From Chloroflexota bacterium (GTDB taxonomy: Bacteria; Chloroflexota; UBA6077; FW602-bin22; JBCLEL01): a stretch of 35,397 nucleotides of DNA. A program made the position numbers and the translations under genes. The notes beneath the pieces were generated by a model that was given only the letters and a program-made list of their open reading frames with translations, was not told the DNA's origin and did no database searches. This document shows, in pieces, positions 1-35,397 of the stretch; positions within the stretch are counted from its first letter, which is position 1, and each line of letters opens with the position of its first letter. Where the stretch lies: contig JBCLEL010000001.1 in the NCBI GenBank assembly GCA_038913435.1, forward strand, positions 1-35,397, read 5' to 3'.

Positions 1-6
1 CGCACC

Positions 7-78
7 GGGGCAGGCGCGGGGGCCTGCCCCTACGGTGGGTCGCCGGTGAATCGTAGGGGCAATCCCCTGTGATTGCCC
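7..78. repeat. Two GC-rich extragenic hairpins of the GTAGGGGC...GCCCCTAC family
   Basis: GGGGCAGGC(7-15)/GCCTGCCCC(22-30) forms a 9-bp stem followed by TAC. GTAGGGGCAATC...GATTGCCC has an 8-bp stem (57-64/71-78). The same GTAGGGGC/GCCCCTAC ends recur at 14231-14259 and 15237-15264. Confidence 0.7.
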
Positions 79-139
79 AATAAAGCTTTACTGGATCGTC
101 ACCGCCAGAATACCCGAAACAAGATAGCGGGAGGCTTAG

Positions 140-1528
140 TTGAGCTACATAGGAAACACCGACGCTGATCGCGCTGAGATGCTGGCGGCCCTGGGCCTCG
201 ATTCGATAGACCAACTTTTTGACGATATTCCGGCCAACGTCCGCCGGCCTGGGTTCAACCTCCCCACATCATTGACCGAGATCGAGACGATGGCGAAACT
301 GCGTCGGTTGGCGCAGCGCAACTGGTCGGCCATTGACCATCCGATCTTCCTCGGCGCCGGCGTATATAACCATTTCATCCCGGCGGTGGTGTCGCATATC
401 ATCGGTCGCTCGGAGTTTGCCACTAGCTATACGCCCTACCAGCCGGAGGTCAGTCAAGGGACTTTACAAACCATCTACGAGTACCAGAGCCTGGTCTGCG
501 CCCTGACCGGAATGGAAGTCGCCAACGCCTCGATGTACGACGGCGCCAGTGCGGTCGCCGAGGCCGCGAGTATGGCCAGCGCAGTCACCGAGCGTTCGGT
601 GGTTGTCACCACGCCAGGGGTGCACCATGAGTACGTTCACACGCTGAAAACCTACATTCAAGGCCGGCCGATGGAGCACCGGGCCGCCGGCTCCTCGCCA
701 AAGCCGGGCGAAGCCGGCGTGTCATCGCTGAAAAAGATCGCCGGCGCCATTGATGAGTCGGTCGCCTGCGTCATCATCCAGCAGCCAAACTTCTTCGGCC
801 ACCTGGAAGACTTGAAAGGGCTGATTGACGCCTGTCACCAGGCCGGCGCGCTGGCAATAGTCGCCATCCAGCCGGTCACACTTGGGTTGCTAGCGCCGCC
901 CGGCGAGGTTGGCGCTGACATTGTGGTCGGCGAAGGCCAACCGTTGGGCATCCCGATGTCGTTCGGCGGGCCTTATCTGGGGCTGTTCGCCTGCCGGCAG
1001 GAGTTAATCCGGCAGATGCCGGGCCGGCTGGTCGGCGCGACGACCGACAGCAAGGGCAAGGTTGGCTATGTCCTGACCTTCCAAGCCCGCGAGCAGCACA
1101 TACGCCGGGAGAAGGCGACTTCAAATATCTGCTCGAACGAGGCGCTTTGCGCGTTGGCCTCGACGGTATATCTGTCCTGGATGGGGCCGTCCGGCTTAGG
1201 CGAGGCGGCGGACCTGAGTTTCCGCAACGCCCATTATCTGGCCGGCGAATGCGCCAGGTTGCCGGGCTACCAGATAGCCTTCAAAGGCGATTACTTTTTG
1301 GAGTTCGCCTTGAAGTGTCCACGGCCAGCAGTTGAGATAAACCGGGCTTTGCTCGAATGCGGAATCATCGGCGGCTATGACCTGGGCAACGTTTCGCCAG
1401 AGCTAGACGACTGCCTATTGTTGTGCTGTACGGAAATGACCAAACGCGAACAGATAGACCAGTTCGTCTCGGCACTGGCGGACATCGGCGCGGCCAAGCC
1501 GGCGACTTTCCCGGCAGGCAGGCGATAA
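140..1528 (+). CDS. gcvPA: Glycine dehydrogenase (decarboxylating) subunit 1 (P-protein alpha)
   Basis: 462 aa. The N-terminus ([29 protein letters not shown]) and the motifs [16 protein letters not shown] and [17 protein letters not shown] are characteristic of GcvPA. TTG start 5 nt after GGGAGG. The stop overlaps the gcvPB start (TAATG). Confidence 0.95.
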
Positions 1529-3003
1529 TGCCTCAGCCAACCATATTCGATATATCTCGGCCCGGCCGGCGCTGCGGGCGTCTGCCGAAAGCGGATGTGC
1601 CCGGCCCGGCGGCGGTCGAGGCGTTGCCGGCGAAATACCTGCGCGCCGGCCTGCCGTTGCCAGAAGTGTCGGAGCTTCAGTTGGTCCGGCACTTCACGTT
1701 GCTCTCCCAGGAGAACCTCTCGATTGACACGGCCTTCTATCCGCTTGGCTCCTGTACGATGAAGTACAACCCCAAGGTGAACGAGGAAGCCGCCCGGTTG
1801 CCGGGTCTGGCCCAGATCCATCCATACCAGCCGGTCGAGACGGTTCAGGGCGCTTTGGAACTGATGTGGGAGTTGGAGAGATGGCTGGCCGAGATCAGCG
1901 GGATGGACGCCGTCACCCTTCAACCGGCCGCCGGCGCTCATGGCGAGTTCACCGGCGTCCTGACGGTCCGGGCTTATCACCAGAGCCGGGGCGACACTCG
2001 ACGCACCAAAGTGTTGATACCCGATTCGGCCCACGGCACCAACCCGGCCACCGCTAAAATGGCCGGCTTCGAGGTGGTAACAATCGAGTCCGACCGGCGC
2101 GGCGACATATCGCTTGACGCGCTGAAGGCAGCATTGGGCGATGACACTGCGGGGCTGATGATAACCATACCGAGCACGCTTGGCTTGTTTGACGAGAACC
2201 TGCTGGCGGTGATTGATGCCGTCCACCAGGCCGGCGGGCTTGTCTATTGCGACGGCGCAAATATGAACGCGATGCTGGGCCAGGTCCGTTTCGGCGACCT
2301 GGGTGTTGATGTCGTCCACTTCAACCTGCACAAGACCTTCAGCACACCGCACGGCGGCGGTGGCCCGCCGGCCGGCCCGGTTGGTGTAAAGAAGCATTTA
2401 GAATCGTTCCTACCGATTCCCAGAGTCGTCAGGAACGAAAGCTCTGATGGTTCTGCTCGATACCGGTTTGACTACGACCGTCCGAACAGCGTTGGCCGGA
2501 TGCGATCCTTCTACGGCAACTTCGGCATCTTGGTTAGGGCATACACCTACCTCTTGAGCCTGGGCAACGACGGGCTTTCCGAGATCGGCGCTAATGCGGT
2601 TCTTAACGCCAACTATCTGCTGTCAAAGCTAGGCGACGCCTACGACGTGCCCTACGACCGCCGGTGCATGCACGAGTTTGTCCTATCGGCCCGCCGGCAG
2701 AAGAAGTACGGCGTGCGGGCATTGCACATCGCCAAGCGGTTGATTGACTACGGCTTCCACCCGCCGACAATCTACTTTCCGTTGATCGTTGACGAGTGCC
2801 TGATGATCGAGCCAACGGAAACCGAGGTGAAAGAGACGCTAGACCAGTTCGCCGAGGCTATGCTGGCAATCGCCCGTGAAGCGGAGTCAGACCCGGAGTT
2901 GGTCAAAAACGCGCCGCACACGACCCAGCTAAACCGGCTGGACGAGGTGGCGGCCGTCCGCCGGCCGAACTTGCGTTGGCGCCGGCCGGCACAGGGGGCG
3001 TGA
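1528..3003 (+). CDS. gcvPB: Glycine dehydrogenase (decarboxylating) subunit 2 (P-protein beta)
   Basis: The ORF track starts at 1423, but Met36 (ATG 1528) overlaps the gcvPA stop and begins the conserved sequence [15 protein letters not shown]. The PLP-lysine context [15 protein letters not shown] is typical of GcvPB. Confidence 0.93.
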
Positions 3004-3064
3004 GACCTTGCATCTCCGTGGTAGTCTAAGAGTCGGCTACTAGTACAGCCCACAGGAGAGCCGG

Positions 3065-3511
3065 ATGGCATCATTGCCAGAAGTAATTATAAGCGAACAG
3101 AGACCCTTTGCCCCTAATTCGGACCGTGTGGCTAAGTTTAAGGAATCTCTTCAGAGTGACGCTCACCATTCCGTCTTTGAACCGTTGAGTGGGAAGCGAC
3201 TATACAGCAAGGTATACTACTTTTATCGGCAACCCACTGGCATCGATGTGGACAACTTATGCAAGCCAATACTTGACGCTCTTAAGAACATAGTTTATGT
3301 GGACGATTCGCAGGTTGTACTGCTAGTTGCAGCTAAGGTTGCGGTTGAAATAGATACCTACCAGTTGATTCTCAGGCATGCGGCACTAGAAGAAAAGTAC
3401 CAGCGCTTGTTGACCAGCCTGGCAAGTCAGGCACCACACGTGTTGTATATAGAAGTAGGCGAGTTGACAGATCTTTACCTGGACGTGGGGATCACCGCGT
3501 TGACCCCTTGA
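3065..3511 (+). CDS. RusA-family crossover-junction endodeoxyribonuclease-like protein
   Basis: 148 aa. The motif GIDVDNLCKPILDALKNIVYVDDSQV (nt 3242-3313) matches the RusA signature D-x-D-N-x-x-K...DD-x-Q, with all three catalytic Asp and the Lys present. AGGAGAG RBS before the ATG. Visibly lower GC than the flanks. Confidence 0.75.
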   Translation: MASLPEVIISEQRPFAPNSDRVAKFKESLQSDAHHSVFEPLSGKRLYSKVYYFYRQPTGIDVDNLCKPILDALKNIVYVDDSQVVLLVAAKVAVEIDTYQLILRHAALEEKYQRLLTSLASQAPHVLYIEVGELTDLYLDVGITALTP

Positions 3512-3526
3512 TTGGAGGTGACCAAT

Positions 3527-4150
3527 ATGGCAAGGCCCGCAGATGTGAGTCGCTACTTGGAAGAAGCTAAGATCGAGGAACTTAGCCGCGAGTGGGAAGC
3601 TAAGGGTTACAAAGTCATCACGCACGGTAAAATTGGTAATTTCACTGCTGATCTGATAGCAAAGCGGGGGGCAGAGAAGATTGTCTTTGAGGTTACGACG
3701 GCTAAATCCCTGTCCAAAAATCGAGAAGCCGTTGAGCGGTTACTACGTGCAGTTGCTGAGACAGGCAATGCGGCTTTCCGACTGGTGGTCGTCAACCCTC
3801 CGGTGGAAAAGTCTATCGAAATCGAGGGCCTAGAGGCAATCCTGTTTCAGTACATTGAAAACAACTTACACGACACCCTGAACGAACTTTCGACTCATAC
3901 TTTGGTGGAGATGATCAATGATGTTGAAGTTACTGCCTTAGAGATTGAGCCAGGGGAAATCCGAGCCACAGGAACCGGAATCATGGAGGTTCGATTGCAA
4001 TTTGGGTCCGATTCCGATGTCGAAAGTGACGATGGGCTCTTATATCACGATTCGATCCCCTTTAATTTTGATGTAAGCCTGGATGCTGACGACCTGTCTA
4101 TTGTGAAAGTGCATAGACTCGACATTGATAAATCTTCGGTTTACGGGTAG
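3527..4150 (+). CDS. PD-(D/E)xK (YraN/Hjc-like) nuclease-fold N-terminal domain fused to an unrecognised acidic C-terminal domain
   Basis: Preferred start is ATG 3527, 7 nt after GGAGGTG; the ORF-track TTG at 3512 abuts the previous stop. KGYKVITHGKIGNFTADLIAKRGAEKIVFEVTTAK resembles the UPF0102/YraN pattern (Gy.i....DLIa..g..lvFVEVK.r), with T in place of the usual K and a K three residues later. The C-terminal ~110 aa (IEGLEAILFQY...FGSDSDVESDDG...LDIDKSS) matches no family I recognise. Confidence 0.55.
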   Translation: MARPADVSRYLEEAKIEELSREWEAKGYKVITHGKIGNFTADLIAKRGAEKIVFEVTTAKSLSKNREAVERLLRAVAETGNAAFRLVVVNPPVEKSIEIEGLEAILFQYIENNLHDTLNELSTHTLVEMINDVEVTALEIEPGEIRATGTGIMEVRLQFGSDSDVESDDGLLYHDSIPFNFDVSLDADDLSIVKVHRLDIDKSSVYG

Positions 4151-4169
4151 ATTATTGCCTGGTTCCCGA

Positions 4170-5765
4170 ATGAAAATTGCTTCTGCCAGCCGGCCGCTGC
4201 TGGCGCTGCTGGCTTTGGCGCTGATGTTGGCGCCGGCCTGCCAGCCGATTCAAGGCTTGCTGAACAGCCTCCCCAACGCCGCGCGAGGGGCAGCCGGCGG
4301 TGGCATCCTGCGAATACATACCTTGCCGCCGGCGACACTGGACCCCGCGCTGGCCCAGGACTATCCGTCCTGGCAAATCGTCTATCACGTTTTCGACCGC
4401 CTGGTCACCCTAGACGATGATCTCAAAGTAAAGCCGTCGCTCGCGGCTAAATGGACGCTGAGTGACGATGGCCGCCGCTATCTCTTCGAGCTAAGGAAGG
4501 ATGTGAAGTTCAACGATGGCACGCCGTTCAGCGCCAGAGACGTGAAATACTCGTTCGAGCGGGCGCTCGACCCAAACCTCAAATCGGCGGCGGCGCTGCT
4601 TTACCTTGGCGACATAAAAGGCGCGAAGGAACGCCAGGCCGGCCAGGCCAACGAGGTGGCCGGCGTCCGCGTCGTTGACAGCTTTACCGTCGAGATCGAG
4701 TTGGACGAGCCAAAGACCTACTTCCTTAGCAAGCTGACCTCGCCAATCACCTCAATCGTCAAAATTGGCAGCGCCAACGCGCCGGACTGGCCGGCCCGTT
4801 CGGCCGGCACCGGCCCATTCTACGTTGCCGAATGGCGGCGAGGCGAGAGCGTCGCCCTGAAGCGGAACGAGTTTTACTACGGCCCGCGCCCGTCGCTGGC
4901 TGAAGTGCGCTTCACCTTTCTAGCCGGCTCGCCTATGCAAGCCTACCGCGATGGGCAGTTGGATGTGGCCCTGATTGGCCTAGAAGACTTGGGCCAATTG
5001 AGTCCCTCCGAATCTTCGAGCGAGCTAGTAGTGACGCCGGTGCTGACCACCTGGTATCTTGGGTTGAACACCAGGTTTGAGCCATTCGACGACCTGCATC
5101 TGCGGCGGGCGTTGGCGTTGGCGACCGACCGGAGCGCGCTAGTCAACGACCTGTTGAAAAAGGCCCGGACCGAAGCTTACGCGATAACGCCACCTAATTT
5201 GCCAGGAAGCGGACAGGCGCGAGCGTCATCTTTTGACCTAGTGGCGGCCAAACGCGAGTTGCAGCAGTCGCGCTACGGCAACGCCGACCAGGTGCCTGAA
5301 ATTGTCTTGTCAGTAGCTGGAACCGGCAGCCGGAAAGTAGCTGAAGCAATCGCCAAACAGTACCGCGATGGCTTGAACCTGCGCGTCACGGTGAGAGAGA
5401 TGAGCGACACCCAGTTTTATGGCGACCTCCTGGCCGGCCGATTGCAGATGTTCTACGTCGCCTGGAGCGCCGACTATCCCGATGTCCAAAACTACCTTGA
5501 GACCCTGTTCCTCAGCGACAGCGCCGGCAACCAGACCGGCTACAGGGACCAGATTGTGGATGGATTGCTCCAGCAGGCGGCCGGCGAGCAGGACGCTGCC
5601 CGCCGTGAGTCTCTCTATCAACAAGCAGAGGCTAAGCTGCTTGCCGACGCGCCGGTGATACCGCTCTTCTACGATTCGGCCTACCACCTGGTCAGCCGGC
5701 GCGTCGCCGGCCTGAAATGGAACTCGCTGGGGATCGGATCGCTGGCGACTAGCAGGGTTCAATGA
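4170..5765 (+). CDS. ABC transporter substrate-binding lipoprotein, family 5 (peptide/nickel/oligosaccharide type)
   Basis: Start moved to ATG 4170 (MKIASASRPLLALLALALMLAPAC, signal peptide plus lipobox Cys). TLDPALAQDYPSWQIVYHVFDRLV...KPSLAAKW...DGTPFSARDVKYSFER is typical of SBP_bac_5. No cognate permease or ATPase is adjacent, so this is an orphan SBP. Confidence 0.88.
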   Translation: MKIASASRPLLALLALALMLAPACQPIQGLLNSLPNAARGAAGGGILRIHTLPPATLDPALAQDYPSWQIVYHVFDRLVTLDDDLKVKPSLAAKWTLSDDGRRYLFELRKDVKFNDGTPFSARDVKYSFERALDPNLKSAAALLYLGDIKGAKERQAGQANEVAGVRVVDSFTVEIELDEPKTYFLSKLTSPITSIVKIGSANAPDWPARSAGTGPFYVAEWRRGESVALKRNEFYYGPRPSLAEVRFTFLAGSPMQAYRDGQLDVALIGLEDLGQLSPSESSSELVVTPVLTTWYLGLNTRFEPFDDLHLRRALALATDRSALVNDLLKKARTEAYAITPPNLPGSGQARASSFDLVAAKRELQQSRYGNADQVPEIVLSVAGTGSRKVAEAIAKQYRDGLNLRVTVREMSDTQFYGDLLAGRLQMFYVAWSADYPDVQNYLETLFLSDSAGNQTGYRDQIVDGLLQQAAGEQDAARRESLYQQAEAKLLADAPVIPLFYDSAYHLVSRRVAGLKWNSLGIGSLATSRVQ

Positions 5766-5918
5766 GGGACAGCGCGGGTGATAGACGTTTGGTCTGTCAC
5801 TGAGGAGAAGCTATTCGGGTAGTGAGAACCCATGTTCACCCCTTCCCTTTATGATTTTTGATTACTTGATTGGGTAATGCTAGATTTCGTTAAAGAGTTG
5901 AGGCGATGGGCTGCGATG

Positions 5919-5989
5919 CCCTCACCCTAGCCCTCTCCCAGCGGGAGAGGCCGGCCCGTCCTTCCAGAGAAGGACGGGCCGGGTGAGGG
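5919..5989. repeat. GC-rich compound palindrome (outer stem enclosing two hairpins)
   Basis: The outer stem CCCTCACCC(5919-5927)/GGGTGAGGG(5981-5989) encloses two hairpins. One is CCTCTCCC/GGGAGAGG (5932-5939/5943-5950). The other is a perfect 14-bp stem, CCGGCCCGTCCTTC/GAAGGACGGGCCGG (5951-5964/5969-5982). The first 32 nt recur inverted at 12123-12155. Confidence 0.85.
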
Positions 5990-6063
5990 AGGAACCTACC
6001 ACCCACCTTGTATTACCAGATTAAGTTGTTAAATTTCGTTGAGGGAGGAGGAAGGGGGTTAGG

Positions 6064-6797
6064 TTGAGACTAAGCCCGGTAGTCAACCCCTCCCTAACCC
6101 TCCCCGTAGCGAGGAGGGAACGCGCCTGTTTACTCGCTCGCAACCCGCCGACCCCCAGGGCTGTCCCTCTTGTTACCCTTGTCGCGTTTTGCTTGCTGGC
6201 GCCGGCCTGCGTCCCGACCGACTGGGCGCAGTCGCCAAGATTAGTCAAGATAGCTATTGTCCTTCCGTTGAGCAGTGTTGAACGCGGGGAGGCGGAAAAA
6301 GCCTCCAACTCGCTCGTCGGATCGTCACTCAACGTCAATCGTCGCCTGGCTGCTATCGGGTCGAGATGACGGCGCTGGACGCTTGGGAGTGGCAACCGGG
6401 CCGGCGAGCCAGCGAAATCGCCCTTGACCCGGCGGTAATGGTCGTGGTGGGACAGGTAGCAGAAACAGACCTACCAGCCGCCGGCGAGGTGTACCGGTCA
6501 GCCGGCCTAGCCTGGATCAGCTTTGCGCCGGCAACGAGCATGCCAGCGCCAGCCGGCGCGGTTTGGTTCAGTGTGCTACCATCGGAGCGAGCGCCAGATT
6601 CGGCGACGCGAGGCGGCGAGACAGCTCAAGACGGCACGCGATTCGGGCCGGCCGCAACCGAAACCGCCGTTTCGTTGGCGCTCGATTCGATTGAAGCGGC
6701 CTGCCAGGCCGGCCAACTGTCCAGAGATGGTGTCGCTAGCCAGCTAGCCCAACTCGCTAGCCGGCGGGCCGGCGTCTATCGCGTCGGTGGAGGATAA
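6064..6797 (+). pseudogene. Decayed type-1 periplasmic-binding-protein (LivK-like) gene: frameshifted and truncated
   Basis: ORFs 6064-6369 (frame 1) and 6366-6797 (frame 3) read together as lipoprotein signal (LVAFCLLAPAC), KIAIVLPLS..., NVNRRLAAIG | VEMTALD...DPAVMVVVGQV...AGLAWISFAPAT. This follows the LivK/PBP1 N-lobe pattern. One extra G in the GGG run at 6358-6360 would fuse the frames. The only in-frame start lies inside a repeat-like CCCTCC...GGAGGG segment, and the total length (~245 aa) is far below the ~380 aa typical of the family. Confidence 0.45.
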
Positions 6798-6800
6798 CCC

Positions 6801-7676
6801 TTGCTCGATCCTCGGCTCACCCCGAACCAGACCAGGACGGAAGAGGACGCTTACCTGATTCAGCCGATCACTGCTGAGCTGATTGATCGGTTGCGGTTGC
6901 CGCTATTCGGCCGGGTGAGCGCGCAGAGGTTGCGCTCGCACCTGAACGTTTGCCCTGACCTCGCGCTGGTCGTCAAAGGCACAAGCAACATAGGCGTGGC
7001 CAGGCCGTGGCGTCACCGGGACGACGTGTACGAGTTAGTGGACCTGACCGTTTGCGCTCACTCGCGTCAGTTGCTAGACGGGCTGACCGGACGGATTGCC
7101 GAGCGCGGGGCTTCGCTGATGGTGCTTGACTTCGACCTTTACTCCACCACCCAGGGGCTGTTCCACCAGGCGGGCTTCACCTTACTAGACGAGATCATCG
7201 AGATGTCAGCGCCCCTTCCACGGCCAGAGCAGGTCGAGCCGACGCTGGCCGCTAGCTACCGTGAGGCCGGCGATATTTCCGAGCTGTTGGAGATGGATCA
7301 CCTGACCTTTCCCTGGCTCTGGCGCAACTCTGAGCGCGAGATGAGCTACTATCTCAGCCAGCCGGCGGTAAACGTATTCATCGCTCGTCTGGACGGCCAG
7401 CCAGCCGGCTACGTCGGATACACCTTGAATAATCATTCGGGGTACATAGACCGGATCGCGGTACTGCCGCAACATCAAGGAAAGGGTCTCGGCTCGGATA
7501 TGATGGCCTGGACATTGCAACGACTCGAAGGAGTTGGCGTCACTGACGTCCAGTTGACAACCCAGCGTGACAACGAGCCTTCGCAGCGGATGTACCGGCG
7601 TTTCGGCTTTCGTGAGACTGGCTGGGGCTACGCGATCTACGGTAAGCGTCTCGTTGAGACGGAGGCCGGCGGTTGA
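6801..7676 (+). CDS. GNAT-family N-acetyltransferase (two-lobed)
   Basis: The C-terminal half (VFIARLDGQPAGYVGYTL...YIDRIAVLPQHQGKGLGSDMMAWTL...NEPSQRMYRRFGFRETG) carries the acetyl-CoA-binding Q/R-x-x-G-x-G/A motif. TTG start. Confidence 0.85.
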   Translation: MLDPRLTPNQTRTEEDAYLIQPITAELIDRLRLPLFGRVSAQRLRSHLNVCPDLALVVKGTSNIGVARPWRHRDDVYELVDLTVCAHSRQLLDGLTGRIAERGASLMVLDFDLYSTTQGLFHQAGFTLLDEIIEMSAPLPRPEQVEPTLAASYREAGDISELLEMDHLTFPWLWRNSEREMSYYLSQPAVNVFIARLDGQPAGYVGYTLNNHSGYIDRIAVLPQHQGKGLGSDMMAWTLQRLEGVGVTDVQLTTQRDNEPSQRMYRRFGFRETGWGYAIYGKRLVETEAGG

Positions 7677-8881
7677 GGGTACTGATGCTGTCCTGGGAGT
7701 ATCCACCGCATCTCATCGGCGGGCTTGGCAAGCACGTGGCCGAGATTGCGCCGAGGATTGCAGCAGCCGGCGTCGAGCTAAACCTGGTAACGCCACGCTT
7801 GGCCGGCGGGGCGCCGGAGGAGACGGCAGAGCGTAAGGGCGCCGCGGTCCGAGTGCACCGGGTGGACGCCACCTGGAGCGAGGCCGGCGACTTCTATGAC
7901 GGCGTAGCGGCGGTGAACCTCCAACTGTCGCGCTTCATAGAAGAAGATCTCTTGCCGAAACGGGGTTTTGACCTAGTCCATGTCCACGACTGGCTGGTCA
8001 GCTTTGCCGCAATCGAAGCCAAGCGCCTGACCAACACCCCGCTGGTTGCGACGATTCACGCAACCGAGTATGGCCGCAATCACGGCAATATCGGTTCGCC
8101 GCTGCAACGCAAGATCCACGAAGCTGAATGGCTGTTGAGCTACCAGAGTTGGAAGATCGTCTGTTGCAGCCATTTTATGAAGGATGAGGTCCAGCGGGCG
8201 TTCTACTGCCCGCCGGACAAGGTCGTGGTGATACCAAATGGCGTTGACCCGACCAAGTTCCGCCGGCTGCGCGATGAAGCCCTGGCGGAATTCCGCGCCG
8301 GCTTCGCCTTGCCCTACGAGCAACTGATCGTCACGGTGGGACGAGTCGTTTATGAGAAGGGCGTGCAAGTGTTGGTCCAGGCGATGCCGGAGATACTAGC
8401 CAAGTGGCCAAATGCAAAGGCGGTTGTGACCGGCGCCGGCTATTATCTCGACGATCTGAAGTCGCTGTCGGACCAGCTCAAGCTTGGTCCGAAGATGCTT
8501 TTTACCGGCTTTTTGCCGGAACACATACGCGACCGGCTCTTAGCCGTAGCTGACGTGGTCGCGCTGCCCAGCCTCTACGAGCCGTTTGGGATCGCAGCTC
8601 TGGAGGCGATGGCAGCCGGCGCGCCACTTGTTGTCTCCGATGTTGGCGGGTTTGGCGAGATCGTGCGGCATTTGGATAATGGCATCACCATATATCCTAA
8701 CTCGCCTTCATCATTGGCCTGGGGCATATTGGAAACGCTGGCCCATCCTGATGAAGCCAGGCGAAGGGCCGCTGTCGCGCTGGCGGAGATAGACACCATA
8801 TACAACTGGCGCTCAATCGCCCGGCGGACGGTTGGGTTGTACCAAGAGGTTGGCAAGGCCGGGGACAAGGTTGACGGGTGA
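7673..8881 (+). CDS. Glycosyltransferase family 4 (GT-B fold)
   Basis: The N-terminus MRVLMLSWEYPPHLIGGLGKHV and the E-x7-E motif EPFGIAALEAMAAGAPLV are typical of GT4. The start overlaps the GNAT stop (TTGA). Confidence 0.88.
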   Translation: MRVLMLSWEYPPHLIGGLGKHVAEIAPRIAAAGVELNLVTPRLAGGAPEETAERKGAAVRVHRVDATWSEAGDFYDGVAAVNLQLSRFIEEDLLPKRGFDLVHVHDWLVSFAAIEAKRLTNTPLVATIHATEYGRNHGNIGSPLQRKIHEAEWLLSYQSWKIVCCSHFMKDEVQRAFYCPPDKVVVIPNGVDPTKFRRLRDEALAEFRAGFALPYEQLIVTVGRVVYEKGVQVLVQAMPEILAKWPNAKAVVTGAGYYLDDLKSLSDQLKLGPKMLFTGFLPEHIRDRLLAVADVVALPSLYEPFGIAALEAMAAGAPLVVSDVGGFGEIVRHLDNGITIYPNSPSSLAWGILETLAHPDEARRRAAVALAEIDTIYNWRSIARRTVGLYQEVGKAGDKVDG

Positions 8882-8899
8882 GTAAGGCAGGTTGCGGTT

Positions 8900-9484
8900 G
8901 TGATTAGTGGGGGCTTCCGAGAGGAAGTATTGAACGTAGTCCTGGCTCAGCTTCTAAACGAGCGCGGGATAGTCTCAGTACCAGAACAAATGATGAGTTT
9001 ACCTCTACACGGCAGACGAATGCCAGACGTGCTTGTTGTGTTTCAAGGTCTTAGGACAGTCATTGAAGGCAAAGTGGACGATCACCCGGAAGCGGGAAAA
9101 CAAGCACTCGGAGACGCATCGAGTCGTGTAGAGGAAGGCATTGCCCACATCGGTATAGCCGTTCTCTATCCGGAGGCTTTACGCCACGTTCCATCTTTAG
9201 ACAGCCTACGGCAGCACCTCTCCTCAACTACGCTTCGGATTAATATTTGCAGCGAAGCCGGACAACACGGTTGGAACGAATGCTCAGTAGATGATATTGG
9301 TGACCTCTTGCGCCGTACGTTCGAGCAACTCGTTGAGGAGGATGTCGTTGTTCGGGCAGTCGCCGCTTTGGAGGCCGGCGTTGCGCGCTTCGCTCAGGCC
9401 ATATCGTGGGCTCCAGCGGTGGTCGAGCGCAGCGCAAAGGTGCTGGGTATCGGTGAACCAGATAAAAAAGAGGACCTAGAATGA
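8900..9484 (+). CDS. Small PD-(D/E)xK restriction-endonuclease-like protein
   Basis: 194 aa. EEVLNVVLAQLL...MPDVLVVFQGLRTVIEGKVDD (nt 9023-9073) fits E...PD-x13-E-x-K. The C-terminal ~100 aa looks helical. The stop overlaps the methyltransferase start (ATGA at 9481-9484). Lower GC than the flanks. Confidence 0.6.
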   Translation: MISGGFREEVLNVVLAQLLNERGIVSVPEQMMSLPLHGRRMPDVLVVFQGLRTVIEGKVDDHPEAGKQALGDASSRVEEGIAHIGIAVLYPEALRHVPSLDSLRQHLSSTTLRINICSEAGQHGWNECSVDDIGDLLRRTFEQLVEEDVVVRAVAALEAGVARFAQAISWAPAVVERSAKVLGIGEPDKKEDLE

Positions 9485-11772
9485 CTGCGACGCTCACCCC
9501 CGCCCAGCGTACGGCTGTAAGCAAAATAGCCGGTTTGACCATTGCAAACGCCATGGTATTCCAAGAAGTGCTGTCTGCTCACGAACAAAGAGTCTATCCG
9601 CTCCGCCAGATGCTCCAGGCAACTGACCCGATTACTGAGTTAAGCACCCATTGGCAGTTCATCTTAGATGAAATTGACTATGTTCCAATTTTCAGGGTAG
9701 CGCGAGACCTACTTTTGGAACTCCCAGCCAACCAGGACATCGAAGATGCTATCCGGTTCATGGGCGACCGGGCGCTCGACATCGTGCGTCTACGGGCAGC
9801 CCTTCGTCACGACCTTGTTGGACGGGTATATCACAAATTACTGGCCCATGCGAAGTTTCTGGGCACCTACTACACATCGGTCCCAGCCGCCACACTCCTC
9901 CTGAAAGTAGCGCTGTCATCACAGATTGAGGAGCGTAATTGGGCAGACATAGAGAATCTAGGCGCTTTACGCATCGCTGATCTAGCTTGCGGTACAGGCA
10001 CGCTGCTTATGGCTGCCGCCGAAGCTGTGACTGATAACTACGTGCGAGCGGTTAGCGCTCAAGACATTCGTCCTGATTTACGTGAACTACACCAGCTTTT
10101 GATAGAGAAGGTCATTCATGGTTATGACGTACTTCCTTCAGCTCTGCATCTTACCGCATCCACCCTGGCACTGCGCGCTTCAGACATGACGTTTCAACTG
10201 ACTAACCTCTTTAGCCTACCCTTAGGAGGTCCGGGCCATTGGCTGGGAAGTATTGAATTCTTGAAGGATCGTAAGATCCCCATCACTAGGGATATGTTTG
10301 GCGCCCCGACCATTGCAGGCCAAGTGACAGCTAAAGGCGACATCTCTTACCATATCGCGCCGTTACCTGACCTGGACCTCTGCGTGATGAATCCCCCCTT
10401 TACTCGTAGCGTTGGTGGGAATCTACTGTTCGGTTCTTTGCCTGAGTCCGAGCGCCGTCCAATGCAGAAAGAGTTGGCACGACTTCTTCGTACCAAACAG
10501 GTTCTCGCTAGTAGCACTGCTGGCTTGGGGTCAGTTTTCGTCGCCGTGGGTGACCGAGCGGTGAAGGAGGGAGGCCGGATGGCCCTTGTCCTCCCTAAGG
10601 CTCTTCTGTCCGGCGTAGCTTGGGGGAAAACACGTGAACTCTTTCGGCAGAGCTATCAGGTGGAGCACCTGATTGTCAGCCATGACCCCGCCAGGTGGAA
10701 CTTCTCCGAAAACACTGATCTTAGTGAAGTCTTGGTAGTAGCCCGGAAGGTGGGCGAGGAAGCTGCGCAGCACCATAGAGGTAGAGTTGTCTGCGTCAAC
10801 TTATGGCGCAATCCTGGTACAGCCTTCGAGGCTCTGAGTATGGCTCAGTCTTTGACGCGGGGCGAGCCGCCAGATGTCGAGCGAGGACAGGGGGCGCTCG
10901 ATGTAAGCGTCGGAGGGACTAAGGTCGGCGAAGCCCTGAGCGTGCCCTGGAGCGCTATCTGCGATGGTTTGTGGATGCCACCGTGCGCATTTGGCCAATC
11001 AGAGCTTGTGCGCGCAGCCCACCATCTGGTTCAAGGCCACCTTTACCTTCCTGGCGGTGGGATCGTGGGGACATTGCCCTTATGCCCTCTGCAGGATATT
11101 GGCAGTCTGGGCCCGGATAGGCGAGACATCCACGACGGATTCAGCCTTGCCACCGGCGAGACTGCATTCCCGGCCTTCTGGGGGCACGACGCCCCCTTAT
11201 GTACCACTCTGGCTCAGCGACCGAATCGCTACTTGTCGCCGCTCTCTCAGGCGAAACCAGGCCGCCATCTACGCCGCGTGCAAGACCTGTGGCCTAAGGC
11301 GGGGCGAATAGTCCTCGCTGAACGCCTGCGGCTGAACACGCAGCGGCTGGTCGCTGTTCGAATAGACCGGCCGGTTCTATCGAACGTTTGGTGGCCCTTT
11401 ACGCCAATGACAGCCGCTGAAGCTGCTGAGAAAGCTCTTGTTCTGTGGCTCAACTCTACGCTGGGATTGCTAGTTCTGCTGGCTCATAGAGAGGAGACGC
11501 AAGGGGCGTGGGTCGATTTCAAGAAGCCGGTTCTGGGGGCAATGCCTGTTCTTGATGTGCATGCCCTAAGCTCTGAACAGCTCGATACTCTAGCGCGCAC
11601 GTTTGACTCTCTCAGCGGTCAAGAGATATTGCCTTTCCCGTTCATGGCTGATGATGCGGTGCGTCAGGAGATAGATCAGACAGTAGCCAGGGTCTTCGGA
11701 TTGCCTGACTTCGCCGTGTTGCGTTGGCTCCTCTCGCGTGAGCCGGTCGTTTGCCTTCGCTCGTTGCCTTAG
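9481..11772 (+). CDS. N6-adenine DNA methyltransferase (gamma-class motif order) with long C-terminal TRD-like region
   Basis: 763 aa. It shows three methyltransferase elements. The pre-motif is RHDLVGRVYHKLL...FLGTYYTSVPAATLL. SAM motif I is LRIADLACGTGTLLMAAAE (aa 163-181, nt ~9967). Motif IV is VMNPPFTRS (NPPF at nt 10390-10401). Then comes GGRMALVLPKALL and ~330 further residues with no recognised motif, presumed to be the target-recognition domain. Confidence 0.85.
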   Translation: MTATLTPAQRTAVSKIAGLTIANAMVFQEVLSAHEQRVYPLRQMLQATDPITELSTHWQFILDEIDYVPIFRVARDLLLELPANQDIEDAIRFMGDRALDIVRLRAALRHDLVGRVYHKLLAHAKFLGTYYTSVPAATLLLKVALSSQIEERNWADIENLGALRIADLACGTGTLLMAAAEAVTDNYVRAVSAQDIRPDLRELHQLLIEKVIHGYDVLPSALHLTASTLALRASDMTFQLTNLFSLPLGGPGHWLGSIEFLKDRKIPITRDMFGAPTIAGQVTAKGDISYHIAPLPDLDLCVMNPPFTRSVGGNLLFGSLPESERRPMQKELARLLRTKQVLASSTAGLGSVFVAVGDRAVKEGGRMALVLPKALLSGVAWGKTRELFRQSYQVEHLIVSHDPARWNFSENTDLSEVLVVARKVGEEAAQHHRGRVVCVNLWRNPGTAFEALSMAQSLTRGEPPDVERGQGALDVSVGGTKVGEALSVPWSAICDGLWMPPCAFGQSELVRAAHHLVQGHLYLPGGGIVGTLPLCPLQDIGSLGPDRRDIHDGFSLATGETAFPAFWGHDAPLCTTLAQRPNRYLSPLSQAKPGRHLRRVQDLWPKAGRIVLAERLRLNTQRLVAVRIDRPVLSNVWWPFTPMTAAEAAEKALVLWLNSTLGLLVLLAHREETQGAWVDFKKPVLGAMPVLDVHALSSEQLDTLARTFDSLSGQEILPFPFMADDAVRQEIDQTVARVFGLPDFAVLRWLLSREPVVCLRSLP

Positions 11773-11790
11773 TGGGGATGTGGGTGCCTT

Positions 11791-11994
11791 ATGAGCCTGA
11801 AGGTTCGCTATGACTCCGAGGTGGATGTCCTTTACCTGGCCAGAGAAGGCAAGGAAGAAGAGGTGATAGAGGTCTATCCAGGTGTAAACCTTGAGATGAA
11901 CGCCGAAGGTGAGCTGATAGGCGTGGAGATTCTACAAGCCTCTCAACTCTTGAAAGGTGTGATCGAACCGATCAGGAGCAAATTGACCTTGTAA
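11791..11994 (+). CDS. DUF2283-family small protein
   Basis: 67 aa. VRYDSEVDVLYLAREGKEE...NLEMNAEGELIGVEIL matches the DUF2283 pattern (YD.e.D.lYi.l...g.ivGiEi). The RBS is weak. Confidence 0.65.
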   Translation: MSLKVRYDSEVDVLYLAREGKEEEVIEVYPGVNLEMNAEGELIGVEILQASQLLKGVIEPIRSKLTL

Positions 11995-12032
11995 TAAGAT
12001 AGCCTTTTAGGTGTGTTGTGACTTGGAAGCTA

Positions 12033-12095
12033 GTAGCGCAGGGGCTTGTCCCCTGCACTGGGCGGGTAGGGGCGGGGCACAAGGCCCCGCGCTAC
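12033..12095. repeat. Double-hairpin extragenic palindrome, copy 1
   Basis: GTAGC-[GCAGGGG cttgt CCCCTGC]-...-[GCGGGGC acaag GCCCCGC]-GCTAC. A near-identical copy lies at 28921-28979; the arms are identical and the central linker differs. Confidence 0.9.
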
Positions 12096-12122
12096 GATAA
12101 CTGTTGAAATAAATCGTCAATT

Positions 12123-12155
12123 CCCTCTCCCACTGGGAGAGGGTTAGGGTGAGGG
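12123..12155. repeat. Inverted partial copy of the 5919-5950 palindrome
   Basis: The reverse complement, CCCTCACCCTAACCCTCTCCCAGTGGGAGAGG, differs at 2 positions from 5919-5950. It contains the hairpin CCCTCTCCC/GGGAGAGGG. Confidence 0.85.
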
Positions 12156-12176
12156 ACGATAGCGGTACTACGACAA

Positions 12177-12938
12177 ATGAAAATACACGTCATCACTCTC
12201 TTCCCAGGCATGTTCCAAGGCCCGTTCGACGACAGCATCATCGGACGCGCGGTCAAACGGGACCTGATCGAGATTAACGTCGTAGATCTGCGCCAGTTCG
12301 GAGTGGGCCGGCACAAGATCACCGACGATATTCCCTACGGCGGCGGCGCCGGCATGGTGATGAAGCCGGAGCCAATTGTCGAGGCGGTGGAGTCGGTGAC
12401 GGGCGCTGCGGCTGAGGCCGGCCCAGCGTGGAACCGCCGGGTGATCCTCACCTCGGCGCGAGGCCGGCTGTTCAACCATCAGGTTGCCCTGGAGCTTAGC
12501 AAATTCGACGAGCTAATCGTCATCTGCGGCCACTATGAGGGCGTTGACGAGCGCATAAGCCAACTGGTCGTTGACGATGAAATCTCTATCGGCGACTATG
12601 TCCTGACCGGCGGCGAGTTGGCAGCGATGGTGATAGTTGACGCGACGGCTCGGATGCTGCCCGGCGTGGTGGGATCAGCGGAGTCGTTAGAGGAAGAGTC
12701 GTATTCGAGCGGCCTGCTCGAATATCCGCACTACACCAGGCCGGCTGTCTATCGCGGTTTGAACATTCCTGAGATATTGCTGTCCGGCCATCACGCCGAG
12801 ATTGCCCGCTGGCGGCGTGAACAATCTATACTTACTACCGCCCGCCGGCGGCCGGACCTGTTAGGCCGGGCGAAACTCAGCGAAGCTGAGCTACGGTTGG
12901 TCCAGCGATTGCTTGAGTCTTCAGAGGAGGAAACTTGA
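12177..12938 (+). CDS. trmD: tRNA (guanine37-N1)-methyltransferase
   Basis: [13 protein letters not shown]...[17 protein letters not shown]...[12 protein letters not shown]...[14 protein letters not shown] is the canonical TrmD sequence. Confidence 0.95.
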
Positions 12939-14182
12939 AAGCGGAGATCCTATCAGTTGGCACGGAACTGCTGCTAGGTCATATCGTTGATACAAACGCC
13001 GCCTATCTAGCCCAAGAGCTATCAGCGTTAGGCATTGACCTGTTTTGGGGAACGCACGTCGGCGACAACCTGGGCCGGGTGACCGAGACGATCCAGCGGG
13101 CGTTGGCGCGCTCCGACCTGACGATCATCACCGGCGGGCTCGGTCCAACCGAGGATGACCTGACCCGCGAGGGAATAGCCGCCGCTTTGGGTGAAAAGAT
13201 GGTCGTGATTCCGGCGCTTGAGAAGGAGCTACGAGAGTTTTTCGCCCGGCGCAATCGGGCCATGCCTGAGCGCAACGTAAAACAGGCCACTCTGATTCCA
13301 TCGGCCCAGGGACTTTCCAATCCAATTGGTACCGCTCCTGGTTGGTGGGTGGAAAAGGACGGCAAGATCATCACCGCCATGCCGGGCGTGCCAAACGAGA
13401 TGTATCGCATGTGGCAAAACGAGGTCGTGCCACGCCTTTTGAAGCGGCAGGACAGCGCGGTGATTCACACCCGGATTCTCAAGGTGCTTGGCATCGGCGA
13501 GTCCCACGTCGAAGAGATGATCCAGCATCTAATAGCCAGCAACAATCCGACGCTGGCAACCTACGCCAAGCCCGATGGCATCCACGTTCGGATCACCGCG
13601 AAAGCTCGCTCGGTAGAAGAAGCGAAGCGTCTGCTGGTCGAGCCAGAGCAAGAGGCGCGCCGCGTCCTGGGGCCGGCGATATACGCGGTTGATGACGAGA
13701 CCATTGAGTCAATTGTCTTACAGCAGGTAGGCGCTAAAGGTTGTACCCTCGCAAGCATGGAAGGACTGACCGGCGGTTTGATCTCGGCGGCTTTGGCCGA
13801 TGCCGCCAACGGTAGCTCGGAAACCTATAAGGGCGGCATTGTAGCTGACTCAGTTGAGTCAAAGATCAAATGGGGCGCTGATCTAGCGTTGATTGAGACA
13901 GCCGGCGAGATCAGCGCGGAAGTATCAAAAGCGATGGCGACGCTGGCGCGCCGGCAGTTGGGCGCTGACATCGGCATCGCCGTAACTGGCGTGGCCGGCC
14001 CTCAACCATACCGCGATCAGCGACCCGGCTCGGTCCACATTGCAATAGATGATGGCAGTAAGGTAGTGTCAAAGAGCGAGATCGGCTTTGGCAATACGCG
14101 CTCGACTATTAAATCCCGGGCCGCAATCGCCACGTTGGACTATCTGCGCCTCTACCTGGATGGTCACGTCAGCGGCGATTAG
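12935..14182 (+). CDS. cinA: CinA-family competence/damage-inducible protein (MoCF-binding domain plus nicotinamide-nucleotide amidohydrolase PncC domain)
   Basis: [29 protein letters not shown]...[12 protein letters not shown], with the C-terminal ESLTGG-like motif [15 protein letters not shown]. The TTG start overlaps the trmD stop, and GAGGAGGA lies upstream. Confidence 0.92.
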
Positions 14183-14230
14183 AGCTGCTTTCTGTCGGTT
14201 GTTGATTAGGAAGGTCTGTGTTGCAGGCCG

Positions 14231-14259
14231 GTAGGGGCGACTCGGCGAGTCGCCCCTAC
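14231..14259. terminator. Perfect 13-bp hairpin between convergent genes (possible bidirectional terminator; member of the GTAGGGGC repeat family)
   Basis: GTAGGGGCGACTC ggc GAGTCGCCCCTAC lies between the cinA stop (14182) and the sortase stop (14286). There is no U-tract, so terminator function is an inference. Confidence 0.4.
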
Positions 14260-14285
14260 GATGTCAGATCTACCATGAAACAGCC

Positions 14286-15131
14286 TCAGAATGTCGCCTC
14301 CTTAGCCGGCTTGGCGATGACTACGTAACGTTCGGCATAGTCGTTGGTGATCGGATTCCAGGCGCCGGTGCAAGTGATTAAGGTTAGCTGTTCCTCATCA
14401 GTGGGGGCGACGACGCTGAGGTCGGTGTTTTTGACCGTGACAGATTTGACAACCTCGTAGGAGATTGGGCCGGCGTCGGTGTAGAGGGTCACGCGGTTGC
14501 CGGTCTTGAGATCGAATATGCGGGCAAAGACATTGCCTGAGGAGATGCTCTGGACATGGCCGGATAGCACCACGTTTGAATTGCTCATCGGCAGCGCCGT
14601 TCCCTCCAGGTAGCCAGCGACAAACTTCGGCACCGTCCACTCGCCATTGACTATCGGCGAGTTGACAACCAGCGAGTCCAACCTGATGGCCGGCGCCACG
14701 ATGCGTCTGATTGTGAGCGGCCGTTGAGTGGGCGTAGGCGCCGGCGTATCAGTCGGCGCGATTGTCGGGCTAGGAGGCGACTCCTTCATCGTAAGGTCGG
14801 CCAGGGCGGGGGTTGACGCCGGCACAACTGTAGGAGCAGATGCGGGCGTGACTTCAATTCCTTTGCTGGCCGGCCTGAGTTGGCTGACAACGGCGCTCTT
14901 TTCAGCGATGACTGGTGAGGGTGACGCTGTAACTGGCGTCGAGGTAGGCGCCGGCCGGCGCAACTCCGCCTCAGTTTCGGCGGCTACTGTCGTTGCCGTG
15001 GCGCCAACCGACGCCACGTAACGCTGTTCCGCGCTGGTCGTCCCCCAGGACACGGCAACTGTTGCCAGGAGTATCAGCCCACCCAGGACTATCAGGATAT
15101 TACCGCTGAGTCTTGTCAGCCTGCTTGCCAA
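14286..15131 (-). CDS. Sortase-family transpeptidase with N-terminal TM anchor and Pro/Thr/Ala-rich linker
   Basis: TM segment ILIVLGGLILLATVAV, a long PT-rich spacer, the catalytic His context VVLSGHV, and the signature LTLITCTG (TLxTC). TTG start. Confidence 0.85.
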   Translation of the reverse strand: MASRLTRLSGNILIVLGGLILLATVAVSWGTTSAEQRYVASVGATATTVAAETEAELRRPAPTSTPVTASPSPVIAEKSAVVSQLRPASKGIEVTPASAPTVVPASTPALADLTMKESPPSPTIAPTDTPAPTPTQRPLTIRRIVAPAIRLDSLVVNSPIVNGEWTVPKFVAGYLEGTALPMSNSNVVLSGHVQSISSGNVFARIFDLKTGNRVTLYTDAGPISYEVVKSVTVKNTDLSVVAPTDEEQLTLITCTGAWNPITNDYAERYVVIAKPAKEATF

Positions 15132-15236
15132 GTCTCACTCTCGCATAGCGTAACTGACTTCATTATACGAGAGCAGGCTTGTCACTATCCTGATTAGTGC
15201 GTAATCAGATGACATTTTCGGGAATACCGCTTTCAA

Positions 15237-15264
15237 GTAGGGGCGTATGGCCATACGCCCCTAC
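15237..15264. repeat. Perfect 28-nt palindrome of the GTAGGGGC family
   Basis: GTAGGGGCGTATGG/CCATACGCCCCTAC. Confidence 0.85.
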
Positions 15265-15296
15265 TGTGTGCCCTGATCCTTCACGAGTGAAGGACA

Positions 15297-15372
15297 CCTC
15301 ATCCCCCTGCCCCCTTCTCCTGCGAGGAGAAGGGGGCAGGATTACTGGGGGACACCCCCACATCCCCCGTCA
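15297..15372. repeat. 76-bp GC-rich interspersed repeat, copy A
   Basis: It aligns without gaps to 16680-16755, with about 68 of 76 positions identical by hand alignment. It contains an 11-bp hairpin (CCCCTTCTCCT gcg AGGAGAAGGGG) and TGGGGG aca CCCCCA. Confidence 0.85.
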
Positions 15373-15452
15373 ATGGCTTCGCCCTTGCACCCCTTAGAGT
15401 CCGCCTAATATAGCCTAAGACCTGGTTTGAGTTAACATTAGGTACGATTGGA

Positions 15453-16001
15453 CTAGGAGGCCACACGCGCTCGTTTGAGGTACTCGATGGCAAACTTCAC
15501 GTTGTCGTTATACTCCGATTGTCGCAGGAGGACCGATTCTATGTAGGTAGCATAGGAGTTGTCGCGGCCGGTCAGTTGAGCGATGTGCCTGGCTACCATC
15601 ACCTTCTCCTCCGATAGCGCGGAGAATCGGCGCAGAGGCTCCGCCAGGCTCTCAAGCGCGCCTACGATGCTTGCGCGCAGTGTTGCCAGCTCGCCGGTCA
15701 CATCCTCGTTGCGCGCCGTCAAGTCGGAGGCAGTGGAGCTGATACCGGAGTCCTCCAACTGGCTGATCTTCCGGTCAATCTCGCCGATGACCAGACGCTT
15801 GCGCTCGATCTCGACCGACACCGTTTGAACGTTTCGCCGGATATGGGTGACAGCGTCGGAGTGTACCCCGCCGGCGGTCAGTTGTTGCTCGGCTTTTTCC
15901 ACTTGCCTTTGGATCTCCGACTGCCGGCGCAATAGATAAATCAGCCCAACTTCGTGCTGGGCTTTTAGAGACTTCAGTTCGACCAGGCTTTCAGGACTCA
16001 T
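15453..16001 (-). CDS. Hypothetical protein, predicted coiled-coil
   Basis: 182 aa, rich in E/R/Q/L with heptad-like stretches (QSEIQRQVEKAEQQL, EIERKRLVIGEIDRKISQLE). I recognise no family. Composition matches the host. Confidence 0.5.
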   Translation of the reverse strand: MSPESLVELKSLKAQHEVGLIYLLRRQSEIQRQVEKAEQQLTAGGVHSDAVTHIRRNVQTVSVEIERKRLVIGEIDRKISQLEDSGISSTASDLTARNEDVTGELATLRASIVGALESLAEPLRRFSALSEEKVMVARHIAQLTGRDNSYATYIESVLLRQSEYNDNVKFAIEYLKRARVAS

Positions 16002-16410
16002 TGAATTGAGATCCCCCTCTGACGCTTCGTGACTTGTCTAAGAAAGTGTCTGAAAAGTTACCACTTTCCGTTGTCTTGACCGACTGGCTGTCGAGGATGG
16101 CCGCGCTGGGCGTGGGTTCGCGGCCCAAGCCGCTCCGCACCTGCTTTCCCCGCAGGGCGGGGTGGATCGCCTCCAGCGTCCCTTCTTTGCGCCAGAGTCG
16201 GAAATAGTGGTAGATCGTCTGCCAGGGTGGCAGATCGTGCGGGAGCAACCGCCAGGCGCAGCCTGTGCGGAGGATATAGAAGATGCCGTTGAGAATCTCG
16301 CGACGCGACCAGGCGCAGGGCCGGCCCCCCGGCTTGGGCGCAGGCGTCAGCGGCTTGAGGATGGCCCATTCCTGGTCCGTCAGGTCGGTTGCATAGGGTT
16401 TGCGTTCCAT
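15991..16410 (-). pseudogene. Truncated IS5-family (IS427/IS1031-like) transposase, N-terminal DUF4096-type region only
   Basis: YATDLTDQEWAILKPLTPAPKPGGRPCAWSRREILNGIFYILRTGCAWRLLPHDLPPWQTIYHYFRLWRKEGTLE...AAILDSQSVKTTESG is the conserved N-terminus. After TTESG the frame reads through the terminal repeat (GNFSDTFLDK) into flanking DNA, and the DDE catalytic domain is absent. Confidence 0.8.
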
Positions 16411-16446
16411 ACAGGGAGTTTACCACTTTTCAGACAGATTCTTAAA
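16038..16446 (-). mobile_element. Internally deleted (non-autonomous) IS5-family element, about 0.41 kb
   Basis: Imperfect terminal inverted repeats share the core ACTTTTCAGACA..TTCTTA (left 16039-16060 as reverse complement, right 16423-16444). Only the N-terminal part of the transposase remains inside. Confidence 0.7.
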
Positions 16447-16498
16447 GGGTCTCTGGCAGCAAAATACACCTGACCAACATACTTTAGAACCGAGTCCC

Positions 16499-16941
16499 CA
16501 TTCGGAGGGTGTTTAGTAACGTCATCAGATCACAATATGCTGCGCTAGATCACCCGATTATGCCCCAAGAGGTTGTGGTGCAACTGCGTTGCTAAACACA
16601 TTCCGAGGGTGTTTAGTAACGTCATCAGATCACAATATGTTGCGCTGAGACCGCTGCGTAATTCAGTGGTTGCCGAAAACCTCATCCCCCTGACCCCCTT
16701 CTCCTGCCAGGAGAAGGGGGAATAATTGCTGGGGGACACCCCCAGACCCCCGTCAGAGGTCGCGGTAGGCGACCTCTGCACACGTCTAGTCGGGCTTCAG
16801 CCCGTTCAACAAGCGCCCGGACTTCAGTCCGGCGACTGCTACGCGCTATTTCAACAGCAGTTTCATTTATGCAGCAGTCTCTTGCGCTAGAGCACCCGAT
16901 TATGCCCCAAGAGGTTGTGGTGCAACTGCGTTGCTAAACAC
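16499..16941. repeat. Tandem ~100-bp unit (2 copies) with 13-bp inverted ends; the second copy is interrupted
   Basis: Unit 1 spans 16499-16599. It reads CATTCGGAGG then GTGTTTAGTAACG...CGTTGCTAAACAC, whose ends are inverted with 1 mismatch. Unit 2 is 16599-16646 plus 16882-16941, near-identical and split by the 235-bp insert. Confidence 0.85.
16647..16881. mobile_element. MITE-like 235-bp insertion nested in the second tandem unit
   Basis: The terminal inverted repeats are GAGACCGCTGCGTAATT (16647-) and the reverse complement of the 3' end, GAGACTGCTGCATAAAT. They match at 14 of 17 positions. TTGCGCT is present on both sides (16640-16646 and 16882-16888), whereas the uninterrupted unit has a single CTGCGCT. 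The insert carries copy B of the 76-bp repeat (16680-16755) and three further hairpins. Confidence 0.7.
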
Positions 16942-16956
16942 CCTGCATTCCACTAT

Positions 16957-16985
16957 TTGACAACGTAAAAACCATCTGCCATACT
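16957..16985 (+). promoter_or_regulatory. Candidate sigma-70-type promoter for the ABC/catabolic operon
   Basis: TTGACA (16957-16962), a 17-nt spacer, then CATACT (16980-16985), about 125 nt upstream of ATG 17111. AAGGAG RBS at 17097-17102. Confidence 0.4.
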
Positions 16986-17110
16986 AACCATCGGTAGGCT
17001 GGGAAATTAATAATGTAAAGAGGGGATGCCTGACAAGCAGTCCGCGTCCGACCCGTTGGCAGCATGTTGCTGAATGATTCCGAATTGTACCATCAAAAGG
17101 AGATTTTCAA

Positions 17111-18619
17111 ATGGTGGAGAAAGTGTTCTTGCGCCGGTTGCCACGTCGCTCATTTCTAGCCGGCTTGGGCGCGGTGGCCGCGCTGCCTATTCTGGCCGCC
17201 TGCCAACCGCAGGTTGTCGAGAAGATCGTCGAGAAAGTCGTCGAAAAGCCGGTTGAAAAGGTAGTAACTCAAATCGTCGAGAAAGAGAAGATCGTCGAGA
17301 AGATCGTCGAGAAAGAGAAGATCGTCGAGAAGATAGTGATCGCGACACCCGTACCGGCGCCCAAGGTTCCAGTCAAGATCCGCTGGGCGACGCTGGCCGC
17401 TGAAGGGCACCCTTACCTCGAAGTCCCGCGGCTGGTGGCCAAGTTGTTCATGAGCAAGAACCCCGGCAGCGAAGTCAACGTCGAGCAAATCGCTGGCGAA
17501 CATCGCCCGAAGCTCGCCGCCGACCTGGCAGCGGGCACCCTTGCCGACATTTTCTTCAGCCACAGCGGCGCTATCCAGATCTACGCCGACTTCAATATCA
17601 CCAAGAGCATGGACCCTTACCTCAAGGCGGCAAAAGGCGACGAGCTGAAGAAGAGCGACTTCTTCCCAGCGCTCATCGTCGCCGGATCGACCGGCAAGGG
17701 AGAGACGCACCTTTTGGGCATGGGCGCCGATGCGCACACCATCTTCTACAATAAGCCGATGCTCGCCGAGGCCGGGCTTCAACCGCCCAAGGACAACTGG
17801 ACCTGGCCCGATCTGCTTGAATACTCCCGCAAGCTCACCAAGAAATCGGCTGACGGGCGCGTCCAGCGTTGGGGTTTTGGCGCGTCGAATAACTGGATTA
17901 GCTGGGCAGTGGGGCCGACCTACTCAGCCGGTGGCGAGTGGATCAAGATCGCGGACGGTAAGCAGACGATGCCCTCCACGACGCCCGAGTTCATCAAGGG
18001 TATGCGCTATCTCTGGGATGGCGTCAAAGAGAATGTGTGGGCCGGCGAGGAGGAGCTGAAGGCGCTGACTGACTACCACGCCGGATTCGTCAATGAAAAA
18101 CTGGCGATGTGTGACGGCGCGCGCTGGTCGGTCCCCCAACTGCGCAAGGCGACCTTCGATTGGGATGTCGTAGCGATCCCGCGCGATGTCCGCTACGGCG
18201 TCGGCTCTGGAACCGCTGGCTGGAGTATAGGCGCGGCGACGAAGTTCCCCGACGAGGTCTGGAAGCTGATGCAGATCATCTTTAGCGATGAGGGCTACAA
18301 GCCCTGGGTCGACAGCTACGCCACCGTCCCGACCCTGGTCAGGCTCAAGGACAGCGATCTCTGGCGGAAGCTTCCCGGCCCGCCATACAATAATGAAGCC
18401 TTCCTCACCGCGATCAGGTGGGCCTATCTGCGACCGCGCGGCGTTGCCTACGAGGATGGTGGCTTCGTCGACAAGCAGCTTGCGGACGCCTACCAGCGCT
18501 ACGTCAAGGGGAACATTAAGATAGAGGAGGCTATGCGGATCTTCAAAGAGAAGTTCGACGAGTTTCTACCGTATAACCCGGCCACCGTCGTCGAATGGGC
18601 GCCTGGCAAGGACTTCTAG
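17111..18619 (+). CDS. ABC transporter substrate-binding lipoprotein, family 1 (carbohydrate type), with Tat-like signal and repeat linker
   Basis: RRLPRRSFLAGLGAVAALPILAAC (twin-Arg plus lipobox), then a VEKIVEKVVEKPVEK... linker, then an SBP_bac_1-like body (IRWATLAAEGHP...ADIFFSH...WTWPDLLEYSRKL). Confidence 0.88.
   Translation: MVEKVFLRRLPRRSFLAGLGAVAALPILAACQPQVVEKIVEKVVEKPVEKVVTQIVEKEKIVEKIVEKEKIVEKIVIATPVPAPKVPVKIRWATLAAEGHPYLEVPRLVAKLFMSKNPGSEVNVEQIAGEHRPKLAADLAAGTLADIFFSHSGAIQIYADFNITKSMDPYLKAAKGDELKKSDFFPALIVAGSTGKGETHLLGMGADAHTIFYNKPMLAEAGLQPPKDNWTWPDLLEYSRKLTKKSADGRVQRWGFGASNNWISWAVGPTYSAGGEWIKIADGKQTMPSTTPEFIKGMRYLWDGVKENVWAGEEELKALTDYHAGFVNEKLAMCDGARWSVPQLRKATFDWDVVAIPRDVRYGVGSGTAGWSIGAATKFPDEVWKLMQIIFSDEGYKPWVDSYATVPTLVRLKDSDLWRKLPGPPYNNEAFLTAIRWAYLRPRGVAYEDGGFVDKQLADAYQRYVKGNIKIEEAMRIFKEKFDEFLPYNPATVVEWAPGKDF
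17273..17332 (+). repeat. Perfect 30-bp tandem duplication inside the SBP linker
   Basis: ATCGTCGAGAAAGAGAAGATCGTCGAGAAG occurs twice (17273-17302 and 17303-17332). It sits within a wider 12/15-nt periodic GTCGAGAAR tract (~17212-17340). Confidence 0.95.
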
Positions 18620-18634
18620 CCCAGGATTTTCCCT

Positions 18635-19588
18635 ATGTCAACAGACCGGCCAACGCCAGCGACCGCCAACAAGGCCACGCCTCGAACACCCGAGCGCGAG
18701 GCGTGGCTACAGCTCTCGGTGCGCCAGGAAGAATGGCTCTGGGCGGGCATCCTGCTCACGCCCAGCTTGATCCTGTTCGTAGTGATGGTGTTGTGGCCGG
18801 CGTTGGTCGGTCTATACCTCAGTTTCACCAACTATCGGCTGCCAGGGGTCCCGCAGTTTATCGGAGTTGCTCAGTACGCCCGCTTGATAAGGGACCCAGA
18901 CGTGCATCAGGCCGCTGTCAACACCTTCATTCTCTTCGCTGAGGTTGTCCCGGTGACGATTATCCTCTCGTTCTTGATTGCGGCGCTGCTGAACCAGCCG
19001 CTCCGGTTCCGCCGGGCTCTCCAGGTGTTTTACTTTCTGCCCCTCATCGCATCAGCGGTGGCCACGGCAGCGATGTTTCGATACCTGTTGTACCGCCAGG
19101 GTGGGCTGCTTAACTCCGCGATCAGCCTCATCGTCCCGGTCGAGATTGACTTCCTGGGCGATCCAAATCTTGCCCTACATACAATTAGCGTCTTGATCAT
19201 CTGGGGGGCGATTCCTATCAGCGTGATTCTCTACCTAGCCGCGCTTCAACAGGTCCCGGCGGAGCTTTACGAGGCGGCGGCGATAGATGGCGCGGGCGTG
19301 CTCAGCTCGTTTCGCCACGTCACCTGGCCGCTGGTGACGCCGACGACTTTCATGCTCGTGATCCTGATCGGCTTAGGGGCAACAATCGGCTCCTTCGACC
19401 TGGTCCGGGTGCTAACCAACGGCGGTCCGCTTGGCGCGACGACGACCCTGGTGTACCTCATTTTTCAGCGCGGGTTTCTCGAGATGAACTTAGGGTCGGC
19501 CGCAGCGATTGGATATACATTATTTGCTGGCGTTCTCCTCATTACTTTGTTCCAATTCCGTACGCAACAGCGCTGGGTGCACTACTAA
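18635..19588 (+). CDS. ABC transporter permease (MalF/UgpA-like)
   Basis: Multiple TM segments and the EAA loop YEAAAIDGAGVLSSFRHVTWPLVTP. Confidence 0.9.
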   Translation: MSTDRPTPATANKATPRTPEREAWLQLSVRQEEWLWAGILLTPSLILFVVMVLWPALVGLYLSFTNYRLPGVPQFIGVAQYARLIRDPDVHQAAVNTFILFAEVVPVTIILSFLIAALLNQPLRFRRALQVFYFLPLIASAVATAAMFRYLLYRQGGLLNSAISLIVPVEIDFLGDPNLALHTISVLIIWGAIPISVILYLAALQQVPAELYEAAAIDGAGVLSSFRHVTWPLVTPTTFMLVILIGLGATIGSFDLVRVLTNGGPLGATTTLVYLIFQRGFLEMNLGSAAAIGYTLFAGVLLITLFQFRTQQRWVHY

Positions 19589-19592
19589 TCGA

Positions 19593-20429
19593 ATGTCGTA
19601 CTCCCTACGATCGCTCCAACGGAGCCAATCGCTGATCTCCTACGTCCTCCTCACCCTGGGCGCCGTAACAATGGTGATGCCGATTCTATACACGGTATCG
19701 AGTTCACTCAAGATTGCGCGCAAGGTTTATGTCTACCCTCCTGAACTAATCCCGAACCCGGTGCGTCTGGAAAACTACATTGACGCACTCAAGTTTCTGG
19801 AGCCATACACCTTCGTCAACAGCGCCCTTTCCTCAATTGCCATTGTCGTTGGATTAACTGTCCTGGGCCTCACCGCTGGCTTTGCGTTTGCTCGGTTGAG
19901 CTTCCCGCTACGGGACCCGCTCTTCGTCTTTCTGGTTAGCGCGCTGCTTATTCCAGGCCACGTGACCATAATCCCGATGTTCGTTTTCATCAACCAACTG
20001 GGTTGGGTGAACACTTTCCAAGGGCTGGTGCTTCCAGTGATCGGGGGCGTTTCGCTGCCCATATTCTGGTTCCGGCAGTTCTTCCGGACAGTGCCGTCCG
20101 AACTGTATGACGCAGCACGGATCGACGGGGCAAATCCAGGGCAGATATTCCTCTCCGTGTACTTGCCTGAAGCGCGACCGGCGATCGCCGCCTATGGTGT
20201 GCTTACGTTCCTCGGAGCTTGGAATCTGTACCTCTGGCCACTTCTCATTCTCCGACAACAGGGCACCGAGACGGTGACGCTCAGGCTGGCGCTTCTCCAG
20301 GCAGGGTCAATTGAACCTCAACTAGCGATGGCGGGCACCATCCTTTCGATGCTGCCGATTCTTATCCTCTTCATTGTTGCCCAGCGGCAGTTCATCCAGG
20401 GCATCAGTCGGAGTGGACTCGTCGGCTAG
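19593..20429 (+). CDS. ABC transporter permease (MalG/UgpE-like)
   Basis: Start moved to ATG 19593 (MSYSLRS...), 5 nt after the previous stop. EAA loop YDAARIDGANPGQIFLSVYLPEARPA. Confidence 0.9.
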   Translation: MSYSLRSLQRSQSLISYVLLTLGAVTMVMPILYTVSSSLKIARKVYVYPPELIPNPVRLENYIDALKFLEPYTFVNSALSSIAIVVGLTVLGLTAGFAFARLSFPLRDPLFVFLVSALLIPGHVTIIPMFVFINQLGWVNTFQGLVLPVIGGVSLPIFWFRQFFRTVPSELYDAARIDGANPGQIFLSVYLPEARPAIAAYGVLTFLGAWNLYLWPLLILRQQGTETVTLRLALLQAGSIEPQLAMAGTILSMLPILILFIVAQRQFIQGISRSGLVG

Positions 20430-20456
20430 ACGAAGCAAAATAGAGGGGAAAAACAG

Positions 20457-21239
20457 GTGCCATACTCGATCCAGCTTGCCAAGGTGGGCGTACAGCAGGC
20501 GCCCGGAGCAGAGGTTTACCACATTCTTCCGCAGTTGCAAGGATTCGAGGAGTGGGCGCCGCTCTGGTTCACAATTGCGGTCGTGCGCGGCCAAGGGCGG
20601 ACTATCGTGATCAACACCGGCTTCGAGGAAGAGGTTGGTCATCTGGTGGAAGCCTGGCGCCGCTGGCATCCTCGGGCCGACTTCACCCGATCGGATGAAG
20701 AGCGCGTGCCAGTCGTGCTTGAGCGCTTTGATGTTGATCCGGCCAAGGTTGATACGGTCATCCTGACCCCGCTTGGGGCCTACTCGACAGGGAATATTAG
20801 CCTCTTTCCCAATGCAGAGATCTGCATCCTGCGCAGCGGTTGGCTGCGTCTGATGGCGCCGGATCCTGACATTCCGCGACCTGAACTTTTCCAGGTGATC
20901 CCGAAGAAGGAGTTGTTCTACCTGTTTGAGAAGGCGTGGTCGCGTATGCGTTTTCTTAACGACGAGGACGTTGTCGCCCCCGGTATTCGGACGTTCTTCT
21001 CCGGCGCGCACCACCCAAGCTCAATGGCTATCCTCATTGAAACGCCGGTCGGCGTCGCCTGCTATTCGGACTCATTCTTCAAGTTTGGCAACCTCGAGAA
21101 GAACATCCCGATTGGTGTAGGGCGCAGCCTTGAGGAGGCGTACCGGGCCTACGCGCGCGTCCGGCAAGAGGCGCAGATCTTCATCCCGGCCTACGATCCC
21201 GAAGTCTTCGACCGTTATCCTGGTGGTCGGATTGGCTGA
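20457..21239 (+). CDS. Metallo-beta-lactamase-fold-like protein with degenerate metal motif
   Basis: RTIVINTGF, DTVILTPLGAYSTGN (where MBLs carry THxHxDHxGG), FFSGAHHPSSMAILIET and IFIPAYDPE follow the MBL/lactonase strand order. The HxHxDH histidines are absent. GTG start after AGAGGGGA. Confidence 0.35.
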   Translation: MPYSIQLAKVGVQQAPGAEVYHILPQLQGFEEWAPLWFTIAVVRGQGRTIVINTGFEEEVGHLVEAWRRWHPRADFTRSDEERVPVVLERFDVDPAKVDTVILTPLGAYSTGNISLFPNAEICILRSGWLRLMAPDPDIPRPELFQVIPKKELFYLFEKAWSRMRFLNDEDVVAPGIRTFFSGAHHPSSMAILIETPVGVACYSDSFFKFGNLEKNIPIGVGRSLEEAYRAYARVRQEAQIFIPAYDPEVFDRYPGGRIG

Positions 21240-21340
21240 TGCACGCCGAATGACGCTGATACAATGAGGCCAATTTCGTTGATCTATTCAACTATTCATA
21301 CGGCGAGGGCACTATCTTAGAACTCAACGGTCTTCCCCTT

Positions 21341-22360
21341 TTGCTGACTACTGCCGTCGGCAGCCACGGCATCCCTGGCTGGGTGCACCTTGCTCGCGAG
21401 GAGGCCCGACGCGGGACGCTAGGCTCCGCCGACCTCGCTGAGGTGTACGCCGACGCGACCAGAGCCGCTCTCCTCGATCAGGAGTCGGCCGGAGTCGACG
21501 TGGTCACAGACGGCGAGATGCGCCGCTTACACTTCATTCAAGGGTTCTACGACAAGCTGACAGGACTTCGGCTCCTGGGTGTCGAGCGGCAACTAGGAGC
21601 GGTTGGCTATGACCAGGTGCCGGGCTTTGCGGTCGAAGAGCGGGTGGACGCGCCGAACGGATTGGGCATCGTCGCGGAGTTCACTTACGCGCGCCCGCTG
21701 ACCAAGAAGCCTCTCAAGGTCACCTGCCCGGGTCCTCTCACCTTAACGTTGCCAATCAAAGAGTTCGGGCCGTACGGCGGGCGGATCGAGCTGGCCTATG
21801 AGCTGGCGGGGATCATCAATGCCGAACTGCAAGCGCTGGTCGGCGCTGGAGCCACCTTTATCCAGCTCGACGAGCCATCTTTCTCGTTCTTCGAGGTAGC
21901 GCCGAAAACAATGGCCGACCTGATCAACCAGGCGACGGCTGGAGTTAACGTCAAGCTGGCGCTACACGTCTGTTTTGGCAATTTTCACGGTCGTCCGCGC
22001 GCCAGTCGCTCTTATCGCCAGATCTTTCCGGGACTCCTCGAAGCCAAGGTCGGCCAGTTTCTCCTCGAATTCGCCAACCGCGAGATGGCCGAGATCAGCT
22101 TGTGGCAAGAGATTGGTACGGATCGCGAGTTGGTCGTCGGCGTGGTCGATGTGAAGTCGTACTACCCGGAAACTGCGGCCGAAGTTGCCAAGCGTATTCG
22201 CCTGGCGCTCCGTTACGTTCCAGCGGAAAAACTCTGGGTGAGCCCGGATTGCGGGTTTAATCACACTCCCCGACACGCATGCGTCGCCAAGCTCAAGGCT
22301 ATGGTTGAAGGCGCCCAAATCGTCCGGCGGGAGCTGACCGGTGAGCAGACGCCAGGTTGA
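21341..22360 (+). CDS. Cobalamin-independent methionine-synthase (MetE C-terminal/COG0620)-like Zn alkyltransferase
   Basis: GIPGW..., DVVTDGEMRR, IQLDEPS, HVCFGN (His/Cys Zn ligands) and VSPDCGF (Cys ligand) are present. At 339 aa it is the single-domain paralogue, not full-length MetE. TTG start. Confidence 0.75.
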   Translation: MLTTAVGSHGIPGWVHLAREEARRGTLGSADLAEVYADATRAALLDQESAGVDVVTDGEMRRLHFIQGFYDKLTGLRLLGVERQLGAVGYDQVPGFAVEERVDAPNGLGIVAEFTYARPLTKKPLKVTCPGPLTLTLPIKEFGPYGGRIELAYELAGIINAELQALVGAGATFIQLDEPSFSFFEVAPKTMADLINQATAGVNVKLALHVCFGNFHGRPRASRSYRQIFPGLLEAKVGQFLLEFANREMAEISLWQEIGTDRELVVGVVDVKSYYPETAAEVAKRIRLALRYVPAEKLWVSPDCGFNHTPRHACVAKLKAMVEGAQIVRRELTGEQTPG

Positions 22361-22420
22361 GAAAAGCGAGATGAATATTTCGGATCACATTAATTCAAAC
22401 CTTCAAGTGGAGACTGCCGA

Positions 22421-23203
22421 GTGAAGACGGGGCGTCCATTTAGTCTTGGCTATACCTCTCTCACCTGGGGGCAAACGCCGAACCTGGATCAGGCGCTAGG
22501 CGCGATCGCCGGCGCTGGTTGGGAAGGGGTTGAATTCATCAGCGTGTCCCTCGACTGGCTGGGAACGCCACGCCGTGTGCGGGCGCTCCTTGATCGATAC
22601 GGATTGTCGCCCGTTTGCATGTTTGGCGCCGTGAGCCTAGGCGCTGATGCCGCCGAAGCCCTTGAACGACAGCGGCGACTGATCGAGTATGGGGCCGAGT
22701 TGGGCTGCTCGGTGTATTGCTTCCTCGGCGGACAGCGCGTGCCGCTGCGCCTGCCAACCGAGGATGAATTCAAGCGGCTGGCGGAGCAGGCCGAAGCGTT
22801 GATCGACTATGCGACGCCATTCGGTCTGCTGGTCGCCTATCACGCCCATCCCCGTTGTACCGTCGAGAGTGAGGAAGAACAGGACCGGCTTCTGTCCTAC
22901 ACCAGTCGGCTCAAAGTGTGTGTGGACGTGTCGGTCGCAGCGTTAATGGGAGAAGATGCGGTTGCCCAGCTCTGCAAGTACCGTGATCGTCTGGTTTACA
23001 TCCATATGAAGGACTGGGCGAAAGGCAAGTTCTGCGTGATGGGCAAGGGCACTGTCGGGCTTGACTTCGGCCGGATTATGCAGACCCTCAGAGACATTGG
23101 TTACCGAGGCTGGGTGATGAGCGAGCTTTCTAGCTACGCGGACACCGAGGCGGTGGAGTCTTGTTACTACAACCGACAGTATCTGCGATCGCTCGGTTAC
23201 TGA
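22421..23203 (+). CDS. Sugar phosphate isomerase/epimerase (xylose-isomerase-like TIM barrel)
   Basis: GWEGVEF, YHAHP, VYIHMKDW and GYRGWVMSE are spaced as in AP_endonuc_2/IolE-like barrels. Confidence 0.75.
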   Translation: MKTGRPFSLGYTSLTWGQTPNLDQALGAIAGAGWEGVEFISVSLDWLGTPRRVRALLDRYGLSPVCMFGAVSLGADAAEALERQRRLIEYGAELGCSVYCFLGGQRVPLRLPTEDEFKRLAEQAEALIDYATPFGLLVAYHAHPRCTVESEEEQDRLLSYTSRLKVCVDVSVAALMGEDAVAQLCKYRDRLVYIHMKDWAKGKFCVMGKGTVGLDFGRIMQTLRDIGYRGWVMSELSSYADTEAVESCYYNRQYLRSLGY

Positions 23204-23222
23204 TAAGGCGAGGAGGCGTATA

Positions 23223-24485
23223 GTGGAAAAGGTTCCTATCTGTGTTGTCGGCTGCGGTGGGATGGGCCACCGTCATATCCTGGGCTACAAGGAGTTGGCC
23301 GACAGCGGACTTAGCAACTTGGAGGTCGTCGCCCTGTGCGATGTCCAGCCAACGAATGCGATGCTGATCGCGGCCGAAGTGGAGCGCCTTTTTGGCAAGA
23401 AGCCTATGATCTTTACCGACCTCGAAAAGGCGCTGGCGCATCCGGAGATCGCTGCAGTGGACGTGGTCACCGATCCCTCTACTCACCACGCGGTAGCAGT
23501 GCCGGCCCTTCTCGCCGGCAAGCATGCCATAGTTGAGAAGCCGCTGGGCATTACAGTAAGGGCCTGCCAGGCGATTATCGAGGCGGCTCGTCGCGGAGGT
23601 GTGGTGCTGGCCACCGCCGAGAATCTCCGGCGCGATCCCGTCAACCGGCTGGCCCGCTCGATTCTCGACCACGGGCTGCTCGGCGACCCCTACCTAATGA
23701 TTCATAACGCGCTTGGCGGTGATGACCTGATCATCATTACCCCCTGGCGCCACTTGAAGGAAAAGGGCGCGATTGGGCTTGACCTGGCCGTGCACTACGC
23801 TGACATCGTCCAGTACTACCTGGGCGAATTTGACCAGATCTACGGCCGAGGCATGATCGTCGAACCAGTGCGGCGTCGGCCAGAACACTTCGATCACCTG
23901 CTGGGTTCCTACCGCGAGCGGTTCAAGACCTTCCCTGAGACCGTTCAAGCCACTGGCGAGGACGCGGTCATCGCCTTGTACAAAATGAAATCCGGCGCAA
24001 TGGTTCAGTTCTCCTATGTCGGCGGCGGTCGCGGCAGCCGTACCTTCGAACGCAGCGTCCACGGCCGTTTGGGCGCCATTGATGCGCCCGGTGATCGCAA
24101 CGGCCGACCGGTCATTCTGCGGCTCGAGGGGAAGGAGTTTCATGGTAAGGACATTCTCCCGCTCCTTCCCAATTTCCAGCTCAGCGAAATCACGGAGCGG
24201 CTCTTTGGGCGACGGGTGGTCCAGTACGAGCTACCCTTTGAAGCTATCGACGCTAAGCACCTGGCCATCGAGTTCCACGACTTCGGGGAGGCGATACTTA
24301 CTGGCCATCGGCCGGAGGTGGATGGCTATCTGGGGATGACTGCGGTTGCGGCGATCCTCGGAGCATACGAATCCGCCCTAGCCGGGCGAGCGGTGAGCAT
24401 GGCGGAGATTCTTTCGAGTGAGGTCGGAGCTTACCAGGCGGACATTGACGCTGCACTTGGCCTGGCTGAGCCGATCAGCGCCTAG
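23223..24485 (+). CDS. Gfo/Idh/MocA-family NAD(P)-dependent oxidoreductase
   Basis: Rossmann N-terminus ICVVGCGGMGHRH and the EKP motif HAIVEKPLG. GTG start after GAGGAGG. Confidence 0.88.
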   Translation: MEKVPICVVGCGGMGHRHILGYKELADSGLSNLEVVALCDVQPTNAMLIAAEVERLFGKKPMIFTDLEKALAHPEIAAVDVVTDPSTHHAVAVPALLAGKHAIVEKPLGITVRACQAIIEAARRGGVVLATAENLRRDPVNRLARSILDHGLLGDPYLMIHNALGGDDLIIITPWRHLKEKGAIGLDLAVHYADIVQYYLGEFDQIYGRGMIVEPVRRRPEHFDHLLGSYRERFKTFPETVQATGEDAVIALYKMKSGAMVQFSYVGGGRGSRTFERSVHGRLGAIDAPGDRNGRPVILRLEGKEFHGKDILPLLPNFQLSEITERLFGRRVVQYELPFEAIDAKHLAIEFHDFGEAILTGHRPEVDGYLGMTAVAAILGAYESALAGRAVSMAEILSSEVGAYQADIDAALGLAEPISA

Positions 24486-24535
24486 AAATCGGCCGCTGTT
24501 TTATTGGTTAGACTAATGAGTAGTGGAGGTGCAAC

Positions 24536-25615
24536 ATGGCGACTTCCCGCCCTAAAGTGCTCATCGTCTGCAATCAGTACGTCCACGACAACGATCTGAC
24601 GCCTGCGGACCTCCAACGGCTCCGCAGCTTTGCGGACTGGGACTGGCTACAACTGAACGTGCCGTTCACCTCGTGGACTGAGGTTCCCAAGTCTCCCGAG
24701 GAAACCGCCCGGCTTCAAGCGACGTTGCCCAACTACGACGCGGCGGTGGTGTGTCACGGGTCCCCCACGATCACCGGTGACTTGATGGATACGGCGCCGC
24801 GCCTAAAGTTCATCGGTGAGCTGGAGGGCGACCGCTTTGTCGCCCGCATAGATGTGGAAGCAGCCTGGCAACGGGGGATCCGGGTGGTGGACACAACTAA
24901 TGGCTCGTCATACCCGGTCGCAGAGTGGGCACTTGCGCTGATCCTCATCTCCTTGCGCAACGCCGGCGAACAGTTTCGCCACGTGATCCAGCCCAAGGAG
25001 TACGTCCGGCCGTTCACTGACTTTGGCGTCATCCACGGCGAGTTGTGGGGCAAGAAGGTAGGGCTGATCGGCTGCGGCCACATTGGCCGGCGGCTGATTA
25101 CGTTCTTGCAGCCCTTCCAATGCGACATCCGCGTATACGATCCTTACATACCCAAGGAATTGCCAGATGCGCTGGGCTTCCTGTTAACGTCACTGGACTA
25201 CGTGATGGGCGAATCGGACGCTGTCGTCTGCCTGGCGCCGCTGACGCCGAAGACAGGCCGGATGATCGGCAAGCGCGAGTTGGATCTGCTGAGGCCAGGT
25301 TCGGTCTTTGTCAATGTCTCGCGAGGCGCAATCGTTGATTCCGATGCGTTGATCGAACGCCTCAAGGGCGGCGACATCGTAGCCGGTCTAGACGTCTTTG
25401 ATCCTGAGCCAATTCCAGCCGACAGCCCAATCAAAGATCTGCCGAACGTTTTTCTGACCCCTCACATCGCCGGCGTCACCGCTGCCTCCTATCCGCGATT
25501 CTTCAAGCTGATGGTCGACGAGCTTGACCGGTTCTTCCACGGGCACGAGACACTCTACGATCTGCTCCCACGGACGTTGGCCAACCGGCGAGGTGACCAG
25601 CCGACCAGGAGCTAG
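24536..25615 (+). CDS. D-isomer-specific 2-hydroxyacid dehydrogenase family protein
   Basis: GKKVGLIGCGHIGRRL (GxGxxG), VNVSRGAIVD, LDVFDPEP, TPHIAGVT. Confidence 0.88.
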   Translation: MATSRPKVLIVCNQYVHDNDLTPADLQRLRSFADWDWLQLNVPFTSWTEVPKSPEETARLQATLPNYDAAVVCHGSPTITGDLMDTAPRLKFIGELEGDRFVARIDVEAAWQRGIRVVDTTNGSSYPVAEWALALILISLRNAGEQFRHVIQPKEYVRPFTDFGVIHGELWGKKVGLIGCGHIGRRLITFLQPFQCDIRVYDPYIPKELPDALGFLLTSLDYVMGESDAVVCLAPLTPKTGRMIGKRELDLLRPGSVFVNVSRGAIVDSDALIERLKGGDIVAGLDVFDPEPIPADSPIKDLPNVFLTPHIAGVTAASYPRFFKLMVDELDRFFHGHETLYDLLPRTLANRRGDQPTRS

Positions 25616-25695
25616 CGGGTTTTGATGAAAGGTTGGTTGGAGGGGGCGGCTGGCTATCAACCGATGAAGCAATCCTTTGACAGGAGCATATCTCT

Positions 25696-26502
25696 ATGGA
25701 GAAGTTTCCCTTCGCGGTGATCGATGTCCAGGCGCACATCGGCCGATTCCCCGGCCACGTCCACTTCCGCTACTCAGCCGAAGAACTCGTTTCCTGCTTA
25801 GAACGCGAGGAGGTGTTATATGCGCTCACTTCCTCGGCGTCGGCGACGACGGTCGGTCAGGCTTATGGCAACCAGGAGATGTTCGATGCCGCCAAGCGGT
25901 TCCCCAACCGACTTGGCCCACTGATCTGGGTGAATCCAATTGACCCAGCCTGGCAGGCCGATGCCGAGCAATTCATCGAGCGGGGAGCGCTGGGTATTAA
26001 GCTGCACCCAAAGCTGGACACCTACGCTGTTGACTATGACTCGCTGGCGCCGGTCTTCGCTTTTGCCCGTCACCACAAGCTGCCAATCGTCACTCACGCC
26101 GAAACCGGAGATTTCTCGGCCGAGCTTTACGCGCCACTCGCCAGCGCATTCGACGAGGCGACTCTCATCCTCTATCACTTTAACGCTGGACGACCGATTG
26201 CCGGCATCCTACTGGCAAAGCGGCTGCCAAATGTGTACATCGAAACCTGCTTTGTCCCCCGCGAGGCGATCGAGATCGCGCTGGACGCTGTTGGCCCAGC
26301 GAAGATCCTTTTTGGGAGCGACGCCCCCATCTTTTTTGACGTCGGCCGGAAAGTCCCCGGTACCGGCGAACGGCCCCTGCGCACTTTTCACGACTGCACT
26401 CGCGACATCGAGGAGCTCGTCAAATCTCCGGCCGATAGGGACCTGATTCTCGCCGGCAACGCGCGCCGGATCTTCCGGCTGAAAGTAGGAGGGTCTCTAT
26501 AG
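25696..26502 (+). CDS. Amidohydrolase-2 (TIM-barrel metal-dependent hydrolase/lactonase-like) family protein
   Basis: IDVQAHIG, GIKLHP, PIVTHA and FGSDAP appear in the order typical of PF04909-type proteins. The first motif has Gln where the usual HxH has its first His. Confidence 0.7.
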   Translation: MEKFPFAVIDVQAHIGRFPGHVHFRYSAEELVSCLEREEVLYALTSSASATTVGQAYGNQEMFDAAKRFPNRLGPLIWVNPIDPAWQADAEQFIERGALGIKLHPKLDTYAVDYDSLAPVFAFARHHKLPIVTHAETGDFSAELYAPLASAFDEATLILYHFNAGRPIAGILLAKRLPNVYIETCFVPREAIEIALDAVGPAKILFGSDAPIFFDVGRKVPGTGERPLRTFHDCTRDIEELVKSPADRDLILAGNARRIFRLKVGGSL

Positions 26503-27941
26503 TGAACGTCCTGATTGTGATTGGCGATCAGGATACCTATCATGAAGACGCTGATGAGGTGGTATCTAGCCCGATCTGGCTGGCCGATATCCTCAGTGAT
26601 GAGGGGGTGACCGGCCTGTTCGTCATTCAGAGCCGTCGCGCCGAGATTCTCGCTGAGCAAGGACGGAGCGATGTGATCACCGCGCTGCGGCGCCACGAGA
26701 TTGGTCTGCACGGGCGCGATGTCCATCCGGTTCTCCCTGAGGTCGTCGAGGGGCTTGGCTGGAGCGAGGGGGTCGAGGCGCTGATGGCGGTCGAAGGAGC
26801 GGAACTCGAACTGCTTGGCCGCGTCTTCGAAGTGGCGCCGGTCTGCTTAAGCCAGCATCGCAGTTTCGCGGCGCCGCAAGTGTTTGCACTCGCCCGGCGG
26901 TTCGGGATACCGTATCTGTTCGGATATCCGAGCGCACCGCCGACCTATTCCCTAAGCTGGTATGCCGGCGCGCTGAATGTGCCGTGCAACTCGCCGGCGC
27001 CGGAGTTTCTCGGCTTTTTCCCAGGCGTTTTCGACGACGCGCTCCATGACGACGCTGCATTCGCCAATCTGTTAAACCGGCTGCGCAAGCACATCGACCG
27101 CTGTCACGAGGTCGGGCTTCCGCTCTTGGTCGTCTTCGTTTGCCACCCCGAGCGCCTGTGCTATGCCGGGCCGCTTGAGCTTTGGCAGTACGGTAATGGC
27201 CTCAACCACGGCCGGAGCGCTGTTCCGGCCGAGTGTGAGGCGCCTCGGTCGCGGGCCGAGATCACCCGCTCACTCGTAAACTTCCGCACACTGGTCCGCT
27301 ACCTTCGCGACGCAGCCGCTCTGGAGCCGATCACAGTCAGCGATATGATCCGGCGGTACGGAAGGCAGGCCCCGACTGTCTCGTGCGAGGTGGTCGCTGA
27401 CATGGCGAGAAAGGCATTGCATGAGCGTCAGATCCCGATTGGGGCCGGGGTAAGTGCGGCCGAGGGGCTGCTTGGCTTCGCCGACTCGCTCTGCCAGTTT
27501 GCCCAGAGTGGGCGGCTGCCGGAGTCGATTGTGCGCCGTGATGTACTGGGACCAATTGAGGCGCCGCCCCTCGCGCCGGAAGTGTCACGCCTGGAGGCAA
27601 ACTGGTTAATAACATTGGCCGGTGATCTTGTCGCCACAAGCATCGAGACTGGCCATCTGCCTGCTGCGCTGCAGGTTGATGGAGGGGCGGTCGGACTCGG
27701 CACGCTTTTCGGTGCATTCGCGGAAGCCTATCTCGCCACATTGCGCGGCAATCCATTGACAGGCGGCGATGTTCTCACGCTTGGCGTGTGGCCTCGCTAC
27801 CCACAGATCGCCTTCGCATTGGGCGAACGCCAGCGGCTTTGCGCCGAGGACCCGCTGGTGCGACCCGGCCTCGCGACTGACGCGCCGGCGCTACACACCA
27901 GGTTGCAAACCTGGACGCTCAAACCAGCCAGCAGGGCCTGA
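26502..27941 (+). CDS. Hypothetical protein; possible carbohydrate esterase/deacetylase-like N-terminal domain
   Basis: 479 aa. The GTG start overlaps the previous stop (TAGTG). RRHEIGLHGRDVHP resembles the HE-I-G-x-H motif of polysaccharide deacetylase-type folds. I recognise nothing in the rest. Confidence 0.3.
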   Translation: MNVLIVIGDQDTYHEDADEVVSSPIWLADILSDEGVTGLFVIQSRRAEILAEQGRSDVITALRRHEIGLHGRDVHPVLPEVVEGLGWSEGVEALMAVEGAELELLGRVFEVAPVCLSQHRSFAAPQVFALARRFGIPYLFGYPSAPPTYSLSWYAGALNVPCNSPAPEFLGFFPGVFDDALHDDAAFANLLNRLRKHIDRCHEVGLPLLVVFVCHPERLCYAGPLELWQYGNGLNHGRSAVPAECEAPRSRAEITRSLVNFRTLVRYLRDAAALEPITVSDMIRRYGRQAPTVSCEVVADMARKALHERQIPIGAGVSAAEGLLGFADSLCQFAQSGRLPESIVRRDVLGPIEAPPLAPEVSRLEANWLITLAGDLVATSIETGHLPAALQVDGGAVGLGTLFGAFAEAYLATLRGNPLTGGDVLTLGVWPRYPQIAFALGERQRLCAEDPLVRPGLATDAPALHTRLQTWTLKPASRA

Positions 27942-28000
27942 GCGTGGTACTCCTGCGATCCTTCTTCAATTAGCTGGAAACTGCCGAGGGGGTAACAACT

Positions 28001-28849
28001 ATGCGACTTTCGGGTAGTAACTATGGCATGCCAAACATCCCCATCGCGGAGGCTCTAGCGTTTCACGCTGAGGTGGGGTTCCGCGCGATCGAGATCTCCG
28101 TGTTGCCAAACTACACGACTGCATTGAGTAGGTTCGACGCGGCCGAGCGGAAGCGCGTCCGTGAGTTGTTGCGTGGCTATGGGCTCAAATGCAGCGGTAT
28201 CGCCAACTTCCAGACGTTGACCGACCCCGATCCGGCGGTCGCCGAGCCGATCCTGGCGAACCACCTGGAGGCAATAGACCTCGCTGTTGATCTGGCGTTG
28301 GGGGATAAACCGCCGGTCGTCGTTTTCTTCTCCGGCGGCAAGGTTGAGGACTGGCCGGCGGCGCGGGACCTGCTGGTCGAGCGGATCGCCGGACTGGCGG
28401 AATACGCGAGGGCACGTGGGGTGGTGATAGCGATGAAGGCTCACGCCCTCGGCTGCGTCAGCCGACCTCACCACTTAGTCTACTTATTCGAGCAGATCGG
28501 GTCCCCGGCGTTCCGCTTCTGCTTCGATATGAGTCACTACGAGGTCCAGGGACTTTCGATCGAGCAGGCAATGTACCCATTGCTTCCGCTGTCGGCGCAC
28601 TCGGAGGTGAAAGCGTCGGTCGGGCGTGCTCCGAACCAGGAGTACATGATCCCCGGCGAAGCGAATACCCAATCGAACTTCGTAGGCCAGTTTCGGGCGA
28701 TGGTCAAGCTAGGCTACCAGGGCTATATCGTGCCTGAAATGAGCGTCCACGTACAGCGAAGGCCGACCTACGAGCCGTATGCCGCGCTACGTTTGGCCTA
28801 CAACGCGCTGACAAGTGCGCTGCGAGAGGCCGGCGTCGCCGATCCCTAG
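28001..28849 (+). CDS. Sugar phosphate isomerase/epimerase (xylose-isomerase-like TIM barrel), second paralogue
   Basis: GFRAIEIS, IAMKAHA, FCFDMSHY and GYIVPEM show TIM-barrel AP_endonuc_2-like spacing. Confidence 0.72.
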   Translation: MRLSGSNYGMPNIPIAEALAFHAEVGFRAIEISVLPNYTTALSRFDAAERKRVRELLRGYGLKCSGIANFQTLTDPDPAVAEPILANHLEAIDLAVDLALGDKPPVVVFFSGGKVEDWPAARDLLVERIAGLAEYARARGVVIAMKAHALGCVSRPHHLVYLFEQIGSPAFRFCFDMSHYEVQGLSIEQAMYPLLPLSAHSEVKASVGRAPNQEYMIPGEANTQSNFVGQFRAMVKLGYQGYIVPEMSVHVQRRPTYEPYAALRLAYNALTSALREAGVADP

Positions 28850-28920
28850 TGGTACCTCAGACGAGGTCTTAGGCTGCACTGGGCGGCACTCTACAGCGGA
28901 GTGCAGAAGCATTGAGCTTT

Positions 28921-28979
28921 GTAGCGCAGGGGCTTGTCCCCTGCAGGGGGGACGGGCGGGGCACAAGGCCCCGCGCTAC
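28921..28979. repeat. Double-hairpin extragenic palindrome, copy 2
   Basis: GTAGCGCAGGGGCTTGTCCCCTGC...GGCGGGGCACAAGGCCCCGCGCTAC. Both arms are identical to 12033-12056 and 12071-12095. Confidence 0.9.
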
Positions 28980-29390
28980 TGTCAATATTGCAACGAGCAA
29001 TAAGGTTGAGCAATGCAGTTCAATTATTATGCTCAACGCTGTATGTTAATGCAATTGGTATAAGATTGTGTATGAAAAGCTACACACGTGAGTTGGAGCC
29101 ACCACTCGGGTCCAGGATTTGGCCATCCGAGTCCTGGCTTTAGCGGTGACGCGAACTCCGGCAGTGGGCGTCCTCGCCCGCCTATTGGTCATCCTTGCAG
29201 GCGGGACGCCTGCGCTCCCAGGCCCCACTTCTCAGACACGCTCTAAGGGACGCTCGTTGACGAGACGACTGTGCAATCAATATAATCGGCCCACGATCGT
29301 CGCGGAATTTGTTACTGCTACATCATTTTAGCCATAATGATGCCGGTACATCTACCTGCAAGGTCTCGTATAGTTTAAGGAGAGCCAGCG

Positions 29391-29633
29391 GTGAAACTTG
29401 TCATAGCCATCATGAAGGAAGATGAGGCGAATTCTTTCGTTGACTCATTGATGGACCAAGAGTACCGGGCCACCCGCATCAACACCGCCGGCGGCTTCCT
29501 CAAACGAGGCAATTCGACCGTGTTGATCGGCGTTGAAGACCACCAGGTGGACGACGTGATGAACTTGGTGAAGTCCGCTATTGACTCAGCGACGGTCTTC
29601 GTGGTGAATGTCCTGCGCCATGAGCGGCTGTAA
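29391..29633 (+). CDS. darA: Cyclic-di-AMP receptor-like PII-like protein (DarA/PstA, DUF970), short form
   Basis: MKLVIAIMKEDEANSFVDSLMDQEYRATRINTAGGFLKRGNSTVLIGVEDHQVDDV matches the DarA/PstA N-terminal two-thirds. GTG start after AAGGAGAG. It is only 80 aa. Confidence 0.7.
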   Translation: MKLVIAIMKEDEANSFVDSLMDQEYRATRINTAGGFLKRGNSTVLIGVEDHQVDDVMNLVKSAIDSATVFVVNVLRHERL

Positions 29634-29638
29634 GCCTG

Positions 29639-30577
29639 TCAGGGTCGGGCTGGTTGCCCGTCAGGTACTGAACGTCCCTTCCCCCCAAATATCCTGTTGA
29701 AATCTCCCACCGACCAGGCCACCAGTACCTGGCTCGCATTGAAGATTGACGAATAGACGCCGCTGATTATCCCGACAATTAAAGCTATGGCGAACCACTT
29801 CGTTGTCTCGCCGCCAAACAGAATCAGCGCCAAGAGCGTAAATACCACTGTCATCGAAGTCGTCAGCGACCGTCCCAATGTCTGCAATAACGAGTGGTTC
29901 ACTACTGTTTCAAACCGTTCGGTCGGATAGCGCAGTAAGTTTTCGCGGACGCGGTCGAACACGACGATTGTATCGTGCACCGAGAAGCCGATCACGGTCA
30001 AGACAGCGGTTACGAACATGGCGTCTATGTCCACCTGGAAGATCCGCCCCAGGATCGAATAGATTCCGAGGGTAACGAGCACATCGTGCGCTAGCGCGAT
30101 CACCGCGCAGGTCCCGTAGCGGAACGCGCTCGGCACCTGTCGAAACGCCCACCACAGGTAGATCATAATGCCGATACAAGCAGCCAACACCGCCATAAGC
30201 GCGCGTTGGCCTATCTCGGTTCCGATCGCCGGCCCGACCGACTCGAACCGCAGCTCGGTAAACTGCCCGCCAACGCTGGTCAGGACCTCCGCCGCTCTCG
30301 CTTTGGCCGGCGAGTCAGGCGATAGCTCGCCGGTGCGGATCAGCACGGCGTTCTGACCGCTAGTCTGCACGACTGCCTGATAGCCGATCCCTTCCAGAGC
30401 TTGGCGGATGGCGGCCGGCTGGACCGGCTGGTTGAACTGCAACTCCCAAAGAGTGCCGCCGGTGAAATCAATGCCAAGCCGGAGCCCGCCCGGCGCGATC
30501 ATCGAGATTAACCCAGGCAGAATAACCAGCGCTGACAGTAAGAAGAACAGCCTCCGCCGGCCGACTATATCAATCAA
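29639..30577 (-). CDS. secF: Protein translocase subunit SecF
   Basis: IDIVGRRRLFFLLSALVILPGLISM...GIDFTGGT, six TM segments and VHDTIVVFDRVREN. TTG start. Confidence 0.92.
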   Translation of the reverse strand: MIDIVGRRRLFFLLSALVILPGLISMIAPGGLRLGIDFTGGTLWELQFNQPVQPAAIRQALEGIGYQAVVQTSGQNAVLIRTGELSPDSPAKARAAEVLTSVGGQFTELRFESVGPAIGTEIGQRALMAVLAACIGIMIYLWWAFRQVPSAFRYGTCAVIALAHDVLVTLGIYSILGRIFQVDIDAMFVTAVLTVIGFSVHDTIVVFDRVRENLLRYPTERFETVVNHSLLQTLGRSLTTSMTVVFTLLALILFGGETTKWFAIALIVGIISGVYSSIFNASQVLVAWSVGDFNRIFGGKGRSVPDGQPARP

Positions 30578-30720
30578 TCTGATACCTTCCTGAACTCAAG
30601 ATGCGACTGGCCGCTCACCATTCTTTTGCGGTGGTTACCAAGATGAACATATTACAAGAATTTGACGCGCGGTGGAGTCGGACCGCAACTTTCGCCCCAA
30701 GCGATAACGACAGAAAAGGT

Positions 30721-33036
30721 TCACTGACTTGCCGCTTTTTGCTCCGAGGCAAACAGGCGCTCAAACGCTCGCCGAGCTAATGGCGCGGCGGACTCGGAGC
30801 CAGTTCCGCTGCCCTCCACCATGACTACAACGACATATCGCGGATCGCGGGCCGGCGCATAGCCGGCGAACCAGGCGTGAGACTGGGGGTTCTGGTTTTC
30901 AGCCGAGCCGGTCTTGGCTGCCGTCTCGACTTTGAAGCCAGAAAAGGCGTAGTTGGCGGTGCCTTTTGGATCGCTGGCGACTTTAATCATCGCCTCGCGT
31001 ATGACCGCCAAAGTGGCGTCGCTGACCGCGAGGCGCCGGATCGTGGTCGCGATGAATGGTTGCGCCTGGCCGGTGTCCGGCTGAACCGTTCGCTTGATCA
31101 AAAGCGGCGTGCGTAGGTTGCCATTCATCGCCAGCGCCGAATAAGCGTTGGCAACTTGAAGCGGCGTTGCCAGGAAGTAACCCTGGCCGATGGCCAGGTT
31201 GACGGAGTCGCCGGAGTACCAGTCCTCGGAGACCTGGTCGCGTTTCCATTTGGCATCGGGCACCACCCCGGTGGCGTCAACGAGGCCGATGACGCCGGTC
31301 AAGGCGCCGAACCCGAAGTTCCTTGCCATTTCCGGCAAACTTTGCGCGTCCTTCTTGTCTAACTGAGCGCCAATCTCGTAGAAGACGATGTTGCAAGACT
31401 CCACCAGTCCCTGCCTTAAGTCGAGAACGCCGTGGCCTCCGGGCTTCCAGTCGCCCCAGACCTGTCCTTGTCCGACACCACCCCAGGAGCCTTTGCACTC
31501 AAACTTGGTATCGGGCTTGAACTCCCTACTTTCGAGTCCGGCTGCCATCGTCACAACCTTAAAGATCGAGCCAGTCGGATAGGTGGCGTTGAATGGCCGA
31601 GCCAGGAATGGGTGGCTCTCGTCGTTAGATAGTTTGTCCCATTCCTCCTGGGTAAAGCCGGTCACGAACTTGTTCGGGTCGAATCGCGGGTAGCTCACCA
31701 GGGCGAGGATCGAATTGTCACGCGGGTCCAGGACCGTAATGCTGCCGGGTTTTTGGCCGATGATCTCCTCGGCCGCTTTTTGGATCTCCAAGTCGAGCGT
31801 CAGCTCAACGTCGCGGCCGGCCACCGCGTCCCGTTCGGCGATGATCTTCACCACCTCACCCTTCGGCGTGACAACCGCCAGCTTGCCGCCGCGCCGGCCG
31901 GCCAAAATCTCCTCGGCCCAGGACTCAACTCCGGTCTGGCCAACAAAGTCGTCCTCGGTGTACCCCTTGGGTTTCAGGACCTTCAGTTGTTCGGCAGTGA
32001 TCCGGGTCACGTAGCCTACAACGTGGGCGGTGTGCTCTCCTTCGGGATACCAGCGGATTGGCCGCCGGCGGAGCGCCACGCCCGGCAGGGCCGCCAACTT
32101 TTGCTTGACCCCTTGCTCGTTCTGCCAGCGTGCCTCTCCCACCGGCACAAACCACTGTGGCTGAGCGTTGACGTAAGCCTTCTTGATCTCGGCCGGCGGA
32201 CGGTTGAGCATCTCACTCAATGTCTTGAGTAAAGCCGGCTCGTCTTTGATCTCGCCGGGCACAATGCCGATTACCACCATAAACGCCTGGGTAGCTAGCG
32301 GCTGGCCCTTGCGGTCGAGGATGCTGCCACGCCGTGGCTCCAGCGGAAACATTCGGATCAGGTTTACACCAGTGAGGTCCTTGAAGACCAGCGACGGCGT
32401 CCATTCCACCCGCCATTGGCCATTAGCCAGCGTCATGGGCAGCGAGTTTATCTCTACCAACTCGCCGACTAGCGAGGTATTGACCCTGCTCTCGAATGGC
32501 AGGACCACCGCGCTGCCGTCAGTGCTAGGGACGGTGTTGGCCGCGCTGGCCGCCAGCCTGGCGTCAACCTTGATAATGGTGGCTTCGTCGCTGATCGCCT
32601 GATAACGCTCGACGAACTGCTGCTTGGAGATTGACGACTGGGCGGACTTGGAAAGAAGGCTGTACATATCGGAGTAGCGGCCCTCATCCCAGGCCGCAAG
32701 GTACTGCTTGGCAACTTCGGAAGGGGGTAGCGGCGTAGGGGTTGGGACCGGCGGAACGGTTATCAGGGGGACTTGGGGGCGTCCCTGAGCGAGCGCATTC
32801 GTCGGCGACGGGGGCTGGGCGCCGGCTTTGCTTGGAGAAGGGCCGGTTTGGGGCGCGATGGGGCTGCCGGCGCCGGCCTCAGTCTTTGTTACCTGGGCGA
32901 TCAGCGGATTTGGCGGCAACCGCGAAGCCAGCAGATCAAATCCGCCAGTCCGCCAGAAGACAACCAGCGCCGCAATTACAACGATGAGGAGCCACCAACC
33001 GCTACGTTGACGCTTTTTACGCCGGTAACTGAACAA
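30721..33036 (-). CDS. Class B penicillin-binding protein (PBP2/FtsI-type transpeptidase) with Pro-rich spacer and NTF2-like (MecA_N-type) N-terminal domain
   Basis: SxxK (GSIFKV), SxN (ESCN), KTG (AKTGSA). AKQYLAAWDEGRYSDMYSLLSKSAQSSISKQQFVERYQAI resembles the MecA N-terminal NTF2-like domain. TM anchor WWLLIVVIAALVVF. Confidence 0.9.
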   Translation of the reverse strand: MFSYRRKKRQRSGWWLLIVVIAALVVFWRTGGFDLLASRLPPNPLIAQVTKTEAGAGSPIAPQTGPSPSKAGAQPPSPTNALAQGRPQVPLITVPPVPTPTPLPPSEVAKQYLAAWDEGRYSDMYSLLSKSAQSSISKQQFVERYQAISDEATIIKVDARLAASAANTVPSTDGSAVVLPFESRVNTSLVGELVEINSLPMTLANGQWRVEWTPSLVFKDLTGVNLIRMFPLEPRRGSILDRKGQPLATQAFMVVIGIVPGEIKDEPALLKTLSEMLNRPPAEIKKAYVNAQPQWFVPVGEARWQNEQGVKQKLAALPGVALRRRPIRWYPEGEHTAHVVGYVTRITAEQLKVLKPKGYTEDDFVGQTGVESWAEEILAGRRGGKLAVVTPKGEVVKIIAERDAVAGRDVELTLDLEIQKAAEEIIGQKPGSITVLDPRDNSILALVSYPRFDPNKFVTGFTQEEWDKLSNDESHPFLARPFNATYPTGSIFKVVTMAAGLESREFKPDTKFECKGSWGGVGQGQVWGDWKPGGHGVLDLRQGLVESCNIVFYEIGAQLDKKDAQSLPEMARNFGFGALTGVIGLVDATGVVPDAKWKRDQVSEDWYSGDSVNLAIGQGYFLATPLQVANAYSALAMNGNLRTPLLIKRTVQPDTGQAQPFIATTIRRLAVSDATLAVIREAMIKVASDPKGTANYAFSGFKVETAAKTGSAENQNPQSHAWFAGYAPARDPRYVVVVMVEGSGTGSESAAPLARRAFERLFASEQKAASQ

Positions 33037-33123
33037 TCAATGCTCCGCTTCCCTACCACCACTCCTAGAACCGGATCAAAAACGACGGCCGGTTGCCGCC
33101 GGCTGCCCATTATCGCTTGGGTC

Positions 33124-34056
33124 TCACCACCACAGCTTGCGGGCCATCTCCTCGCCGAATATGCGCTCGTCCTTAGCCCAAAGTCCAGTGCTCAGGTACT
33201 TCCAACCACCATCAGCCAGAAGCGCGACGATATTGCCGGACTCCATCCGCTCGGCCATTCGGAGGGCGGCGTAGAGGACCGCGCCGGAGGATATGCCGGC
33301 AAAGATGCCCTCGTTCAAGGCCAGTGCGCGCTCTCCGCGCAGGGCGTTCACACTGTCAACTAGGATTTTACCATCAAGAATGTCCGGATCGAACACCGGA
33401 GGGATAAATCCTTCCTCCAGACTACGCAGACCCTGGACGAAATCGCCCTGCTCAGGCTCAGCCGCGATCACCTTGATCTTCGGATTGTGCTCCTTCAATC
33501 GGCGGCCGACGCCGGTCAAGGTGCCACCGGTGCCGAGGCCGGCCACGAACACGTCAACCTCCGGCAGATCCCGGATGATCTCAGCGCCGGTGCCGTTGTA
33601 ATGGGCCAGAAGATTCGCCTCGTTGCCGTATTGAAAGGGCATGTAATAGTTGTCCTGGTTGACCATGCGCTGAGCTTTTTCGATGGCCCCGTTGCTGCCG
33701 CGCGAGCCTTCGGAGAGCACGACCTCCGCGCCGAAAAGCTCCAGTAGCTGCCGGCGCTCGACGCTGACGTTTTCGGGCATGACCACTTTGACCTTGTAGC
33801 CCATCAGGCGACCGATGACAGCCAGGGATATGCCGGTATTGCCGCTGGTCGGTTCGAGGATAGTTTTGTCCGGCGTGAGCAAGCCGGATTTTCGACCGGC
33901 TTCGATCATCGAGATGGCGATGCGGTCTTTCAGGCTACCGGTTGGGTTTTGACCCTCCAGCTTGGCAAATATCCGCACCGAGGGTTTGGGCGAGGTCCGC
34001 TGCAGCTCCACCAGTGGGGTGTTGCCTATAACCTCGACAATATTCTTGAAGATCAT
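33124..34056 (-). CDS. cysM: Cysteine synthase (PLP-dependent, CysK/CysM family); CysO-dependent CysM type inferred from context
   Basis: Start moved to ATG 34056 (MIFKNIVEVIGNTPLVEL). PLP lysine context NPTGSLKDR, and the motifs TSGNTG and GTGGT. It lies directly downstream of a CysO-like carrier. Confidence 0.85.
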   Translation of the reverse strand: MIFKNIVEVIGNTPLVELQRTSPKPSVRIFAKLEGQNPTGSLKDRIAISMIEAGRKSGLLTPDKTILEPTSGNTGISLAVIGRLMGYKVKVVMPENVSVERRQLLELFGAEVVLSEGSRGSNGAIEKAQRMVNQDNYYMPFQYGNEANLLAHYNGTGAEIIRDLPEVDVFVAGLGTGGTLTGVGRRLKEHNPKIKVIAAEPEQGDFVQGLRSLEEGFIPPVFDPDILDGKILVDSVNALRGERALALNEGIFAGISSGAVLYAALRMAERMESGNIVALLADGGWKYLSTGLWAKDERIFGEEMARKLWW

Positions 34057-34078
34057 GGGTCGGAATCCGCTCGTCTTA

Positions 34079-34360
34079 TCAGGCTCCGCCGGCGACCGCC
34101 GGCAGTATAGCAACGACATCTCCATCCTTTAACTCAGTGCTCAGACGTTGGAGGTAGCGGATGTCTTCACCGTTGCGATAGATGTTGAGGAACCGGTGGG
34201 TCTGTCCCGTTTCGTCTATGATCTGCCCTTTCAGCCCAGGCCAGTTGGCCTCTAGGTCTCTTATTACGTCCGCTATGGTTAAACCGTCTACGGTGATCGT
34301 GTGGGAGCCGCCCGTGTATTTCCGTAACACGGGAGGAATCTTAATCGCAACTGCCATCAT
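34079..34360 (-). CDS. cysO: ThiS/MoaD-family sulfur-carrier protein, CysO type
   Basis: Start at the ATGATG at 34355-34360, preceded by GAGAGGA. IPPVLRKYTGG...VIRDLEANWPGL...HRFLNIYRNGEDIRYL...LKDGDVVAILPAVAGGA closely parallels mycobacterial CysO. It ends GG-Ala. The 39-aa N-terminal extension in the ORF track has no counterpart in the family. Confidence 0.85.
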   Translation of the reverse strand: MMAVAIKIPPVLRKYTGGSHTITVDGLTIADVIRDLEANWPGLKGQIIDETGQTHRFLNIYRNGEDIRYLQRLSTELKDGDVVAILPAVAGGA

Positions 34361-34436
34361 TCCTCTCAGGTGTTGGGTCGGGTATGGTTCTGGTAAGACA
34401 CAGGTGGGCGTATCGCCTGCGCCGATACACCAAAAC

Positions 34437-34455
34437 GCCGGCTCAGCCAGCCGGC
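34437..34455 (-). terminator. Terminator-like hairpin within the cysO leader
   Basis: The minus strand reads GCCGGCT ggctg AGCCGGC followed by GTTTTGG, about 75 nt upstream of the cysO start. A TATAAT box lies upstream of it (minus strand, 34499-34504). Confidence 0.3.
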
Positions 34456-34601
34456 ACTCTTGCTTGTATTTTCCCAAAGACCTACCGCATTAGCAATCAT
34501 TATAACGGCCTAAGCATATCTCATTGAGACGCTGCACTTAATCAACAATTGGCTAGAAGACATTATTGCCTCGACAAATCTCAACAGCCAATGCCTCGCT
34601 G

Positions 34602-35397
34602 CTAGATCGGCAGGAAGTGCGGCCGGCGCCGCTCAAACGTTGCCAGATAGCGGAAGCCAGCCGCCCGAAGCACCGCCAACCCCTCGGCAAAGCCATAGCC
34701 AATGTGCTCAGGCCGGTGCGCGTCGGCGCCGACGGTGACAATCTCGCCGCCTTCTTCTCGAAACCAGCGAAGTATGGTGAGGCTGGGGCATGGCTCGCAA
34801 GCCGGACTCCGCCAGCCGGAGGTATTGATCTCGACGCCCCGGCCTTTTTCGGCCAGCTTTCTCAGCACCGGCCGGATCAAATCCTCGTACTCCAGCGGAT
34901 CAAAGCGGCCGGCGATTGTCTCGCCCCGCCGTTTTGGCACATCGAGGTGCCCCATCACGTCGAAGTCGCCCTTGTCAACCGCTTCCAGCGCGGCCGAGAA
35001 GTATTGAATGTAGGCTTCTTTGCTGTCTATCTGGTGGAAGTACCCACTGGTGCAGGTGCAACGACCATTGACCCAATGCAAAGACCCGATTGCGAAGTCG
35101 AAGTCGGACTTTGCGAGCAGCTCGCGGTGCCGGTCGGCGTAATGGTGAGGGTCGCCAAGCTCCACACCGGCCCGAATCGCCAGCCGGCCGGCGTACTTTT
35201 CCCTGAACTGGCGCAGCGCAGCCGCGTATCCTTCCAGGTTCAGATGGCCGGCCGCCTCGTCCAGCGGTTCAAAGTCGGCGTGGTCGGTGAAGGCGATTTC
35301 GACGACGCCGGCGGCGATTGCGGCCGCGCACATCGTCTCCATTGAGTATCTACAATCAGGTGAGAAGTCGGTGTGGGTGTGATATTCAACTGGTGAG
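34602..35397 (-). CDS. PHP-domain phosphoesterase (HisJ-type histidinol-phosphatase family), 5' end outside the window
   Basis: The frame stays open upstream of the ORF-track Met (35342) to the window edge. There it encodes EYHTHTDFSPDCRYS, the PHP N-terminal HxH motif, followed by AFTDHADF and GSLHWV. The CDS is therefore partial. Confidence 0.8.
   Translation of the reverse strand, partial: SPVEYHTHTDFSPDCRYSMETMCAAAIAAGVVEIAFTDHADFEPLDEAAGHLNLEGYAAALRQFREKYAGRLAIRAGVELGDPHHYADRHRELLAKSDFDFAIGSLHWVNGRCTCTSGYFHQIDSKEAYIQYFSAALEAVDKGDFDVMGHLDVPKRRGETIAGRFDPLEYEDLIRPVLRKLAEKGRGVEINTSGWRSPACEPCPSLTILRWFREEGGEIVTVGADAHRPEHIGYGFAEGLAVLRAAGFRYLATFERRRPHFLPI

Follow-up and report, generated by a model that had tools for sequence, protein, structure and literature searches.

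A putative two-subunit Type IIG-like restriction-modification enzyme from a family of mostly single-chain proteins

Organization of the gene pair

The window (the whole stretch of 35,397 nucleotides of Chloroflexota DNA that was analysed) contains two overlapping genes on the forward strand, whose features are listed in Table 1. A preliminary description of this DNA, made from the sequence alone, reported two open reading frames with an ATGA overlap and a combined length of 957 aa (194 + 763), and both statements are correct. The start codon of the large ORF (ATG, 9481–9483) overlaps the stop codon of the small ORF (TGA, 9482–9484); besides this start codon, the large gene, for the methyltransferase, has a Shine–Dalgarno site of its own. 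An NTGA overlap of the same type is found in most split relatives. In the database, the small ORF is called as a gene of only 184 aa (P0001); since residues R7, E9 and V10 are kept in homologues, we favour the GTG at 8900 as the start.

Table 1. Features of the gene pair. Residues are numbered within each protein.
Feature	Position	Strand	Details
Small ORF, putative R subunit	8900..9484	+	GTG start, 194 aa
PD-(D/E)xK nuclease core	residues ~8–128 of small protein	+	predicted structure
Putative catalytic core	8984..9073	+	E29 8984–8986; P42-D43 9023–9028; E56-G-K58 9065–9073
Two long connector helices	residues 130–182 of small protein	+	predicted structure
Short charged tail, low confidence	C-terminal end of small protein	+	predicted structure
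Junction	9468..9484	+	Shine–Dalgarno-like AAGAGGA 9468–9474, then ATGA stop/start overlap 9481–9484
Large ORF, predicted methyltransferase and recognition part	9481..11772	+	ATG start, 763 aa
Helical N-terminal region of large protein	9481..9930	+	AF2 helices, residues 7–123
Gamma-class N6-adenine methyltransferase domain	9931..10800	+	residues ~151–440; motifs, fold matches
Motif I, D167–L176 (D167-LACGTGTLL)	9979–10008	+	DLACGTGT at residues 167–174
Motif IV, NPPF	10390–10401	+	residues 304–307
C-terminal recognition-type domain (TRD) and terminal helices	10801..11772	+	residues ~441–763; Foldseek alignments

The small protein

The small protein carries the motif E9 ... E29 ... P42-D43-x12-E56-G-K58, all of it intact. 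The core had been described as a clean E...PD-x13-ExK followed by a helical tail; the core and the tail are both there, the latter modelled as two long helices, while the spacer is of 12 residues and not 13. Over 81 family members, E29 is present in 77/77, D43 in 79/79 and E56 in 76/79 (the other three have D), and position 58 is K in 58/79 and E in 21/79, the window copy having K. The near invariance of E29, D43 and E56 argues, at the level of sequence, for a working metal-dependent active site.

The protein models as a PD-(D/E)xK fold, in agreement with the nuclease first proposed; the best Foldseek matches of the model are Hjc resolvases, RecU, a splicing endonuclease, XisH and ThaI, with weak E values of 0.04–0.3. 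Together with the motif, these matches indicate that the N-terminal PD-(D/E)xK nuclease domain typical of Type IIG enzymes is present here in the small protein. Searches of the small protein against Pfam, NCBIfam and PADLOC gave no match, a family-library scan of all 40 small-protein members returned chance matches only, and the nuclease domain is not represented by any model of Pfam or NCBIfam.

In fused relatives of 930–1080 aa, the N-terminal domain is the homologue of the small protein and is colinear with it. As modelled, it comprises a minimal nuclease core and two connector helices, with no recognition domain of its own. These observations bear on whether the genes are an ordinary Type II pair, in which a 194-aa endonuclease with its own sequence recognition would accompany a 763-aa cognate methylase. 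The genes are indeed adjacent, on the same strand and overlapping, like many Type II systems; however, because the small protein appears to have no recognition domain, this option of the preliminary description is not supported. Moreover, the nuclease domain was found to accompany this methyltransferase family or to stand alone in a protein or fragment of ~200 aa, the exceptions being two longer representatives, P0241 and P0385. We consider an ordinary pair very improbable.

P0385 is a metagenomic protein in which an unrelated GT4 domain is joined to the nuclease domain; this GT4 is not orthologous to the GT4 in the window.

The large protein

The first ~150 residues of the large protein were described as helical, and helices are modelled there as expected; in the fused homologues P0195 and P0229 this region is continuous with the helices of the small protein. 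It is followed by DLACGTGT and then NPPF, which is the gamma order for N6-adenine methyltransferases, as had been noted; both motifs are invariant in 41 homologues. The nearest folds to the model are CamA (E 9e-15), BpuSI (3e-13), M.BseCI (2e-12), BrxX/PglX, HsdM and BsaXI, the methyltransferase domain matching DNA adenine methyltransferases. Matches to sequence families are weak, both for Pfam N6_Mtase (E 2e-4) and for the PADLOC models mad2, MTase_I and REase_MTase_IIG, and searching PDB sequences, with each of the proteins as query or with profiles built from 40 and 41 homologues, gave nothing significant.

The Foldseek alignments to CamA (679 columns), BpuSI (851 columns) and M.BseCI run through the C-terminal region. 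The ~330 residues that had been left unassigned fold in the model as a recognition domain of the CamA/BpuSI type. The large protein is thus predicted to have the Type IIG arrangement of a gamma-class N6-adenine methyltransferase followed by a C-terminal TRD. Tandem paralogues at two loci (L049 and L059) are 94–97% identical up to residue 440 and only 76–81% identical beyond it. Across the family, the mean pairwise identity of the C-terminal domain is 0.33–0.48 versus ~0.5 for the methyltransferase domain, so that it is moderately less conserved, and not hypervariable.

Fused and split relatives

We classified 82 family genes, namely 81 from other genomes and the window. Of these, 57 are fused, 24 are split, and one starts at the end of its contig and has no upstream DNA. 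The last is the sole exception among the 81 genes from other genomes: in the other 80 the nuclease domain is encoded next to and upstream of the family gene at 23 loci, and forms the N-terminus of a 930–1080-aa protein at 57. The Type IIG feature of endonuclease and methyltransferase in one polypeptide is thus seen in 57 of the 81 classified genes that have the nuclease domain, whereas the window has two ORFs. The family is large, with at least 596 matches in species-representative genomes from many phyla; clustering at 50% identity yields 653 clusters for the nuclease domain, and the ~200-aa homologues of the small protein that were found fall into 241 clusters. Fused relatives of 941–951 aa occur in genomes of the same taxonomic family as the window, and the fused proteins P0195 (944 aa) and P0229 (948 aa) join the two proteins colinearly, P0229 being identical in two independent assemblies.

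Close relatives, whose state was to be checked, include both forms; the window's own clade is entirely split. This is a clade of five members with 97% support, in which four members share the ATGA and one (L015) has a TAG stop. It lies within a larger clade of 24 split and 16 fused members, which requires at least seven changes between the split and fused states, at least five of them forced by well-supported branches. Two deep clades of the tree are entirely fused. The family has changed between one-piece and two-piece forms several times; the fused form is the commoner state and probably the older one. All split junctions lie within a non-conserved linker, with geometries that include ATGA, GTGA and TTGA overlaps, longer overlaps of ~8 and ~17 nt, and an in-frame TAG with a TTG after it.

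Splitting seems to have left the constraints on the nuclease domain in place. Nuclease-domain identity divided by methyltransferase identity gives 0.78 for split and fused sets alike, the pairwise distances of the two parts correlate (r = 0.83 split, 0.93 fused), and the catalytic residues are retained in split members. These sequence comparisons indicate that selection on the nuclease domain is not relaxed after splitting.

Could the pair nevertheless be a single gene that was recently broken, or an assembly indel at the junction? The source genome is fragmented (405 contigs, about 70% complete), and a 1-nt indel is enough to change state. No public sequencing run was found for 9000–10000 or for 9380–9600, the stretches around the junction. 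Against this, the window's five-member clade contains split genes only, four of which share the ATGA, and for this reason the recent frameshift offered in the preliminary description is unsupported. Split genes are also common (the 24 split loci and 241 clusters above), the methyltransferase gene is equipped with a start codon and a Shine–Dalgarno site of its own, and neither the catalytic residues nor the relative conservation is altered in split members. We therefore regard a pseudogene or assembly error as extremely improbable. The two-subunit variant, which was the other option offered, is supported by the homology of the small protein to fused N-termini and by the conservation of the split form, with catalytic residues kept, in 23 further species-representative loci and the 241 clusters. 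On sequence grounds, the window pair is a stable two-piece version of a usually single, ~950-aa uncharacterised family.

Genomic context and distribution

The base composition of the segment is foreign. The G+C content is 0.535 in the small ORF and 0.561 in the large ORF versus 0.60 in the glycosyltransferase and trmD genes, with 23/60 at 9661–9720, and GC3 is 0.50 and 0.58 versus 0.67–0.74 in flanking genes; the segment is AT-richer than these neighbours, as first observed. The neighbouring genes encode a family-5 solute-binding protein, GNAT, GT4, DUF2283, TrmD, CinA and a sortase. Two related genomes are without the segment between GNAT and trmD.

The genes near the pair in the window include neither a helicase nor a separate specificity gene, and none belonging to BREX or DISARM, which bears out the earlier reading. 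ORF clustering over 80 loci identified no conserved accessory genes: the recurrent items were shadow ORFs inside the module and paralogues of ABC transporters and histidine kinases only, and neither DUF2283 nor the upstream GT4 gene recurs.

The family is patchily distributed: in a sample of 401 genomes of the phylum, 26 carry it, with a maximum of four copies in a genome. It has members in many phyla and on plasmids. Patchiness, multiple copies, plasmid carriage, many phyla, low GC3, the lack of the segment at this position in two related genomes and paralogues that differ mainly C-terminally together resemble the population behaviour of restriction–modification systems. Two plasmid copies lie among plasmid accessory genes that include DUF5710, PRTRC genes and a zincin-like metallopeptidase. 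The metallopeptidase gene adjoins the copy on an Aminobacter plasmid, and its product is one that we take to be ArdC-like; such a setting would also fit a role in methylation only. No published methylome was found for Aminobacter sp. MSH1, a cultured carrier.

Proposed function

We think it likely that the pair is a two-subunit Type IIG-like restriction–modification enzyme, equivalent to a single-chain form split within the linker of the helical connector. The C-terminal domain of the large subunit would recognise a DNA sequence, in which this subunit would methylate adenine (N6, gamma-class, AdoMet-dependent), and the methylation would protect host DNA. The small subunit, with no DNA-recognition part, would have its PD-ExK active site positioned on unmethylated DNA and would cut beside the recognition site or at a distance from it. 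The ATGA overlap and the Shine–Dalgarno site of the large gene may couple translation of the two genes. Assembly of the subunits, DNA cleavage, sequence-specific methylation and a role in defence are what we infer for the pair.

It is also conceivable, and in our view unlikely, that the family, in whichever of its two forms, does not work as a classical restriction enzyme: the methyltransferase would be mainly protective or epigenetic, for example helping mobile elements to establish, and the PD-ExK part would be regulatory, DNA-binding or another kind of nuclease. No family member is characterised. K58 is replaced by E in 26% of members, which is consistent with this alternative; however, E29, D43 and E56 are essentially invariant, and some PD-(D/E)xK nucleases, BamHI among them, tolerate a K-to-E change at this site. 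The fold that matches best is that of CamA, an orphan methylase, and yet the overall architecture equals that of BpuSI-type enzymes. Similarly, conservation is fairly even over the full length, C-terminal domain included, and the plasmid copies sit amid the accessory genes listed above; set against this, several paralogues occur per genome and differ mainly in the recognition domain.

If the pair is a two-subunit restriction–modification enzyme, the nuclease module may be truly detachable. We suggest, tentatively, that lineages toggle between one chain and two by small linker changes, which could be a 1-nt indel (where the genes overlap out of frame) or loss of a stop codon (between in-frame genes), and that the two-chain form is kept for the ratio or timing of methylation and cleavage, allowing for example methylation before restriction after horizontal transfer. 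The result would be a natural R + (M.S) organisation, for which we know of no description among Type II enzymes, and a living intermediate along the path by which Type I and Type IIG systems have been proposed to be evolutionarily connected (PMC6158711).

A defence role as such would be ordinary. The results point to a widespread, unstudied family of Type IIG-like enzymes, in which the presence of the same enzyme in fused and split form in close relatives is a natural experiment on the nuclease–methylase junction. The comparison could show how a nuclease with no specificity of its own is positioned and licensed by a methyltransferase/recognition subunit, and whether splitting affects the balance of protection and restriction; a separable cutting subunit is also a possible scaffold for enzyme engineering.

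Comparison with known systems

The Type IIG enzyme RM.BpuSI (PDB 3S1S; PMC3185434) has the domain order predicted here, of PD-x(n)-ExK nuclease, helical connector, gamma N6-adenine methyltransferase and TRD, and gives the strong Foldseek match to the 763-aa model reported above. BpuSI is a single chain, in contrast to the window pair, whose nuclease, together with half of the connector, is a protein apart; sequence identity is ~12%, and there is no common Pfam family above threshold.

MmeI and the Type IIL enzymes (PMC2582602) are alike in overall architecture, with a total length of about 920–1000 aa, and MmeI is likewise self-contained, with no separate methylase or accessory gene. The pair was first labelled MmeI-like, which is apt for architecture and length; by sequence, however, membership of the MmeI family is ruled out, as neither window protein matches MmeI_N, MmeI_hel, MmeI_Mtase, MmeI_TRD or MmeI_C (Pfam, E ≤ 1). 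A distant relative (L006) has a sub-threshold match to MmeI_Mtase (21.7 bits versus a cut-off of 27), and the 50 Foldseek matches listed do not include MmeI.

The best folds for the methyltransferase and C-terminal recognition domain are CamA, an orphan adenine methyltransferase of Clostridioides difficile (PDB 7LNI), and M.BseCI (7QW5), which have neither a nuclease partner nor a long N-terminal helical connector. BREX PglX and MADS Mad2 were rejected on score (NCBIfam MAD2, 22 bits versus a cut-off of 720; BREX-6 PglX, 18 versus 900), and accessory genes of these systems (BrxC, BrxL, PglZ; mad1-8) are absent from the window and not recurrent in the 80 loci.

Type III Res/Mod and the heterodimeric Type IIS enzymes (BtsI, PMC2909958) resemble our proposal in that a catalytic subunit with no specificity relies on a DNA-recognising partner. 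A Type III Res subunit carries a helicase motor, and its Mod partner is of the beta class, whereas the window pair has no helicase and its methyltransferase is gamma-class; Type III is ruled out, since the small protein, at 194 aa, has no superfamily-2 helicase motor or ATPase domain. The large subunit of BtsI-type enzymes, unlike the large protein here, is not a methyltransferase.

A split enzyme with a nuclease-less Type IIG-like methylase has been proposed for HVO_A0006/HVO_A0237 of Haloferax volcanii (PMC4389544). These genes are far apart on pHV4, flanked by transposases, and were interpreted as a piece of a gene that had been disrupted (PMC4389544). The genes of the window pair, in contrast, are adjacent, overlapping and conserved across many lineages.

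The gene pair and its neighbours

The pair consists of a small gene for a predicted PD-(D/E)xK nuclease and a large gene for a predicted methyltransferase. The two frames and their ATGA overlap, proposed in the preliminary description, were found at exactly the positions claimed there. The segment was also rightly described as AT-richer: positions 9661–9720 hold 23 G+C in 60 nt, and both genes are lower in GC and GC3 than the flanking genes (GC approximately 0.60 in GT4 and trmD, GC3 0.67–0.74).

Features of the locus in the window
Feature	Position	Strand	Details
GT4 glycosyltransferase	7673–8881		upstream of the pair
Small ORF	8900–9484	+	GTG start, 194 aa; GC 0.535, GC3 0.50
Shine-Dalgarno-like AAGAGGA	9468–9474
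Stop/start overlap ATGA	ATG 9481–9483, TGA 9482–9484	+
Large ORF	9481–11772	+	ATG start, 763 aa; GC 0.561, GC3 0.58
DUF2283 ORF	11791–11994		67 aa; Pfam E 2.5e-14; GC 0.49; 18 nt downstream of the methyltransferase gene

The neighbouring genes encode a family-5 solute-binding protein, GNAT, the GT4 glycosyltransferase, TrmD, CinA, a sortase and DUF2283. In the related genomes G001 and G003, trmD directly adjoins the GNAT gene, and the stretch from 7673 to approximately 12100 (GT4, the pair and DUF2283) is therefore extra in the window's genome. The GT4 gene looks native by its GC3 of 0.72, though it is missing between GNAT and trmD in G001 and G003; it also matches Pfam 'GT4-conflict' (E 6e-11), ranked under the general GT1/GT4 models. 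The DUF2283 ORF probably does not belong to the system, because it does not recur beside the module at other loci. No conserved neighbour gene was found across 80 loci of relatives.

Predicted domains and folds

The small protein has no match in Pfam, NCBIfam or PADLOC. In an alignment of 40 homologues the invariant residues are L15, L19, P28, E29, P42, D43, G50, T53, E56, G57, R76, G80, Y90 and E119, and the motif is therefore PD-x12-ExK; the PD-ExK core described previously stands, with a spacer of 12 residues rather than 13. The AF2 model (pLDDT 87.9) comprises, in order, helix 8–21, strands 44–48 and 51–59, helix 65–78, strand 84–90 and more strands, and its ordered part ends in two long helices (130–168 and 172–182), in agreement with the helical tail described earlier after the nuclease core. 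The top Foldseek matches in the PDB were Hjc resolvases (probability 0.90 and 0.72), RecU, a splicing endonuclease, XisH and ThaI. From the model, the protein is predicted to have a restriction-endonuclease-like fold, with weak Foldseek E-values (best 0.04).

Profile matches of the large protein are weak (Pfam N6_Mtase, E 2e-4; PADLOC mad2, E 2e-10, and REase_MTase_IIG, E 1e-6), and NCBIfam MAD2 scores 22 bits against a cut-off of 720. Its AF2 model (pLDDT 81, pTM 0.79) shows helices within residues 7–123, a Rossmann-type methyltransferase domain and a mixed α/β C-terminal domain, in agreement with the proposed order of helical N-terminus and methyltransferase. Foldseek matched CamA (E 9e-15, 679 aligned columns), Type IIG RM.BpuSI (3e-13, 851), M.BseCI (2.2e-12, 700), BREX BrxX/PglX (4e-12 to 1e-10, 790–960), HsdM (2okc; 1.5e-9, 496) and BsaXI (3.5e-9, 468). 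Because of these matches, the C-terminal 330 residues, previously unassigned, are predicted to form a TaqI/CamA/BpuSI-like recognition-type domain. MmeI, the suggested likeness, is absent among the 50 matches listed.

Split and fused relatives

A word-indexed protein search found 241 clusters of small-protein homologues, nearly all 185–205 aa long (50–66% identity), and a search of the same type found thousands of large-protein homologues, the closest 120 mostly of approximately 761 aa. Many such pairs lie on common contigs with adjacent locus tags. Among the close relatives, P0195 (944 aa) and P0229 (948 aa, encoded identically by two independent assemblies) each consist of one chain, whose N-terminus aligns with the small protein and whose remainder aligns with the large one. 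More distant relatives (32–42% identity) are found in 942–968-aa open frames in genomes of the same taxonomic family, and each of the three examined (941–951 aa) has an N-terminal E...PD...ExK/E domain.

HMMs of both proteins were compared with the ORFs found in the 80 retrieved loci and in additional ones, counting genes with a near-full-length methyltransferase match and without duplicates; the broken or truncated genes at L047, L064, L078 and L083 were left unclassified. Both states occur, which answers the question raised in the preliminary description: the nuclease domain lies in a separate adjacent upstream ORF in 24 cases (split, window included) and is the N-terminus of a 930–1080-aa ORF in 57 (fused), while one gene begins at a contig end, without upstream DNA. 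The nuclease domain has 653 clusters in total at E ≤ 0.001; among the best 150 of its 50%-identity representatives, 75 are 171–260 aa long and 30 are 900–1030 aa long. Two metagenomic proteins carry it in other company. P0385 (675 aa) joins it to a GT4 domain non-orthologous to that of the window, and P0241 (1376 aa), which may result from a chimeric gene call or represent another kind of fusion, has it at residues 5–193, followed not by a methyltransferase but by unrelated repeat-like regions with sub-threshold NPCBM_assoc, PirA-like and ML-domain stretches.

At least 596 relatives from many phyla were found in species-representative genomes, with Mesorhizobium cantuariense and Chromatium okenii among the cultured carriers. 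Within the phylum (401 genomes, evenly drawn), 26 genomes have the nuclease domain, up to four copies in some; all but two of the 45 matches lie within 612–1617-aa frames, mostly of 950–1000 aa. Two Desulfobacterales genomes encode two fused paralogues of approximately 950–970 aa head to tail (L049, 1975–7741; L059, 1515–7305), with 94–97% identity through residue 440 but 76–81% in the C-terminal domain, as specificity diversification would look. Some fused copies are plasmid-borne, in Aminobacter sp. MSH1 and Sulfuricystis multivorans. The Aminobacter copy (947 aa, on pUSP4, annotated 'N-6 DNA methylase') is flanked by a DUF5710 gene and a gene for a zincin-like, putatively ArdC-like metallopeptidase, which places it among plasmid accessory genes. 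Haloarchaeal viruses encode remote relatives annotated as Type IIG. In G003, a KAP-family P-loop NTPase gene (L006, 3898–5220) lies directly 3' of a fused homologue. The window's own genome has, on another contig (C43, 9378–10214, minus strand), another Type IIG-like methyltransferase frame, unrelated to the first (31% identity across residues 107–434). It lies in a 953-aa open frame with one interrupting TAG and may be a pseudogene.

Phylogeny, junctions and constraint

In a maximum-likelihood tree of 81 methyltransferase parts, two deep clades (13 and 28 rows) are all fused. Every split member (24) falls in a third clade of 40 rows, together with 16 fused ones. The tree requires at least seven changes of state, at least five of them forced by well-supported branches. 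Junctions are 4-nt overlaps (ATGA, GTGA or TTGA), an in-frame TAG with TTG immediately after (L021), an overlap of approximately 8 nt (L024) or, in an alphaproteobacterial group (L039, L040, L055 and L045), one of approximately 17 nt. All sit in a non-conserved linker between the conserved end of the nuclease helices, 'LGI(G/R)E', and the start of the methyltransferase helices, 'VSRI(A/S)GL', where split members have a short charged tail. Given the forced changes and the differing junctions, fission, re-fusion or both have occurred several times; where the overlap is out of frame, an indel of 1 nt would suffice to switch state. The earlier suggestion that a fused gene was recently broken by a frameshift is not supported, given the 24 split loci, the 241 clusters of small homologues and the window's own clade, in which all five members, from Chloroflexota, are split (support 97).

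Neither identity ratios, distance correlations nor catalytic residues show any sign of relaxed constraint after splitting. Mean pairwise identity in the nuclease and methyltransferase parts is 0.407 and 0.522 in split members (ratio 0.78) and 0.359 and 0.458 in fused ones (ratio 0.78), and in both sets the two parts are correlated in their pairwise distances (r = 0.83 and 0.93, respectively). Among the putative catalytic residues in 81 nuclease domains, E9 is conserved in 74/76, E29 in 77/77, D43 in 79/79 and E56 in 76/79 (D in the other three), and position 58 is K in 58 and E in 21. Split and fused members alike show this K/E variation; the copy in the window has K.

Relation to known systems

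In the main rival reading, the family would be something other than a classical restriction enzyme; the K-to-E variants, a recognition domain that varies only moderately, the closest fold match being CamA, and the plasmid settings speak for it. The best-supported reading is that the two genes encode a Type IIG-like restriction-modification enzyme in two-subunit form, and we infer that the subunits would assemble, cleave DNA, methylate a motif and act in defence. The R subunit would comprise the nuclease and half of the connector, and the M.S subunit the other half, the methyltransferase and the TRD.

In a limited search of the literature, we came across no account of an R + (M.S) pair like this one, conserved and adjacent. 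In Haloferax volcanii, HVO_A0006 and HVO_A0237 have been hypothesised to form a split Type IIG enzyme (PMC4389544); those genes are far apart and transposase-flanked, whereas the window's pair is adjacent. Bower et al. proposed that Type IIG enzymes originated when an M-half-S fusion was joined to a nuclease domain (PMC6158711). The pair corresponds to exactly the unfused arrangement of that route, and it interconverts with the fused form.
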